DNA from: a virus
DNA: 64,000 nt
Virus record (IMG/VR): IMGVR_UViG_3300017708_002392
Coordinates: 5,943-69,942 of that record
Reading direction: 5' to 3' (one strand)
The notes beneath the pieces are model-generated. The model was given only the letters and a program-made list of their open reading frames with translations. It was not told the origin of the DNA and searched no databases. Positions 1 through 64,000 of the stretch are shown here, one piece after another (position 1 is the stretch's first letter; every line of letters starts with the position of its first letter). A program made the position numbers and the translations under genes.

Positions 1-346
1 ATTGTTTGATGTATGTGTCCACAGTACCCTGTTTGGCCCATGAGTCAACTCTTATTTTTGATGTGCAAAGCCAATCAATAAACGCACCTATCTCGATAGG
101 AGTGTTTGCTGTGATAAACTCTGCTGTCTTTATAAATGCCCTGTAATACTGTGATTGTGCAAAGTCTGTAAATGTTTTTGGTTTTTGATTGTTGTAATTG
201 ATTTCATAAAATCTACGAAATATTTCAAATGCCAACACATGGACTTTGTTGTCTTTTTGTGCCCATCTGCGTTTTGGCTCGCACATATGCACATCCATAG
301 TGGACTGTCGTGAGAAATGTTTGTTACAATATTCGCAAGTTGGCAT
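1..346 (-). CDS. Zn-finger-containing conserved phage protein (truncated by window edge; not in ORF track)
   Basis: Read by hand from ATG at 346: MPTCEYCNKHFSRQSTMDVHMCEPKRRWAQKD..., open to position 1; CxxC-x12-HxC motif; starts 3 nt after the stop of ORF 350..547. Confidence 0.75.
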   Translation of the reverse strand, partial: MPTCEYCNKHFSRQSTMDVHMCEPKRRWAQKDNKVHVLAFEIFRRFYEINYNNQKPKTFTDFAQSQYYRAFIKTAEFITANTPIEIGAFIDWLCTSKIRVDSWAKQGTVDTYIKQ

Positions 347-349
347 AAC

Positions 350-547
350 TTATTTTAACATCTTGTGTATGTTCTTGTAAAATGAATAGTCTCCTAATAT
401 AAACAAAATTTGATGTAAAAATAATGACGGTGATGTTCCTGTAAACAAAACCATAAATCCTATTAAAAAAAGTTGTTGTTGTAGAATGTACATGATGTAT
501 AAACCTACTGCTTTGCGAGGCACAGCATAGTTTAACCAATCAGTCAC
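350..547 (-). CDS. small membrane protein, hypothetical
   Basis: 65 aa with hydrophobic segments; start overlaps thyX stop and stop abuts the next gene. Confidence 0.6.
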   Translation of the reverse strand: MTDWLNYAVPRKAVGLYIMYILQQQLFLIGFMVLFTGTSPSLFLHQILFILGDYSFYKNIHKMLK

Positions 548-1229
548 TTATCAAATCCTCAGCCATTGGAAATATTTTTGCAATCACTTCAGCACAAGCA
601 TGAGCAATATCCATGTGTTCTTTTTGTGTGCCATGCCCTCCACGTAATTCTATGTAGTGTATCCAACTTCTCAGTGTGCCATTCATATACAATCTTGTTT
701 TGGTTAATCCTTCTGGCAACACTGCTCTGGCTTGTTCTTTTGCTATGCCTTTTTCTAGTGCCTCATTGTAAATGTTTTTTGCAACTTCTATGACATGTTT
801 TTGTTTTGCATCCCACCACAACTGCAAATCCATATCAGCACTTGCAATACTATTCTGTCTGTTCGTTGGATCTTGCATTCGTGCTTCTCTCACTTCAAAC
901 GTATCGTCCATGTCTTGTGGGTTTGCATATCTTTGTGAAAACTCTTGAAAGGAAAATGATCTGTGTCGCACAATTTGATGTGCTATGTCTCTTGTGGTGT
1001 TGATTTCCAAACATGCAGACACCATTTCTAATGGTGACCAGTGTTGATGTTTAATCAAATACCTAATCAGTTTTTCAGAAGTGTCACTGTTCATTTGGTT
1101 TGCAGGATTACTGACTCTGGCACAATAGGCAATCAGTTCCTGACAGTCCATGGGCATTTTGTTCAAACTATTTAGGCCTAAAAATGTTTGATCACCTACC
1201 TGCGAGTATGATATTAATTTTGCAATCAA
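540..1229 (-). CDS. thyX: flavin-dependent thymidylate synthase ThyX
   Basis: ThyX signature RHRSFSFQEFSQRY, plus HWSPLE and KEQARAVLP...NGTLRSWIHYIELR. Confidence 0.97.
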   Translation of the reverse strand: MIAKLISYSQVGDQTFLGLNSLNKMPMDCQELIAYCARVSNPANQMNSDTSEKLIRYLIKHQHWSPLEMVSACLEINTTRDIAHQIVRHRSFSFQEFSQRYANPQDMDDTFEVREARMQDPTNRQNSIASADMDLQLWWDAKQKHVIEVAKNIYNEALEKGIAKEQARAVLPEGLTKTRLYMNGTLRSWIHYIELRGGHGTQKEHMDIAHACAEVIAKIFPMAEDLISD

Positions 1230-1480
1230 TGTTTACTCCCCGAGTGCATGGGTTGAACTAGGTCAGTCATTTCATACAATGTGGCACAAAAGGATTTGTA
1301 ATCTTCATCGGACATTTCTGTTTTGTAAATTCTTAATGCAGAATTGAGCATATTGGCCGCAATGATCATAGAGTCATATTTTTTGATCCAATCTAATGTA
1401 GCAGACCAAACAATTTCGTTTGCTTCTATAACATCTTTTTCTGTTTCTGGCTCAAGATCAAATTCAAATTGATTACTCAT
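1226..1480 (-). CDS. hypothetical protein
   Basis: 84 aa; overlaps both neighbours in an operon-like arrangement. Confidence 0.7.
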   Translation of the reverse strand: MSNQFEFDLEPETEKDVIEANEIVWSATLDWIKKYDSMIIAANMLNSALRIYKTEMSDEDYKSFCATLYEMTDLVQPMHSGSKH

Positions 1481-1763
1481 GTTCGCCGCCAGGTGCTCGT
1501 GTCAATATACCGTCTATCCTTTGTCTGCGTACTTGTTTGAAATAAATTGCTGTCAGTACAGTCATTGTTATGAACAATGCATGTGCGATTGCAGATATAC
1601 CAAATGCATATATGCTTTCGATAATGTATATCCCAAATACAGCAGACCACATCCATGCTAGTATTTGCATAGACATAAATTTAACTTGAAACGGAAGATC
1701 TTTCAGTGCATTTACCTTGTCGTCCATAATAGCATCATAAGATTCTTTAATATCTTTTTTCAT
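1473..1763 (-). CDS. hypothetical membrane protein
   Basis: 96 aa, two hydrophobic segments; AAGGAG SD and sigma70-like promoter upstream. Confidence 0.75.
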   Translation of the reverse strand: MKKDIKESYDAIMDDKVNALKDLPFQVKFMSMQILAWMWSAVFGIYIIESIYAFGISAIAHALFITMTVLTAIYFKQVRRQRIDGILTRAPGGEHE

Positions 1764-1786
1764 GTTACTCTCCTTGTTAAAATTAT

Positions 1787-1814
1787 ATTATACAACAAAT
1801 ACCACAGTTGTCAA
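1787..1814 (-). promoter_or_regulatory. sigma70-type promoter
   Basis: TTGACA-16nt-TATAAT on the minus strand upstream of ORF 1473..1763. Confidence 0.7.
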
Positions 1815-2131
1815 TCGCCTGGCTCGAATAAATCTGTCTTGTCTGGTATTTTACTTGCTTCTTCATATCCCTCCATTGGTTCTTTTTCTTCGGTAATTTG
1901 TGTCCATTTGTCAGCATACTCTTTGTTAATATTTGTCCAGTGTATGATACTGTCTGAATCAGGTTTGATTGCATCCTCAGGACATTCAGGCTCACATACA
2001 CCACAGTCTATGCATTCATCTGGGTGGATGACCAGCATGTTTGGTCCTTCATAGAAACAATCTACAGGACACACAGACACACAGGTTGTGTGTTTGCACA
2101 TGATACATTTGTCATCCACCACATAAGTCAT
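1811..2131 (-). CDS. fdxA: 7Fe (3Fe-4S/4Fe-4S) ferredoxin, FdxA type
   Basis: [45 protein letters not shown], the FdI/FdxA pattern. Confidence 0.93.
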
Positions 2132-2138
2132 ATTGTAT

Positions 2139-2321
2139 TTAGATTTTCTTACGCAGGTGATCTACGTCTGTAGACACACTTCTAAGATCATCTTGCATCT
2201 GTGAAAAACGCATTCTCAACATTCTTATATTTTCTCTTATTCTGCCTAGAAGATATACAAGATACAATAGCATACAAAATGATATTGCAAGTACAATCAA
2301 TTCTATTATGTGTGGTGCCAT
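2139..2321 (-). CDS. small membrane-anchored coiled-coil protein
   Basis: N-terminal TM helix; GGAGG SD; TTGACA-16-TATAAT at 2353-2380. Confidence 0.7.
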
Positions 2322-2376
2322 ACTAACCTCCTATGGATAATTGGTTACTACTATTATACACTGGTTATTTGTGTTG

Positions 2377-2823
2377 TCAAGTAATGCCGTGTTCTTTTTT
2401 GAGTGCTGTGAAATCTTTGGTGCTCATGGTTGCATCTAAAACATCTAGATCTGCCTGTTTGGCATTAGGATAAAGATCCTGTAATTCTTTCATTTTGGAT
2501 TTGGTTGATCCTGTTTTCTTTTTGGGATATATCCATTTGTGAAACAACACAAAAGTTGATCCACACATGGCACTCAGTTTCCATAACAATCCTTTATGAT
2601 TTTTAGAAAGAGTCCATAGATGTTTATTGATATTCGAATTGGCTTCTTCGATATAAAACTCTTGCACAGCACGATCTTTGTGTTCAACTGACGCAGTCCA
2701 TTTCAGTGTCATGTATGGTGAATATAATTTTTTATCTTCTTCTGACAAATTCTGAAACCAGTTTTTATCTCTGGTATCAACTGCTCTCATCATTTGTTTT
2801 ATATCTAAAAACTTACCAGCCAT
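2377..2823 (-). CDS. conserved T4-like phage protein, possibly clamp-loader small subunit (gp62-like)
   Basis: 148 aa helical protein with YSPYM..W and HKWIYPKKK segments recalling gp62; weak similarity from memory. Confidence 0.45.
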   Translation of the reverse strand: MAGKFLDIKQMMRAVDTRDKNWFQNLSEEDKKLYSPYMTLKWTASVEHKDRAVQEFYIEEANSNINKHLWTLSKNHKGLLWKLSAMCGSTFVLFHKWIYPKKKTGSTKSKMKELQDLYPNAKQADLDVLDATMSTKDFTALKKEHGIT

Positions 2824-2844
2824 ACACTATTGTAACATAATTAC

Positions 2845-3780
2845 TTGCCTATGCCAATCATTTCTCATCATCCACAACATTATACCACATGGAATTTGGT
2901 ATCGCAAGTATATAATGAATTTGTATCCGACAAAGTAACAGTGATTGATACTATGTGGAGAGAGAACAAAGAAATGGAAAAATTGGTAAGTCAGGCGTTG
3001 GATAATAATCACAAAGTTGTTGTTATGAATTGGTTAGACGAGTTACGTGGCGAGTTTAGAAACGACATATATCAACATAACGATATACTAGTCCTGCACT
3101 ATCTTTGGCCGCTGTTAAAAACTTGTGAACAATATTTTCAACCAGTAGAATGGGATCAAGTGCAACCAAATAATTTTGATTATAATTTTATGTGTTACGG
3201 ATTCAAAGAAAAACCATGGAGGAAAAAATTGTACCGTGCGTTGCAAGACACAAAAGTTAAAGGATTGTTATCTTATGGAACAGAAAAAAATTTTACAGAG
3301 AAAATAGAATACACTTGGGGTAATAGCAATATGGAACCAAGCAATGATGATCCTAATTTTCCAAAGACAGTTGATATCTACTCATTGGGCGACATGACAT
3401 TGTGGCGTTCACATTTTTTGAATATTGTATCTGAAAGCCAAGTTGGAGTATATGAACCAGTATGGATCACAGAGAAAACATTCAAACCAATTATAGGAGG
3501 TAGGCCGTTTATTGTGTATGGACACCCAGACACAGCCAAGCATCTACAAGAAATAGGATTTGAAATTTTTGACGAGGACTTTGGTCATACTCCAGACCCT
3601 TGGTACAAATATCATGCATATCATATTGCAGATATAGTGAAAGAGGTATCTACAACCGATGTAAAAAGTTGGTATGAAAAACTGTTGCCCAAAATAGAAC
3701 ACAACTTTCACAACTGGACTACATATGCACAACATGAACACAATAAAATGATATCGCGTGTGCAGGAATTTCTATGTTAG
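2845..3780 (+). CDS. glycosyltransferase-like protein (GT10/GT-B-like C-terminus)
   Basis: FLNIVSES...WITEKTFKPIIGGRPFIVYG resembles the GT10 fucosyltransferase ITEK motif; paralog of the next gene. Confidence 0.6.
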   Translation: MPMPIISHHPQHYTTWNLVSQVYNEFVSDKVTVIDTMWRENKEMEKLVSQALDNNHKVVVMNWLDELRGEFRNDIYQHNDILVLHYLWPLLKTCEQYFQPVEWDQVQPNNFDYNFMCYGFKEKPWRKKLYRALQDTKVKGLLSYGTEKNFTEKIEYTWGNSNMEPSNDDPNFPKTVDIYSLGDMTLWRSHFLNIVSESQVGVYEPVWITEKTFKPIIGGRPFIVYGHPDTAKHLQEIGFEIFDEDFGHTPDPWYKYHAYHIADIVKEVSTTDVKSWYEKLLPKIEHNFHNWTTYAQHEHNKMISRVQEFLC

Positions 3781-4757
3781 CAATATCCAAATATCCTACT
3801 CATTGGGCATCTTATCCTATGGTAAGACAGGTGTATGATGACATAGTAGATGATAAGACGTTGTTGGTGGATACCACCTGGACACAAAATCCTGCAGAAG
3901 TGCAAGACAATATTGAACGTTGGTTGAACAATGATCATCACAAAGTAGTCATTATGAATTGGTGGGATGATTTCGGCGGATATGCCGATTACGTTTCAAA
4001 ATATAAAAACAATGATCGTGTGTTGGTGTCAGACTATAAAGCAAGTTGGTTGAATATTTGTGATAATAAATTTGTACAGTACACATGGGAGGATGTGCAA
4101 CCTAAATCCTTTGAACATTTGTTTTTGTGTTATCAAGGAAAATGGCGACACAATCGAGATGCTATGTACACAATGTTGACTGAATGGAACAGTGAACGTG
4201 CAAAGACAGGAATTGTAACACTTCAAGGAAAACATTCATTGCAAGATAATATTCCGCCACATGAAGGCGATGCAAGTATAGATAACAATCCTGATGTGCA
4301 AGATAAAAATTATTATCCAAACGACATCTATTCTTTGGGCAACATCGATATATGGAACAATCATTTTTTAAATATTGTGACTGAAACTTTAGATGAACCA
4401 AGTGGACTGACTTGGATCACAGAAAAAACTTTGAAACCAATAATTGGTTCTAGACCTTTTGTATTGTATGGTGATGAAAACGTATATGACTTACTTGAAT
4501 CATTTGGCTTAGAACACTTTCAAAAAGAATTAAACTTTCCTGCTGTGGAAATTTTAGATCCAGCATTTCCATCTTATCATTGGCAAAAAATGGCAATTAG
4601 AAAAGGACTCAAACAGTTGCTACAAGTTGATCTACAAAATCTATATCAACAGTGTTTGCCTAAATTAGAACACAATTTTTATGCATGGCGTAAAGTTGCA
4701 CAGAGTCAATATTCTTCCATGATAGAAACTGTTTCAGAATTTAAAAGTCGTTCATAG
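3774..4757 (+). CDS. glycosyltransferase-like protein (GT10/GT-B-like), tandem paralog
   Basis: FLNIVTET...WITEKTLKPIIGSRPFVLYG; shares DIYSLG, HKVV.MNW.D and LPK.EHNF..W with 2845..3780. Confidence 0.6.
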   Translation: MLAISKYPTHWASYPMVRQVYDDIVDDKTLLVDTTWTQNPAEVQDNIERWLNNDHHKVVIMNWWDDFGGYADYVSKYKNNDRVLVSDYKASWLNICDNKFVQYTWEDVQPKSFEHLFLCYQGKWRHNRDAMYTMLTEWNSERAKTGIVTLQGKHSLQDNIPPHEGDASIDNNPDVQDKNYYPNDIYSLGNIDIWNNHFLNIVTETLDEPSGLTWITEKTLKPIIGSRPFVLYGDENVYDLLESFGLEHFQKELNFPAVEILDPAFPSYHWQKMAIRKGLKQLLQVDLQNLYQQCLPKLEHNFYAWRKVAQSQYSSMIETVSEFKSRS

Positions 4758-5317
4758 ATTTCATAATCTTTCTCATATTTGTTTCTGCACCATCCAGACA
4801 TCCATAACGGTTCACGTGTGTAAGCAGTGTCTCCTTGCCATAACGCAACTACAGGTGGAGGGTAATCTGCAGACACATTTAGTCTGGGAAGATTATCAAA
4901 TACAATTCCTGTCGCTTCAAACATCATTGATTCAATTGCTTCATAGGGATACACAATTAATTTTTCCTTCTCTGGCACTATATCTACAACTGTATCATAT
5001 TGCGATAGAGCATGATCCAACTCAAACATTGATTGTGGATTGTTAGACCAGTAATTCATTTTATCTTCGATTGCCGCATGTACCCTGCTCAAATTATTAT
5101 CATATACTCCGCACAGTTCACGTTGCAGAACACTTATCAATCTTTCATATGGATTTCTCCAAACTGTATAGTATGTAAAATTTCCTTTTGGATATCTATC
5201 CTTAGAGATTGTGAATCCATTTTTTTGCAACACAAATTCTAACATTGATGATGCGTTTCGCATGATAGGAATTACAGCAGTTTTTGTTTGATTGTTAATT
5301 AGATATGATTGAGTCAT
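4706..5317 (-). CDS. carbohydrate sulfotransferase-like (Sulfotransfer_2) protein
   Basis: IPIMRNASSMLE (5'-PSB-like) and VWRNPYERLIS (3'-PB-like) motifs; C-terminal KYEKDYEIY. Confidence 0.65.
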   Translation of the reverse strand: MTQSYLINNQTKTAVIPIMRNASSMLEFVLQKNGFTISKDRYPKGNFTYYTVWRNPYERLISVLQRELCGVYDNNLSRVHAAIEDKMNYWSNNPQSMFELDHALSQYDTVVDIVPEKEKLIVYPYEAIESMMFEATGIVFDNLPRLNVSADYPPPVVALWQGDTAYTREPLWMSGWCRNKYEKDYEIYERLLNSETVSIMEEY

Positions 5318-6125
5318 CTTTTACAAACTGATCAAGATTTTTTAGTTTTGCAACCAAATCATGAAAGTCTCCTAGATGTAATGCATTTGGACCATCTGAA
5401 GGTGCATTGTTTGGATCGTCATGTACTTCTAAAAATACTCCTGCGATAGATTGAGCCACAGCACTCATACATAGAGGCTCAACCATAGTTCTGTCACCAC
5501 CTGATGATTGTCCTTGTCCACCAGGATGTTGAACAGAATGAGTAGCATCAAATATGATTGGAGTATCATTCCTTTTATGGTGTTCAAATCCACGCATGTC
5601 CACAATCAAGTTTCCATATCCAAAAGAAGTGCCTCTCTCAATAATCACACTTTGGTTGTTGCCTGCTTCAGCAACTTTCCTACAAATATTATTTGTGTCT
5701 GTGTAAGAAAGAAATTGTCCTTTTTTAATTGTGACAATTTTGCCTGTGTTTGCGGCCGCAACAATTAAATCTGTTTGTCTACACAAGAAGGCAGGAATTT
5801 GTAACACATCTACAACTTCAGCAACAGGTTGTGCTTGATCCGGCAAATGGATATCTGTTGTAACTGAGACATCTAATTCTTTTTTTATTGTTTGTAATAT
5901 TCTCAATCCTTCATCCATGCCTATTCCACGTTTTCCACTCATCGATGATCTGTTGGCTTTGTCGAAGCTTGCTTTGAACAGTAATGGCACAGACAGTTTG
6001 TCGCAGGCCTCTTTTACATGTTCAGCAATCATGATAGCATGATCACGTGATTCAATTTGGCACGGACCTGATATAATCATCAGTGGTGTGTCGTTGTAAA
6101 AATTGTCGTAACTAATTGCGGCCAT
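5295..6125 (-). CDS. kdsA: KDO 8-phosphate synthase
   Basis: GPCQIES, KASFDKANRSS, QIPAFLCRQTDL, KKGQF, ERGTSFGY, DATHSVQ.PG and APSDG motifs. Confidence 0.97.
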   Translation of the reverse strand: MAAISYDNFYNDTPLMIISGPCQIESRDHAIMIAEHVKEACDKLSVPLLFKASFDKANRSSMSGKRGIGMDEGLRILQTIKKELDVSVTTDIHLPDQAQPVAEVVDVLQIPAFLCRQTDLIVAAANTGKIVTIKKGQFLSYTDTNNICRKVAEAGNNQSVIIERGTSFGYGNLIVDMRGFEHHKRNDTPIIFDATHSVQHPGGQGQSSGGDRTMVEPLCMSAVAQSIAGVFLEVHDDPNNAPSDGPNALHLGDFHDLVAKLKNLDQFVKDDSIISN

Positions 6126-6630
6126 TCCAAAATAATTTGTTCAAATGTACAGAGTCATTGTTTCTGTTGATGTCTTTGATAAAGTAAGCACACTGTGGTT
6201 CTGGTTCTAAGTCTAATGGCACAGCAATCATTTGATTGTTTCTAACTCTAGGAAAGAACCATTCTACTTCATTGTAAATGTTTGTGATTTGCACATCATG
6301 ATACTTTGGTAATAGTCCGTTGATTGGGTTGAAACAAAATGCTTGAAAGGATCGGTCGTTCAATGATGTCAGTGGCACAATTTCTAGTTCGCCCACTTCA
6401 GAGTCACCTAACAGTATGTGCCAATCCAACGGCATCTGTATAAGACTGTTTGCAATTTTCAATGTGACTGATGGTGACGAAAATGATTCTAAATAAATCA
6501 AAGGCATAAAGAAAAAATCTGGTTCGTTGGGATCTGAATTGTCTAACACAGAAAATCTTAAATCTTCATCCACTTGATCCGGAATCTTATTCAGTACAAA
6601 GCATTCATTGTCTACTGTTAGTATTTGCAT
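6112..6630 (-). CDS. conserved hypothetical phage protein downstream of uvsW
   Basis: 172 aa ORF with its own TTGACT-18-TATAAT promoter (6639-6668). Confidence 0.75.
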   Translation of the reverse strand: MQILTVDNECFVLNKIPDQVDEDLRFSVLDNSDPNEPDFFFMPLIYLESFSSPSVTLKIANSLIQMPLDWHILLGDSEVGELEIVPLTSLNDRSFQAFCFNPINGLLPKYHDVQITNIYNEVEWFFPRVRNNQMIAVPLDLEPEPQCAYFIKDINRNNDSVHLNKLFWNGRN

Positions 6631-6648
6631 ATATTACTATTATATGCT

Positions 6649-8106
6649 TTATGGTTGTTGGTAGTCAACCTTTGTGATATTAAATGGATATTGTGCTTCG
6701 CGATAGAACTTTTTGCGTTCAGTCAAATGTCTTTTAGAAAATTTTGCAGTGGAACAAATATCCCACACTTGCACAAAGTCTTTGTCTTTGGCTTTACGTA
6801 TGCCCCTACCTATTGACTGTATCACTCTCACAAAAGATTTACCTGGTTCCAGCAACACAAGATTGAATATGCGTGGCAAATTAATGCCTACTGCCGCCAC
6901 ACCATAAGTGGCAATTATGACTTTGCCTTCACTTTCTTTGACTTCGTCATATGTTTCTTTTCTGTCATCTGCCTTGGTTGCACCGCTGACAAATGTTGAA
7001 TCTGGCACTGCTTGTTGCAACAGTTCACCTGTTTTGATTCTGTCTATGAGAACCAGTGTGTTACCACTCTTGGCCATTTGCTCTACCAGTTTTCCTATGT
7101 AATCGATTCTGTGTTGTTTAGTCACAAGATGTGTTTGTTCTTCTCTGTAATTCTTGTATTCTACAAAGTCCACCATTTGCATGATTTCTATATTGAGATT
7201 TGCTAGTAGACCTTTGTCTTGTAATTCTTTGGCACTGACCTTGTTGATCACATCACCCAGTGACACATGCAGTGATTTGAATTCATAATCTTTCTTTGGT
7301 ATAGTTCCTGTCAATCCCCAACGTATGGGCACAAATCCAAAGACGTTGCTCAACAGTCTTCTCAGCACATCTGCTTTGGCCATATGAACCTCATCCACTA
7401 TGACACATACTAGATCACGTTTGAATTCTTCTATCAGATTGTCTTCTGCATTCTGTCTTTTCTTTTCTAGGATGTTCAATGACTGCCATGTTGCAATAGT
7501 GTGTGTATGTCCAATTTGTTTTCTGTCACCAAAGTATACACCTACATCTAATCCCATGTTGATATAATCTTCTTCGGTTTGTGTAACCAAAGATTTGTTT
7601 GGCACAATCACAATACTTCTACCATATGGTTCAATCAGTTTACTCAGTGCCGCCGTGATAATTGTTTTACCAGCCGCAGTTGCCACTTCCTGTAAACATT
7701 GTGGATTGTTTACAAAGTTATTGATTACTTCCACTTGATGATCACGCAGTTGAATTGATTCGCCTGCGTTGTTGTGTCCTGCTGGCCACTTGACATGTTC
7801 GAAAGTGTTTGTGTTTACTGGTTCAAACTTTAAATCATAATGTTCTCTTTCATCTTGCAAATCAAATGTGTAATTCATTTGTTCTAGTATGGGCATGATC
7901 TCATCTAACAAATTTACATATGTGAGACCACCTTGTGAAAAGAATGACACAGTGCCATCCCATCTGCCCAGTCTGACAGCAGGCATATACCTTGCTCCTG
8001 GGATTTCATATTTGAATGTGTTGGTAAGTTTACGTCTAGTGACTAGATCTAGTCCCTCTAGTTTTACATTTACTTCATCTTTTATGACTATATTACAGTG
8101 CGGCAT
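6649..8106 (-). CDS. uvsW: SF2 DNA helicase UvsW
   Basis: LRDHQ, ATAAGKT (Walker A variant), DEVH, GLTGT, QSIGRGIR, and the WDG N-terminal motif of UvsW. Confidence 0.93.
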   Translation of the reverse strand: MPHCNIVIKDEVNVKLEGLDLVTRRKLTNTFKYEIPGARYMPAVRLGRWDGTVSFFSQGGLTYVNLLDEIMPILEQMNYTFDLQDEREHYDLKFEPVNTNTFEHVKWPAGHNNAGESIQLRDHQVEVINNFVNNPQCLQEVATAAGKTIITAALSKLIEPYGRSIVIVPNKSLVTQTEEDYINMGLDVGVYFGDRKQIGHTHTIATWQSLNILEKKRQNAEDNLIEEFKRDLVCVIVDEVHMAKADVLRRLLSNVFGFVPIRWGLTGTIPKKDYEFKSLHVSLGDVINKVSAKELQDKGLLANLNIEIMQMVDFVEYKNYREEQTHLVTKQHRIDYIGKLVEQMAKSGNTLVLIDRIKTGELLQQAVPDSTFVSGATKADDRKETYDEVKESEGKVIIATYGVAAVGINLPRIFNLVLLEPGKSFVRVIQSIGRGIRKAKDKDFVQVWDICSTAKFSKRHLTERKKFYREAQYPFNITKVDYQQP

Positions 8107-8112
8107 CCGTTT

Positions 8113-8141
8113 ATTATAATTGGAAACCTGTGATCAGTCAA
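8113..8141 (-). promoter_or_regulatory. sigma70-type promoter of uvsW (probably leaderless)
   Basis: TTGACT-17-TATAAT, only 6 nt before the ATG at 8106; no SD. Confidence 0.7.
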
Positions 8142-8290
8142 CGATAGTTGCTTAAATGTTTTCGTACCAGTGACTCTCGAACATTGGTCCAAAACCGTGT
8201 CTGCCATTCGGTCTTTGCGGTCAGGACCATCTGTTCTGCATTTGATATCCGTAGATCGGATAATCTAAACTGCGATAGCAATTTCTTCAT
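8138..8290 (-). CDS. small hypothetical protein (50 aa; below the ORF track cut-off)
   Basis: MKKLLSQFRLSDLRISNAEQMVLTAKTEWQTRFWTNVRESLVRKHLSNYR*; fills the gap between 8265..8600 and uvsW. Confidence 0.55.
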   Translation of the reverse strand: MKKLLSQFRLSDLRISNAEQMVLTAKTEWQTRFWTNVRESLVRKHLSNYR

Positions 8291-8600
8291 TCACTTGCTC
8301 TTGAGCAACTACGTCTGCTTGTGCTTGTACATCAGCAGTGATTTGGTTAGTAGTCTTTGTTGCAATACCTGTGAATCTTGTAACAGTGCCGTCTACTAAT
8401 ACTTTGAATGAACCAGCAGTTTTCCAAGTGACTGAAGCATCTTCTTCTGTGTGCATTTTCTTTACTACACCGTTGATTGTTCCTTCAGCAGTTGTTTTTC
8501 CTGTGATAAATTTGAATGTGCCTGAACGTCCTGCATATGTGGTTCCTTCAGTACATATAGTTTCTTGTATTTTATCTAATACTAATTGTGCGTTTGTCAT
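8265..8600 (-). CDS. hypothetical protein
   Basis: 111 aa; TTGACG-17-TATAAT promoter at 8637-8665 and AAGGT SD-like site. Confidence 0.8.
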   Translation of the reverse strand: MTNAQLVLDKIQETICTEGTTYAGRSGTFKFITGKTTAEGTINGVVKKMHTEEDASVTWKTAGSFKVLVDGTVTRFTGIATKTTNQITADVQAQADVVAQEQVNEEIAIAV

Positions 8601-8684
8601 TTGTTGTTACCTTTATAGTTGGTTATTAATAATACTATTATATGGTATTTTTCCAAATGCGTCAACCAGTTGTAAGTGCTTGAT

Positions 8685-9260
8685 CTAGTTGAGGAAATCC
8701 ATACCCACATACAGAGATAATCTTGTGTGAGCAGATGAATTAGGTTTTACTCCGTGTAATTGAGACTTATTATTTTGCATCAAATACCCTGTGTTAAAGT
8801 TGTAGTCAAAATTATAACGTTCAGATCGGTCCATGTGGTAAAATGTTGTGCCGGATTGTCCTTCATTTTTTCCTAGATATATTTGCAAAGCAACATCTGG
8901 TCTGGGATTTTCATCACCATCAATATGTTCTTTCATTGCAAATCCAGGTTCGTCATACCATATACGTGGAACATGTAATAATGTATCTCGTTCAAAAAAC
9001 TTAGTAAAGTATGTTTCAATATATTCCCCATTTAGATATTCTGCCATTTTGTAAAACGAATGTGAAGAAGGACAAGTGTTTGCATCAATTACTCCACGTG
9101 GAAAATTTTCTTGTTGTCCTTGCACCTGCCAATTGATATTATCAATTGATAGATCAAGCAATAATTCTTGTGTGAACATTTCTTCGACTAAGAATAAATC
9201 TTCAGCTGAATCAACGGCTGTAATTTTCATTTTATTTTTTTGATTTGGTGGTTTTTCCAA
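8685..9260 (-). CDS. 2OG-Fe(II) oxygenase
   Basis: HID (HxD)...LQIYL...GTTF...LHGV...RLSL, the 2OG-Fe(II) DSBH pattern. Confidence 0.8.
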   Translation of the reverse strand: MEKPPNQKNKMKITAVDSAEDLFLVEEMFTQELLLDLSIDNINWQVQGQQENFPRGVIDANTCPSSHSFYKMAEYLNGEYIETYFTKFFERDTLLHVPRIWYDEPGFAMKEHIDGDENPRPDVALQIYLGKNEGQSGTTFYHMDRSERYNFDYNFNTGYLMQNNKSQLHGVKPNSSAHTRLSLYVGMDFLN

Positions 9261-9594
9261 TATTTGTTTTGAGAAAGTCTAAAAACCACGGATTGTCTTT
9301 GAACACTCCGATCAACCAATTGGAAAGAGAGTTGGTTGTTTGTTCTTCTGCATCTTCATCTTTGAGCGGACCACCTGGTTGATTTAATGATGAATGATAC
9401 ACAATAGCATGTATAACTTCGTGCAATAATGTGTTAGCAAGATCATCACCTGCAATTTCTTCCTGCAATTCTATCTTGTTTTCTCTATTCAAATATTGGC
9501 CGTAACAATCTGTGTTGTCTTTTTTGAATGAGGCTTTTACATAGTCTATATTGATGTCTTTCCAGCCTACTTTAATGTTTGTTGGTTTGCTCAT
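9232..9594 (-). CDS. small HEXXH zincin-like metallopeptidase
   Basis: TLLHEVIHA plus downstream EE, ImmA/IrrE-like mini-zincin. Confidence 0.75.
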   Translation of the reverse strand: MSKPTNIKVGWKDINIDYVKASFKKDNTDCYGQYLNRENKIELQEEIAGDDLANTLLHEVIHAIVYHSSLNQPGGPLKDEDAEEQTTNSLSNWLIGVFKDNPWFLDFLKTNIGKTTKSKK

Positions 9595-9647
9595 ATTATA
9601 TGTGTATTTAATTAATTGTAACTTATTGCACTGACATTGTCAAGACA

Positions 9648-10628
9648 CTAATCTTCGCGGTGTAATGGCAGTGTAATACAGGTCAATCCAGATCCAAAGA
9701 AATGGCTATGCTCAAAATTCACAAATTCTATATCAAAATTGTGCTGTTCTAAATTTTGTATGAAGTTTTTTTGTAGTTTTTTTGATGTGTCTGTCATTAA
9801 AATTGTAGACTGATCTATGCTCAAACTATTCACTGCTAACACAGAATTTTCTTGGTCATCATCTTGCAATCTGCTGTCTATGAATTCTGTTGGTTGCGTA
9901 ACATGATCAACCTGAATAAATGACCAATTGTCAAAGTAAGCGGGAAAATCTTCTTTGGCATGAAACGTTGCAACTACTCCGGGTCGCAATATGTTGAAGT
10001 GACAGTCTAGGTGCCCTGCAAATTTTGTAGGATCCATTTCAATAAATTTTTTACCTGGCAAAATATTTTTCATCCATTCGTAACCTAAGTCGTTGCTGGC
10101 CCCCACCATGCTGACAAAAACATAATCATCATGAATGTACAAACAAGGACCATCGATGATAGGATCTAAATTTGGTATATCTTGATCCATAAGATCTATT
10201 TCATTCACATCATGCAAAGGCATTGGCATAGTCAGCCAATTGTTGCCTTCTGCCAGTGCAGAACGCATTATGTCTCTCCAATACATGCCAGTAAAAGATG
10301 CTTCCTTGGTCCAACTTGCTGTTTCTATTATTGTGTTGTCTACAACAAAAAAATTATCTGCAGGATTCAAAGGAATTCTATGCCCTATGGTATCAAAGTA
10401 TGGTGTGACTAGTTTTTTATCACAGTTTAAACTTTTTGGACGAAATATTTTTACACCTAATGTTTCTAATTTATTTTGTATTTTATCAAGATCGACTTCT
10501 GCACGTTCAAGCATCACTTGAAGTTTTGTTTTTTTGTATTCATCCATTTGAGACAACACACTAAAATCAACGTTGCCTAACATACAACTTTTAAGTTTTT
10601 CGTAATGATTATGTATTTTAATTTTCAT
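9648..10628 (-). CDS. amidinotransferase (pentein superfamily)
   Basis: LETLGVKIFRP, GHLDCHFNILRPG (catalytic His) and C-terminal FFGSGLTCITLPLHRE (catalytic Cys). Confidence 0.8.
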   Translation of the reverse strand: MKIKIHNHYEKLKSCMLGNVDFSVLSQMDEYKKTKLQVMLERAEVDLDKIQNKLETLGVKIFRPKSLNCDKKLVTPYFDTIGHRIPLNPADNFFVVDNTIIETASWTKEASFTGMYWRDIMRSALAEGNNWLTMPMPLHDVNEIDLMDQDIPNLDPIIDGPCLYIHDDYVFVSMVGASNDLGYEWMKNILPGKKFIEMDPTKFAGHLDCHFNILRPGVVATFHAKEDFPAYFDNWSFIQVDHVTQPTEFIDSRLQDDDQENSVLAVNSLSIDQSTILMTDTSKKLQKNFIQNLEQHNFDIEFVNFEHSHFFGSGLTCITLPLHRED

Positions 10629-11172
10629 TTCTAGACCATTGATATTTTATTTTGTCTTTGTCTTCGAATATAAAGGGAGTCTTGAGCCAAGCAATTCTTT
10701 CTTGTTCTGCTTCTTCACACAAATATTGTTTTGATTTATCTGCACCACTAAAATATTCATATATGATTTGGCCGAACCAACCAAAATGTGCATTGTTGTT
10801 GACATGTATAACTTCTTGATATTTTTTTTGTTCTTTGTCTGACAAAGTTTGCCACCAATCTTGATTAATTTTTGGATCATAATAATTGTGCAATATATCA
10901 AGTTTATATCCTTGAACATCTATGCTGTTTATTTTTAGATATCTGTGTTCACTTTCTTTGCCACCATCATAATCTATACAAATAACATTCTTACCACCAT
11001 CAGGTACAGCATGTTCAAAATGCACTACTTCATTTGTTTTGTCTCCTGGTGCATATGCTTTTTGATGCACTATGGTATTATTAAATTTTATAGTAACAGA
11101 TGTAGGAGACACATCATGGAAAATATCAAAATCAATTTTGTGATTGTATACTAATTGGAAGTTGCTGTGCAT
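10618..11172 (-). CDS. hypothetical protein
   Basis: 184 aa; overlaps both neighbours. Confidence 0.7.
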   Translation of the reverse strand: MHSNFQLVYNHKIDFDIFHDVSPTSVTIKFNNTIVHQKAYAPGDKTNEVVHFEHAVPDGGKNVICIDYDGGKESEHRYLKINSIDVQGYKLDILHNYYDPKINQDWWQTLSDKEQKKYQEVIHVNNNAHFGWFGQIIYEYFSGADKSKQYLCEEAEQERIAWLKTPFIFEDKDKIKYQWSRNEN

Positions 11173-11831
11173 TTGTTGTTCAGTTGTTCATAAGTCATTG
11201 TAGAAACATTGTCCAATGTCGATATGTCACTAGGAATATTACCTTCTACAAAAGTCCATTGTATATCTGAATGCTCTCTAATAAATTGTGTAATTTGTCT
11301 GCCCCATACTGTTTGGTGCACCACTGTTTCCGCACTGTCATAAGCATTAGTTCCAGTATACACATTTAAATTTGGACCGTCTTCTGCACAATCAAAACCT
11401 AAACATATTAAATTTGTATGTCCATCATGTATTGCAATATGCATGGCGGTGGTGCCTGCTCCCATGTGTGGATTCTCAGGTATCAAATGACTACTGCCTC
11501 CCAGTCTAGTCATATTAAAATGGTTGGTGTATACAATGTTTTTTTCTAAGTATTCTGAATCTTTTATCTCTGTATACATTCTTCGGTCAACAACAATTAA
11601 AAAATCAGGTTCATAATCTCTGTACACAGCATTACATCCATAAGAGTCTTGTGGTAATTTGTATAGATCAAATCCTATTCTTGATGGACCATTGCCTATG
11701 ATATAAGCATCTTTGCCTGCAGGATCGTTGTTTACAGTGCGTGGCATGTACACACGTTCTTCAGTTTTCTTACCACCCTTGATTATGATTTTGGCGATTA
11801 TCTCTTCACCTTTGTATTCACTAAGTGCCAT
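11151..11831 (-). CDS. Maf/DUF115 (GT29/GT42-like) sugar-transferase-like protein
   Basis: Start reassigned to MALSEY at 11831 (TAATG overlap); AYIIGNGPSR, YGCNA, PDFLIVVD, GAGTTAMHIA and LICLGFD motifs. Confidence 0.65.
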   Translation of the reverse strand: MALSEYKGEEIIAKIIIKGGKKTEERVYMPRTVNNDPAGKDAYIIGNGPSRIGFDLYKLPQDSYGCNAVYRDYEPDFLIVVDRRMYTEIKDSEYLEKNIVYTNHFNMTRLGGSSHLIPENPHMGAGTTAMHIAIHDGHTNLICLGFDCAEDGPNLNVYTGTNAYDSAETVVHQTVWGRQITQFIREHSDIQWTFVEGNIPSDISTLDNVSTMTYEQLNNKCTATSN

Positions 11832-12325
11832 TATAAATTTTTTAAAATATTTTCCGCTGTTGATTGATCTATGTCTTTTTCGTCTACAAACATTGTTGTG
11901 ACTTGGCCGTCTTCTATTATTGCCGCAAAACGTTTGCAACGATTTCCAAGTACACCCATGTCTGTTGCTAATCCTATTTGTTCAGAAACTTCGCCAAATG
12001 GATCAGCGGCCATTGTAATCTCTGAACCTTCATGATTCATATAATCATCAAATGCAATCATCACAAATGGATCATTCATACTCATACAGATAATTTCCTG
12101 TATTCCTTTCTTGTACAATGCTCTTTCATGCTTGATAAAACCAGGCATATGTTTTTCTGTACAACCTGGTGTAAATGCTCCAGGAATTCCAACCAGCACA
12201 ACTTTGCGATCACCTATGTATTGATCTATGTTGTGACCTTCAAACGGAGGTCCTTCTTCATCGTGTGTTGGTATGAATACTTCTCCTGTTGGCATACCAT
12301 AACTGTGAAATTCAAATAATGACAT
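11831..12325 (-). CDS. peroxiredoxin, Prx5 type
   Basis: PGAFTPGCTEKHMPGF, C.SMNDPFVM, RCKRFA. Confidence 0.93.
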   Translation of the reverse strand: MSLFEFHSYGMPTGEVFIPTHDEEGPPFEGHNIDQYIGDRKVVLVGIPGAFTPGCTEKHMPGFIKHERALYKKGIQEIICMSMNDPFVMIAFDDYMNHEGSEITMAADPFGEVSEQIGLATDMGVLGNRCKRFAAIIEDGQVTTMFVDEKDIDQSTAENILKNL

Positions 12326-12333
12326 ATACTAAT

Positions 12334-12789
12334 TTATCCTTTCTGTCTTAACCTGATGTATCTTTTCTTGGTAACAGATTCCCATTTGCCGGCTCCTGTC
12401 AATTGTTCTTTGATTATTTTTGGCACAACTTTGCCTACATCTTTGATGTGTGCATTGCCTTGAAAATTGTCTCGCACATGTTTCATTAATGTATTTTTTG
12501 TGTATGTGCTGTTGTTTGTTATGACTTCATCCATTATTGTTTTGACCTGAGACAAAGTTTCATACTTGTCTCCTTTGCCGTCATTCTTTTTGGCTCTGGC
12601 AAATCCTAGCCAATATGGCCTGCCTTCTTGTTCTGCTTTTAATTGACTGATCAACAAACGTTTCACAAATAATTTGCCGTCTTTTACTGCTTGTTCGTTA
12701 GTTGGAATCTCTCTGTGGTTATTCCATTCTTCTGTGGTAAATTCTGTGTCAGGTTCATCGACTCTTATATAGATATCATCTTCACTCAT
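12334..12789 (-). CDS. hypothetical protein
   Basis: 151 aa; ATGA overlap with the upstream glycosyltransferase. Confidence 0.7.
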   Translation of the reverse strand: MSEDDIYIRVDEPDTEFTTEEWNNHREIPTNEQAVKDGKLFVKRLLISQLKAEQEGRPYWLGFARAKKNDGKGDKYETLSQVKTIMDEVITNNSTYTKNTLMKHVRDNFQGNAHIKDVGKVVPKIIKEQLTGAGKWESVTKKRYIRLRQKG

Positions 12790-13481
12790 CGCCAGTGCTC
12801 CATTATTGTTGGATCATGTTTTATATCGCCCGGATCAGGTTTGCCGTGAAACACAGCTACACAACAATCATTAGGAATCGATGCATTACGTATTTTGTCG
12901 TTAGGGCGCCTTTGATCTTCCTTCATTAAACCTATTTCCCATTTGTAACTCATTATCCAATCATGTGGCCACATGCAAGAGTGCGGACGTTCTGCAGTCA
13001 CATAGTTTTGATCTCCTTGGTATGAGCTTTGTATTTTTGTTGGATTGTTTTTGAACTTGTGCCACATGTCAACTTCATTGCCTGCAAAAAATTTCATCAC
13101 AGATGAATTACGCACTTGATAATCTTTGATTCTGCATCTGTTGAAGTCTTGTATGATCACAAAAGCATCACCTTCAAACTCCCACAGGTGATCTATATTT
13201 TTCAGTATTACAACATCCAGATCCATAAAAATTACTGTGCCTTCTAACCCTATGTCATCTCTAAACATATGCACTTTATTCCACCAGGACTTGTATAATG
13301 GTGCAATAACAATTTGTTTAATGTTGGGATCATATCCTATTTTGTTTGAATCTGTAATCACATGAAATCGCACATCAGTTGAATTTCTTTTAACCATATT
13401 GTATAGTGTATTCACATAACTTGGTGGATACTTGTTCCCTGTGCATACACAAACAAAACTCTTTATCATATATGTGACCAT
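12786..13481 (-). CDS. GT-A fold glycosyltransferase (GT8-like)
   Basis: GNKYPPSYV, WWNKVHMF, FMDLDVVI (DxD), NSSVM, GDQNY and VFHGKPDP; true start may be the M of MIKSF. Confidence 0.85.
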   Translation of the reverse strand: MVTYMIKSFVCVCTGNKYPPSYVNTLYNMVKRNSTDVRFHVITDSNKIGYDPNIKQIVIAPLYKSWWNKVHMFRDDIGLEGTVIFMDLDVVILKNIDHLWEFEGDAFVIIQDFNRCRIKDYQVRNSSVMKFFAGNEVDMWHKFKNNPTKIQSSYQGDQNYVTAERPHSCMWPHDWIMSYKWEIGLMKEDQRRPNDKIRNASIPNDCCVAVFHGKPDPGDIKHDPTIMEHWR

Positions 13482-14365
13482 TGTCCTGTGAGACCGTCTG
13501 CTAATCTTTTACGCAGTCTTCTCCATGGAATCCCTTTTTTAATTTCGTCTACAAACCATTCACTGTAACTTAATTTGTTCAACCAGTGCTGTCTGTCAAA
13601 CTGTTTCAACACATTTATATCACCGTTAAGCGGGTTGCCTACTTCTCGGCACAACGAACTTTCATGAACCATTACAGGTACGCCGGCCAACACAGCTTCG
13701 ACAGCAGGATTAGAATTGTAATTGATCACACAATACGCATTGTCTAATTTATTTTTGAAATCAACAATATCGCCCTTTATAAAGTTTGGTGTGTCTTCTT
13801 GCACATTAGGAAATTTTGTCAAAAGCAATTTGATGTTTGATTTATGTCTAGGATGTTGTCGCACTAGTATTGGTCTATGACTCTGTGATCGTACATGTTC
13901 TAATGTGTCTTGTAACCATACCTCTAGAGGTCCACCGGTCCATGCTTCTGATTTTGTATTTTGCAAACAAATAATAATAGGACCACCTTCACCTATCCTA
14001 CGCCATGGTTGCATAGTAATACCAAGTTTTCTTACACGTGAATCATCTACATGGTCAACATCATCTGTAGCAAAATCAGCCACACTGTTGATTCCTCCTA
14101 TACCCATTCGCCATGTTTGGTTTCTCAATAGTCCGCCAACTTCAATCACAAGTATTTTTGCTTTGTCTTTGTAATAGTCATATATGGGTTTCCTGCCATA
14201 CATGTGAAGTAGCACTGACCATATGACTATTACATCTACTTCAGGTCGTTGATCGTTTGTGCATACAACATAGTCTTCATCTTTGATTGATTCTATAAAT
14301 GCATCCATGACAGGTTTTCCTGCTTGTGCGGCTGTGTCTTTGAATACTGCTATCTTCATTGCCAA
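13466..14365 (-). CDS. KpsC/KpsS-like (Capsule_synth) glycosyltransferase
   Basis: ICLQ...ILVRQHPR...INYNSNPAVEAVLAGVPV, matching the Capsule_synth/beta-Kdo-transferase C-terminal pattern. Confidence 0.7.
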   Translation of the reverse strand: MAMKIAVFKDTAAQAGKPVMDAFIESIKDEDYVVCTNDQRPEVDVIVIWSVLLHMYGRKPIYDYYKDKAKILVIEVGGLLRNQTWRMGIGGINSVADFATDDVDHVDDSRVRKLGITMQPWRRIGEGGPIIICLQNTKSEAWTGGPLEVWLQDTLEHVRSQSHRPILVRQHPRHKSNIKLLLTKFPNVQEDTPNFIKGDIVDFKNKLDNAYCVINYNSNPAVEAVLAGVPVMVHESSLCREVGNPLNGDINVLKQFDRQHWLNKLSYSEWFVDEIKKGIPWRRLRKRLADGLTGQWSHI

Positions 14366-15147
14366 TGCTCATGGTCCCATTTTACTTTGAGCGAGTCTTT
14401 GCTATTCTTTGCATCTTTTCTATCACCCTTCAAATGGTCCATGTATTCTCCTAATTCTGAATTAACAAATGGATGTTTTGATCCTCTGTACCCTAAAAAT
14501 CTACCATCATTCAAATCGTTGTCTAAGTATCTTGGTGTTGTATCTAATCGTGCCGCATCATACGTGAATGAGTCTGTAAAACCTTTTAAATTTTTCCACA
14601 AGTCTTGATCATAATATTCTTGCCAACGCGAAAAGAATTTTTTTGCATGGGGCAGTGCAAGATTGAATGTAATAAATCCTGTCTCGGAAAATCCTTTTTT
14701 GGGTCTACCTAGAAATGTTGAAAATTTATCTGCTGGAGCAATATGATCCAGCCAACTTGTAGGTATGTCCTTGTATGTGACTGTGTCAGCATCTACAAAG
14801 ATTAATCTATCAGTATCACATCTGCTTGCCGCATCTATCATGCAAAACACTTTCCAGGAAAATCTTACAGCATCATACTCAAATGCTGATCTCAAAGGCT
14901 TTGCCATTTTTTCTTTAATAAAATTATTGTCTTTATTTCTGTTAATAAATTCTTGCAACTTGGGTTGTGTCTCTTGCAAAGTGTAATATTCTGTGTTAGG
15001 TGCTGGTACAGATTGTGCAACATCATCTGGATAAAATATCTTCTTTACATCAGATGGCCAATGCTGAAGTATGGATTCAACACATCGTTGTCCATACACG
15101 TTCCAGTGCTTTGATCCCCATGTGGTGGTTACAGTAAAAGTCGTCAT
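14356..15147 (-). CDS. GT-A fold glycosyltransferase
   Basis: DAVRFSWKVF, IFVDADT (DxD), ETGF, DSFTYD and DHLKG. Confidence 0.8.
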   Translation of the reverse strand: MTTFTVTTTWGSKHWNVYGQRCVESILQHWPSDVKKIFYPDDVAQSVPAPNTEYYTLQETQPKLQEFINRNKDNNFIKEKMAKPLRSAFEYDAVRFSWKVFCMIDAASRCDTDRLIFVDADTVTYKDIPTSWLDHIAPADKFSTFLGRPKKGFSETGFITFNLALPHAKKFFSRWQEYYDQDLWKNLKGFTDSFTYDAARLDTTPRYLDNDLNDGRFLGYRGSKHPFVNSELGEYMDHLKGDRKDAKNSKDSLKVKWDHEHWQ

Positions 15148-15163
15148 ATAAGTGTATTATATA

Positions 15164-15784
15164 TTAGTTGATAAAATTATACAAGTTTTCTGCAATTAAT
15201 TCATGTCCTTTTTGATTTGGATGATATTTGTTAGGACTTATAAATGGATTGTTTTGAAACTTTGCAAGTTCTAATGTTTTTGTGTTTGTTTCTGCACCGA
15301 ACATTTCAGTTGCACTTTGTGGTATAAATTTTGTTTTGTCGATTCCGATATATTTCCAATCTATATTGGTCCAACCTTCTATGTAATAATCTTTGTAATT
15401 GAAATAATTGCACATTTTTTGCAGTGCCAGTATTGATATATTTGCTTTGTGGTAATCTAATTCATCTGATTGAACCTCACCAAAATAAAATTTTGTCAAA
15501 GCACTTTTATCGCCAGTTGGTCTCAATATTTTTTCATTACCATTTTCAAAATAAAGATATCGTGCTGGATTGGTTATAAAGAATACGCAGATACAATCTT
15601 GTATTTTTTGTTTCATGAATCTATCCAACTGTAATACCAATGAATCAATTGTACTGCCTTGTTGTGCTTGGTTGAAATATCTTTCAGTGCCTAGTTTTTT
15701 GTGCAACAAGTCTCCAAACGGCAATTCACCTTGTTTTAGTTCAGTGCCAACGGGCCAACTGTCTCCAAACACTGCTAGATTCAT
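15164..15784 (-). CDS. SGNH/GDSL-like hydrolase or acyltransferase
   Basis: VFGDSWPVG N-terminal motif; C-terminal HPNQKGHELIAE. Confidence 0.75.
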   Translation of the reverse strand: MNLAVFGDSWPVGTELKQGELPFGDLLHKKLGTERYFNQAQQGSTIDSLVLQLDRFMKQKIQDCICVFFITNPARYLYFENGNEKILRPTGDKSALTKFYFGEVQSDELDYHKANISILALQKMCNYFNYKDYYIEGWTNIDWKYIGIDKTKFIPQSATEMFGAETNTKTLELAKFQNNPFISPNKYHPNQKGHELIAENLYNFIN

Positions 15785-16464
15785 TGCATAGCCTCTTTGA
15801 GTCTTTTTACATCATCCGGGAAGAAACATTGTTTTGTTTTCTCATACAACCATTTGTCTCTATGATGTACAGAGTCAGTTCTGATTCTTTGTGCTGTTGC
15901 ATCTTCTGTAATTTTTTTTACTTTGATCATTACGTCTTTGAGAAAAATATATCTATCTACAGCCACGGCAAGATCTTTTGTGTATGCATCTAAAAACCAA
16001 TGATGAAATTGTGGTGGCCAAAAATAACCAAGTGCATCACGCCATGGTCTGGCAATAGTAGGGTGTGGACATGTCTGATGATCAAGGCCGTGTTGTTTGC
16101 CTGTGGCAGTGCCGATTGCAAATATGCCATCAGGATATTTTTCCAACTGCTCTAAGAATATTCTGTCCCACTGTGGTGTCACAAACTCTGCGTCATCACC
16201 TACCATTTTGTACATTTTGCTTTGTTCAGATTCTGCCAACACATTCCAGCTCATCACTGTGCTTCTGTCTATTCCTATTTCAGCATCACGTAATTTTTGT
16301 TGTTTGTATTGTGGCAATGCAGGATCGTCATTGTTCAAATAAAATTTCACTTTTATTTTATCTGGCCATTTGGCAGTGTCATATGCAGACTGCTCCATTC
16401 TTTTTGCAAGGTCTGGTCGTCCTCTGCTGGGGCAACAAATTGTTATATTAGTTTCTTTGTCCAT
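15781..16464 (-). CDS. GT2-like glycosyltransferase
   Basis: ITICCPSRGRP, YLNNDDP, MVGDD, WD, HWFLD. Confidence 0.75.
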   Translation of the reverse strand: MDKETNITICCPSRGRPDLAKRMEQSAYDTAKWPDKIKVKFYLNNDDPALPQYKQQKLRDAEIGIDRSTVMSWNVLAESEQSKMYKMVGDDAEFVTPQWDRIFLEQLEKYPDGIFAIGTATGKQHGLDHQTCPHPTIARPWRDALGYFWPPQFHHWFLDAYTKDLAVAVDRYIFLKDVMIKVKKITEDATAQRIRTDSVHHRDKWLYEKTKQCFFPDDVKRLKEAMQ

Positions 16465-17447
16465 GTTGCTGGTGTGTGTTCGTTATCAATTTCTATAGGC
16501 AAAGAGTAGTTGAACTTTCTTATGCCTCTTGTTCTAATGTATTGTAACGTATTTTGTATGCCTTCTGCAATAGAAACTTTGGTTTCGTAGTTGAAGTATT
16601 TGCGTATTTTGTCCGATGAGCAGGTAGCATATTTTACTTCTTTGGGTCTGCCTGGCATGTACTCATGTTCACCGTTGAACCCTGTTGCATTTGCTGTCAA
16701 ATTTGCCAGTTCATTTATTGTGATGTAATCTTCATCTGGACCCAAGTTAAAAGTTTCACCGACTGCTTCGGCATCGAAACAAATTTTATCAAACACTTGC
16801 AGTGTGTCATCGATGTAAGAAAAACATCTCATTTGTTCTCCATCACCATATATTATGCATGGTTTTCCTTGCAGGTTCCTGTGCAAAAATATAGACACAA
16901 CATTTCTAAACGGATCATCATACACTTGATTAGGACCATAGATATTGTGTGGCACAACAATACTCCATTCGATGCCATTAACATCACACAAACATTTTAC
17001 TGTATCTTCAGCGGCCACTTTGGCTATGCCGTACGGGTCTTCTGGTGCTGGTGTCATAGTTTCTGTAAAAGGTGGTTTTTGTTTGCCATATCTAGCCATG
17101 GAACTCATGTATACAAAACGTCCAATCTTATGCTTTATGGATGCACTAAGCACATTTACAGTAGCGTCAAATGTGTTTCTTGTTACAAGCACAGGAGATA
17201 CCACACTTAGTCCTTCATATGCTGTGCAGGCCGCATGTATTACCAGATCAAATTTTTCTCGTGCAAACAATTGATCTACACTGCCTTGATCACAACAATC
17301 TATTCTAAGAGTCTGCACTTCTGTAAGATTGTCATCATATCCACCTACTCCGTTGTCTATGCCGATCACTGTGTGTCCTTGGTTATAATATCTTTTTGCT
17401 AAATGTGATCCCACAAAACCCAATGAGCCTGTGACTAAAATTTTCAT
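16443..17447 (-). CDS. NAD-dependent sugar epimerase/dehydratase
   Basis: VTGSLGFVG, SSMARYG, YGIAK (YxxxK), HNIYGP, IYGDGEQMRCFSYI. Confidence 0.93.
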   Translation of the reverse strand: MKILVTGSLGFVGSHLAKRYYNQGHTVIGIDNGVGGYDDNLTEVQTLRIDCCDQGSVDQLFAREKFDLVIHAACTAYEGLSVVSPVLVTRNTFDATVNVLSASIKHKIGRFVYMSSMARYGKQKPPFTETMTPAPEDPYGIAKVAAEDTVKCLCDVNGIEWSIVVPHNIYGPNQVYDDPFRNVVSIFLHRNLQGKPCIIYGDGEQMRCFSYIDDTLQVFDKICFDAEAVGETFNLGPDEDYITINELANLTANATGFNGEHEYMPGRPKEVKYATCSSDKIRKYFNYETKVSIAEGIQNTLQYIRTRGIRKFNYSLPIEIDNEHTPATWTKKLI

Positions 17448-17989
17448 TCGTACACTCCTATTGAGGCAACCTGTTGATTAGGAGAACCAAGTATTTCTTC
17501 AACTGCTTGTTTGACTCCAGTTGCTCTGTGGAAAAAATCATGAAACAACATTTTTCCATCTGAAAGAATGTGTATATTTTTGGTCAATAGTTTCATCCAT
17601 TCGTAGGTATGATTTGCATCAATGAAAATTAAGTCATAAAATTCAGGTAAAGGTTTTTTGTTTAGTTCCATCACATAGTTGATTGCATCAGCAGTAACAT
17701 AATTTATATTGACGTCTACTTTTATATTTTGTTTTGTTTGCAAAATGTTTTCTTCAAACACATCTAAAGTTGTGATTGAACCTTTATTGCCTGCGTCGTA
17801 TTTTGCTTGGGCCATTATGCTTGTCGACAAACCATGATAAGAACCTAGTTCCAAAATGTTATGTGACCGGTATGCACACTCATACAGATAATGTGCTTCT
17901 ACAGGTTGTAACCAACCTTTTATATCAGATTTTATGACACCATTCTCAGTTGGCAAATGTAATAGACTTTCGTGATATTCATTTAACAT
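17444..17989 (-). CDS. class I SAM methyltransferase (Methyltransf_24-like)
   Basis: ILELGSYHGLST, YDLIFIDANHTY, LFHDF, GVKQAVEE. Confidence 0.85.
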   Translation of the reverse strand: MLNEYHESLLHLPTENGVIKSDIKGWLQPVEAHYLYECAYRSHNILELGSYHGLSTSIMAQAKYDAGNKGSITTLDVFEENILQTKQNIKVDVNINYVTADAINYVMELNKKPLPEFYDLIFIDANHTYEWMKLLTKNIHILSDGKMLFHDFFHRATGVKQAVEEILGSPNQQVASIGVYE

Positions 17990-18611
17990 AGATACAGTCT
18001 CTGGTTACTTTCACTGCTCTTTTGTATCCAAGTTCTACTAGCAAATCATGACTGTCGTTCTTTGTGTATCCGTATGCTTCCGAATTCAACACACATCGTT
18101 CTATTATAATCACAGGTGAACAACGCTCTAAAGTTTTCCGTGCTCCGTTTAGCACAGGTATTTCAAGTCCTTCTACATCTATCTTCAAAACATCTATTTT
18201 ATCGTAGTTGTGTTCATCCATTGTTTTCAACACAATATTACCTTCGTCACCCGGCCATACCCTTGTTGATCCCAGATGTTGCTCAATTGCCACAGCAAGT
18301 TTGCCTTTGCCTGGTTTGTCTGCTAGGCCATATTCATGCAGTGTGATATTTGATTTGCTTTGGGTGTTTATTTTGAAACATTCAATATTGTAATCAGCAG
18401 GTTCAAATGCTGTGACTTGGTCAAAGATGTCAGCATAATAGTTTGCCCATCTTCCAACATTACCGCCAACATCTATCATGTGCGATCTTCCTTGGGTTAG
18501 TTTCAATACTTGTTCATGAATTTTGTTGTCGTGTTCTTTGACGTTGCCGCCTACATGATGAACTGGATCGTCACCATCTGGAATATAATAACCGTCTTCT
18601 AGAAGTTTCAT
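17979..18611 (-). CDS. FkbM-family methyltransferase
   Basis: IDVGGNVG, AFEP, LKIDVEGLE..VLNGA...PVIIIE. Confidence 0.92.
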   Translation of the reverse strand: MKLLEDGYYIPDGDDPVHHVGGNVKEHDNKIHEQVLKLTQGRSHMIDVGGNVGRWANYYADIFDQVTAFEPADYNIECFKINTQSKSNITLHEYGLADKPGKGKLAVAIEQHLGSTRVWPGDEGNIVLKTMDEHNYDKIDVLKIDVEGLEIPVLNGARKTLERCSPVIIIERCVLNSEAYGYTKNDSHDLLVELGYKRAVKVTRDCIYVK

Positions 18612-19330
18612 CTAAGTTTTGTATCCATCACATTTACTTTTGGTTCCCAACCTAAAGCTCTCAATTTTGATGATGGTAAAACATTAGATTCTAATTCAAA
18701 ATCTTCTCCGTCTGTGACTGGCACGTCGAAGCCATTTTTTGCAACCAGTTGATCAACTTTGAATGCAATTCCACAACCACATTCAAACACACCTTTTTCT
18801 TCTGGATTGTCAATTATGGTTTGTATAGCATTTACAACATCTGCAACATTGATAAAATCTCTAGTGTGCGTTGTTGCATATTTTACTATGCCCAACTTAA
18901 TCTTTGATATCAGCATAGTGTCTCTTGCTCCATCTCCCCACACAGTTGAAAAACGTAGACCAACTGAGTTTTTAGGAGCCATGAATTCATCCACATACTT
19001 GGATAGTGCATATGGATTTCTATGCCATTCTAAACAAGCAGATGATGATGCGTAAATTACTCTGATGTTATGTTCATCACACTGCTCAAACACTTTTCTA
19101 CATTTGACCACATTTTCGTTCCAATACAAATCAGGATTTTTAAAACTTTCTCTTATGTCTGCTTTGGCGGCTAGATGTATGCAAAGATTTGATTTTGGAT
19201 CAATGTCAAAGTTGCCAATGTCTTTGTTTATTAACAGATCCCAACAGTCCACTGTGTGACCATTTGCTTCTAGATGATTGCGTAAATGTGTGCCTATAAA
19301 ACCATGTGATCCTGTGAGTGTAATGTGCAT
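18608..19330 (-). CDS. NAD-dependent sugar epimerase/dehydratase (short)
   Basis: TGSHGFIG, IHLAA, YASSS, NPYALSK, LRFSTVWG, RDFINVADV. Confidence 0.9.
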   Translation of the reverse strand: MHITLTGSHGFIGTHLRNHLEANGHTVDCWDLLINKDIGNFDIDPKSNLCIHLAAKADIRESFKNPDLYWNENVVKCRKVFEQCDEHNIRVIYASSSACLEWHRNPYALSKYVDEFMAPKNSVGLRFSTVWGDGARDTMLISKIKLGIVKYATTHTRDFINVADVVNAIQTIIDNPEEKGVFECGCGIAFKVDQLVAKNGFDVPVTDGEDFELESNVLPSSKLRALGWEPKVNVMDTKLR

Positions 19331-19334
19331 ATGT

Positions 19335-19988
19335 CTATATATAGAAGTTTCTGTTGGATGTTAATGATTCTTGATTGTTCACTTTGACTGCTCTTGGAGT
19401 CACTACTTGTATGTTACAGTACAGATCTTTCACAAACATGTCAGCGGCAGTGAGACCTTCTTCATATGCTCCACGTATTAACCGTTCAGCAGTTTTTGGT
19501 TTGATCACATATCCGTATGTGCCTTGTAATTGTTGTTGTCCTTTGCGATAGTGCTCTAGTTTTTCTATGCTAGGTTCTTGTCCTAGATCAGGATCAGGTT
19601 CTACAAACCGATGTTTGTCCAAATGCAGTAATTGATCAAACGGTGTTTTGTATGAGTCTGATACCACAATAGAATCATGTTCAAGTATGACCACTGTTTC
19701 GTCCAGTTCAACACATTTTTTCCACATTTCTAAATGTGAAATCATGCATCCTCTGACACCACCTTTATTCCATTTTATTTTGTACAACTTTGGTCCAGGA
19801 AAATATGGTTTCAAATTTTCTCGTTTGATATATTCATCAGCACGTGAAGGTGTGTACCCTTCAAACATCTCAGCGTCCAGTCCATGTGCTTTGGCACTGA
19901 CCATTGCATCAATAGCTGGCTGATGTGTGCTTTCAACTTCTCTTAAAAATAATACAAATGCTTTCATTTTTTTGTGAACTTTTCCCAT
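19335..19988 (-). CDS. GT25-family glycosyltransferase
   Basis: GCMISHLEMWKKC...VILEHD...GTYGYVIKP..AERL...ADM. Confidence 0.85.
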   Translation of the reverse strand: MGKVHKKMKAFVLFLREVESTHQPAIDAMVSAKAHGLDAEMFEGYTPSRADEYIKRENLKPYFPGPKLYKIKWNKGGVRGCMISHLEMWKKCVELDETVVILEHDSIVVSDSYKTPFDQLLHLDKHRFVEPDPDLGQEPSIEKLEHYRKGQQQLQGTYGYVIKPKTAERLIRGAYEEGLTAADMFVKDLYCNIQVVTPRAVKVNNQESLTSNRNFYI

Positions 19989-20155
19989 ATCATTTCATAA
20001 ATTACATAAACAAAAATACTCACCACAACAACTACAAGAGTAAAACTTAAAGATCGAATCAAGTCACCAAACCATATATAGGATAATATAGATATCCAAA
20101 ACATGCCAATCAGTTGCCAGATAATCGATTTATAAAATAACATTTTTTTATTCAT
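19964..20155 (-). CDS. small two-TM membrane protein
   Basis: 63 aa, two hydrophobic helices, C-terminal YEMIW. Confidence 0.65.
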   Translation of the reverse strand: MNKKMLFYKSIIWQLIGMFWISILSYIWFGDLIRSLSFTLVVVVVSIFVYVIYEMIWEKFTKK

Positions 20156-20780
20156 TTACTTTTCCTGCCACTTGTAAGAATTGATTGCGTGAAAAAAACT
20201 GTATGTCACGGCCCCATTCTTTACAAGCTAATAATTCATGATTCCAAACATTTTCCCATTTTGCTAAATCGGCCTTCTCAAAAGCATGAAACTGTCCAAA
20301 CACTATTATAGTGTCATTTGTAATGTTGTCATCCAATGCTTTCAAAATTTGTTGTGCTGATTTATAGTAGTTGGAATCTATATGCAAAAAACTTATTGGT
20401 TGGTTGTGTTGAGCAACAAAGTCTGGCAATGTGTTTTCAAACAATCCACTCCAAAATATTTGTGTGTCGTCTGATTCTGGAATAGTTTTAGCGGCAAGAT
20501 GCGGCCCAGTCTTTTCTGGTTCTACCAATCTTGCAAGTTGCAATGGCCACGGCAATCCAGTCCACGAGTCGAACCCATGCACCACGTCCGCATATTCTTT
20601 GATCACATTGAAAGTGTTTCTATCTCTCACGCCAAACTCTAAAAACAAGTTTTTTGTTGTGACCTGTTCTAGTGCGTATCTTAAATGTTGCACAACATCT
20701 TTGTTTGGAAATACTTTTATGTTAGAAATTGTATGATTTGCAAACCAAGTGTCTGCATCATTTTTTGATAATGGACCCAT
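20148..20780 (-). CDS. TylF/MycF-like sugar O-methyltransferase
   Basis: FLEFGV, HGFDSWTGLP, GLFENTLP, ISFLHIDSNYYKS, IIVF. Confidence 0.8.
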   Translation of the reverse strand: MGPLSKNDADTWFANHTISNIKVFPNKDVVQHLRYALEQVTTKNLFLEFGVRDRNTFNVIKEYADVVHGFDSWTGLPWPLQLARLVEPEKTGPHLAAKTIPESDDTQIFWSGLFENTLPDFVAQHNQPISFLHIDSNYYKSAQQILKALDDNITNDTIIVFGQFHAFEKADLAKWENVWNHELLACKEWGRDIQFFSRNQFLQVAGKVNE

Positions 20781-21171
20781 GTACTCTCACTCTTATGTGA
20801 CCGTTGTAGTAATCATCTGATTCCAGCACACCTCTAGCAAACTGTTCTTTTGCTTCAAGATAATTGCATTCGCCTTTGGATTTGCATAGATGAATTATTT
20901 CTCTTTTGAATTGTTCTTTGCCTAGTTTGTTCACATCTTCTGTTAGCAAGTCACTTGAACCATAATAGTCTTGCCAGTCACTTTCTACTGTGTGCCTGCG
21001 TTTGTTTTTCCTGCCTTTGAGTGGTGGCCTTGATCTTTTGAATTTGGCTAATTTTTTACCCACATACATTCGACCTGTGGTGGTGTTGGTTATGAGATAC
21101 ACAAACCCTACTACACCGTCAGGTAATGCTTCTACTGGTTCTCCTTGATATGTCCAATTGACTTTTGTCAT
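20758..21171 (-). CDS. stand-alone GIY-YIG nuclease domain protein
   Basis: GFVYLITNTTTGRMYVGKK...YYGSS...FKREI...YLE...YYN. Confidence 0.85.
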   Translation of the reverse strand: MTKVNWTYQGEPVEALPDGVVGFVYLITNTTTGRMYVGKKLAKFKRSRPPLKGRKNKRRHTVESDWQDYYGSSDLLTEDVNKLGKEQFKREIIHLCKSKGECNYLEAKEQFARGVLESDDYYNGHIRVRVHGSIIKK

Positions 21172-21193
21172 GCTTTATTTTATTATATACTAT

Positions 21194-21724
21194 ATGCATG
21201 ATGCCACACAACCAGTAATCGATAGTATTCTCCAGTGGATGGAAAAGTTTGTAGAAGTACCACATCCATCATTTGGTAACATGCCTCCATGTCCTTATGC
21301 ACGGCAATATCGAGTGCAAGACAAGATCAAAATTGTACAAGCACCTTTGCATGCCGGCAATCCGCCTGATATTTGGCAGACTGCTGAACAAGTGTTTGAA
21401 ACATGGAACGATGACTTTGAAGCCATTATTGTGGCACGTGAAAACGTGGCCCGTCAATATAACAGTGCAGAAATGGTATCGGCTCAAATTACAGAATTAA
21501 ATGACAAATACAAATCGAAAGATTTAGTTGCCTTGGAAGATCATCCAATGGATCCCGAAGAGATTGACGGCGTACAAATGAACCATGGCGGTTTAATTCT
21601 TGTTGTGATTCAACGTTTGAGCAAGATAAACAAACACTCAGAGATGCTTAGAGGTGGAGAATACTACGACAAGTGGTCAAAAGAGAATTTAGATGATGTA
21701 GTCAATTGGCGTTTTAAGAAATAG
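21194..21724 (+). CDS. DUF1415-like hypothetical protein
   Basis: Likely start MHDATQ at 21194; WMEKFVE...PPCPYA and DHP motifs recall DUF1415. Confidence 0.55.
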   Translation: MHDATQPVIDSILQWMEKFVEVPHPSFGNMPPCPYARQYRVQDKIKIVQAPLHAGNPPDIWQTAEQVFETWNDDFEAIIVARENVARQYNSAEMVSAQITELNDKYKSKDLVALEDHPMDPEEIDGVQMNHGGLILVVIQRLSKINKHSEMLRGGEYYDKWSKENLDDVVNWRFKK

Positions 21725-21902
21725 ACTTCAATGCTTCTAATTTGTCCATAGCTGTTGCAAGTACATCCAATTTCTTTTCAGCAGTGGCAACATAATCAAT
21801 ATGTTCTGCAACACCTATCTGCTTTTCTAAAAAAATATTAAGATCTACTTTGGCAACTTCTATATCGCCTTCTAGTTTTTTTATTAGTGCTTCTTTAATC
21901 AT
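21714..21902 (-). CDS. small hypothetical protein
   Basis: 62 aa with IGVAEH motif; overlaps the upstream ORF. Confidence 0.75.
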   Translation of the reverse strand: MIKEALIKKLEGDIEVAKVDLNIFLEKQIGVAEHIDYVATAEKKLDVLATAMDKLEALKSIS

Positions 21903-22086
21903 AACTTATCTCACAAAAAAATTCAAAACCTGTTAGACCAGGTTCATCTATAAATGTTTTGACTATTTCTACTTTGTTTTCATAGATATAATCTTCGCAT
22001 GTTGCCAATGTATCGAATTGAATCGGCAAATCTGTAATTGTAATAAATCCGGCATACACATACATTATACTCATAAACCAATACAT
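21895..22086 (-). CDS. small hypothetical protein
   Basis: 63 aa with hydrophobic N-terminus and F.TLATC motif; AAGGAG SD. Confidence 0.7.
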   Translation of the reverse strand: MYWFMSIMYVYAGFITITDLPIQFDTLATCEDYIYENKVEIVKTFIDEPGLTGFEFFCEISYD

Positions 22087-22181
22087 ACAGTCTCCTTTTT
22101 GCTATTGCAAACTATTTGCAATACGTGTTTCACAAGAAAAGGAAACACATGGTTTCCTTCTTAATTGTACTTATAAAAAAT

Positions 22182-22859
22182 TTACAATTGGATCTTGAAA
22201 TCAATATCCTTTTGAATAGCCTCTTTGTAAGTATCTGTGTCGTCACTCCAGTCTTTCCCGTTCCACCATTCAAATCCAGGTATGGATGCTTTCCATTTGC
22301 AAGATTTATCGTAACTGGCTCCTAGATAGAACCATTCATAACCTAGTTCATGTGCATGATGTATTTCGTGCCACAGACTGTATTTGCCCAGTTGCAGTTT
22401 GAAGTCAGCATAGTTCCATGCCATTTGCCAGTTGTCTAAACTTTTGCTGTAAGTGGTCCAAATGGAAAATCCTATTAGATCATTTTTCAATCTGTACAAC
22501 CACACAGTGTCTGCATGGCCAATGTCTTCTAGTGGGTTTGGTTCCAACATGGTATATCCGTGATGATCAAGATATGCTTCATATACAGGCATCAATTGAG
22601 GCATCATTAATTTTGCTTCCAGACCATAAATTTTTTCAGCAATTATGTCAGGGTCAGTTTTTGGTTTCTTTGCTTTTTTGATAAATTTTTCTATGTTGAT
22701 TCTCACTACACGAACTTGTTGCCATGCATCTTCTAATTGTATAAAACCTTGTGCCAATGCTTCGTCTGATTCCTGGGGATGTACGTCTGCCCACACTCTC
22801 ATAAATTGTATGTCTTGTTGATCCAGTTTGCCAAATAAATGTTCATACCAAATTTTCAT
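22182..22859 (-). CDS. aminoacyl-tRNA-protein transferase-like (ATE1/Bpt C-terminal GNAT-like) protein
   Basis: Likely start MKIWY at 22859; WNY...LQLGKYSLWHEI.HA.ELGYEWFYLG.SY..S..WK resembles ATE_C; EALAQGF resembles ATE_N. Confidence 0.7.
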   Translation of the reverse strand: MKIWYEHLFGKLDQQDIQFMRVWADVHPQESDEALAQGFIQLEDAWQQVRVVRINIEKFIKKAKKPKTDPDIIAEKIYGLEAKLMMPQLMPVYEAYLDHHGYTMLEPNPLEDIGHADTVWLYRLKNDLIGFSIWTTYSKSLDNWQMAWNYADFKLQLGKYSLWHEIHHAHELGYEWFYLGASYDKSCKWKASIPGFEWWNGKDWSDDTDTYKEAIQKDIDFKIQL

Positions 22860-22876
22860 GTGTAAGTATCCTGTAT

Positions 22877-23224
22877 ATGGATATCTATCACATTTTTGCA
22901 GATCACCATCCTGAAGTGGATTCATATGAATTTGCTGACAAGATGAGAGCATTTCTAGATGGCATGGTGAGTCTAGGAAAAATGCAAAGTTACAGATTGA
23001 CCAGAGCCAAACTGGGATTTCGTTCTATGGATCTTCCAGAGTTTCATGTGATGATGGAATTTGAAAACATGCAACAACTGGATGACGCAATGACTTCTGT
23101 GTTACGCAACGAAAAAAGTATTGACGAAAAACATGTCAACTTCAATCAATTGGTTGATGGTGAAACCATACAACATTTTCTATATAGAGACTTTCCGGAT
23201 CAGATCGACGACAGTAAATCTTAG
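22877..23224 (+). CDS. DUF6614-like dimeric alpha/beta-barrel protein
   Basis: MDIYHI...YRLTRAKLGF...EFHVMMEF..MQQLD.A...LYRDFPD; family recalled from memory. Confidence 0.6.
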   Translation: MDIYHIFADHHPEVDSYEFADKMRAFLDGMVSLGKMQSYRLTRAKLGFRSMDLPEFHVMMEFENMQQLDDAMTSVLRNEKSIDEKHVNFNQLVDGETIQHFLYRDFPDQIDDSKS

Positions 23225-23235
23225 GTCGGTATAAT

Positions 23236-23570
23236 ATAGTTGTGCAAGGCAATCAAGGCACTTCAAAAAAAATCTTAGGCAACATAACGTCTCCGAACAC
23301 AGCGAACTACTCTGTAACAACAGCGGCGAATCGCTTGACGTCTAATATTCATACGGTATCTACGTTTACCACCGCGTAGTGTAAAAAAAGCGAGACCATA
23401 GGTTGGTATAATCCTCCGTTGCAACAATGTCTCTGGATGCTTGGCTGTGCGACTCACATCAAGAAAAACATTCACCTGGCAACAGGTGGATACTGACTTA
23501 ACAATCTACATCAAGCAACGGCATTTTAAAATGCTCGAGTGCAAACGAAGAGCGATTGACGTAGTCAATC
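23236..23570 (+). ncRNA. candidate structured non-coding RNA (or origin-like element)
   Basis: ~335 nt with no credible ORF, downstream of TATAAT (23230-23235); several hairpins, a GCAA tetraloop and G-U pairs that favour the + strand. Confidence 0.5.
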
Positions 23571-23571
23571 T

Positions 23572-23799
23572 TTACTTGTCGTCCACTTTGTGAGCATCAT
23601 ACTCACTCATAAAATCATTCAATGTTATATCCGCACGTCTTAGATCTGTGTGTTTTTCAAAAAAGTCAAACAGCAAATTTGCACACTCTTTGGGAGAATG
23701 TGTCATCAACATCTTTTGTAGCACATAGTTGGTTTTGTTTCTGCGTTGTTCAGTGTTCAACACCGCATGTTTGGGAACAGGAGCAAAGTCGTTCTTCAT
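23572..23799 (-). CDS. hypothetical protein
   Basis: 75 aa ORF between the non-coding element and 23842..24282. Confidence 0.65.
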   Translation of the reverse strand: MKNDFAPVPKHAVLNTEQRRNKTNYVLQKMLMTHSPKECANLLFDFFEKHTDLRRADITLNDFMSEYDAHKVDDK

Positions 23800-23841
23800 A
23801 GTAGTAGCTATATTAACTGTGTTCCCTATTAAGTTGTAGTA

Positions 23842-24282
23842 TTAAAAATTTTGTTTCTTCTTGGCAAACTGTTTGCCGAACCCGCCACCTTTTAGGCCTT
23901 TATTTTTGAACTCTTTTTCTTTGGCGTTGATCTGATCAATCATTTGCGACAACAATCCACGCACATATTTAGAGTTGGGTTTTCCATTTTGCACAATTTT
24001 GTCTGGTTCAACATTCAAGCCAAAACTTTTGATACCTGCCTTTTTGCCCACTTCTTCGGCCCAATCAGCAAAAAATGGAGCCACTGCTATGTCAGGATTA
24101 TCATTCAACTTTGCATTAAGTTTTTTGTTGAAATCATTCAACATGGTTTCCATGTCTTGCAATTTTGCTGTGAGTGGAATGGGTCCCTTTAGTGTATCTC
24201 CAGCTTGCCCAATACCTTGTGCGGCTCTGCCTAGTGCGGCACCAACTCTGGGATCATATTCAAATAGGTCTAATAGTTTCAT
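23842..24282 (-). CDS. putative internal head protein
   Basis: TATAAATA late promoter 5 nt upstream; N-terminus MKLLDLFE resembles a gp21-cleaved propeptide. Confidence 0.6.
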   Translation of the reverse strand: MKLLDLFEYDPRVGAALGRAAQGIGQAGDTLKGPIPLTAKLQDMETMLNDFNKKLNAKLNDNPDIAVAPFFADWAEEVGKKAGIKSFGLNVEPDKIVQNGKPNSKYVRGLLSQMIDQINAKEKEFKNKGLKGGGFGKQFAKKKQNF

Positions 24283-24290
24283 ATCAATAT

Positions 24291-24521
24291 TTATAGTAAA
24301 GGCATTTTTGTAGTCTTAGTAAGCTCTATGTTGTCTTTTACAAGTTCAGCCATCATGGATCTATCGTCAGGTCCTAGCAAAAATGCTGTATTATAGTCCA
24401 ACGATCCACGCATGTACCAACACAGTTTGATCAGATCATTCTTGAAATTTTTGTTTGTGTTTTCTAGTTCTTTGAAATATTCTTCCAGTTCAGAAGGCGA
24501 GAGAGTTAGGATCTTGATACG
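24291..24521 (-). CDS. gp51-like baseplate/tail chaperone frame, probably reached by -1 frameshift from gp26 (not in ORF track)
   Basis: 76 open codons RIKILTLSPSELEEYFKELE...LCWYMRGSLDYNTAFLLGPDDRSMMAELVKDNIELTKTTKMPLL* begin directly at T-TTT-TTC; first ATG only at 24413. Confidence 0.7.
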   Translation of the reverse strand, partial: RIKILTLSPSELEEYFKELENTNKNFKNDLIKLCWYMRGSLDYNTAFLLGPDDRSMMAELVKDNIELTKTTKMPLL

Positions 24522-25369
24522 AAAAAATTGGAGTTATCCATGGAGATAGGTTGTTCAAAACTTTTAGGTGCTCCTTTTTCTATCTGTTCTTTGGTTGGAG
24601 TTATTGTGATAGGCTGTATTTTGCCGATTCCTTTTTGTGCATCTAATCTTTTCTTAATCAAGTCTGCAGTAGCTCCATCCATGTTGTCTACAAATTCTTC
24701 GATGTACACACGATCAGTGATGGTCTGGCCATCTGCGGTCACTTCAAGTATAGATTCTTTCATGTTTGCTAGAGTCAAATCAGTCATATGGCCAAATATC
24801 TCTGCAAATTTTTCCTGTTTTTGTGATGCATTTAATTCATTGGTATCAATCACTTGTGAAATAATTCTTTGTTGCTCAAAAGTGCGTAATTGCAAATTGG
24901 TAAGTTGTCTATAACTCATTGGTTTGATTTTGAATGAAACATCTTTGGCAGGCACATATCCATCAAATTTTGTTTTATCAATTTTGTCTCCTGCTGTACG
25001 CAGATCGACATTGTAGGTCACTTTATCTTCGGTATTAGGAACAGTAACAGTTATATCCATCATGTGTCCATAAGTTGCAATTCTGATGGCAATCATTACA
25101 GAGTCTAAATCCAACACCGGCATCATCCACGGATCTTGTATGCCTGGCACACATGATCGGATAACATTCACTGTGGATTCTCCGTTGAGCAGTGCATCAG
25201 GTGTGTTCATGGTCATTTCATCTTTTGCAGTCATTGGATACACAGCAAGTTCTTTCTCATTGTCAAACACCAATGCTCCTTGCGGATACCAATCGCCACC
25301 AGATGGTAAAGTTGTGTATATTGCTGGTTGCCTAAAGAACTTAGCTAATGGGTTCTGTGGATTGGTCAT
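24506..25369 (-). CDS. gp26: baseplate hub assembly chaperone, gp26-like
   Basis: NPL..FFRQPAIY..LPS.G, V.PMTAKDE, DLDSVMIAIRIATYG and C-terminal NFF. Confidence 0.8.
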   Translation of the reverse strand: MTNPQNPLAKFFRQPAIYTTLPSGGDWYPQGALVFDNEKELAVYPMTAKDEMTMNTPDALLNGESTVNVIRSCVPGIQDPWMMPVLDLDSVMIAIRIATYGHMMDITVTVPNTEDKVTYNVDLRTAGDKIDKTKFDGYVPAKDVSFKIKPMSYRQLTNLQLRTFEQQRIISQVIDTNELNASQKQEKFAEIFGHMTDLTLANMKESILEVTADGQTITDRVYIEEFVDNMDGATADLIKKRLDAQKGIGKIQPITITPTKEQIEKGAPKSFEQPISMDNSNFFVSRS

Positions 25370-25419
25370 GTTTTATACTCCATAAATACTTACTATAACA
25401 ATATTTATGTGCGTATAAA

Positions 25420-27426
25420 ATGGCTGGATTTAAAGAGATTAACATAGAAGACATATCGGTCAAGGTCCCTGATCAGGGATTTGCATCTGAAGAAACTCTA
25501 CAAGAATTGGTAAGAGCACTGGGTGGTCGTACTGCTGGCGGTGGTGCCGCTGCCGGTGGAGCCAAGGCAATGGCCGGAGCCACAAAAGGAGCGGGCAAAG
25601 ATGTAAAAGCATTTGGTAAGTCTTTGTACAAAATGAATCCTGCTCTTACAGCTTTGGAAACTGGTTTCAATTTGCTAGGCAACACAATTACTGGTACAAT
25701 GGGTTTGATAAAGTCGATGGCCACAATGGATGGCAGTTTTGAATCTTTGAATTCGGTAGTGGATTTTGGTGTTGACCAAATCACAAAATTTACATCAATG
25801 ATTCCTATATTGGGTGGGTTGCTGACAGCGGCAGCTGAAACCACCGGAGAAATGATGAAGTTAAGATTAGCATTCATGCAACTTCAACAAGAATCATTCC
25901 AAAAATTAGCAGACACAGGTTTGAGACTGAGCGGTCCTCAAGGTTTAGGAGGAACTCTTGAAACAGCACTTAGAGCCAACATCAGTATAGAAACGTTTGG
26001 AAATTTGGTGATGGAAAATGCTGATGGGTTGAGAATATTTGGTGGAACAATCAACAACGCGGCAGCCACTTTCGCCACTCGTTTAAAAGCTTTAACTGAT
26101 CAAAACTCTGAAGTAGGCATGGGGTTACGGATGCTGGGTATGAATTCAACTGCGATTGCTGAAGAGTTCACTGATTTTGTTACAACAAACAGATTGAACT
26201 CTGCATTGATGACAGGCGGTGAAAAGCAGTTGAATAATGAATTGTTGAAACGTTCCAAGAATGAAAGAATTATTGCTGAATTGACCGGCAAGAACATCAA
26301 AGAACAACGTGCGGCACAAATGGCAGCTGTGGCCGATTCTGCCTTCCAGGCAGCTATAGCAGGCATGGGAGAAGAGGGGGCAGAGTTGACCACGTTTGTG
26401 GCAGGATTGCCGGGACCAATAGGTGATGCTGTGAAACAGATTATTGCATTTGGCACAGTGACAAATGAGGAGTCAGCAAGACTGATAGCAACTATACCAG
26501 GGTTGAGAGAAACACTGGAAAACAATATTGAAGGTATCAAAAGCGGCAATGTCAGTTCAAGCAAAGCAGTGGCAGACACAATCCAATTGGGGCAGAATGC
26601 AATTGAAGACGGCAACGGATTGTTCCTAGCAAAACTTGCCATGATTGATCCTGCCTTCCAAGCAGTGGCGGATTTCATCATGCAAGGTAGAGCATCGTCA
26701 ATACAGTTGAAAAATATCAACGACGTGTTAGACGAAAGTTTCACTGATCTCGGTGACGCTCAGGCAGCCTTCAATACAGCACATGAGTCGCAACTTAAAA
26801 CAGCAGAAGATTTAGCTAGGACAGGCAAATTAACTGAAGAAAGACTTAGAGAAGAAGGCATTACAGATGACAAGACAATTGCCATATTGTTGAATGCAGT
26901 GAAAGTGGAAGATGCTGTGGGATCGTTTCAAGCAGGTTTGTTTGGAGCAGTCAACAACCTTGATTTGCTTGATGTTGCAATCGATGGACTGATAGACACA
27001 ATGAATGATGCAATAAGGATGATTGATCCCAACTATGTAGGCCCGAATGAGTACAGGAAAAACAATAGCAATAACGATTTGTCTTTAGATGAACTACAGA
27101 ATATGGCAGGAGCCGCTGAAAACGGTTTGATGAATGCTGGGTTTATGAATGAATTCCGTGTCAATGAAGCCAAGAAGGAATTAATAGCAAGTGGAGTAAG
27201 CGAAAGGAGAGTTAACAGTGCAGGTGATGACATGACACCTAATCAGATCAAAGAATATGATGACAATATGAAAAAGGTAGTAGAGAATAGTGGATACACA
27301 AATGACCCACTAGGGTATAATGATAAAGTAGACATGACAACTACTAATGACTTATTGATTGATGTCAATAAAAATATCAAAAAACTCCATACAGTAATCC
27401 ACCCAGGCCTAATGGAAAAAAAGTAA
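25420..27426 (+). CDS. tape measure protein-like
   Basis: 668 aa, Ala/Gly/Leu-rich helical protein with ASEETL N-terminal motif; lies between gp26 and portal. Confidence 0.7.
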   Translation: MAGFKEINIEDISVKVPDQGFASEETLQELVRALGGRTAGGGAAAGGAKAMAGATKGAGKDVKAFGKSLYKMNPALTALETGFNLLGNTITGTMGLIKSMATMDGSFESLNSVVDFGVDQITKFTSMIPILGGLLTAAAETTGEMMKLRLAFMQLQQESFQKLADTGLRLSGPQGLGGTLETALRANISIETFGNLVMENADGLRIFGGTINNAAATFATRLKALTDQNSEVGMGLRMLGMNSTAIAEEFTDFVTTNRLNSALMTGGEKQLNNELLKRSKNERIIAELTGKNIKEQRAAQMAAVADSAFQAAIAGMGEEGAELTTFVAGLPGPIGDAVKQIIAFGTVTNEESARLIATIPGLRETLENNIEGIKSGNVSSSKAVADTIQLGQNAIEDGNGLFLAKLAMIDPAFQAVADFIMQGRASSIQLKNINDVLDESFTDLGDAQAAFNTAHESQLKTAEDLARTGKLTEERLREEGITDDKTIAILLNAVKVEDAVGSFQAGLFGAVNNLDLLDVAIDGLIDTMNDAIRMIDPNYVGPNEYRKNNSNNDLSLDELQNMAGAAENGLMNAGFMNEFRVNEAKKELIASGVSERRVNSAGDDMTPNQIKEYDDNMKKVVENSGYTNDPLGYNDKVDMTTTNDLLIDVNKNIKKLHTVIHPGLMEKK

Positions 27427-27430
27427 ATAG

Positions 27431-27459
27431 TTGCAATAAGGAACAAAATCAGGTATAAT
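27431..27459 (+). promoter_or_regulatory. sigma70-type promoter of the portal gene (probably leaderless)
   Basis: TTGCAA-17-TATAAT, 7 nt before ATG 27467; a TAAATA also lies at 27424. Confidence 0.6.
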
Positions 27460-27466
27460 ACAACAT

Positions 27467-29182
27467 ATGGCATGGAAAAAATATTTTAATCTTGTACAAC
27501 CAGACGGTTCAATGTCACCAGTGAGTGGTACCAACACTGCCAACGGTGGTGCAATGATGGGCAAAAGAAACTACACTTCATATCTGCCAGAAGTGTACAC
27601 AGGACATCCAAACAGACAAGAACGTTACTATCAATATGATTCAATGGATCAAGATTCAGAAGTGAATGCGGCATTGGATATCATTGCAGAATTCTGCACA
27701 CAGAACAACGAAAAAACAAAAACACCCTTCACCATACAGTACAAAACAGAACCAACAGAATCAGAAGCAATGATTTTGAATGATGCAATCAAGCAATTCA
27801 CATCATTGAATGATTGGAGCAGAAGAATGTTCCGCATGTTCCGTAACACATTAAAGTATGGTGATTCATTTTTTATCAGAGATCCTGAAACACAACAGTT
27901 GATTCATGTGGCTGCCACAAAATGTGAAAAGATTATTGTGAATGAATCCAAAGGCAAACAACCAGAACAGTATGTGTTCAAAGATTTGAACTTGAACTTA
28001 GAATCATTGTCTGCTTCACAGGTAGCGGCCAACATCACATATTCATCACCGGGTGCTTCTGCTATAATGGATCAAGGATATGGCAAGTCAGGAGGAGCAT
28101 ATTCAGGACCAGGCACATATGGCACAGGCGGTGCAGGTAGATTCGAAAGCACACAGAATCAATATGCAATTGATGCCAATCATGTTACTCATATGAGCAT
28201 GTCAGAAGGACTTGATGCAAACTTCCCGTTTGGTACATCCATACTGGAAACTGTGTTCAAAACATTCAAACAGAAAGAAATGCTAGAAGATGCCATCATC
28301 ATATACAGAGTACACAGAGCACCTGAACGTAGAGTGTTCTATATTGATGTGGGCAACATGCCAACACATATGGCCATGGGTTTTGTTGAAAGAGTTAAAA
28401 ACGAAATTCACCAAAGACGTATTCCATCTGTGAGCGGTGGACAGAATTCAGTGGATGCCACATACAACCCGTTAAGCATAAACGAAGATTATTTCTTCCC
28501 ACAAACAGCAGAAGGCAGAGGATCTAAAGTGGAAACATTGCCAGGTGGCACAAACCTAGGCGAAATTGATGATTTAAGATACTTCACTAACAAACTGTAT
28601 CGTGCTTTGAGAATTCCAAGTGCTTATTTGCCAACAGGTCCAGATGATGGCGCCAACCCACAATACTCAGATGGCAGAGTAGGCACAGCATACATTCAAG
28701 AATTAAGGTTCAACAAGTATTGTGAAAGATTGCAGGACATTGTAATTCCACCAATCAATCATGAGTTCAAGTTGTTCCTTAAACAAAGAGGCATCAACAT
28801 AGACACATCATTGTTTGATGTAAAACTTACACCGCCACAAAACTTTGCCGCATACAGACAGATTGAATTAGACAATCAACGTGTACAAGCATTCACACAG
28901 ATAGAGCAAGTGCCATATTTGAGTAAAAGATTTGCTCTACAGCGATTCTTAGGATTGAGTGAACAAGAACTTGCTAAAAACATGGAGATGTGGGCAGAAG
29001 AAAAAGGTGAGTCAATGGATGATGCTGTGAAAGGTGAAGATCTACGTAATGTAGGTGTCACTGGCGGCGATCTCAACACAGACATATCAGATCAAACTCA
29101 ACCCGATGAAGCACCAACTGGTCCTGGACCAGGCGAAGAAGAAGGCGAACTCGGAGACGACGATGATGATATTGAGATCTAG
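27467..29182 (+). CDS. gp20: portal protein
   Basis: LEDAIIIYRVHRAPERRVFYIDVGNMP, EDYFFP...GRGSKVETLPGG.NLGEIDDLRYF. Confidence 0.97.
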   Translation: MAWKKYFNLVQPDGSMSPVSGTNTANGGAMMGKRNYTSYLPEVYTGHPNRQERYYQYDSMDQDSEVNAALDIIAEFCTQNNEKTKTPFTIQYKTEPTESEAMILNDAIKQFTSLNDWSRRMFRMFRNTLKYGDSFFIRDPETQQLIHVAATKCEKIIVNESKGKQPEQYVFKDLNLNLESLSASQVAANITYSSPGASAIMDQGYGKSGGAYSGPGTYGTGGAGRFESTQNQYAIDANHVTHMSMSEGLDANFPFGTSILETVFKTFKQKEMLEDAIIIYRVHRAPERRVFYIDVGNMPTHMAMGFVERVKNEIHQRRIPSVSGGQNSVDATYNPLSINEDYFFPQTAEGRGSKVETLPGGTNLGEIDDLRYFTNKLYRALRIPSAYLPTGPDDGANPQYSDGRVGTAYIQELRFNKYCERLQDIVIPPINHEFKLFLKQRGINIDTSLFDVKLTPPQNFAAYRQIELDNQRVQAFTQIEQVPYLSKRFALQRFLGLSEQELAKNMEMWAEEKGESMDDAVKGEDLRNVGVTGGDLNTDISDQTQPDEAPTGPGPGEEEGELGDDDDDIEI

Positions 29183-29194
29183 GTAAATACTGTC

Positions 29195-29422
29195 ATGCAA
29201 CTATTTGAGTTTTTCACAGAATTAGATCAAGACAGATACAACAGTGATATGGACATCACTGTGTACGAAAAGAGCGATACAAGAAAATCCAAACTCACAC
29301 TAGAAATGCTGAATCAACTTAGACATCACATGCAGTCACGCAGACAAGAAAAGGTCAAGGCTATGGAACTGTATCAAAAAATGTACGGTGGATCAGTTGG
29401 CGACTCAGCTGAAGTAGCCTAG
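29195..29422 (+). CDS. small head-associated protein
   Basis: TAAATA 5 nt upstream; MQLFEFFTE N-terminus; TRK.KLTL..LN.LR motif. Confidence 0.7.
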   Translation: MQLFEFFTELDQDRYNSDMDITVYEKSDTRKSKLTLEMLNQLRHHMQSRRQEKVKAMELYQKMYGGSVGDSAEVA

Positions 29423-29441
29423 TACTAATTAATCTACATCA

Positions 29442-30302
29442 ATGGCAGGAAGAAGAGCACAATGGAGACTCGCATCAGCACAGGCGGCTGTTCGTGGAGA
29501 AAAAACTGTATCCTTGTATGGCAAGACAGGTGAGATATCTGCATGGCTCAATCCTGAACAACTCAAAGATCCTAAAAAAACTCTTGCAGAACTGGAAAAA
29601 ATAACAAAAAAATCTTACAAAGCAGACATACCAAAATCAGAACCTATACCACCCAAAGACACTGCATACAAGCCTGAAGGCGAAGTGTGTTTTTTAATAG
29701 CCAACGGTGAATCAAGACGTGAATTCGATCTTAACAAACTCAAAGGCAAAGGATACATCATTGGAATGAATGTGTTGCCTGTGGTAGAAGATTTTTGGCC
29801 TGACATGTTGGTCAGTGTGGATATCGCTACGGTCAAATGGTTGAGCGAAAGAAATGTGCCAGCTAAACTTGAACACTGGAGTTATCCGCGAGGCGGAGTT
29901 AAAGATCCAAGGATTAAAAGAATAGCAAAAGACTGGGGCTGGTCATCAGGCCCAACAGCAACAAGAATAGCACTTGAATACAAACGATTCAAAACATTAT
30001 ACATCCTTGGCATGGATTTTTTTGGCATAACTTCTTCAGGGGAAGTTGATGAGAAAAAGGGTGACAAATTGAACAACATGTATAAAGGGCAAGAAAGGTA
30101 CCGCAAAGCAAACTCTAGTAGAACCTATTTTGGCAACTGGCAGAATCAAATGGAGACTAATACCAAGAATCATCCAGATGCAAAATTTTACCATGTAGTG
30201 CTAGATAATCAGACATCACCTAATAAACTAGCACAAAAGTCCAATTGGATTGACATAAATTATAGTATATTTGAAGAACATCTTCAAAAAATGTCAAAAT
30301 GA
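29442..30302 (+). CDS. Maf/DUF115-like sugar-transferase-like protein inside the head operon
   Basis: FLIANGESR, IGMN, PDMLVSVD, WSSGPTA and YILGMDF; paralog of 11151..11831. Confidence 0.65.
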   Translation: MAGRRAQWRLASAQAAVRGEKTVSLYGKTGEISAWLNPEQLKDPKKTLAELEKITKKSYKADIPKSEPIPPKDTAYKPEGEVCFLIANGESRREFDLNKLKGKGYIIGMNVLPVVEDFWPDMLVSVDIATVKWLSERNVPAKLEHWSYPRGGVKDPRIKRIAKDWGWSSGPTATRIALEYKRFKTLYILGMDFFGITSSGEVDEKKGDKLNNMYKGQERYRKANSSRTYFGNWQNQMETNTKNHPDAKFYHVVLDNQTSPNKLAQKSNWIDINYSIFEEHLQKMSK

Positions 30303-30373
30303 GCCTCTTAAAAAGGTCTTAACTCCTTACAACCTTAAATACAACACCTAACAACCAACCAAAGGAGACAATC

Positions 30374-31285
30374 ATGTCTAAATTTGAAAAACTCCTGGAC
30401 TTGCTTGTGAATGAGCAAAAGGATGAAGCTGAAAAAGTATTTCATGAAATAGTTGTTGAGAAATCAAGACAAATTTATGAAGGAATCCTTGCTGACGAAG
30501 AAGCAACAGAGGACACAGTAGAATCTGCTGAAGAAGTTGAAGAAGCATCGGACAAAGATGAAGATGCTGAAACTACTGAAGTAGACGAAGCACAAGATGA
30601 TGACGTCGACGAAGATATGCACGGCGACAAGAAAAAGAAAAAGAAAAAAATGGAAGACGAAGTAGACGAGTCAGAAGAAACTGACGAATCAGCTGAAGAA
30701 ACCATTGAAGAAATCGGCGGAGACGCTACAGACGATTTAATATCAGATATCGAAGCAGAAGCAGAAGGCGACGACATGGCTGACATGGACAATGACATGG
30801 ACGATGACGGCGATGCAGATCCTGAAGCTGAAGAAATGTTCGAGCCATTAGAAAAAGAACTTGACGCTCTAAAAGCTGAGTTTGCTAAAATGATGGACAG
30901 CGATGACGATGAGGGTGCTGAAGAATCAGTAAATCCTTTCGAAGACGCAGAACCAAAAGATGCTGACACTATCGTTAAAGAATATGCAAACATGGTGAAA
31001 GACGGTCATGGTGCAGAAAAAATGGGCAAAGAAACAACGGCTGATTCAAAAAAATCAGTAGTTGCTTCTAAGAACAAACCAGTTAATAATGCATCTCCAG
31101 TAAAAATGGACCAAGGCGGCGAAGAAAAAGGCGGCGTTGGAAAAGCACTAACAGGTGACACAGCAAAACCTATGGGCGGATCTTTTAAAAATGCAGGTGG
31201 AATTAATAAAGTTTCAACTGAAAAAGCTCCAGCACCACAGACAGACACTGCGTCAACTGATAAGTCACCAGTTGCTACAAAGTAA
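30374..31285 (+). CDS. acidic prohead core protein
   Basis: Very Glu/Asp-rich; FHEIVVEKSRQIYE; between portal and protease; strong AAGGAG SD. Confidence 0.75.
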   Translation: MSKFEKLLDLLVNEQKDEAEKVFHEIVVEKSRQIYEGILADEEATEDTVESAEEVEEASDKDEDAETTEVDEAQDDDVDEDMHGDKKKKKKKMEDEVDESEETDESAEETIEEIGGDATDDLISDIEAEAEGDDMADMDNDMDDDGDADPEAEEMFEPLEKELDALKAEFAKMMDSDDDEGAEESVNPFEDAEPKDADTIVKEYANMVKDGHGAEKMGKETTADSKKSVVASKNKPVNNASPVKMDQGGEEKGGVGKALTGDTAKPMGGSFKNAGGINKVSTEKAPAPQTDTASTDKSPVATK

Positions 31286-31297
31286 GGAAATAGGATA

Positions 31298-31921
31298 ATG
31301 CAAGTACTATCAGAACACTTAACATTTGATCAAGCACAAGTTGTGGTTGAATCAAGTAATGAAGGTAAGGACTTGTACATGAAAGGCATTTGCATTCAAG
31401 GTAACGTTAAAAATGCAAACCAGAGAGTGTATCCTACTTTCGAAATTAGTAAAGCAGTACAAAAAGTATCCGACCAAGTTGCCGGGGGCTCAAGTGTCCT
31501 CGGCGAGGTTGACCATCCAGAAGATCTCAAAATCAATTTAGATAGAGTATCTCACATGATTACAAGCATGTGGATGGAAGGCCATAACGGATATGGTAAA
31601 TTAAAGATTCTCCCAACACCAATGGGAAAATTAGTAGAAACAATGTTACAATCAGGCGTAAAATTAGGCGTATCATCCAGAGGATCAGGCAACGTAGACG
31701 AGGCATCAGGGAACGTATCAGAATTTGATATTATTACCGTAGATGTTGTGGCTCAACCATCAGCTCCCAATGCTTACCCAACACCAATATATGAAGGTCT
31801 TCTTAACATGAAGCACGGACATAAACTTATGGGTGTTGCAAAAGCGGCAAGAGAAGATGTTAGAGTTCAAAAACATCTAAAAGAAGGAGTGATCCAATTA
31901 ATAAAGGATCTTAAACTATAA
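31298..31921 (+). CDS. gp21: prohead protease
   Basis: NANQRVYP, GEVDHP, RVSH, LGVSSRGSG, DVVAQPSAPNA. Confidence 0.97.
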   Translation: MQVLSEHLTFDQAQVVVESSNEGKDLYMKGICIQGNVKNANQRVYPTFEISKAVQKVSDQVAGGSSVLGEVDHPEDLKINLDRVSHMITSMWMEGHNGYGKLKILPTPMGKLVETMLQSGVKLGVSSRGSGNVDEASGNVSEFDIITVDVVAQPSAPNAYPTPIYEGLLNMKHGHKLMGVAKAAREDVRVQKHLKEGVIQLIKDLKL

Positions 31922-31931
31922 GGAGAAAATT

Positions 31932-32999
31932 ATGCTAGAAGTAATCAAACAACTCCTTGACAAAGACCTGGTAAACGAAGAAACTCGTGCCGAAATACAA
32001 GAGGCATGGGATCAGAAGTTATCAGAGGTCAAAGAAGAAGCAAAAACCGAAGTAAGAGAGGAATTTGCAACAAGATACGAGCATGACAAGTCCGTAATGG
32101 TAGAAGCAATGGACCGACTAGTCAACGAAGCTCTGCAAAAAGAAATTGCAGAATTTGTTGAAGATAGAAAACAACTAGCGGCCCAAAGAGTAATGTACAA
32201 AAGAGGTGTTAAACCACACATGGAAACACTTCAAAAGTTTGTTACTCGTCAACTTGCAACTGAAATGGCTGAGTTACAAGCAGATAGAAAATCAATGGCA
32301 GAGCAAATTAAAACTCTAGAAGCATTTGTTACATCAACACTTGCTAAAGAGCTTAATGAGTTTGAAACTGATAAACGATCTGTTGTAGAAACTCGCGTCA
32401 AACTGGTTAAAGAAGCAAAAGAAAAATTTGCTCAAATCAGAAACGCATTCATTAAGAAAGCAAGTAAAATTGTAGAACAAGTAGTAAGTGAGAATATCAC
32501 TAAAGAGATGACACAATTTAAAGATGACATCAAAACTGCTAGGGAAAACAATTTTGGACGTAAGATTTTTGAAGCATATACTTCAGAATATCTAACTTCA
32601 TACCTGCATGAGACTTCTGAAATTCGTAAATTGCAGAAACAACTCGACGAGACCACAGCACAAGTTGAAGAGAACGAAAAACTTCTTGAGTCTGAGAAAA
32701 TCGAAAAACATAAGATTGAATCAAGACACAGAAGAGATAAAGTTCTTAACGAAATGTTAGGTCCACTTTCAGGTGATAAGAAAGAAGTAATGGGCAATCT
32801 GTTAGAAACAGTTCAAACAGACAACCTAAAAACTGCTTTCACAAAATATCTTCCACACGTAATGAAAGATGCTAAAAAAGCTTCAATCATAAGTGAGTCA
32901 AGAACAGAAAAAACAGGCGATAAAACACAGGCAAACACACAGGCAAAAGAACAAGACGCGGATGTATTAAGCATTCGTAAATTAGCAGGTATAAACTAA
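31932..32999 (+). CDS. gp22: prohead core scaffold protein
   Basis: 355-aa coiled coil between gp21 and gp23; VREEFATRYEHDK, FGRKIFEAY. Confidence 0.88.
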   Translation: MLEVIKQLLDKDLVNEETRAEIQEAWDQKLSEVKEEAKTEVREEFATRYEHDKSVMVEAMDRLVNEALQKEIAEFVEDRKQLAAQRVMYKRGVKPHMETLQKFVTRQLATEMAELQADRKSMAEQIKTLEAFVTSTLAKELNEFETDKRSVVETRVKLVKEAKEKFAQIRNAFIKKASKIVEQVVSENITKEMTQFKDDIKTARENNFGRKIFEAYTSEYLTSYLHETSEIRKLQKQLDETTAQVEENEKLLESEKIEKHKIESRHRRDKVLNEMLGPLSGDKKEVMGNLLETVQTDNLKTAFTKYLPHVMKDAKKASIISESRTEKTGDKTQANTQAKEQDADVLSIRKLAGIN

Positions 33000-33012
33000 G
33001 GAGAACAAAAAC

Positions 33013-34188
33013 ATGACATCCCAATTGCTAGAACATAAATGGCAAGAAACTAAAGGCGCTTTAATGGAAGGCGTCGAAGGTTCTAAAGCCAAAAACTTGG
33101 ATGTGGTCTTAGAGAATACACGCAAATACTTGTCAGAGCAGGCAACATCTGGAGCTACTGGTTCCGGTAACGTTGCAACTCTAAACAGAGTAATTTTGCC
33201 TGTAATTCGTAGGGTCATGCCAACAGTGATTGCTAACGAGCTAGTAGGTGTACAACCTATGACTGGCCCAGTTGGTCAAATTCACACATTGAGAGTTAGA
33301 TATGCTGACGCAACAACAGGCGGTGCTACAAACATCGCGGCTGGTGACGAAGCATTATCACCTTTCAAAATTGCATCATCTTATTCAGGTAACGACAGTG
33401 ACCCGGCTAAGGGTGCATCAACAGCTACTTTAGAAGGTACTGCAGGTAACAGATTAAACGTGCAGATCCTAAAACAAGTAGTAGAAGCTAAATCAAGAAA
33501 ACTATCTGCAAGATGGACTTTTGAAGCGGCTCAAGACGCACAAGCACAGCAAGGTGTTGATATTGAAGCAGAAATCATGGCGGCATTAGCTCAAGAGATT
33601 ACTGCTGAGATCGACCAAGAAATCATCGGCTCACTAAGAACATTAGCGGGTACGGCGGCTGCGGCTTTTGATCAATCTGCTGTTTCAGGTACAGCAACAT
33701 TCGTTGGTGACGAACATGCGGCTCTAGCTGTACTGATCAACCAACAAGCTAACTTAATTGCACAAAGAACAAGACGTGGTGCAGGTAACTATGCTGTTGT
33801 TTCATCTGAAGCATTAACAATCTTACAATCTGCTACAACTTCAGCGTTTGCTAGATCTACAGAGGGTGTATTTGAAGCACCAACTAACACTAAGTTTGTT
33901 GGAACTTTGAACAACTCAATGAGAGTCTACGTAGACGGTTATGCAGCTACAGGAACAGATGTATTAGTAGGATACAAAGGACCATCAGAAGCAGATGCTC
34001 CAGCGTTCTATTGCCCATACATTCCGTTAATGAGCTCAGGCGTTGTACTGGATCCGTCTACATTCGAGCCGGTAGTAAGTTTCTTAACTAGATATGGATA
34101 CACTGAGTTATCAAACACAGCATCATCTCTAGGTAATGCGGCTGACTATCTTGCTAGAATTAGCATCAGTAACGTATCATTCAAATAA
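33013..34188 (+). CDS. gp23: major capsid protein
   Basis: VIRRVMP..IANELVGVQPMTGPVGQI, RKLSARWT.EAAQD, EIDQEI, FYCPYIPL, TRYG. Confidence 0.98.
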   Translation: MTSQLLEHKWQETKGALMEGVEGSKAKNLDVVLENTRKYLSEQATSGATGSGNVATLNRVILPVIRRVMPTVIANELVGVQPMTGPVGQIHTLRVRYADATTGGATNIAAGDEALSPFKIASSYSGNDSDPAKGASTATLEGTAGNRLNVQILKQVVEAKSRKLSARWTFEAAQDAQAQQGVDIEAEIMAALAQEITAEIDQEIIGSLRTLAGTAAAAFDQSAVSGTATFVGDEHAALAVLINQQANLIAQRTRRGAGNYAVVSSEALTILQSATTSAFARSTEGVFEAPTNTKFVGTLNNSMRVYVDGYAATGTDVLVGYKGPSEADAPAFYCPYIPLMSSGVVLDPSTFEPVVSFLTRYGYTELSNTASSLGNAADYLARISISNVSFK

Positions 34189-34203
34189 TTTTATTTGGAT
34201 ACT

Positions 34204-34231
34204 AGAAGGGGGGCCATTGTGCCCCTCTTCT
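34204..34231 (+). terminator. hairpin terminator after the major capsid gene
   Basis: AGAAGGGGGGC-cattgt-GCCCCTCTTCT, an 11-bp stem with one G-U pair. Confidence 0.75.
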
Positions 34232-34264
34232 CTTGAGTTCAGTTTACTTCAATAAATACTTCAT

Positions 34265-35914
34265 ATGAAGATCATCCAAGGACAAGAAAAAGTAATTCTA
34301 CGAGCAGTGTCGCCGGACGGAGCAACCACATCTGGAGATTTATTAACTGCATTTGCTGAAGACAGTGGGTCAACAGGTATCAGAATTTCCAATCTAGAAG
34401 TAGAAACACAAACAACACTCAACAGCACAACCACCACAATTGAAGATTCATTTTTAGAAGTCAATAGAAATAATTCAACAGCAGACAGTGAAGATTCAGG
34501 ATTATTTTTTAACAGGGGATCAGAAAATCATGCACTGTTATATTGGGACGCAGGTGACGACAATTTTGTGGTTGGAACCACAACACATGAGGCAACAGTA
34601 ACAGCAATTTCAAATGTTACTCTGGCACAACTTAAAGTTGCCACTACACCAACTGACGCAAATCATGCCGCAAGTAAAAGTTATGTTGATTCAAGAACAA
34701 TCACAGTAGCAGGAGACAACAGTGCGGCTATCACAATAGATTTTGATGATGCAGAATTAGTGTTATCCGGAGGAAACAGTATAACAACAGCTACCACAGC
34801 AGGAGGTAATGCTTTTGATATAAGTGTTGATGCCGCAATGACAGGAATCAATTCCATTACATCGGCTTCAAGTGAAAATATCACATTGGTAGCACAAAGT
34901 AATTTGATTGTGATCGATGATTTCTTAACATTTCAAAACAATCAAACAGATCCATCAGCGGCTGCAATATCAAAATTTTATGCCAAAACACCAGGAGCAG
35001 GTGGCACAGGGTTTTTTGCTATCAACAGTGCTGTCGATGGCGGTGAGGCTACAGAATTATTAGGAGCCACAAGTGCTGACTTAAAAATATTTGGTGACGA
35101 TTCGACCACAATGGAAGTCAATCTGCCAACACAGGAATTGCACATAAAAGGTGGAGCAGGCATAATAACCTCCACATCCAGTACACAAACATTAACAATT
35201 TCAGTGAGTGGTGATATCAGTGTAAACAACATTTCATCTCCTGACTCAACTGCGGTTGTTATCAATGACGGGTTGGATGTGATTGGTACCCTACAAGTCA
35301 GCGATATAGGCGGACATGATTCTACAGCAATTCAACTAAATGAAGATGTGAATGTAAACGGTAATCTTAGAGTAAACACAAAAAATATATTCTTAGGGGA
35401 CAGCAGTGGAGCCTTTGACAACTGTATAATGCTTGGTGCTGGAGAGGATTTACAACTTTTCCACGATGGCTCCAATTCTTTCATAATTGACAGCGGAACA
35501 GGTAATTTAGAAATTCAAACCGCAGCTGGTGAGATACGCATGGTAGGCGGTGCATCAATGGCTCATTTCATCCGTGGTGGTGCTGTAGAACTATATCATA
35601 ATGGCAATAAAAAAATAGAAACAACATCTATTGGTGTAACATTGACAGGCGCACTGAAAATGACAGAAGTTTCAAAACCTAGTGCAGTTGCTGATCATGG
35701 TTTTGTGTATGTAAAAAATGATAGTGGAACAGCAGAAGTATTTGTGTTAGATGCCGCAGACAATGAAACTAAAATATCACCACACAACGACGACGGCGAA
35801 TGGGAATATTACTCACGAAATACTAAAACTGGTAAAACAATAAGAATCAATATGGAACGAATGATTCGTGATCTAGAAAATTTTACAGGTAACAAGTACA
35901 TAGAAACTGTATAG
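34265..35914 (+). CDS. virion fibre/structural protein
   Basis: 549 aa, S/T/G/D-rich beta-type modules shared with the 1853-aa protein; DLQLFHDGSNSFI..G.G.L and VELYHNG.KK.ETT fibre motifs; late promoter. Confidence 0.7.
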   Translation: MKIIQGQEKVILRAVSPDGATTSGDLLTAFAEDSGSTGIRISNLEVETQTTLNSTTTTIEDSFLEVNRNNSTADSEDSGLFFNRGSENHALLYWDAGDDNFVVGTTTHEATVTAISNVTLAQLKVATTPTDANHAASKSYVDSRTITVAGDNSAAITIDFDDAELVLSGGNSITTATTAGGNAFDISVDAAMTGINSITSASSENITLVAQSNLIVIDDFLTFQNNQTDPSAAAISKFYAKTPGAGGTGFFAINSAVDGGEATELLGATSADLKIFGDDSTTMEVNLPTQELHIKGGAGIITSTSSTQTLTISVSGDISVNNISSPDSTAVVINDGLDVIGTLQVSDIGGHDSTAIQLNEDVNVNGNLRVNTKNIFLGDSSGAFDNCIMLGAGEDLQLFHDGSNSFIIDSGTGNLEIQTAAGEIRMVGGASMAHFIRGGAVELYHNGNKKIETTSIGVTLTGALKMTEVSKPSAVADHGFVYVKNDSGTAEVFVLDAADNETKISPHNDDGEWEYYSRNTKTGKTIRINMERMIRDLENFTGNKYIETV

Positions 35915-35927
35915 GTTAAATATTATT

Positions 35928-36206
35928 ATGAGATTCACAGACTTTAAAATTGTAATTGATGGAAAATTAGAAGGCGATGAAGACGCAGATTCTATCAAAG
36001 CAATTTTTAACAAAGTAGAAAAATCAAAAGAAAAAGAAAACGATTCTGAGGATCAGCCACCGATGATGTCCCCGCAACAACAAGAAATTGAATTAGACAA
36101 AGCAGAACAAGGCAAAACATCTGATGCAATTGATTCATTAGTGGACGATGATGAGGAAGCAGAAGAACCAGATCCAAAAGACAATCTATCGCGATTAGGA
36201 TTGTAA
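35928..36206 (+). CDS. small acidic head-associated protein
   Basis: TAAATA 5 nt upstream; MRFTDF N-terminus; MSPQQQEIEL.K motif. Confidence 0.65.
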   Translation: MRFTDFKIVIDGKLEGDEDADSIKAIFNKVEKSKEKENDSEDQPPMMSPQQQEIELDKAEQGKTSDAIDSLVDDDEEAEEPDPKDNLSRLGL

Positions 36207-36207
36207 C

Positions 36208-37083
36208 ATGGCCTTTAGAAAGATCAAAGGCTCTTTCAAAAACAGAGACATTTCAACACATATTATAGAAGACACCTATCTTGCACATGACACAGTTACA
36301 GGTCAATTGAGAATAGGAGATGGCGTAACACCTGGAGGAACAATAGTAAGCACAGGTGGCAGTAGTTCTCTAACAATTCAAGATGAAGGCAGTTCCCTTT
36401 CAACATCAGCAACAACTATTAATTTTGTTGGCGATGGAGTAGAGGTTACAGGAACAGGAGCGACCAAAACAGTTACCATAAGTGGTAGTGGAGGCGGATC
36501 GGCTGATTTAGGTGAATTACAAATATCAGGATCTAAATTGTCTGTGCAAGATTCGAGCACAGTTGGCGTTGGTATAGAAAATATTAGAATTGCTGGATCT
36601 AGTTTTACAATTGATGATTCAACTGACACAGGATTTGAATTTACTGGTCACCTAGTGCCGTCACAAGATGGCGTGTTCGATTTGGGTAAAGCAGGAAAAA
36701 GGTGGAAAACGGCTTTTTTATCTGCAGAAACAATTGATATAGGCGGAGCAACAATTAGTTCGGATGGTACAGGAGCTATATCTATTGCTTCCAGCGGAGT
36801 TACACTGCCTGAAAATTCAAAGGTTGGTCAGGGTGTGATTGTTAAAGGAGGTACAACAGCAGGTACTGGTGCACGTCCTATTCAAGAAGTTAAAATTTTT
36901 ACCAGTGACGGATCTAGTACTTTAACAGATGCACAATTATTAGCAACAACAGCTCCGTTATCGCTGGAATTTAATGCTTCCATTGAAACTGTGGCGGTAT
37001 ACACAGCGGCAGGGCAAAAATTCACTCTATCAGACGGGAATGACTTAGAGTCGCAAGACACCATTACTGTCTTTCAATTTTAA
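36208..37083 (+). CDS. virion structural protein
   Basis: LRIGDGVTPGG, TIQDEG...INFVG.GV and GHLVP..DG.FDLG...KRW modules typical of fibre proteins. Confidence 0.7.
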   Translation: MAFRKIKGSFKNRDISTHIIEDTYLAHDTVTGQLRIGDGVTPGGTIVSTGGSSSLTIQDEGSSLSTSATTINFVGDGVEVTGTGATKTVTISGSGGGSADLGELQISGSKLSVQDSSTVGVGIENIRIAGSSFTIDDSTDTGFEFTGHLVPSQDGVFDLGKAGKRWKTAFLSAETIDIGGATISSDGTGAISIASSGVTLPENSKVGQGVIVKGGTTAGTGARPIQEVKIFTSDGSSTLTDAQLLATTAPLSLEFNASIETVAVYTAAGQKFTLSDGNDLESQDTITVFQF

Positions 37084-37100
37084 TTAGGTTAAATATGTAA

Positions 37101-40100
37101 ATGGCAGACAAAACCCCAGTAAGAGTAGTATTCGATTCGAGTAACGTAGCAACAGGACTCGCAGAATTCCAAACAGGCGAAACACTTGCTCTGTCACATG
37201 GTGGTACAGGAAGTGCCCTATCAATAGGTTTATCAGGACAAGTTCTACGTGTAAATGCCGCCAGAGATGCTTTGGAATTTGTCGATCCTGGAGACATAGA
37301 TATAATTGCATCATCAGATTCAACAGGGGTTCAAGTACAAGATGATTTAAATGTGTCAGGCACATTGAGCGTGAATGTAATAGATGTCAATGAAATATCA
37401 TCGGTAGATTCCACGGCGATCACAATCAAAGATGATCTCATGTTGGCAGGCACACTGCGGGCAGAAGACTCGGGCACAATCAGTATAGATGGTGCTGTTG
37501 AATCTTCAGGAGCAGTCACATCAGGTGGCATTGTAACAGCAACAGGATTCACTATAGGATCTGCTGTAATTAATGAAGCAGAACTAGAAACCATTGACGG
37601 AATCACAGCAGGTACAGTGACTGCCTCAAAAGCAATAGTGGTTGATTCCAACAAGGATATAGGTACCCTAAGAAATATCACGTCCGACGGCACAATTCAA
37701 TTTGGCTCATTGTCAGACGGTACAATTACTGTAACAGCTTTTGTTGATGAAGATGACATGTCATCCAATTCAGCAACATTGATTCCAACACAACAATCAG
37801 TGAAGGCATATGTTGATGCGAATGCAGGAGGCGGTACATTAAACGTGCTCGGCGATGATTCAACTGATATGGAAATTACACTTGGGACAGATAGATTGTT
37901 TTTCCAAGGTGGTACTAATGTTTCGACCTCAACTGATAGTGGAGCACAGATAACGATTTCAATTGCAGATGCTCCATCATTCAGTGGAGCAGTCACAGCC
38001 GCTGGATTCACTATTGGGTCAGCCGCAATAAATGAATCTGAACTAGAAACAATTGATGGAGTAACAGCAGGAACTGTGGCCGCAAGTAAAGCTGTAGTAG
38101 TTGACTCAAGCAAAGACATTGGCGACTTTAGAAATGTAACTGCAACTGGTTCATTTATAATTGGTTCTGCAGACATGAATGAAACTGATCTTGAAAAATT
38201 AGATGGAATAACCAATGGCACTGTGGCAGCTAATAAAGCAGTGGTTGTAGATGGAAACAAAGACGCTGGATCATTTAGAAACATTACAGCAACAGGCACA
38301 ATAACAACTGCAACCTTGGATGTAAATTCAATAAAGTCTACTGACTCAACAAATATTAGAATAGATGAAGGTTTAGATGTTGTAGGCGGTCTGTTTATAT
38401 CTGAAATCAATGCTATTGATTCAAGTGCAATCGAAGTCAACGAAGCCACTAACTTTAATGCCAATGTTGTTGTGAAAGCAGATGTAGAAGCAACTGGTTC
38501 ATTTATTATTGGTTCTGCATCAATGAATGAAACTGATCTTGAAAAACTGGATGGCATCACAAATGGTACTGCCGCGGCAAACAAGGCAGTTGTGTTAGAT
38601 GGATCAAAAGATATTGGCACATTAGGAGCTGTCACTGCAACATCATTTGTAATTGGCTCTGCTGATATTAACGAAACTGACCTTGAGAAAATAGATGGCA
38701 TAACAAATGGCACAGTGGCGGCAAGTAAAGCTGTTGTGGTAGATTCAAACAAAGACGCAGGATCATTTAGAAATATAACAGCCACTGGCACAGTAACCAC
38801 AGCAACACTGGATGTGAATTCAATCAAATCAACTGATTCATCCAACATACGCATTGATGAAGGACTTGATGTTGTTGGTGGATTGTTTGTATCAGAGATT
38901 AATGCGATTGATTCCAGTGCAATTGAAGTGAATGAAGTTACTAACTTTAATGCCAATGTTGTTGTCAAAGCAGATGTAACAGCCACTGGATCATTTATTA
39001 TTGGCTCTGCGTCAATGAATGAAACTGATCTTGAAAAACTGGATGGCATCACAAACGGTACGGTAGCGGCAAACAAAGCTGTTGTTGTCGATGGCAACAA
39101 AGATGCAGGATCATTTAGAAATATAACAGCCACAGGAGCAACAACTAGTGGAACTTTTGTTATTGGAAGTGCGGACATTAACGAAGCAGATCTAGAACAA
39201 ATTGACGGACTGACAGCAGGAACAGTTACAGCAAGTAAAGCTGTTGTGGTAGATTCAAACAAAGATATTGGTACATTCAGAAACTTAACTGCAAGTGGCA
39301 ATGGAGAATTTGGCGGCAATTTACAAGTTGGTGGCAACCTTACAGTATCAGGAACACAGACGTCAGTCAACACAACAAATTTAGAAATACAAGATGCACT
39401 GCTAGAACTTAACAAAAACAATTCAGGTGGTGCTGATGTTGATGCTGGTATATTTGTACAACGTGGATCAGCAGGCAATAATGCTGTGTTGTATTGGAAC
39501 GAGGGAGATGACACATTCAAAGCGGTGCTATCAAACTCGGCTGCCACAGCAACATCAGTTACTGATTCATCTTTTGCAGGATTAGAAGTTGGATCATTAA
39601 CAATCAACGGTGGAATGTCTTTTACACATGACGGCGGAGACGTAACTATTGCAAATGCTACATCCAACAAAGATTTATTATTCACTGTGAATGATGGTGG
39701 CTCTGCCACAGAAGTGTTTAGATTAGACGGTGACGTTTCAGCATTACTAGTTGCATCAGGAAAAGAATTACAGTTTGCAGATTCCGGAGAAAAAATATCT
39801 GGAGATGGCACAGACTTAACAATAGCATCAGGAGCCAAAATAAATTTAAATGCAACGTCAGATATTCATATTCCAAATGATGTTGGAATTGTGTTTGGTG
39901 GTGCGTCGGAAAAAATCGAAGGTGATGGAACTGACTTGGTCATTTCAGCAAACAATCTCACAATAGATGCCGCGGCAGATATTGTATTAGACGCCGCCGG
40001 AAATGATTTTAACTTTAAAGCAAACGGTACAGAAATATTAAGAATAACAAACTCATCAAGTGATGTTATTATTCGACCAGTTGTTGATGCGAAAGATATA

Positions 40101-42662
40101 ATATTTCAACAAAGAGATGGCACAGAAGTTGCAAGAGTAGAAGACAACGGCACATTCAATGTTGTTACAAGCAAGTTAGCAATCAATGGAACAGCAATTA
40201 CATCAACTGCCGCGGAACTTAATGCACTAGCTGGTATCACTGCTGTTGTTGGTGAACTTAATGCCCTAGATATAGGTAGTACCGCTGTTGGAACTGCCGT
40301 TGCATCTAAGGCCGTAATACTAGATTCAGATAAAGATTACACTGGTATCAGAAACTTAACTGTTACTGGTTCGTTTATAATTGGATCAGCTGACATGAAT
40401 GAAACCGATCTTGAAAAATTAGACGGTATCACAAATGGAACAGCGGCAGCTAATAAAGCAGTGGTTGTAGATGGAAATAAAGATATAGGTACTCTAAGAA
40501 ATATTACATCCAATGGCACAATACAATTTGGTTCATTGTCAGATGGAACTATAACAGCCACAGCATTTGTTGATGAGGATGATATGTCTTCCAATTCTGC
40601 TACACTTATTCCAACACAACAATCTGTAAAAGCATACGTTGATAGTGAAGTAGGCGGAGTCAGTGGCGGATCAAGTACAATTAACATTGTTGGTGACGAT
40701 TCAACTGACATGGAACTCACACTTGGCACCGATAGACTATTCATTGCTGGTGGCACTAATGTTTCTACGTCTACTGGTAGTAGTTCGCAGATAACAATTT
40801 CAGTTGCTGATGCACCTACATTTAGTGGAGCAGTCACAGCTGCTGGATTCACAATTGGTTCTGCCGCAATAAATGAATCAGAACTTGAAACAATCGACGG
40901 AGTAACAGCAGGCACAGTGGCGGCAAGTAAAGCTGTTGTGGTAGATTCAAACAAAGACGCAGGATCGTTTAGAAATATTACAGCCACGGGAGCAACAACC
41001 AGTGGCACTTTTGTTATTGGATCTGCTGATATCAACGAAGCAGATTTAGAACAGATTGATGGACTAACAGCAGGAACAGTCACAGCCAGCAAGGCAGTTG
41101 TTGTTGATTCAAACAAAGATATTGCTTCATTCCGAAATATTACATTGACAGGTGAACTAGATGCAGGATCATTGGATGTGTCAGGTAATGCTGATATAGA
41201 CGGTACACTAGAAGCAGATGCAATCACAGTAAATGGTACATCACTAGCTGAAACAATTCAAGACACTGTGGGTGCTATGGTAAGTTCTAATACTGAATCA
41301 GGTATCACTGTTGCTTATCAAGACAGTGACGGCACTTTAGACTTTACAGTTGGTACACTGAACCAAGACACAACAGGTTCGGCAGCTACTTTGACAACTG
41401 CAAGAAATATTGGTGGCGTCAGTTTTGATGGTAGTGGAAATATTGATTTACCTGGAGTAAACAGTGCTGGTAATCAAAATACAAGTGGAACAGCCGCAAT
41501 AGCAACCACGGTCACAGTAAGTGACAACGAAAGTACAAATGAAAATAATGTGATTCTGTTTGCGGCAGGAGCCGCAGGATCAGGTAACCTTGGCGTTGAA
41601 GCTGACGGCAACATGACATACAATCCGAGTACAGGCAAAATTACTGCCACAGGATTTATAGGTGCTTTGACTGGTGATGTCACAGGTGATGTTACAGGTA
41701 ATGCCGACACAGCAACAGCTTTAGCCACAGCAAGAAACATAGCTGGCCAATCATTTGATGGTACTGGCAATATTTCAATTGCACCAACAGATTTAACAAG
41801 TGTGACAGCTGTTGCTGGTGAAATCAATGCACTAGACCTAGGCAGTACTGCGGTTGGAAATGCTATTGCTAACAAAGCTGTTATTTTAGATTCCAACAAA
41901 GATTACACTGGTTTAAGAAATGTTACACTATCAGGTGAACTTGATGCAGGAAGTTTAGATGTATCAGGTAATGCCGACATTGATGGTACATTGGAAGCAG
42001 ATGCAATCACAGTAAATGGTACATCTTTGGCAGATGTGATTGCAGGGACCACAGTGAACGTTGCCACACTAGCGACCACTGTGACTATCACAGACAACGA
42101 ATCAACCAATGAAAACAATGCTTTAATCTTTACAGCCGGCGGCGATACAGATGGTGGTAATCTTGGATTAGAATCAGATGGTACATGCACATATAATCCA
42201 AGCACAGGTAAAATCACTGCCACAGGATTCGTAGGTAACTTAACAGGAACGGCATCAGCCGCTCAATACTCTGACTTGGCAGAACGTTATCATGCTGATG
42301 CTGTGATGGAGAAAGGTGATGTGATTGAGATAGGTGGCGAAAATGAAATTACTAAATCTACACAAGCAATAAGTCCAGATGTGTTTGGTGTTATATCTCA
42401 TGAGGATCAAGCGGCATTCAAAATGAATGATGGACTTCCAGATGACACTCACCCACTAGTTGCATTGACTGGTAGAGCAGATGTCAAAGTGATAGGGCCG
42501 ATCGACAAAGGTGACAGACTTGTTACATCATCTACACCAGGCGTTGCACGTAAGGCACTTATGTCAGAATGCACAGCATTCACAGTAATTGGTAGAGCAT
42601 TACAGGATAAAACTACTGAAGATGTAGGACTTGTTTTGTGTTATGTGACTGCTAAATCTTAG
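37101..42662 (+). CDS. long repetitive fibre protein with C-terminal intramolecular chaperone/autocleavage domain
   Basis: 1853 aa; about 12 copies of a ~48-aa repeat; C-terminal AQYSDLAERY...GVIS...VALTGR..VKV.GPI.KGD.LV.S..PG.A (Peptidase G2/IMC-like). Confidence 0.8.
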   Translation: MADKTPVRVVFDSSNVATGLAEFQTGETLALSHGGTGSALSIGLSGQVLRVNAARDALEFVDPGDIDIIASSDSTGVQVQDDLNVSGTLSVNVIDVNEISSVDSTAITIKDDLMLAGTLRAEDSGTISIDGAVESSGAVTSGGIVTATGFTIGSAVINEAELETIDGITAGTVTASKAIVVDSNKDIGTLRNITSDGTIQFGSLSDGTITVTAFVDEDDMSSNSATLIPTQQSVKAYVDANAGGGTLNVLGDDSTDMEITLGTDRLFFQGGTNVSTSTDSGAQITISIADAPSFSGAVTAAGFTIGSAAINESELETIDGVTAGTVAASKAVVVDSSKDIGDFRNVTATGSFIIGSADMNETDLEKLDGITNGTVAANKAVVVDGNKDAGSFRNITATGTITTATLDVNSIKSTDSTNIRIDEGLDVVGGLFISEINAIDSSAIEVNEATNFNANVVVKADVEATGSFIIGSASMNETDLEKLDGITNGTAAANKAVVLDGSKDIGTLGAVTATSFVIGSADINETDLEKIDGITNGTVAASKAVVVDSNKDAGSFRNITATGTVTTATLDVNSIKSTDSSNIRIDEGLDVVGGLFVSEINAIDSSAIEVNEVTNFNANVVVKADVTATGSFIIGSASMNETDLEKLDGITNGTVAANKAVVVDGNKDAGSFRNITATGATTSGTFVIGSADINEADLEQIDGLTAGTVTASKAVVVDSNKDIGTFRNLTASGNGEFGGNLQVGGNLTVSGTQTSVNTTNLEIQDALLELNKNNSGGADVDAGIFVQRGSAGNNAVLYWNEGDDTFKAVLSNSAATATSVTDSSFAGLEVGSLTINGGMSFTHDGGDVTIANATSNKDLLFTVNDGGSATEVFRLDGDVSALLVASGKELQFADSGEKISGDGTDLTIASGAKINLNATSDIHIPNDVGIVFGGASEKIEGDGTDLVISANNLTIDAAADIVLDAAGNDFNFKANGTEILRITNSSSDVIIRPVVDAKDIIFQQRDGTEVARVEDNGTFNVVTSKLAINGTAITSTAAELNALAGITAVVGELNALDIGSTAVGTAVASKAVILDSDKDYTGIRNLTVTGSFIIGSADMNETDLEKLDGITNGTAAANKAVVVDGNKDIGTLRNITSNGTIQFGSLSDGTITATAFVDEDDMSSNSATLIPTQQSVKAYVDSEVGGVSGGSSTINIVGDDSTDMELTLGTDRLFIAGGTNVSTSTGSSSQITISVADAPTFSGAVTAAGFTIGSAAINESELETIDGVTAGTVAASKAVVVDSNKDAGSFRNITATGATTSGTFVIGSADINEADLEQIDGLTAGTVTASKAVVVDSNKDIASFRNITLTGELDAGSLDVSGNADIDGTLEADAITVNGTSLAETIQDTVGAMVSSNTESGITVAYQDSDGTLDFTVGTLNQDTTGSAATLTTARNIGGVSFDGSGNIDLPGVNSAGNQNTSGTAAIATTVTVSDNESTNENNVILFAAGAAGSGNLGVEADGNMTYNPSTGKITATGFIGALTGDVTGDVTGNADTATALATARNIAGQSFDGTGNISIAPTDLTSVTAVAGEINALDLGSTAVGNAIANKAVILDSNKDYTGLRNVTLSGELDAGSLDVSGNADIDGTLEADAITVNGTSLADVIAGTTVNVATLATTVTITDNESTNENNALIFTAGGDTDGGNLGLESDGTCTYNPSTGKITATGFVGNLTGTASAAQYSDLAERYHADAVMEKGDVIEIGGENEITKSTQAISPDVFGVISHEDQAAFKMNDGLPDDTHPLVALTGRADVKVIGPIDKGDRLVTSSTPGVARKALMSECTAFTVIGRALQDKTTEDVGLVLCYVTAKS
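37540..41930 (+). repeat. coding repeats of the fibre gene
   Basis: Unit F.IGSA..NE.DLE..DG.T.GTV.A.KAVVVD.NKD...RN.T, 10 canonical and 2 variant copies; exact DNA duplications at 38709-38764=40911-40966 and 38520-38563=39012-39055. Confidence 0.9.
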
Positions 42663-43081
42663 ACTATCAAATCTAAAATAGTTTGTAATTTTGTTTCGAT
42701 TTGTTTATTTTGTAAAGTTTTCTTTACGCCTTCATGCAAAGGCAAAGGCCAAGCGTTTACACTGACCCATGCATAACCATTGTGTTCTATATTTAATTTT
42801 GGAACAAATTCTGTATCAACCACACAAACAAAAGTGTGAAATTTAAATCTTGTGTCTTTGGAAACAAATAATTCTAACGGAATAGTTTTTGATATTGTTG
42901 GTTGAAAGCCTATCTCTTCGACAATTTCTCGTTGTAGACCTTGCCACGGAGTTTCTGTTTCGTGTGTTGAACCGCCAACCATACCCCATGTACCTTTTTG
43001 TTTTTGTTGTCTATGTAAAAATAAAAATCGTTTTGATGATTTTGCGTAGAACAAACAACCAGAAGCTGTGATTTCACTCAT
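42659..43081 (-). CDS. NUDIX hydrolase
   Basis: WGMVGG...TETPWQGLQREIVEEIG Nudix box; LNIEHNGYAW. Confidence 0.9.
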   Translation of the reverse strand: MSEITASGCLFYAKSSKRFLFLHRQQKQKGTWGMVGGSTHETETPWQGLQREIVEEIGFQPTISKTIPLELFVSKDTRFKFHTFVCVVDTEFVPKLNIEHNGYAWVSVNAWPLPLHEGVKKTLQNKQIETKLQTILDLIV

Positions 43082-43096
43082 GTAATATTTTATGCT

Positions 43097-44590
43097 TTAA
43101 AATGTAATAGACCAAGTTCCTGGCTCGTAAAAACCTTCGTAGGATTTAACCCACACAGACCCTGTCCATTTGTATTGAATACCAGTTGTGATATTGGTTA
43201 CATATTGCACTTTGGTAAAACTACTGTCACCACCGGTCATGCCTCGTGTGCTGTCGACAAATGTAGATGAATCGAGCAAACCTGTGCCTAATTGAGTAGA
43301 ATCGTCAAAGTTAGCATTAAAATCAACAATCCATTCTGAACCTACTTTTTCAACAATATCATTTGCTTCAGCAACTAAATTGCCCCATGGGGTAGTTTTA
43401 TTTGCTGTCTCTGTCAGTCTGTCACCTATGTCTTCTGTAAGCAAGTATCTTGTTCCGGCCGGAGCACCTGTTGGATTAAATCTTGTAGGATTTATTACGG
43501 CATCAACAGCATTAATAGTGTTGGTTGGAGTTGTATCTTCGTCGATAGTAATCAACATTGTGAATTCATCTTGTGGGTCTAATGCAATAGTGCCTGTCAC
43601 TTCTACAATTATGTCATCACCATTTATAGTGGTTGCTGATTGTTGTAATTGTATAGTGGATAAGCCACCTCTAAATTCTTTAGAATACAGTGCTTCAAGA
43701 GCCAGCCAATTTGTTTTAGTGCCATATTGTGTATCAGCTTTGAACACAAGATTATCACGGTTATCGGTGTGTGATGTTTTACTGCCCATCTGTCCTAGTA
43801 GTGTTACTCTATTACCTAACACAAGCAAAGCATATTGTCCTGGAGTAACAAATTGTCTAGAAATTAAACTTTCACCTAATATACCATCAACATCAACAGT
43901 GCCTGCTTCTTCATCATATATACTCATAATAATTTTTTCTATCACACCTAACTTTTTCAATTTGGCAGGAGGTGATATAAAAATAGGGGTGCGGAAATCT
44001 AGTGTTGCTACATCAATATCGTCTGCTATACCTGCCGGTATTGCTCTAGATGAAAAATTAATATTTGTCAATTCTACAAAAGACAAAGACGTCCAGTCTA
44101 AAAAATTATCAGTAGTCTGTAATTCTAATGCTGGATTGAATAGGACTAATATTTGTTCTAGTATTTGCAGTTTTTGATCTGTGTTGGTAGAAAAAATATC
44201 AGCTCTAAAAGACAACTCGAATGGCGTAGGCATAATTCTTTCAATGGTGTGTGCTTGTCCTGGCTCACCAGTGTATTGTTCTGTGACCGGATCAAATGCT
44301 CTTTCACGTATGTGCTTCTTGTCTATGTGATATGGATTGTACATTCTTTCTCTGTCATATCTCATATCCGTTATATAACAAGAAATTTGTGGTGCTGGAA
44401 TCAGTGTATTCTCTGATCCTTTTCTAATAATTTGTGCTACCTGTTTGCTCATGTCTCCATATTTGACCGGCACTTGCAAAGTTTCAGATACACCTTTAGA
44501 ATTTTTACCTGTCACATATGAAAAGTTACTCATCATACGGATAAATTGTAGAATGTATCGTCTTATTTGAGCATCGTAAAAGTGTTGCAT
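43097..44590 (-). CDS. gp15: tail sheath stabiliser/tail terminator with C-terminal extension
   Basis: HFYDAQIRRY, VPVKYG, MPTPF.L....I...NTDQKLQILEQI..LFNP; next to gp14 and gp13. Confidence 0.85.
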   Translation of the reverse strand: MQHFYDAQIRRYILQFIRMMSNFSYVTGKNSKGVSETLQVPVKYGDMSKQVAQIIRKGSENTLIPAPQISCYITDMRYDRERMYNPYHIDKKHIRERAFDPVTEQYTGEPGQAHTIERIMPTPFELSFRADIFSTNTDQKLQILEQILVLFNPALELQTTDNFLDWTSLSFVELTNINFSSRAIPAGIADDIDVATLDFRTPIFISPPAKLKKLGVIEKIIMSIYDEEAGTVDVDGILGESLISRQFVTPGQYALLVLGNRVTLLGQMGSKTSHTDNRDNLVFKADTQYGTKTNWLALEALYSKEFRGGLSTIQLQQSATTINGDDIIVEVTGTIALDPQDEFTMLITIDEDTTPTNTINAVDAVINPTRFNPTGAPAGTRYLLTEDIGDRLTETANKTTPWGNLVAEANDIVEKVGSEWIVDFNANFDDSTQLGTGLLDSSTFVDSTRGMTGGDSSFTKVQYVTNITTGIQYKWTGSVWVKSYEGFYEPGTWSITF

Positions 44591-44591
44591 A

Positions 44592-45740
44592 TTAGTTGTC
44601 CGCTTGTGGTTTCAATAGTTTACTTAACGCAACACGTTCATTGGTTGTGGTAGAACCATCTTCTAATGTGGTTGTGTTTGTGTTGTTTATGAACCCAGTT
44701 TTGTGAGTATCACGTGTGTTAGTCTGTGTCATTGTCATTCTTACATTATCTTCTATTTTCACAAATCTTCTCCCATCAAATCTAAAAAGTCTGTTTGGTG
44801 AATAATCAGTACGCAAGAAAAACATACCCTCAACTGGTTGTGCAGGGAATGAGGTACCAAACGTATATGTTTCACCATTAGCAGGAATACCATCTCCAGT
44901 AAGATAACCTTCGATATATCCCTTGCTATCCGGAGTTTGGTATACTTTGTCCACGTTAATATGTCCGGTATCTGTTTTGACATCGTCATCAACAGTTACT
45001 AATGCAACCTTGCCTTCTTCGTCTGTAGGCATCACATGTAATTGTTTTGTATTGTATCCGGATAATGGTGCATCAGTTTCTGCTTGTGTTACTATTGCAT
45101 CATTGATTTCTAATTCTTTATCTCTTGTTTTTTGATCAGTATTTTCATCTTTGTCACCTAGTATATCTCTAAATTCTTGTGCGTCTGTGATTCCTTTTAC
45201 TCTAACTCTGTACAAGTGTGGCCACCATGTTCTTGAGAAACCTTCTGATGCTCTGCTGACATCTTCTACCACATAATATCGTTTCAATGTTTCTGTGTCA
45301 GTTTCATCCAGCGAATGATCATCTTTCAAGTGTGGCAACTCAATTACATCACCCGACATAATTTTTCTGCCTAATGCTTCCACAATGTCTTTGATGTGGA
45401 ATGTCATGAATAATTGGTCGTTTTGCAAGAATAGACCAAACTGTGACAGGTCAAAATCTATGTCTGACACATTGTATATCACTCTTGTATGATACACATC
45501 GGGATCATATTTTCTGTCTCTATTTTCTAAGAACAACATGTCTTGTATAGCTAGTTCATTAAGGCTGTCACCTGATCGTTGTGGTTGTGTTGCATCTTCA
45601 GATGTGCCTTGATCATTGGGGGAAATGTATTTGTGTATGTAGGCATCTGTGCCGCCTATCTGAAACATTTCAGATATGTTACGATCTAAGAAAGCATAAT
45701 CATTACCTTTTTCTGGTTTGAATAGTGATAGTCTAGGCAT
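44592..45740 (-). CDS. gp14: neck/head-closure protein
   Basis: MPRLSL..PEKGNDY, LENRDRKYD, DLSQFGLFL..D.LF.TFH, GDVIELPHL. Confidence 0.8.
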   Translation of the reverse strand: MPRLSLFKPEKGNDYAFLDRNISEMFQIGGTDAYIHKYISPNDQGTSEDATQPQRSGDSLNELAIQDMLFLENRDRKYDPDVYHTRVIYNVSDIDFDLSQFGLFLQNDQLFMTFHIKDIVEALGRKIMSGDVIELPHLKDDHSLDETDTETLKRYYVVEDVSRASEGFSRTWWPHLYRVRVKGITDAQEFRDILGDKDENTDQKTRDKELEINDAIVTQAETDAPLSGYNTKQLHVMPTDEEGKVALVTVDDDVKTDTGHINVDKVYQTPDSKGYIEGYLTGDGIPANGETYTFGTSFPAQPVEGMFFLRTDYSPNRLFRFDGRRFVKIEDNVRMTMTQTNTRDTHKTGFINNTNTTTLEDGSTTTNERVALSKLLKPQADN

Positions 45741-45784
45741 ATAACATATTTACCGTCCTTATCAATACGCCTATAAATAGTAGT

Positions 45785-46570
45785 ATGGCAGACACAGCAC
45801 TATCCCAAGCAACCAATAATCAGATCAATGCGGCCAAGCAAGAAATCTATGATTATGTGAAAATACGTTTGGGTGACGGAATGGTTGAAGTAGAACTAGA
45901 TCCTAAGCATCTCGAAAACGCATTCATCACAGCAGTTGATAGGTTCAGACAACGTTCTTCCAATTCTGCAGAAGAATCATATGGTTTTCTAGAGTTACAG
46001 AAAGATCAAACAGAATACACAATGCCAGCTGAAGTTATACACGTCAGTAGAATTTACAGAAGAACAGTAGGTGGAGCATCATCGACAGAGGGTGGATCTA
46101 CATTTGATCCTTTTGAGTTGGCATACACCAACATATATTTGTTGCAGACAGGACGTATCGGAGGACTAGCAACATATGATATGTTTGCAGGATACCAAGA
46201 GTTGGTTGCAAGAATGTTTGGTGGATTTATCAATTTCAAATATGACCAACCTACAAGACGATTACAGATATTTAGGCGACAAAAGTCAGCTGAAACTGTA
46301 TTGATTGAACAATACAATCATAGGCCAGACTTTATATTGCTAACTGACATATATGCAAAACCTTGGATCAGAGATTATACTTTAGCCATAGCGAAGTTTA
46401 CCCTAGGTGAAGCAAGATCTAAGTTTTCAACCATTGCTGGTCCACAGGGAGGCGGGCAATTAAATGGTGATGCACTCAAGGCAGAAGCACAAAATGAGAT
46501 GCAGATATTAGATCAACAAATAGGAAACTATCAAGAAGGTGGCACACCACTTTCATTCACAATAGGCTAA
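45785..46570 (+). CDS. gp13: neck protein
   Basis: RLGDGMVEVELD, PWIRDYTLA.AK..LGEARSKF....GP.GG..LNG. Confidence 0.88.
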   Translation: MADTALSQATNNQINAAKQEIYDYVKIRLGDGMVEVELDPKHLENAFITAVDRFRQRSSNSAEESYGFLELQKDQTEYTMPAEVIHVSRIYRRTVGGASSTEGGSTFDPFELAYTNIYLLQTGRIGGLATYDMFAGYQELVARMFGGFINFKYDQPTRRLQIFRRQKSAETVLIEQYNHRPDFILLTDIYAKPWIRDYTLAIAKFTLGEARSKFSTIAGPQGGGQLNGDALKAEAQNEMQILDQQIGNYQEGGTPLSFTIG

Positions 46571-46599
46571 TTGACACATTACATATATTATTGTATAAT
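46571..46599 (+). promoter_or_regulatory. sigma70-type promoter (probably leaderless)
   Basis: TTGACA-17-TATAAT, 6 nt before ATG 46606. Confidence 0.75.
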
Positions 46600-46605
46600 G
46601 TGAGC

Positions 46606-47196
46606 ATGATCATAGGAGTATGCGGATTAATTGGTTCAGGTAAAGACACAATCGCAGAACATCTTATTAAACAGCACAAATTTCACAAGACATCATTTGC
46701 AGACAAACTGAAAGACGCAGTTGGTTCTATGTTTGATTGGGACCGTGACATGCTAGAAGGCAAAACAGAACCCAGCAGACAGTGGCGAGAACAACCAGAT
46801 CCATTCTGGACTGAGGAAGCAGGGTTTGATGTATCGCCGAGATATTTGCTACAAAGGTTCGGAACTGAATGTATGCGGGAAGGATTTTTTGATGGCATTT
46901 GGGTAAGTTTGACCAAGAAGAAAATATTAGATAATCCTGACATAAGTTGGGTGATTCCTGATGTAAGATTTCCAAATGAGATATCTATGATTAGAAACAT
47001 AGGCGGACAAATTTGGAGAGTGCAACGAGGTGCAGATCCTGACTGGGTCCACGACTATGTTGAAGGGAACAAAGAACCTAACGGTGTGCATCCTTCCGAA
47101 TGGAGATGGTTAAATGAACCATATGATGCCTTGATCCAAAACAATGATACTATTGATGCATTACAAGAAGATGTTGATAGTCTTTTAGGATTTTAG
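46606..47196 (+). CDS. gp1: deoxynucleoside monophosphate kinase
   Basis: MIIGVCGLIGSGKDT, SFADKLKD, PRYLLQ.FGTE, DVRFPNE, HPSE; start moved to the ATG at 46606. Confidence 0.93.
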   Translation: MIIGVCGLIGSGKDTIAEHLIKQHKFHKTSFADKLKDAVGSMFDWDRDMLEGKTEPSRQWREQPDPFWTEEAGFDVSPRYLLQRFGTECMREGFFDGIWVSLTKKKILDNPDISWVIPDVRFPNEISMIRNIGGQIWRVQRGADPDWVHDYVEGNKEPNGVHPSEWRWLNEPYDALIQNNDTIDALQEDVDSLLGF

Positions 47197-47558
47197 TTAT
47201 CGGCAATCAAATCGCCCTGACGCCAGCCTTGTTTTTTTACATGTAGCAATCGATTACAATTTGCACACACAGTTTTTAGGTTGCTTGTGTTGTTGTTACT
47301 CATGTTGCCATCTACATAATGTACATCCAGCTGATATGGATGTTGTGCATTGAACCCACACATTTCGCAACTGTTACTTTTTGTATATCCTGAACGTTGC
47401 CACGCAGGTGTTGATATTGTAGATGAATTAGATTTTCTTATACATGAGTCACATTTTTTTCTGTAATAAATTTTGTCACCACGGCGATAATTGTATGCCG
47501 CAGGCTTACTATTACATTCTTGACACAATGGTCTTGTTTGCTTTTTATCATTAAACAC
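47193..47558 (-). CDS. Zn-finger/HNH-like protein
   Basis: Likely GTG start at 47558, 5 nt after TAAATA; several CxxC pairs; LDVHYVDGN..NN..SNLKTVCANC HNH-like motif. Confidence 0.75.
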   Translation of the reverse strand: MFNDKKQTRPLCQECNSKPAAYNYRRGDKIYYRKKCDSCIRKSNSSTISTPAWQRSGYTKSNSCEMCGFNAQHPYQLDVHYVDGNMSNNNTSNLKTVCANCNRLLHVKKQGWRQGDLIADN

Positions 47559-47672
47559 GCATATATTTATGTGCACCTTTCCGGTGCTCTTTAAATATGG
47601 CAATTTTCGTGTATATAAATCAGTCCTATTAGGTAAATATTCATAACGAATGTTTTTAAGGAGTAAAACAAA

Positions 47673-50600
47673 ATGGCATTAACATCACCAGGAGTAGAGG
47701 TATCCGTAGTAGACGAAAGTTTTTACGTCCCCGGTATACCAGGAGCAGTACCACTAGTTGTGGTTGCAACTGCTCAAGACAAAACATCAGGAACAGGTAG
47801 CGGCACAGCATCTGGTACACTGAGCACTAACGCAAACGAAATATTTTTGATATCGTCACAGAGAGAATTAACTCAAACGTTTGGCGATCCAACATTTTAC
47901 ACAGACGCATCAGGAACACCTATACAAGGTTATGAACTGAATGAATACGGCCTCCAAGCGGCTTACTCCTTCCTTGGAATTGCCAACAGAGCGTTTGTGA
48001 TCAGAGCAAACATTAACACTTCAGAATTAACTGGATCAGCAGATGCACCTGGTGGCAGACCTGATGATGGTTTTTATTGGTTAGACCTAGCAAGTACAAA
48101 CTGGGGAATCAAAGAATGGAGTGAATCAACACAATCATTTACATCAAAACAACCAATCTTTATCACATCAACTGATGATGTCACTGGTTCACCTCCGGCG
48201 CCTATTGCGGCAAAAGGATCAATTGGTGATTATGCGATTGTGGCAACAAATCCTTTCAATAGATTATTTTATAAAACAAGATCAAACACTTGGGTAAGAG
48301 TTGGATCAGCTGATTCAGCTACAAAAGATGCATCATGGTCATCAGCACACCCAATAGTGACAGGAACAGCAACGAATCCGACAATAACAAATTCAGAATC
48401 AGTTACCATTAATGGAAGCACAGTATCGTCACTAGGTACTACTGTGGCAACGTTTGCAACAGCAATTAACAACGAAGGCATTGAAGGTGTAAAAGCGGCA
48501 GCTGTTGATGGAAAACTAGAAATATATGCAATCCCAGTAGCGTCAGGTGGAGACTCATCAACTTTGGCAGTAGGTGCCGTAGAATTAGATGAAGCGTCAG
48601 GAACACCTTTTGCAGATGCCGGAATAGCAGTAGGCACAGCAAACAGATTGTTTCCACCAAAAGTTTTCATAGGAACACACACTGAAGACTTTGGTTTTAG
48701 ATCAGGAGATACTAGATCAAGACCAAGTGGATCTGTTTGGATTCAACAAACAGCACCAAACAGCGGAGCAACGATATCAGTCAAAAAATATTCAGAAACT
48801 TCTGGACAATTTGAATCAGTAAATGCTCCTGTGTTTAAAACACATGAACAGGCATTACAGCAACTTGATAAAGCAGGTGGCGGTTCAAACCTTACAGTAA
48901 ATGATGTAATGGTACAAGTGAATACTACTGAACATGAATGGGGTGATTCAACTAGAGATTCAGGTGAATTAATAGATTATGTTTTATTTAGAAGAGCAGT
49001 TGGTGTTGGTTCAAACACAAATATTGTTTCAAATAAAATTACAACAAAATCATCGGCAATCACAGGCACTGGTACTGTGCGTATGGCAGAGACTATGGTC
49101 AACAATGCTACACAAACAAACAGTCTTTCAAATTTATTAAATGAAAAAACTGTAACTGTAAGTGGCACAGATGCAGATGATGTGGTAGCAGGAATAGCTG
49201 CGGCAGGATTTAAACATGTGTCTGCATCATATGACGCAACCACAAAAAGAATCACTGTATCCCATGACAAAGGTGGAAACATCTACTTCACAGATACTTC
49301 CAGCAATCCAATGGGGGACTTAGGATTTAATGCTACATTTGCCAACACATACGGTGACAACACAAGTCTAAGTGCAGAGAAAATTGCAAACTTATACACA
49401 GCACCAGCTGGTGACAAAGATGATTATTCAACAATCATAAGTGGTGATGGATTTGACTTTGTGGCATCTAACTGGCAACCAGTACAAAACACACCAGATT
49501 CAGGAACTACTTACACAGCAATTCAGAGTGTGAATGAGCCATCAAAAGATCCTGCTAACAATCAACTTTGGTATAACACAACTGTTGATGAAGTAGATAT
49601 TTTAATACATGATGGATCAGCATGGACAGGATACCAAAATGTATCATCAGATGCTAGAGGATTCAATCTAGCAAATACAGATCCAAAAGGACCACAAATT
49701 GTTGCAACTGAACCAACTACACAGTCAGATGGTACAGCATTAGTAGACGGAGACCTTTGGTTGAATACATCAGATCTTGAAAACTATCCAAAACTTTACA
49801 GATATGATTCATCACAAGACAATGGACAAGAGTGGGTACTAATTGACAACACAGACCAATCAGGACAGGACGGAATATTGTTTGCAGACTTTAGATTCCA
49901 CACAGATGCAACAAAAGATGTAGTTACTGAAGAGTCTTTGATTACTGACTTGTTAACATCAACTTACCTTGATATTGATGCACCAGAATCTGCTTTATAT
50001 CCAAAAGGAATGTTAGGGTTCAACCTAAGACGTTCTGGATACAATGTTGCTAGATTCAAAAAAGATTACTTCACAAGAACTAACTTTACAAGCGTGGTAA
50101 CATATCCAACTCTACCTACAGAAAAGGATGCATGGGTATCTGAATCACCATTAAGAACAAATGGTGCACCAAACATGGGTAGAAAGGCACAGAGAGCAGT
50201 TGTTGTAGAAGCAATGAAATCATCAGTAGCATCTACCACAGCACTAAGAGAAGAACAAAGAGAATTTAACTTGTTGGCAGCTCCAGGCTACCCAGAGTTA
50301 ATTTCAGACTTAGAAACTCTTAATGCTGATAGAAAAGACACAGCATTTGTTGTTGGAGACACTCCATTGAGATTAGAAGCAACTTCAACTGCGGTAACAA
50401 ACTATGCAAACAACACAGCAGGTGCGGCAGACAACGGAGAAGATGGACTGTTAACTACAGATTCATTCACTGGTGTTTATTATCCTTCAGGATTTACAAC
50501 TGCTAACAGCGGTGAATCAGTTGTTGTTCCGGCTTCACACATGATGTTGAGAACGATTGCATTTAATGACCAAGTGGCATTTCCATGGTTTGCACCAGCA

Positions 50601-51116
50601 GGTGTTAGACGTGGTAAAGTTGATAACGCTTCTTCAGTTGGATTTATTAATTCAGAAGGTGAGTTTGAAACAACACAAGTGTCAAGTGGATTAAGAGATT
50701 CACTTTACAGTGTAAACATTAACCCAATATCATTTGTGACAGGTGCAGGACTTACTGTATTTGGACAAAAAACAAGACAACTTACTGCATCAGCACTTGA
50801 CAGAGTCAATGTTGCTAGACTAGTTGCATTTGTAAGATTGAACTTAGATAAAATTGCAAGACCATTTATCTTTGAACCAAATGATACACTTACTAGAAAT
50901 GAAATCAAACAATCAGTCGAATCATTCTTATTAGAATTAACTTCACAGAGAGCATTGTTTGACTTTGCTGTTGTGTGTGATGAAACAAACAACACGCCAG
51001 CAAGAATAGATAAAAATGAATTGTATGTTGATGTAGCCATAGAGCCAGTCAAAGCAGTTGAGTTTATCTTCATTCCAGTAAGGTTGAAAAACACAGGAGA
51101 AATTGGCGCCCTTTAG
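47673..51116 (+). CDS. gp18: tail sheath protein (enlarged)
   Basis: MAL.SPGVEV, FG.P, PWFAPAG.RRG, INPI, FGQKT, LDRVNVARL, FIFEPND, NNTPARID.NEL.V...I.P.KAVEFI. Confidence 0.96.
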   Translation: MALTSPGVEVSVVDESFYVPGIPGAVPLVVVATAQDKTSGTGSGTASGTLSTNANEIFLISSQRELTQTFGDPTFYTDASGTPIQGYELNEYGLQAAYSFLGIANRAFVIRANINTSELTGSADAPGGRPDDGFYWLDLASTNWGIKEWSESTQSFTSKQPIFITSTDDVTGSPPAPIAAKGSIGDYAIVATNPFNRLFYKTRSNTWVRVGSADSATKDASWSSAHPIVTGTATNPTITNSESVTINGSTVSSLGTTVATFATAINNEGIEGVKAAAVDGKLEIYAIPVASGGDSSTLAVGAVELDEASGTPFADAGIAVGTANRLFPPKVFIGTHTEDFGFRSGDTRSRPSGSVWIQQTAPNSGATISVKKYSETSGQFESVNAPVFKTHEQALQQLDKAGGGSNLTVNDVMVQVNTTEHEWGDSTRDSGELIDYVLFRRAVGVGSNTNIVSNKITTKSSAITGTGTVRMAETMVNNATQTNSLSNLLNEKTVTVSGTDADDVVAGIAAAGFKHVSASYDATTKRITVSHDKGGNIYFTDTSSNPMGDLGFNATFANTYGDNTSLSAEKIANLYTAPAGDKDDYSTIISGDGFDFVASNWQPVQNTPDSGTTYTAIQSVNEPSKDPANNQLWYNTTVDEVDILIHDGSAWTGYQNVSSDARGFNLANTDPKGPQIVATEPTTQSDGTALVDGDLWLNTSDLENYPKLYRYDSSQDNGQEWVLIDNTDQSGQDGILFADFRFHTDATKDVVTEESLITDLLTSTYLDIDAPESALYPKGMLGFNLRRSGYNVARFKKDYFTRTNFTSVVTYPTLPTEKDAWVSESPLRTNGAPNMGRKAQRAVVVEAMKSSVASTTALREEQREFNLLAAPGYPELISDLETLNADRKDTAFVVGDTPLRLEATSTAVTNYANNTAGAADNGEDGLLTTDSFTGVYYPSGFTTANSGESVVVPASHMMLRTIAFNDQVAFPWFAPAGVRRGKVDNASSVGFINSEGEFETTQVSSGLRDSLYSVNINPISFVTGAGLTVFGQKTRQLTASALDRVNVARLVAFVRLNLDKIARPFIFEPNDTLTRNEIKQSVESFLLELTSQRALFDFAVVCDETNNTPARIDKNELYVDVAIEPVKAVEFIFIPVRLKNTGEIGAL

Positions 51117-51175
51117 AAAGGCGTAACAAGAATAATACTATAGAGCATAGTAAATACAATTAGGAGAAAAACAAA

Positions 51176-51796
51176 ATGGCAATATCAACACTTTCAAAGT
51201 TTACAGTACCTTTAGCAAGTAACCAGTCTTCAAGTTCACAAGGCTTGTTAATGCCAAAATTACAATATCGCTTTAGAGTGATACTTGAAGGATTTGGTGT
51301 GTCAACTCCTAGATCAGAACTTACTAAGCAAGTTGTAGATGTTACAAGACCTAACATTACTTTTGACCAAATCACACTTGATGTTTACAACTCAAGAGTG
51401 TACATGGCAGGTAAACATACTTGGGATCCAATTACTCTTAATGTAAGAGATGATGTCAACAATGAAGTTACTAAACTTGTTGGTGAGCAATTACAGAAAC
51501 AGTTTGATTTCTTTGAGCAATCATCTGCCGCTTCTGGAATTGATTACAAATTCACAGGTAGAATAGAAATGCTTGACGGTGGTAACGGTGCCGACGCAGT
51601 AAATGTCTTAGAAACTTATGAATTATATGGTTGTTACTTAGACAACGTTCAATACGGAACAATGGCATATGCTACTTCAGAGCCTGTACAGATTACAATG
51701 TCAATCAGATATGACAATGCAATCCAAACTCCAAGAGGATCAGGCGTAGGAGCAGACGTAGCTAGAACCATTGGAACTGCTGTTACTGGCGGTTAA
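51176..51796 (+). CDS. gp19: tail tube protein
   Basis: LMPKLQYRFRV, AGKHTW.PIT..VRDD, Y..SEPVQI..SIRYDNA; follows the sheath gene. Confidence 0.9.
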   Translation: MAISTLSKFTVPLASNQSSSSQGLLMPKLQYRFRVILEGFGVSTPRSELTKQVVDVTRPNITFDQITLDVYNSRVYMAGKHTWDPITLNVRDDVNNEVTKLVGEQLQKQFDFFEQSSAASGIDYKFTGRIEMLDGGNGADAVNVLETYELYGCYLDNVQYGTMAYATSEPVQITMSIRYDNAIQTPRGSGVGADVARTIGTAVTGG

Positions 51797-51832
51797 TAAA
51801 CCACCCACATCTTAAGTCAATAAATATCTTAT

Positions 51833-53287
51833 ATGAACTTTAGACAGTTATTTCTTGACCAATTAGTCAACGGTGATACCATGAAGGATTACAAACATGC
51901 GGCTCGCTTGTACCTTGATGAAGCATTCAGACTGTCACCAAAAAATAGATTCTTATATCATGTGGTATTCAACATCAATCCTTTAGCTGCAGGCAACATG
52001 CTCAACAGAGCAAAAGGAGAACAGATTGAACTAGGTATGCTTGTTAAAAGTGTTGATTTGCCTGCTTATCAGTTTAATGTTGAAATGAAAAATCAATACA
52101 ACTACAAAAACTATGTGCAAACAGGAATCACTTATGAGCCAGTGACAATGACTCTTCATGATGATATGGGTGATGTTGCAACAGCATTTTTTAAATCATA
52201 TTACCAACATTATATGACAGATACTCTACACCAACAAGGTGAATACAACTCCATTAAGTTTGACAACAAGAATACACCCGAGCCTGCCGCAGGCAGATGG
52301 GGCATGGACAACGGCGAGAACGAAAGATTTTTGAATTCTATCTCAATCTTTCAATTGCATAGACAGAGATTTACAGAATTTAGATTGATGAATCCAATCA
52401 TAAACGATTACAGAAATGGTTCAATGGATCAGGCTGATGGCGGAGGAGTAAGTGAACAATCATTCTCTGTGTCTTATTCTGGTGTGCTAATTGAAGCAGG
52501 TGCAGTCCGTAGAGATAACCCACAGGGGTTTGCAGTGTTACATTACGATCGTTCACCCTCACCTATCAGACCACTAGGTGGCGGCACTGATTCTATATTT
52601 GGGCGTGGTGGTGTCCTAGCAGGAATATCCACAGCATTTGGATTGGCCAAGTCAGGCAATTTTCTTGGTGCATTATTATCTGGAGTCACCACATACAAAA
52701 CTATCAAACGTGGCAAGGCAACCCGAGGTATCAAGGAAGAAATATTCGGACTTGCTGGTACTTTTTTAACCGGAGCTGTAAACAATCTGGGAGCAACTAG
52801 TAGACCAGGAGTACAGTTTCCAAAAGATACAAGAAAAAGAAGACGCACAGCATTACCTATTGATTCTCAATTGAACAATGTTATCAAACAAAATACAACA
52901 CAAAAAACAGATAAAGAAATATTCTTAGCAGGAAATCAAGTGGCTGATTATTTGTCTTTGGATGACAATGCCAAATTAAAATTTGCAAAATTCGAAACAT
53001 TTAGACGTGACATTAATGTCGATGTGTCGTCTATAGATTCTGAATGGAATAAACTTTCAACAAAACAACAAAATGATTATCTAGCATCAACACCATCAGA
53101 AGCAAAAAAACTTGTCAAAGATGGATTGTTAGTGTACAAAGTATCTAAACAAAAATACAATGCTGTGATATCACAACAGGGAATTTCAGATACAACGAAA
53201 ACTTTAAGTGCAACTAATTCAACTAGTTCAACTTCTACTTCAAGTTCAAGTTCTAGTTCTAGTTCTAGTGGAAGTGGAGGATACTAA
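51833..53287 (+). CDS. tube-like baseplate/tail-tube initiator (gp54/gp48-like)
   Basis: VKSVDLP...NQYN...QTGITYEPVTMTLHDD tube-family motif; Ser-rich C-terminal tail. Confidence 0.65.
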   Translation: MNFRQLFLDQLVNGDTMKDYKHAARLYLDEAFRLSPKNRFLYHVVFNINPLAAGNMLNRAKGEQIELGMLVKSVDLPAYQFNVEMKNQYNYKNYVQTGITYEPVTMTLHDDMGDVATAFFKSYYQHYMTDTLHQQGEYNSIKFDNKNTPEPAAGRWGMDNGENERFLNSISIFQLHRQRFTEFRLMNPIINDYRNGSMDQADGGGVSEQSFSVSYSGVLIEAGAVRRDNPQGFAVLHYDRSPSPIRPLGGGTDSIFGRGGVLAGISTAFGLAKSGNFLGALLSGVTTYKTIKRGKATRGIKEEIFGLAGTFLTGAVNNLGATSRPGVQFPKDTRKRRRTALPIDSQLNNVIKQNTTQKTDKEIFLAGNQVADYLSLDDNAKLKFAKFETFRRDINVDVSSIDSEWNKLSTKQQNDYLASTPSEAKKLVKDGLLVYKVSKQKYNAVISQQGISDTTKTLSATNSTSSTSTSSSSSSSSSSGSGGY

Positions 53288-53715
53288 TGGCATATAGACC
53301 AGCAACACCCGGAGGCTCATCATCGGGCACAGCGGCAAAATCCTTAAGTAATTTAGGTATATCGAAAGCAACAGGCACAGAAGCCACTGTTCAATTTTTA
53401 TCTGGAATAGGAGAAGAAAAAGTTGAACTTAATGCAGGAGAATATGATGCGGCTGTGGCATTTTTTGAAAACAGAGATTACGATAGATTAGCGTCGGAGT
53501 CAATTGCATATGTATTAATGCGTCAAGCAAAAGTAGATGATGTAAATGTATTCAAAATATTAGATACTCTTGAAGCACAAGCAAGTAAAGATCCAGTTAC
53601 TCTCAACAATCTTGTTGGAGAAATATTAAACCTTAACAGATTCAAAACATCAATTCTCGGATTCAAATCTGCTGGCCCACAAAACACATTAGCAAAAAGA
53701 AACATCAAGGCATAA
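53287..53715 (+). CDS. conserved hypothetical virion-region protein
   Basis: 142 aa; ILNLNR.KTS.LG motif; TAATG-coupled to the upstream gene. Confidence 0.75.
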   Translation: MAYRPATPGGSSSGTAAKSLSNLGISKATGTEATVQFLSGIGEEKVELNAGEYDAAVAFFENRDYDRLASESIAYVLMRQAKVDDVNVFKILDTLEAQASKDPVTLNNLVGEILNLNRFKTSILGFKSAGPQNTLAKRNIKA

Positions 53716-53718
53716 TGT

Positions 53719-54141
53719 ATGGCACGTTGGGCACAAGGATTATATCAGCCTAAACATGTTGACAAATATATAGGAAAGAAAACTCCTAGATATAGATCAT
53801 CATGGGAATGGGCCTTTATGAATTTTTGTGATAATAATCCTTCAGTAATGCAATGGGCATCGGAATCAATTCAAATACCTTATAGACATCCACTTACAGG
53901 TAAGAACACAATTTATGTTCCTGATTTTTTTATTGTGTATAACAGTAAAAACAAAAAAAGAATTGCTGAATTGATTGAAGTCAAACCTAACAATCAAGCA
54001 AAGTTAGAAAATATTGGAAAGAATGTACAAAATCAAGCGGCATATATTGTGAACAAAGCCAAATGGGAAGCCGCAGGCAAGTGGTGCAAACACAAAGGCA
54101 TTCGTTTCCGCATACTGACCGAGAGCGATATCTTTAAATAG
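53719..54141 (+). CDS. gp4: head completion nuclease
   Basis: YRSSWE..FM.FCD.NP.V..WASE, YVPDF, IEVKP, KWEAA..WC...G..F..LTE. Confidence 0.92.
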   Translation: MARWAQGLYQPKHVDKYIGKKTPRYRSSWEWAFMNFCDNNPSVMQWASESIQIPYRHPLTGKNTIYVPDFFIVYNSKNKKRIAELIEVKPNNQAKLENIGKNVQNQAAYIVNKAKWEAAGKWCKHKGIRFRILTESDIFK

Positions 54142-54145
54142 ACAG

Positions 54146-54661
54146 ATGACGAAAAAACTTGAAGAAATATTTGACCTTGAACAAGACAGTACATCTCAAA
54201 CGGCAGATGATATGCGAGAATCGTTAGAAGTTGAACAAGCCGAAAAAGACAACGCCGAAGCAGACATAATGATCAGAGAAAAAGTAGCAGTTGATAAGAT
54301 CGACGCCGCACTTCCACAGGTCGGTGGGTTGGAAGATGACAAAGAGATTGATGAGTATGCACAAGAATCCTTTCAAGCATATAAAGATTTAATGGACCTG
54401 GGCATGAATATTGAACCTAGACTGGCAGGACGTATCATGGAAGTTGCTTCCAGCATGATGAATAATGCTATCACGGCAAAAAATTCGAAAATTGACAAAA
54501 AATTAAAAATGATTGAACTACAACTGAAAAAAGAGAAGTTAGATCAAGGAAAACCCGAAGAAGAAGTTGTTTCTGGCACAGGATCAGTGGTTGCAGACCG
54601 TAACGAACTGATAAAACAGATTCTAGCGAACAAACCTCAAGATGACAAGGAAGATAAATAA
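54146..54661 (+). CDS. putative terminase small subunit
   Basis: MTKKLEEIFDL...AYKDLMDLGMN...IMEVA...KLKMIELQLKK...DRNEL; helical and close to the large terminase. Confidence 0.6.
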   Translation: MTKKLEEIFDLEQDSTSQTADDMRESLEVEQAEKDNAEADIMIREKVAVDKIDAALPQVGGLEDDKEIDEYAQESFQAYKDLMDLGMNIEPRLAGRIMEVASSMMNNAITAKNSKIDKKLKMIELQLKKEKLDQGKPEEEVVSGTGSVVADRNELIKQILANKPQDDKEDK

Positions 54662-54667
54662 TATAGT

Positions 54668-55261
54668 ATGAAAACATTCAGAGAACTATTAGCCGAATCA
54701 ACTAAAACTTATGCAGTCCGTGTAAAGATTGCAGGTGACTTGCCAGAAGCATTTGAGAAAAAATTTAAAGACTACATGACAAAGTATGAAGTGGTTGAAT
54801 TCAAGAAGGTTGGTAGCACGCCAGTTCAAGAACACCCACATGAATTTCCAAGAATAAAAAATAAAGAAGTAGCAATATTTGATGTTGAAACATCTTATCC
54901 TATTTCATTTCCGCAACTTGAAGGTGTACTTGCTGAACATTTTGGAGTATCAGCTGATCACATAAGAGTTAAACATCCTGCAGACGTAACAGAAATTATG
55001 CCTGACGATGAAGGCGAGTATGAGTCAAAATTAATGGATGGTGAATACAAAGATTCACCAAAAACAGAGCCAACTTTTGGAGATGAGTACAACATGAGTC
55101 TGTTTAAAGAATTAATGAAGGATCGCTCAGAACAATCTGCAACACAAGAAGCAGGCAAACTGGTAAGCATGGGTGACGAGCAAGGCGAAACCATGTTTAA
55201 ACGTACAGATGCTAATCCAGATGGCGTACAAGCTGGATCACTTACAAGACACTCCAAATAA
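54668..55261 (+). CDS. putative internal head protein
   Basis: MKTFRELLAE resembles the T4 capsid-targeting sequence; late promoter. Confidence 0.65.
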   Translation: MKTFRELLAESTKTYAVRVKIAGDLPEAFEKKFKDYMTKYEVVEFKKVGSTPVQEHPHEFPRIKNKEVAIFDVETSYPISFPQLEGVLAEHFGVSADHIRVKHPADVTEIMPDDEGEYESKLMDGEYKDSPKTEPTFGDEYNMSLFKELMKDRSEQSATQEAGKLVSMGDEQGETMFKRTDANPDGVQAGSLTRHSK

Positions 55262-55279
55262 TCCACAGTAAATAGTTGT

Positions 55280-56860
55280 ATGGGACAAAGTTTACAAGGT
55301 AATCTCACCAAAAAAGCACACACAAAACAAAAGTATACTGAACAAAACATTCTTGAGTTAAACAAGTGTATCGATCCTAAATCAGGTCCATTATATTTCT
55401 TGCAAAACTACTGTATGATTCAACATCCTACCAAAGGTTCTATGAAATTTGAAATGTTTGAGTATCAAAAAGGATTAGTAAACACATATCATGACAATAG
55501 ATTTGCTATTGCCATGTTACCGCGACAAACTGGTAAGACAACATGTGCGGCCGCTTATCTAATATGGTATGCTATGTTTGTGCCAGACTCACAAATACTG
55601 ATTGCGGCACATAAATTCACAGGTGCACAGGATATTATGAATAGAGTAAGATTTGTTTATGAAAATTTGCCTGACTTTCTACGTGCTGGAGCATATTCTT
55701 ATAACAGAAACACACTAGAATTTGATAATGGCAGTAGAATAAAAGCAACCACAACAACAGAAAATACTGGTAGGGGTATGTCATTGTCTTTGATATATTG
55801 CGATGAGTTTGCATTTGTGCAACCTCCACAAAAGGCCAAAGAGTTCTGGACTTCATTAGCACCTACATTAGCAACAGGCGGTAAATGTATCATCACATCA
55901 ACGCCAAACTCGGATGAGGACCAATTTGCCCTTATATGGAAAGAAGCAAACAAAAAACTAGATGACTATGGAAATGAATTGCCTGTGGGCAGGAACGGAT
56001 TTGCCGCATTCAAGGCAAGTTGGAGAGAACACCCTGACAGGACAGAAAAATGGGCAAAAGAAGAACGTGCAAGAATAGGCGAAGAAAGATTTAGGCGTGA
56101 GCATGATTGCGAATTCTTAATTTATGACGAAACACTTATCAAACCAACAAAATTAGCAGACCTAGAAGGAATAGATCCTATTTCACGTCATGGTCATGTA
56201 CGTTGGTATGCCAAAGTTAAAAAAGGTTGTGCTTATATTGTGTCTTTAGATCCTAGTTTAGGCACAGGAGGAGATTTTGGTGCAATACAGGTATATGAAT
56301 TACCTACTATGACACAAGTTGCTGAATGGCAACACAATAATACACCAATCCAAGGACAGATCCGTATCATGAAACAGATGATAGATCAGATTGCTGAAGA
56401 TTTAAAACAGTTTGGTGTGTCTCAACCTGAAATTTATTATTCTATAGAAAACAACACCATAGGAGAAGCAGGATTAATTGCCATTTCTGACATAGGTGAA
56501 GAAAATATACCAGGACAAATGCTGTCCGAGACAGCAAAAAAAGGACATGTACGCAGATTTCGAAAGGGTTACAACACAACACACAATTCAAAAATGAGTG
56601 CCTGTGCAAAATTTAAACAGATGCTGGAAGGTGATTCAATGAAGATACAATCCAAGAATCTTGTGTCAGAATTAAAGAATTTTGTTGCATCCGGCAACTC
56701 ATACAAGGCAAAACCAGGCGAACATGACGATTTAGTCATGTCTACACTACTAGCTGTGCGTATGGCAAGCACAGTATCTGCATGGGATCAGAAGCTTTTT
56801 GAAAGATTACGTGATTCTGAAGAAGAAATAGTGATGCCTATGCCTATTATCATCACATAA
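55280..56860 (+). CDS. gp17: terminase large subunit
   Basis: PRQTGKTT, IYCDEFAF, ITSTPN, FRREHDCEF, LDPSLGTGGD, IENN and HDDLVM; no intein. Confidence 0.97.
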   Translation: MGQSLQGNLTKKAHTKQKYTEQNILELNKCIDPKSGPLYFLQNYCMIQHPTKGSMKFEMFEYQKGLVNTYHDNRFAIAMLPRQTGKTTCAAAYLIWYAMFVPDSQILIAAHKFTGAQDIMNRVRFVYENLPDFLRAGAYSYNRNTLEFDNGSRIKATTTTENTGRGMSLSLIYCDEFAFVQPPQKAKEFWTSLAPTLATGGKCIITSTPNSDEDQFALIWKEANKKLDDYGNELPVGRNGFAAFKASWREHPDRTEKWAKEERARIGEERFRREHDCEFLIYDETLIKPTKLADLEGIDPISRHGHVRWYAKVKKGCAYIVSLDPSLGTGGDFGAIQVYELPTMTQVAEWQHNNTPIQGQIRIMKQMIDQIAEDLKQFGVSQPEIYYSIENNTIGEAGLIAISDIGEENIPGQMLSETAKKGHVRRFRKGYNTTHNSKMSACAKFKQMLEGDSMKIQSKNLVSELKNFVASGNSYKAKPGEHDDLVMSTLLAVRMASTVSAWDQKLFERLRDSEEEIVMPMPIIIT

Positions 56861-56881
56861 ATTCGTATAAATACGTATATA

Positions 56882-57265
56882 ATGGCAAACCAATTAAAAG
56901 TTTCTGACAACACATCTATCTCTATGCCGATGCGTAATTTGATAAGCATTGTAATCGCAGTAGGAATGGGAGTGTGGGCATATTTTGGCGTGGTGGAAAG
57001 ACTCAACAAAATTGAAACAGAACTACAATTAATGCAACAAGATTTATCAGCCGCTACAGAATTTATTGCAGGTGTGCCAAAAGGTGATATGGTATCACCA
57101 CAAATACAAGAACTGTTTATGCTCGTAGAGTTTTTAGGCGGTAATGTAGACAAGCTGAAAGCACAAATGGAAGAAGAAATTCCAATGATTCAAAAGAATG
57201 ATATGGTCATTCAGTTCCATGAAGAAAGATTAATTGATTTAGAAGAGAAAAACGGGTCACACTAA
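56882..57265 (+). CDS. membrane-anchored coiled-coil hypothetical protein
   Basis: N-terminal TM helix; TATAAATA late promoter. Confidence 0.7.
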   Translation: MANQLKVSDNTSISMPMRNLISIVIAVGMGVWAYFGVVERLNKIETELQLMQQDLSAATEFIAGVPKGDMVSPQIQELFMLVEFLGGNVDKLKAQMEEEIPMIQKNDMVIQFHEERLIDLEEKNGSH

Positions 57266-57495
57266 TGATAGAATTAGTATTTGCCATGCTTATGATACAA
57301 AATGGCAACACAATAGAATATGTGCCTACTGATGGCATGACCGATTGCCTACAACAAAAGAGAGTTGTGGCAAGATCGATAGGTGAAGACCAAGAAGGCA
57401 TATACCTACAATGCACACAACTAAAAGCGGAATTGTATGAAGATTGTGTAGGCGATACTTGTAGATTAAAGATTAAGAAGATCATCGAAGATTAA
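57265..57495 (+). CDS. small Cys-containing secreted/membrane hypothetical protein
   Basis: TAATG-coupled; hydrophobic N-terminus; 4 Cys. Confidence 0.65.
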   Translation: MIELVFAMLMIQNGNTIEYVPTDGMTDCLQQKRVVARSIGEDQEGIYLQCTQLKAELYEDCVGDTCRLKIKKIIED

Positions 57496-57509
57496 CAATA
57501 AATATAGTC

Positions 57510-59054
57510 ATGGACTTATCAGCAGTAGCATCAGACCTATTTGACGAGATTAAATCACGCTATACCAACCTCACACTTGGGGATGATACAGCACAAGTTA
57601 CCACTGATCCTCAATTAGCTCGTTTTTTCAAGTTCAATTTCAATGGCAATGCAATTAGTATAGCAGTTGATGAAACTGAATTACGTTTGATCTACAACAG
57701 AGATATCACTGATATGCTTGATGAAGAACAAGAATCAGATTGGTATAATTTTTGCAGAACCATGCGTGAATTTGCTGTGACACACAATTTAGGATTCAAA
57801 CCACAAGACATAGAAAAATTAGATCTCGAACAAGGGGATTTTGAATTCATGTCGCAAGTAAATACAGTTAAGGAAAGCAAAATGCACGGAACAAGTAAAA
57901 CATCATACGACAAACTAGACAAAACTAAGATGATCGTACGTCATTCTAAAAAAGTTGACGAAGATGTACCTGGTGCAAGGTCAAGAAACATATCAGCAAT
58001 TTTTATTGAGAACGCACAAGGAGAAAGATTCCGTTTTCCATACAATTATCTAGCAGGTGCTAGAGCAATGATGATGCATGTTGCCAAAGGTGGCAATCCA
58101 TATGATGCAGTAGGTGAATCGATTGTAAGCAAAGTTGATGAAATTGCTCAACTTAAGAAATTTTCAAACTATGCTGTGAGACAAGGACTTGTAGATGAAA
58201 CTACTTTGCCATATGTTGAAGCGGCAACAGACAAAATTAAAGAAGCAAAGAAAACATTACACAGATTGTCGAAAGAAACTGCATATGAACAAGCAGTTGA
58301 AAGTCTAAATGCACAAGAAAATGATCTACAGGAAGATGATATTAATGATTTGAAAAAAATGTTCACTAAAGAAACATTTGATGAAGATATTGTAGATGCA
58401 TTTAAATTTTTGCCAGTGAATGAATTCAAAAAAGACGATGATGAAAAAGAAATAGACTTTAAAGCAATGACAGGCACAGCAATGAGAACAGCTCCATATG
58501 TAAACAAATGGCTTTCGAATCCTGAAAACGCATTGATATTGAAAAAAGATGATTCATATGATAAACTTCAGAACAATCTAAGAAGTCAGATGAAAGACAC
58601 TGAACAAAAACTTGCCGCTGTGATGCGTGATATTGCAACAAGATTTTTGTCAGCTGATCCACAAGATGATGAAGTGGCAAACTTTGCCTCAGATATGGAA
58701 ACAAAACTTGCGGCAGCTGGAGAATTATTCAACAAACAAGATCCTAACATGAAAACACTTAAAGGTGTTGCTATGCAGTTGGCAAACAGATATCTACAAG
58801 ATATGAAAAAGATACAACAAGACGCAGAATACAAAGACGAAGTAAGAAAATCGCCAGAAGATGTCAAAGCATTTAAAAATATTAAAGGTAAAGACATAGA
58901 AAAAGGCAAACTTACAAAACAATACAAAAGAAAATACAAAGACGAATCATCACAGTTTGAAGCATGGTTAGACACAAAAGTTGCTGAAATGGAAGTTGCT
59001 TTAGAGTCAGATGAAATTGTCAAATCAGAATATCAAGATCCCTACACAGTTTAA
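57510..59054 (+). CDS. conserved late/virion protein
   Basis: ES.M.GT.KTSY...RSRNISAIFIENAQGERFRFPY..L.GARAM..HV..GG.PYD; TAAATA 5 nt upstream. Confidence 0.75.
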   Translation: MDLSAVASDLFDEIKSRYTNLTLGDDTAQVTTDPQLARFFKFNFNGNAISIAVDETELRLIYNRDITDMLDEEQESDWYNFCRTMREFAVTHNLGFKPQDIEKLDLEQGDFEFMSQVNTVKESKMHGTSKTSYDKLDKTKMIVRHSKKVDEDVPGARSRNISAIFIENAQGERFRFPYNYLAGARAMMMHVAKGGNPYDAVGESIVSKVDEIAQLKKFSNYAVRQGLVDETTLPYVEAATDKIKEAKKTLHRLSKETAYEQAVESLNAQENDLQEDDINDLKKMFTKETFDEDIVDAFKFLPVNEFKKDDDEKEIDFKAMTGTAMRTAPYVNKWLSNPENALILKKDDSYDKLQNNLRSQMKDTEQKLAAVMRDIATRFLSADPQDDEVANFASDMETKLAAAGELFNKQDPNMKTLKGVAMQLANRYLQDMKKIQQDAEYKDEVRKSPEDVKAFKNIKGKDIEKGKLTKQYKRKYKDESSQFEAWLDTKVAEMEVALESDEIVKSEYQDPYTV

Positions 59055-59062
59055 GTAATAAG

Positions 59063-59716
59063 ATGAACAAAGTATTATGTGCTGGTTGCAGTCACACTCG
59101 TGAATTTTATTGGGATCCTTGGCCATCTTATATTGATAATTCAGTTAACGTTGGTATTCGTGGAGCAGGACCGGACCTTATTTCCAAACGAGTAATTGTT
59201 GAACTTGCTACAAATGAATACACACATGTTATTATACAATGGCCCGATCCTAACAGATGGGATCTATACATAGAAGATAAAGATCATGCCTTTGAGGCGT
59301 TGCCTATCAGTGGAATGCAACAAAATCAAAAACGTACATTCAGCGACTTGAATGGTAATGAAGTCGACATAGACGGGTATTGCACACCTGGCAGTGAACA
59401 CAGAGGATACATGAAGACGTATTACAAACAATATTATTCACCAAAACAACATCAGATTAACTTTTGGAACTGTGTTTTAAATGTGCAGTTGTTGTGTGAG
59501 AAACTTCATATAAAATATGCATGGACCACTGTACTAGATCTTCATGAGTATGGTGATTGTCCTTTTGATTTTGTCGACCAAACAAAATTTATACAACCTA
59601 CTGGCATGCTGAATCATCTTACAAATCAAGGGTTTCATATCACCAATGATCACTTTCCTACCGAAGCACATAAAGAATGGTCAAAAATTATTAAAACAGG
59701 CTTGACTTTAGACTAA
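59063..59716 (+). CDS. SGNH-like hypothetical protein
   Basis: AGCSHT, N.G.RGAG, IIQW...RWD and DHFPTEAH. Confidence 0.6.
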   Translation: MNKVLCAGCSHTREFYWDPWPSYIDNSVNVGIRGAGPDLISKRVIVELATNEYTHVIIQWPDPNRWDLYIEDKDHAFEALPISGMQQNQKRTFSDLNGNEVDIDGYCTPGSEHRGYMKTYYKQYYSPKQHQINFWNCVLNVQLLCEKLHIKYAWTTVLDLHEYGDCPFDFVDQTKFIQPTGMLNHLTNQGFHITNDHFPTEAHKEWSKIIKTGLTLD

Positions 59717-59750
59717 AATCATATATACTTGTATGCGTAGTGATACGCAT
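59702..59750 (+). promoter_or_regulatory. ssb promoter and 5' leader hairpin
   Basis: TTGACT-16-TATACT, then ATGCGTA-gtga-TACGCAT hairpin. Confidence 0.65.
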
Positions 59751-59777
59751 TAGGCAAAAACAAAGGAGGCTTACATT

Positions 59778-60767
59778 ATGGCAACACTAGCAGAAATAAG
59801 AGCTAAATTGCAGGCTCAAACATCAAAACCTTCAGGTGAAGGCGGCGGTGACAATGCAATATACCCCCACTGGAATATAGGAGAAAACACTGAAGCAGTG
59901 GTTAGATTCCTTCCAGATTCTGATCCAAACAACACTTTTTTCTGGACTGAAAGAGCAATGATCAAATTGCCGTTCAATTCAATTAAAGGTGAACCAGGAT
60001 CATCTCCAGTACAAGTACAAGTACCTTGTATGGAAATGTATGGAGATGCTTGTCCAGTACTAGCAGAAGTTAGACAATGGTTTAAAGACAAATCATTAGA
60101 AGACATGGGTAGAAAATACTGGAAAAAACGTTCGTACATTTTCCAAGGATTTGTTGTATCTTCACCGATGCAAGAAGAGGTAACTCCGGAAAATCCAATC
60201 AGACGTTTCATTATTGGTCCACAAATATTCAACATTATTAAGAGTGCTTTGATGGATCCTGAAATGGAAGATCTACCAACTGACTACACAAGAGGTGTTG
60301 ACTTTAGAATTAACAAAACTACCAAAGGTGGTTATGCTGATTATTCAACATCAAAATGGTCAAGAAAAACTTCACCACTCACAGCAGAACAACAATCTGC
60401 AATAGACACAAATGGTTTACACAACCTTGGTGACTATCTACCAAAGAAACCAACTGAGGTAGAAATAAAAGTCATCGAAGAAATGTTTAGATCATCTGTA
60501 GATGGTGAAGCATATGATACTGAAAAATTTGGTCAGTATTATAGACCATATGGTGTAAAAGCACCAGCAACAAGCACACCAGCACCGGCACAAACTCCTG
60601 CACCAGCAGTAGCAGAACCTGTGACTGAAACAGTTGCTCCAGTGGTTGCACCAGAACCAGTAGCAGTAGAGACAGCACCAGTTACTCCTACAACTGAGCC
60701 TGCTCCTGAAACAGGATCGAAAGCAGAAGACATTCTTGCTATGATCAGAGCAAGACAACAAAAGTAA
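59778..60767 (+). CDS. gp32: single-stranded DNA-binding protein
   Basis: MATLAEIRAKL, VRFLPD, CME..G..CP, YWKKRSY, GGYADYSTS.W; Pro/Ala linker. Confidence 0.93.
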   Translation: MATLAEIRAKLQAQTSKPSGEGGGDNAIYPHWNIGENTEAVVRFLPDSDPNNTFFWTERAMIKLPFNSIKGEPGSSPVQVQVPCMEMYGDACPVLAEVRQWFKDKSLEDMGRKYWKKRSYIFQGFVVSSPMQEEVTPENPIRRFIIGPQIFNIIKSALMDPEMEDLPTDYTRGVDFRINKTTKGGYADYSTSKWSRKTSPLTAEQQSAIDTNGLHNLGDYLPKKPTEVEIKVIEEMFRSSVDGEAYDTEKFGQYYRPYGVKAPATSTPAPAQTPAPAVAEPVTETVAPVVAPEPVAVETAPVTPTTEPAPETGSKAEDILAMIRARQQK

Positions 60768-60775
60768 ATCAATTA

Positions 60776-60793
60776 GGGGGAGGCAACTCCCCC
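60776..60793 (+). terminator. GC hairpin after ssb
   Basis: GGGGGAG-gcaa-CTCCCCC; no U-tract, so it may be a processing or stability hairpin. Confidence 0.6.
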
Positions 60794-60794
60794 G

Positions 60795-60823
60795 TTGACA
60801 CAATGCATAAAAGTTCGTATAAT
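60795..60823 (+). promoter_or_regulatory. sigma70-type promoter of uvsX
   Basis: TTGACA-17-TATAAT, GAGGT SD. Confidence 0.8.
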
Positions 60824-60840
60824 ATATTGAAGAGGTAGAT

Positions 60841-61944
60841 ATGGTAAAACCATTTGACGTAACAAAGTTTAGAAAAAATATTACAAAAAGCATCGATGGC
60901 CTTGGCATAGGATTTAATGATCCTACAGATTGGATTTCAACAGGCAATCATGCATTAAATTATTTGATATCAGGAGATTTTTACAAAGGCATTCCGTTAG
61001 GAAAAGTAACAGTGTTTGCAGGAGAATCTGGTTCTGGAAAATCTTATATTTGTTCAGGTAACATTATAAGGGAAGCACAAAAACAAGATATATTTGTTAT
61101 TCTAGTAGATTCGGAAAATGCACTTGATGAAGCATGGTTAAAAGCAGTAGGTGTTGATACATCAGAAGAAAAACTGTTAAGACTAGGAATGAGCATGATT
61201 GATGATGTTGCAAAAACAATATCTAATTTTGTTAAAGAGTACAGAGCAGATTATGGCGACAAAGATCCAGCAGACAGACCAAAAGTACTATTTGTTTTAG
61301 ATTCACTAGGCATGATGATGACTCCTACAGATGTTGATCAATTCAACAAAGGTGACATGAAAGGTGACTTAGGTCGTAAGCCTAAAGCATTAACGGCACT
61401 GGTAAGAAACTGTGTTAATATGTTTGGTACATTAAATGTTGGAATGGTTGCAACTAACCATACGTATGCATCACAAGATATGTTTGATCCTGATGACAAA
61501 ATATCGGGTGGGCAAGGATTTGTGTATGCATCAAGCATTGTTGTAGCAATGAAAAAATTAAAACTAAAAGAAGATGAAGCAGGCAATAAAATTACAGATG
61601 TAAGAGGTATTAGAGCGGCCTGTAAAGTTATGAAAACAAGATTTGCAAAGCCTTTTGAAGGGGTGCAAGTCAAGATTCCATATGAAACAGGCATGGATCC
61701 TTATTCAGGACTTGTTGATCTGTTTGAAAAGAAAGGCCTAATTACACAACAAGGCAACAGATTGAAATATATAACTGCAGATGGTAAAGAAGTTCTTGAT
61801 TACAGGAAGGCTTGGACCGGCGAGAAACTAGATATTGTCATGCAAGAGGTAAGTAACCAAGTTGCTATCATTGATGATGCAGAAACAAACGATTTAGAAG
61901 AGGCAGTAGAAACACAACAAGATGGAGATTCAGATGCTAATTGA
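60841..61944 (+). CDS. uvsX: RecA-like recombinase UvsX
   Basis: AGESGSGKS, DSENALD, LDSLG, TNHTY, SGGQGF.YASS, K.MKTR. Confidence 0.95.
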   Translation: MVKPFDVTKFRKNITKSIDGLGIGFNDPTDWISTGNHALNYLISGDFYKGIPLGKVTVFAGESGSGKSYICSGNIIREAQKQDIFVILVDSENALDEAWLKAVGVDTSEEKLLRLGMSMIDDVAKTISNFVKEYRADYGDKDPADRPKVLFVLDSLGMMMTPTDVDQFNKGDMKGDLGRKPKALTALVRNCVNMFGTLNVGMVATNHTYASQDMFDPDDKISGGQGFVYASSIVVAMKKLKLKEDEAGNKITDVRGIRAACKVMKTRFAKPFEGVQVKIPYETGMDPYSGLVDLFEKKGLITQQGNRLKYITADGKEVLDYRKAWTGEKLDIVMQEVSNQVAIIDDAETNDLEEAVETQQDGDSDAN

Positions 61945-62176
61945 TATGTGGGGCCTTATGAAGGCATATGTCAGTGTGAAAGAAAGAGACATCGTGGCTA
62001 CTAAATTTGTTGATATTGCTTTAGACAACGGAGTATCAGACAGTGAACTGCAAGAACTAATTGGCATGGACGATGAATTGGATGAAGCAGTGAGAGAAAT
62101 TCTTTCAGATGATGAGGATCAAGCAGATTACGATTACAGCGATGATTACGCCGGCGAAATATCAGATGATTATTAA
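61922..62176 (+). CDS. small acidic hypothetical protein
   Basis: 84 aa between uvsX and uvsY, overlapping both. Confidence 0.7.
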   Translation: MEIQMLIDMWGLMKAYVSVKERDIVATKFVDIALDNGVSDSELQELIGMDDELDEAVREILSDDEDQADYDYSDDYAGEISDDY

Positions 62177-62634
62177 TGGCAAATTGGTTTTCCATAGTCA
62201 GTTCAGACATCTCTAAGATACCAGACGCAATCTTACATTATGAAGCAGAGTTAGACAAAGCGGCTGTTGAAGTAAAACTTCACGGCAATTTAGAAAAACA
62301 ATCTGCATCTATGCCTGGTGTTGTTGAAGAACGATTCAGACAACTTCAGGAAGTAGAAGGTATTCTTAAACATTTGGAAATACAACATCGCAGACTCAGA
62401 ACAAAACACTACAAAAAATATTTGGAAAATTATCAACGTGCTCTTACATCACGTGATGCAGAAAAATATGCAGAAGGCGAAGATGAAGTGTGTGACTATG
62501 AAGCGATAGTAAATGAATGGGCATTGTTGAGAAACAAATGGTTAGGAGTAATCAAAGCACTTGATCAAAAACAATGGCACATTACAAATATTGTTAAACT
62601 TAGAGTAGCAGGAATGGAAGATGCCAATCTATAA
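62176..62634 (+). CDS. uvsY: recombination mediator UvsY
   Basis: YLENYQRALTSRDAEKY..GE, LRNKWLG..K.LD.KQW.I.NIVKLR.AG. Confidence 0.88.
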   Translation: MANWFSIVSSDISKIPDAILHYEAELDKAAVEVKLHGNLEKQSASMPGVVEERFRQLQEVEGILKHLEIQHRRLRTKHYKKYLENYQRALTSRDAEKYAEGEDEVCDYEAIVNEWALLRNKWLGVIKALDQKQWHITNIVKLRVAGMEDANL

Positions 62635-63151
62635 AGCAGTCCATTTGGAAACAGATTTTGATTTCATATTGTCGCAAGATTATGATACACATTATGGATC
62701 TTGCATAGCACATCAAGTGCATGAATTAAAAGACATACATGATAGATTTGGCGGAATGCCTGACACTTATAATAATGATAATACACAAATAAGCCAACTG
62801 TGGTTTGAAGATGGTCAATTGGATTTTGCAGATATCAGCAAACAGTTGGATATTGATATTGTAAGTGTAAGTGCTATCAGACTCAAACCTGGCAACACTA
62901 TTCCTTTGCACAGAGACACATTTTACAAAATTAAAACACAGTATCCGGACGATGAAAGACCAAAGGTCCGAGCAAATATTAATCTAGAGGACTGGAAAAC
63001 TGGACACATCATTCAGTATGATGACAAGGTAATTACAGGCTGGAAACAAGGCAATGGTCACCTATGGGATTCAGCCATAGAACATCTTGGAGCAAACTGT
63101 GGTATGGAACCTAAATACAGTCTTCAAGTATCCGGCTTTTCTACAATTTAA
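62621..63151 (+). CDS. 2OG-Fe(II)/cupin oxygenase-like protein
   Basis: LKPGNTIPLHRD (HxD)...WKQG....W....HLGANCG...KYSLQVSG. Confidence 0.75.
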   Translation: MPIYKAVHLETDFDFILSQDYDTHYGSCIAHQVHELKDIHDRFGGMPDTYNNDNTQISQLWFEDGQLDFADISKQLDIDIVSVSAIRLKPGNTIPLHRDTFYKIKTQYPDDERPKVRANINLEDWKTGHIIQYDDKVITGWKQGNGHLWDSAIEHLGANCGMEPKYSLQVSGFSTI

Positions 63152-63352
63152 CTATAATTTATTCTGATGTTTTACAGTCAAATGTTTAAGCACTTTTCCT
63201 TTGTTCGGTCCGTTCTTAATTGTATATCCTGATGTACCGTTCCCGTTTACTTCGACAGAATTAACCAAAATATGATTCACTCTGCGTTCACGTTTTTCCT
63301 TGGCTTGGCTTCGGCTAAAACGTGACAGTACATCGTGCATTCTCTGTTTCAT
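63152..63352 (-). CDS. small basic hypothetical protein
   Basis: 66 aa; AAGGAG SD. Confidence 0.7.
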   Translation of the reverse strand: MKQRMHDVLSRFSRSQAKEKRERRVNHILVNSVEVNGNGTSGYTIKNGPNKGKVLKHLTVKHQNKL

Positions 63353-63428
63353 ACACTTCTCCTTCTTCGTTAAAACCTACTTTTAACCGATGTAGATCGA
63401 TCACTTTTTTACCATGTGAATGGTAGTT

Positions 63429-64000
63429 TTAATTATCTAAAAATTTAATACTTTTTGATAGGTTAGGATAGTGTTCTTTTGCAGGACTCATCAGATCAGC
63501 ATTATGTTCAGGCAACTGATCCAGTAACAATATGCCTAACGCACAATCTTCAGGAATCATGTTGTAGTGATATCCTGTGTGTTTGAATGTGGGTTGTGCA
63601 GTCCACGAACTAAACATTTCATCTCTACCATCATGCCGTACCAGTTTCAACCATTCATAAAGATCAATGTTGTCTGTCAGTATTGCTCCGCCCTTACCAA
63701 TTTTTAAATGTTTTTTGTGTTGAAAACTCAAACACATATCTCGGCCGTCTGTGTACATGCCTTTAGTAAGTCTTGTGGATGCATCCAATATTGAACTTTG
63801 TCCTAGTTGATATACTCCAGACCAATTCTCATCAGTCCAATCAAAATGTATTTTTAAGTTGTGCAAAGTCATTGGCACACTAACGTATGTGTTTCTGGGA
63901 CAAGTCATGTTGGAAATACATTTGATATTGTTTTGCTGGTAATATCTCAGGCATAATTCTATTGCATGAGTACTAGAATCTACCACTATACACATTGGTG
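63429..64000 (-). CDS. DegT/DnrJ/EryC1/StrS-family PLP aminotransferase (5' end outside window)
   Basis: VDSSTHAIELCL, TYVSVP, ILDAS, CLSFQHKKHL.IGKGGAILTD, R.DGR and GYHYNM. Confidence 0.88.
   Translation of the reverse strand, partial: PMCIVVDSSTHAIELCLRYYQQNNIKCISNMTCPRNTYVSVPMTLHNLKIHFDWTDENWSGVYQLGQSSILDASTRLTKGMYTDGRDMCLSFQHKKHLKIGKGGAILTDNIDLYEWLKLVRHDGRDEMFSSWTAQPTFKHTGYHYNMIPEDCALGILLLDQLPEHNADLMSPAKEHYPNLSKSIKFLDN

What the first reader, a model, noticed from the sequence alone, without database searches (positions are those of the whole stretch)
23230..23570. ~335-nt structured non-coding element: candidate novel phage ncRNA or origin
Seen: this is the largest ORF-free gap in the window, starts just after TATAAT and is GC-richer than its flanks. 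Local stems: AGCGG-cgaa-TCGCT (23322-35), CTACG/CGTAG (23360-79), GAGAC/GTCTC (23392-433) enclosing two small hairpins, TTCACCTG-gcaa-CAGGTGGA (23471-90, GNRA loop), the palindrome GCATTTTAAAATGC (23521-34) and GATTGAC-gta-GTCAATC (23554-70). A long-range CACAGC/GCTGTG pair (23298-303 with 23444-49) closes a multi-branch domain. ACATCAAG flanks the GNRA hairpin as a direct repeat, and AGGCA occurs three times at the 5' end. G-U pairs work on the + strand, which favours an RNA. It does not look like a tRNA, and I recognise no Rfam family. It lies at the accessory/morphogenesis boundary, so an origin or packaging site is the alternative.
Basis: partly seen in the sequence, partly recalled or inferred. 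Interest (0 to 1): 0.72.

Follow-up and report, generated by a model that had tools for sequence, protein, structure and literature searches.

The report
Twin-box structured RNA gene, jumbo phage
The gene-free gap encodes a real, intricately folded RNA of about 330 bases, a short member of a large and mostly uncatalogued RNA family of uncultured giant phages; it shows the same eight-letter word twice, and its job is still unknown.

Summary
The gap 23225-23571 holds a real non-coding RNA gene on the + strand, about 23242-23575. It has a TATAAT promoter and ends in a terminator-like hairpin.

Evidence:
- Homologues: 90 hits in 199 fetched loci, then 27 in 106 more. All are from uncultured T4-like jumbo-phage contigs.
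- Compensatory base-pair changes support the 5' three-helix domain, the hairpin between the boxes, and the 3' tail. The window itself is in all three alignments.
- No ORF is conserved.
- No Rfam family matches.

The hallmark is an 8-nt word, ACATCAAG, present twice (23456-63 and 23508-15). The word differs between relatives but stays identical within each RNA.

The closest catalogued relative is the orphan motif Polynucleobacter-1 (RF01718). The motif itself is absent here. Bacterial RF01718 RNAs, however, continue into the same twin-box core and 3' tail. A cultured relative exists in Agrobacterium phage Atu_ph07.

Function is unknown. My best guess, about 0.35 and unproven, is a trans-acting RNA that presents two copies of a specificity word to a partner not yet found. 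Origin and decoy readings are not excluded.

This scan has found the same family before on other DNA.

The parts
23208..23235 (+). Promoter-like site: ACGACA, 16 nt, TATAAT. It predicts a start near G23242.
   Evidence: 10 of 12 matches. An A/T-rich -10-like box sits at the same distance before the conserved GTGC start in relatives. Inferred; no 5' end was mapped.
23242..23286 (+). 5' leader, mostly unpaired and A-rich, with three AGGCA motifs (23247-51, 23256-60, 23277-81).
   Evidence: Relatives carry two to four AGGC(A) copies. No helix is predicted here.
23287..23341 (+). 5' domain of three stacked helices. P1: 23287-91 with 23337-41. P2: 23301-05 with 23331-35. P3: 23310 and 23312-15 with 23320-23 and 23325. 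The conserved junction GGCGAATC is at 23325-32.
   Evidence: (40 sequences, window's own copy L018 as first row): 15 pairs, 99.7% of cells paired against 83.8% in shuffles, 108 double-change cells against 31.5. One P2 pair shows all four Watson-Crick types.
23360..23379 (+). Hairpin CTACG/CGTAG with the loop TTTACCACCG. It corresponds to the second hairpin of relatives, whose loop ends in CCAMC.
   Evidence: Sequence. Equivalent hairpins with other stem letters appear (helices 5 and 6). The window-type stem itself is seen only in 3 near-identical copies.
23392..23433 (+). Long-range helix GAGAC (23392-96) with GTCTC (23429-33), enclosing a stretch specific to the window type.
   Evidence: the other short-form subtype has GTGTG and CAACAC at the aligned places. 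Read by eye across only two sequence types, so support is weak.
23453..23463 (+). Box 1: CTC followed by the word ACATCAAG (23456-63).
   Evidence: The word is identical to box 2. Twelve different words were seen in the family, each present twice in its own RNA.
23470..23491 (+). Hairpin between the boxes (P14): ATTCACCTG, loop GCAA, CAGGTGGAT. It contains one U-G pair.
   Evidence: (28 sequences, window's own copy L018 as first row): 7 of 9 pairs have compensatory changes.
23505..23515 (+). Box 2: TCT followed by the word ACATCAAG (23508-15), 52 nt after box 1.
23533..23553 (+). Closing helix P15 (GCTC 23533-36 with GAGC 23550-53) around a small hairpin (G39-C46, T40-A45) with the GNRA loop GCAA. 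The whole lies inside the conserved motif GAG-YG-YAA-RCGA.
   Evidence: (24 sequences including the window and two RF01718-type RNAs): all 4 pairs of P15 and 1 of 2 hairpin pairs have compensatory changes.
23554..23579 (+). Terminal hairpin P16 (GATTGAC, GTA, GTCAATC at 23554-70) followed by TTTACTTGT. Likely a terminator or 3' end protector. It abuts the stop codon of the convergent ORF at 23572-74.
   Evidence: terminator-like on both strands; 5 of 7 pairs have compensatory changes across the family. Its invariance in the marine clade is partly due to how I searched (pattern).
20758..21171 (-). SegE-like GIY-YIG nuclease gene of 137 aa. In many relatives this gene starts 13-50 nt from the RNA start and points away from it. 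Here three genes lie between them.
   Evidence: Whether it belongs to the RNA's function is unknown.

Best explanation
This is a stand-alone gene for a structured, non-coding RNA of about 330 nt, read from the + strand. It runs from its own TATAAT promoter (start near 23242) to a terminal hairpin at 23554-70.

It is a short member of a family found mainly in uncultured T4-like jumbo phages. Earlier reports of this scan call the family 'twin-box RNA'.

The fold has four parts:
- an open leader with AGGCA repeats;
- a rigid three-helix 5' domain;
- a core in which two near-duplicate modules each expose the same 8-nt word (ACATCAAG) on either side of a conserved hairpin;
- a 3' tail with a GNRA hairpin and a terminal stem.

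How it works is inferred, not shown. I think the conserved fold is a scaffold, and the two exposed identical words are the specificity element. They would pair with two copies of a complementary nucleic acid, or be read by a two-fold partner. That would explain why the word drifts between phages yet stays identical within each RNA.

Odds: about 0.95 that it is a real RNA gene of this family, and about 0.35 for the trans-acting word-display mechanism. The confidence figure given for this explanation is for the whole statement, mechanism included.
For: Homologues:
- blastn and nhmmer hits in protein-anchored loci.
- 90 nhmmer hits in 199 loci, none of them in the 43 cellular-genome loci.
- 27 hits in 106 further loci found with a different, 5'-domain pattern.

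Structure:
- 36 long forms: 88 pairs, 99.5% of cells paired against 95.3% in shuffles; 17 pairs and 136 cells with double changes against 10.2 and 37.6; 0 of 500 shuffles reached these values; slid controls gave 27-50% paired.
- 5' domain, 40 sequences with the window's own copy.
- Hairpin between the boxes: 7 of 9 pairs compensatory.
- 3' tail: 10 of 13 pairs compensatory.

Strand: invariant U-G and G-U pairs would be A-C on the other strand. The promoter and hairpin are in the right places.

Not coding.

A core model built without the window hits 23410-23518 at 24 bits, E 6e-4.

Twin words: twelve different words, each present twice at 50-76 nt spacing behind CTC and TCT. No complementary stretch lies at a constant place inside the RNA, so the words are free. 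Box 1 sits in a hairpin loop in relatives (sequences, read by eye).

Synteny: the RNA always converges on a small ORF, a ~145-aa ORF, a gp26-like gene, a ~700-aa gene and the portal gene.
Against: - No partner was found. The window holds CTTGATGT or its complement 7 times against 5.1 expected, and two of the 7 are the boxes.
- Own words are not enriched in flanks of 84 loci or in five phage records of 82-243 kb. Those records are only 23-55% complete.
- Transcription is not shown. Only low-depth contigs of relatives in oligo-dT marine RNA libraries touch the stretch, and these may be DNA carry-over.
- The single sequence folds no better than shuffles.
- Many core helices never vary, so they say nothing either way.
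- The window type lacks the pseudoknot hairpin of the long forms, so conclusions from long forms may not all carry over.
- Identity of the two words could in principle be kept by copying between the two modules rather than by a shared partner.
Confidence: 0.4

Rival explanations
1. Replication origin with a structured primer RNA. The transcript stays hybridised to its template and primes DNA synthesis, as at T4 oriF/oriG or with ColE1 RNA II.
For: - Cumulative GC skew has its minimum at 22-26 kb.
- From recall, T4 oriF lies in uvsY close to genes 25 and 26, and the RNA here is always close to the gp26-like gene.
- Relatives sit at the edge of integrated bacterial islands, which also need origins.
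- Earlier agents guessed the same.
Against: - The skew switch coincides exactly with the switch of gene orientation, so it is not independent evidence.
- The stretch is GC-richer than its flanks, not an AT-rich unwinding element.
- Box spacing of 50-76 nt is not helically phased, so the boxes are not iteron-like.
- The RNA-type covariation with G-U pairs and a GNRA loop goes well beyond what an R-loop primer needs.
- No read-terminus or start-site data exist.
Confidence: 0.15
2. Counter-defence or mobile-element RNA. The phage copy mimics, or is mimicked by, an RNA of bacterial genomic islands and acts as a decoy or antidote. It would be comparable to the phage pseudo-ToxI RNAs or the RNA anti-CRISPRs (both recalled, not looked up here).
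For: - RF01718-type relatives with the same twin-box core and tail lie in bacterial chromosomes. One is next to a Zorya type I system and an integrase (G057). One is next to a type III restriction-modification pair (G099).
- Only 1 of 33 genomes of G057's family carries it, as expected of a mobile island.
- Fast-drifting words would fit an arms race.
Against: - Only two bacterial loci have wide flanks, and defence genes are common next to any island.
- The genes beside the bacterial RNA (DUF6641, a 224-aa ORF) match no PADLOC model and have no homologue in the phage loci or in this genome.
- There are no tandem ToxI-like repeats, and the phage has no co-oriented downstream gene.
Confidence: 0.15
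3. RNA partner or guide of the neighbouring minimal GIY-YIG (SegE-like) nuclease, which lacks a DNA-binding domain. The two words would aim it at DNA.
For: A 135-157-aa SegE-like GIY-YIG gene starts 13-50 nt from the RNA start, pointing away from it, in L020, L028, L118, L123, L227, L201, L217 and L254. The window has the same gene 2 kb upstream.
Against: - The link is loose. In the window three genes lie between them, and other relatives have an ATE_C-like, an Asp/Arg-hydroxylase-like or an unassigned gene instead.
- Bacterial relatives have DUF6641, not a nuclease.
- No target for the words was found.
- An earlier agent also judged it unlikely (unchecked).
Confidence: 0.08
4. A cis-acting element only: a bidirectional terminator and spacer between convergent transcription units, or an antisense or leader element.
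For: - The terminal hairpin is terminator-like on both strands and abuts the stop codon of the convergent ORF.
- Weinberg et al. 2010 rated Polynucleobacter-1 as probably cis-regulatory (Table 1 of PMC2864571, passages read).
Against: - A terminator does not need 330 nt of conserved, covarying structure with its own promoter.
- In the phages no co-oriented gene follows the RNA.
Confidence: 0.05
5. A small protein-coding gene, or chance structure in a spacer.
For: Mechanical ORFs of 45 aa (+) and 66 aa (-) exist. The single-sequence fold is not significant.
Against: - The 66-aa ORF is confined to 3 near-identical copies.
- The + frame has in-frame stops in relatives.
- Indels are not multiples of three.
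- DNA conservation with compensatory pairs excludes chance.
Confidence: 0.01

Closest known systems
Polynucleobacter-1 RNA motif (Rfam RF01718; Weinberg et al. 2010, Genome Biol 11:R31, PMC2864571; Table 1 passages read)
   Same: About 135 nt downstream of the catalogued 141-nt motif, on the same strand, three bacterial RF01718 RNAs carry several features of this family:
- the ACAGC.AAACCGCCC loop hairpin;
- CTC-word and TCT-word twin boxes around a hairpin (AGCGAAA; GGCGAAAG);
- the GAGCGNRAGCGAA motif inside a closing helix;
- a terminal hairpin.

Support: sequences; core model hits of 19.5, 18.7 and 12.6 bits at the matching place in 3 of 3; the 3' tails of two of them (L318, L319) align with compensatory pairs. 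Both are orphan RNAs of unknown function.
   Different: - The catalogued motif itself is not here. There was no RF01718 match in the window or its genome, in two long forms at E up to 10, in 20 divergent family loci at gathering score, or in 5 whole phage records at E up to 1.
- My 5'-domain model does not hit true RF01718 RNAs.
- So the 5' third differs, and only the uncatalogued part is shared.
- Hosts differ: bacterial islands against jumbo phages.
- The paper's own discussion is in supplements that I could not open.
Unannotated RNA-like stretch of Agrobacterium phage Atu_ph07 (MF403008.1, minus strand, about 489,830-490,250)
   Same: It is a cultured jumbo phage. The stretch has:
- the loop GGGTACAGGACAACCGCC;
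- twin boxes CTC-ATGAAT and TCT-ATGAAT around a long hairpin;
- AGCGTAAGCG inside a closing helix;
- a terminal hairpin.

It lies in a stretch without annotated CDS.
   Different: - The score is weak (17.2 bits, E 0.13 for that genome), so membership rests on features read by eye.
- My 5'-domain model found nothing in it at E up to 1.
- It is not next to the portal module.
GOLLD, ROOL, HEARO, OLE and raiA (large structured bacterial and phage RNAs; properties recalled)
   Same: Large, ornate, conserved RNAs. Several are phage-borne. They were found by comparative genomics before any function was known.
   Different: No sequence or structure match: none of the 4227 Rfam models hit, even at E up to 10. 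From recall, none of these has twin variable words.
T4 replication origins oriF/oriG and ColE1 RNA II (recalled)
   Same: A promoter-driven transcript near the gp25/26 region. ColE1 shows that a primer RNA can be highly structured.
   Different: There is no AT-rich unwinding element. No MotA-type promoter was tested. There is no evidence of initiation here.
PA5oct ncRNA004 (Lood et al. 2020, PMC7318152, Table 1 read)
   Same: One of three PA5oct loci sharing a ~28-nt motif with this family's second hairpin lies inside the RNA-seq-defined ncRNA004 (246116..246734). Another lies about 5 kb before the portal gene, as here.
   Different: Only the short motif matches (17-22 bits). Neither nhmmer over the three motif loci nor the core model over the whole PA5oct record finds the rest of the family's fold there. 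Homology is not established.

Membership tests
Twin-box RNA family of T4-like jumbo phages (uncatalogued; working name from earlier reports of this scan) | 5' domain of three stacked helices with the junction GGCGAATC | tested here: met
   The window's own copy (L018) is the first row. 15 pairs, 99.7% of cells paired.
Twin-box RNA family of T4-like jumbo phages (uncatalogued; working name from earlier reports of this scan) | Same 7-9-nt word twice, behind CTC and TCT, 50-76 nt apart; the word varies between members | tested here: met
   ACATCAAG at 23456-63 and 23508-15.
Twin-box RNA family of T4-like jumbo phages (uncatalogued; working name from earlier reports of this scan) | Covarying hairpin between the two words | tested here: met
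   7 of 9 pairs compensatory. Window 23470-91.
Twin-box RNA family of T4-like jumbo phages (uncatalogued; working name from earlier reports of this scan) | 3' tail: closing helix around the GAG-YG-YAA-RCGA hairpin, then a terminal hairpin | tested here: met
   10 of 13 pairs compensatory. Window 23533-70.
Twin-box RNA family of T4-like jumbo phages (uncatalogued; working name from earlier reports of this scan) | Pseudoknot hairpin CGGG-ACAGCACAACC-CCCG, with the upstream GTTG pairing to its loop (long forms) | tested here: not met
   The window type has no such hairpin. In one search the model's 21 positions there are replaced by 3 nt. One search shows only a remnant in the other short subtype. 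I treat it as a feature of long forms, not of the whole family. The pseudoknot itself was read by eye, not counted.
Twin-box RNA family of T4-like jumbo phages (uncatalogued; working name from earlier reports of this scan) | Place in the genome: converging on small ORFs, a gp26-like gene, then a ~700-aa gene and the portal gene | tested here: met
Polynucleobacter-1 (Rfam RF01718) | Match to the Rfam covariance model at or above 37 bits | tested here: not met
   No match even at E up to 10.
Polynucleobacter-1 (Rfam RF01718) | Homology to the RNA that carries the motif (the part outside the Rfam model) | tested here: met
   The core model hits at the matching place downstream in 3 of 3 loci, with modest E-values (0.008-0.45); the 3' tails of 2 of them (L318, L319) align with compensatory pairs.
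T4-type origin (promoter plus DNA unwinding element) | AT-rich unwinding element downstream of the promoter | tested here: not met
   GC 0.43, higher than the flanks.
T4-type origin (promoter plus DNA unwinding element) | Replication starts at the site | not testable with these tools
   The GC-skew minimum at 22-26 kb is confounded by the switch of gene orientation.
Any family of Rfam 15 (including GOLLD, ROOL, HEARO, group I introns, tmRNA, RNase P) | Covariance-model match | tested here: not met
   ARAGORN found no tRNA or tmRNA.
Type III antitoxin RNA (ToxI-like; definition recalled) | Tandem repeats of about 36 nt directly before a co-oriented toxin gene | tested here: not met
   The only repeats are 8-nt words 52 nt apart. 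The next gene is on the other strand. A tandem-repeat finder was not run.

The most novel reading that the evidence does not exclude
The twin-box RNA is a programmable specificity module shared by giant phages and bacterial genomic islands. A conserved pseudoknotted scaffold holds two copies of a freely evolving 7-9-nt word. These grip two identical sites, for example the two halves of an inverted repeat or two copies of a rival's or host's nucleic acid. The module would thereby direct a nuclease, a recombinase or an immunity or exclusion decision between competing mobile elements. That would make it a new kind of RNA-guided system, unrelated to CRISPR, TnpB omega RNAs or IS110 bridge RNAs.
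Probability: 0.12. Interest if true: 0.92.

Novelty: new variant of a known kind. Interest (0 to 1): 0.7.

Why it matters
Large, highly structured RNAs with unknown jobs are rare. In the past they have led to new biochemistry.

This family is widespread in uncultured jumbo phages, and relatives reach into bacterial genomic islands. Only an unrelated-looking fragment of it has been catalogued, as an orphan motif in 2010. In the held library only that paper mentions the motif (search). A search for jumbo phage plus structured RNA gave 2 papers on other subjects, judged from their listings, and one for jumbo phage plus noncoding RNA plus covariation gave none.

The window's copy is one of the shortest forms. 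It helps to define the minimal core: leader, three-helix domain, two words around a hairpin, and the tail.

Words that vary between relatives but stay identical within each RNA behave like a specificity code. The relative in Agrobacterium phage Atu_ph07 makes that directly testable in culture.

Tried and rejected
- Rfam: gathering score on the whole window; E up to 10 on the window stretch and on two long forms; gathering score on 20 divergent loci. Only chance-level hits.
- blastn against 50,697 phage records: no match for the window stretch or a long form.
- Single-sequence folding: not better than shuffles.
- Expression: one search for runs and one laying. Only Logan contigs of three oligo-dT marine RNA runs and one run of unknown kind were found. 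They had small shares of words, depth 2-10 and 85-99% likeness, so they are relatives. One RNA-library contig (X1) runs from 23266-23344 into the sequence of the other short subtype. Neither transcription, strand nor ends can be read from this.
- Partner of the words: nothing in the window, the flanks, inside the RNA, or in five larger phage records.
- RF01718 was sought and not found in the own genome, Salmonella phage SD-2_S15, five family records, and five cultured jumbo phages (one 13-bit hit in Phosso, dismissed).
- The syntenic stretch of SD-2_S15 showed no related RNA.
- My 5'-domain model found nothing convincing in GAP32, 121Q, Atu_ph07 or Phosso.
- The core-model hit in GAP32 (226021-226141) lies mostly inside the ribonucleotide reductase gene, so I dismissed it. 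So I could reproduce the earlier lead 'relatives in culturable phages' only for Atu_ph07, not for the E. coli or Cronobacter phages.
- A core-model hit at window 24084-24176 (-) (15.9 bits) lies inside the 146-aa ORF and was dismissed.
- The 43 cellular-genome matches to the hairpin pattern were chance; none matched the family profile.
- The genus and family of G057 were searched for more RF01718 copies: 1 of 4 and 1 of 33 genomes, the one being G057 itself each time.
- Not used: structure prediction, complex prediction and the protein atlas. The finding is an RNA.

Limits:
- The marine members were fished with the terminal-hairpin pattern, so that hairpin's invariance there is partly by construction.
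- Supplements of Weinberg 2010, which hold the discussion of Polynucleobacter-1, were closed.
Full report
What is there. The window is a 64-kb piece of a 69.9-kb virus record that CheckV rates 19% complete. It carries T4-type structural genes: portal gp20, a gp26-like hub protein and others. Its portal protein is closest, at 46-54% identity, to those of cultured jumbo phages such as Sinorhizobium phage Phosso, the Pseudomonas PA5oct group and the Asteriusvirus group. I infer an uncultured jumbo phage of several hundred kb. The gap 23225-23571 lies between the stop codon of a DUF6614 gene (+) and the stop codon of a convergent 75-aa ORF.

Checking the observation.
- TATAAT (23230-35) with ACGACA 16 nt upstream is the best promoter-like site of the stretch.
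- The stretch is GC-richer than its flanks (0.43 against 0.36-0.39).
- It is the second longest gap free of ORFs of 70 aa or more.
- On its own the sequence folds no better than shuffled versions (z -1.08 and -0.08). The listed stems prove nothing by themselves.
- ARAGORN and Rfam find nothing.

Relatives.
- Loci fetched through the flanking proteins already showed the gap conserved as DNA. Identity is 99% in one contig and 72% over the full length in two. Others are conserved in blocks.
- A profile of the first alignment then matched 90 places in the 199 loci, none in the cellular genomes. Of these, 77 are full length and 48 unique: 36 'long' forms of about 405 nt and 12 'short' forms of about 340 nt. 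The window type is a subtype of the short forms.
- This search fixes the terminal hairpin by construction. That gave 27 more matches in 106 new loci, among them divergent members with quite different terminal hairpins.
- The larger carrier records are rated 23-55% complete at 82-243 kb, which again points to jumbo phages.

It is an RNA, on the + strand, and not a protein.
- For the 36 long forms RNAalifold predicts 88 pairs. Counting them gives 99.5% of cells paired (95.3% in shuffles). 17 pairs and 136 cells have changes on both sides (10.2 and 37.6 in shuffles), and none of 500 shuffles reached these values. With partners slid by 1-3 columns only 27-50% of cells pair.
- About half of the helices never vary, so they are uninformative.
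- Three further alignments include the window itself or its own genome's identical copy (locus L018):
  - The 5' domain (40 sequences): 15 pairs, 99.7% paired against 83.8%, covariation score 0.466 against 0.144. One pair shows C-G, G-C, U-A and A-U in 11, 11, 11 and 7 sequences.
  - The hairpin between the boxes (28 sequences): 7 of 9 pairs compensatory.
  - The 3' tail (24 sequences): 10 of 13 pairs compensatory.
- Invariant or frequent G-U and U-G pairs would be A-C mismatches on the other strand.
It has no translated match in the other 45 unique sequences.
- The + frame has in-frame stops in several relatives. Indels are not multiples of three.

Anatomy in the window.
- The promoter predicts a start near G23242, where conservation begins.
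- An open, A-rich leader follows, with three AGGCA motifs.
- Then come three stacked helices (P1 23287-91/23337-41, P2 23301-05/23331-35, P3 around 23310-25) with the invariant junction GGCGAATC.
- Then a hairpin at 23360-79, and a window-type-specific stretch closed by GAGAC/GTCTC.
- Then box 1 (CTC+ACATCAAG, 23453-63), the hairpin 23470-91 with a GCAA loop, and box 2 (TCT+ACATCAAG, 23505-15).
- Then a closing helix (23533-36/23550-53) around a small GNRA hairpin inside a conserved purine-rich motif.
- Finally the terminal hairpin 23554-70 followed by TTTACTTGT.
- The palindrome 23521-34 is missing in relatives.
- The long forms add a variable hairpin. They also add a hairpin whose loop (ACAGCACAACC) pairs with an upstream GTTG. 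The variants GTAAG/CTTAC, GTTGG/CCAAC and GTTTC/GAAAC (sequences, read by eye, not counted by a tool) speak for that pseudoknot.
- The window type lacks this hairpin.

The twin words. In every member the same word stands twice, 50-76 nt apart, behind CTC and TCT. I saw twelve different words in my loci: AACGTGATG, AACATGATG, ACATGATG, ACATCAG, ACATCAAG, ACCACAT, GCCACAAGA, GCCACAG, AGCACATA, TGGTAATA, TAATAGT and AAATCAAG. The sequence before each word is also near-duplicated (ATGACTGC). No stretch at a constant place inside the RNA is complementary to the word. I found no excess of the word or its complement in the window, in the flanks of 84 loci, or in five larger phage records. Whatever reads the words is therefore not near the gene, or not in the fragments at hand.

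Surroundings. Downstream, the order is constant: small ORF, ~145-aa ORF, gp26-like gene (all on the other strand), then a ~700-aa gene and the portal gene. Upstream it varies. In L020, L028, L118, L123, L227, L201, L217 and L254 a 135-157-aa ORF begins 13-50 nt from the RNA start and points away from it. Those of L020, L227 and L254 match the SegE-like GIY-YIG family in Pfam. Those of L028, L201 and L217 begin with closely similar residues. Elsewhere an ATE_C-like, an Asp/Arg-hydroxylase-like or an unassigned gene takes this place. In the window, three genes separate the same nuclease gene (20758-21171) from the RNA. T4-type late-promoter-like ATAAATA boxes stand just before structural genes of the window. 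The RNA has a GTATAATA box instead, as have the portal gene and the gene at 60841. I cannot tell when the RNA is expressed.

Earlier findings of this scan. After I had reached the reading 'new structured RNA', the look-ups showed that other agents had met the same family in at least 70 other genomes. They named it twin-box RNA, named Polynucleobacter-1 (RF01718) as closest known, and reported cultured relatives. I treated these as leads and tested them.
- RF01718 does not match the window, its genome, two long forms, 20 divergent loci, five family records or six cultured jumbo phages.
- To see true RF01718 RNAs I searched 151 Burkholderiales genomes. Three had matches of 67-82 bits and one a weak match.
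- My 5'-domain model does not hit them.
- The sequence that follows the motif on the same strand has the family's loop hairpin, twin boxes behind CTC and TCT (AGCGAAA; GGCGAAAG), the GAGCG..AGCGAA motif and a terminal hairpin.
- A core model built from 20 long and divergent phage sequences hits that place in 3 of 3 loci (19.5, 18.7 and 12.6 bits; E 0.008-0.45 in a 121-kb search). It also hits the window, which was not used to build it (24 bits, E 6e-4).
- The 3' tails align with compensatory changes.
- So the catalogued motif is a 5' part of a longer RNA. The uncatalogued remainder of that RNA is related to the RNA here, whose own 5' domain is different.
- Of the cultured phages, only Atu_ph07 showed a convincing relative: a weak score but all hallmarks, in a CDS-free stretch. 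The GAP32 hit lies in a coding region. Nothing was found in 121Q or Phosso.
- PA5oct shares only a ~28-nt motif at three loci, one of them inside the published ncRNA004.

Bacterial context (a side result). In G057 the RNA lies between a DUF6641 gene (divergent) and a 224-aa ORF followed by a tyrosine integrase. A complete Zorya type I system lies just beyond. In G099 it lies between a type III restriction-modification pair and DUF6641 plus DUF6876 genes. A DUF6641 homologue is the divergent neighbour in all 3 loci with enough flank. Only 1 of 33 genomes of G057's family carries the RNA. This looks like a mobile island. Neither DUF6641 nor the 224-aa protein has a homologue in the phage loci or in this genome.

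How it may work.
- Shown: a conserved, covarying fold with its own promoter-like and terminator-like signals, and two free, identical, fast-drifting words.
- Inferred: the fold is a scaffold and the words are a specificity element for a partner acting in trans (about 0.35).
- The origin reading keeps about 0.15. The GC-skew minimum lies at 22-26 kb but coincides with the switch in gene orientation, and the stretch is not AT-rich.
- A decoy or island-related role keeps about 0.15, because of the bacterial context.
- A guide for the GIY-YIG nuclease keeps about 0.08, because the link is loose.
- A purely cis-acting element keeps about 0.05.
- Coding or chance is excluded.

Verdict. A real RNA gene. 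It is a new, short variant of a family that is catalogued only through a fragment which this variant lacks. Function is unknown but now testable in a cultured phage.

Noticed in passing
L326 1330-1760 (minus strand) = MF403008.1 about 489,830-490,250: Agrobacterium phage Atu_ph07, a cultured jumbo phage, has an unannotated stretch with all hallmarks of the family: the loop GGGTACAGGACAACCGCC, twin boxes CTC-ATGAAT and TCT-ATGAAT around a long hairpin, an AGCGTAAGCG motif and a terminal hairpin. A second weak core-model hit at 465,361-465,472 was not examined.
   Followed up: partly
L321 (G057:C4:64000-82000), RNA at about 8230-8718 (-): A bacterial RF01718-plus-twin-box RNA sits in an island: ZorA-ZorB-ZorC-ZorD (Zorya type I), a 138-aa ORF, a DUF6641 gene (divergent), the RNA, a 224-aa ORF without family, and a tyrosine integrase. 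Only 1 of 33 genomes of that family has the RNA.
   Followed up: partly
L322 (G099:C1:640000-659500), RNA at about 9534-9689 (-): A second bacterial copy (weak RF01718 match, 25.8 bits) lies between a type III restriction-modification pair (N6_N4 methylase, ResIII) and DUF6641 plus DUF6876 genes that head a run of same-strand ORFs.
   Followed up: partly
MK797984.1 (PA5oct) 13078-13176, 76289-76391, 246356-246442: Three loci share the ~28-nt motif AAAGGATGNNGCTCTGGTMGAAAMAGA with this family's second hairpin, plus a common upstream box. The third lies inside the published ncRNA004. The second lies in an ORF-poor 0.9-kb gap about 5 kb before the portal gene.
   Followed up: partly
window 25382, 34252, 45772, 51820, 56866, 57498: T4-type late-promoter-like boxes (N)ATAAATA stand 10-15 nt before the start codons of structural genes. 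A different box, GTATAATA, stands before the RNA (23229), the portal gene (27453) and the gene at 60841.
   Followed up: partly
window 21725-22181: This is the longest stretch without an ORF of 70 aa or more (457 nt). It holds only two 62-63-aa minus-strand ORFs. I did not examine it for RNA or conservation.
   Followed up: no
window 21158-21724 (+) and 22182-22952 (-): Between the GIY-YIG gene and the RNA lie a weak DUF6875-like gene (E 6e-4, below Pfam's cut-off) and an ATE_C/GNAT-like gene. The ATE_C-like gene is the direct upstream neighbour of the RNA in the relative L016.
   Followed up: no
window 22877-22952: The mechanical ORFs 22182..22952 (-) and 22877..23224 (+) overlap by 76 nt at their 5' ends. 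The true start of the minus-strand gene is probably further in.
   Followed up: no
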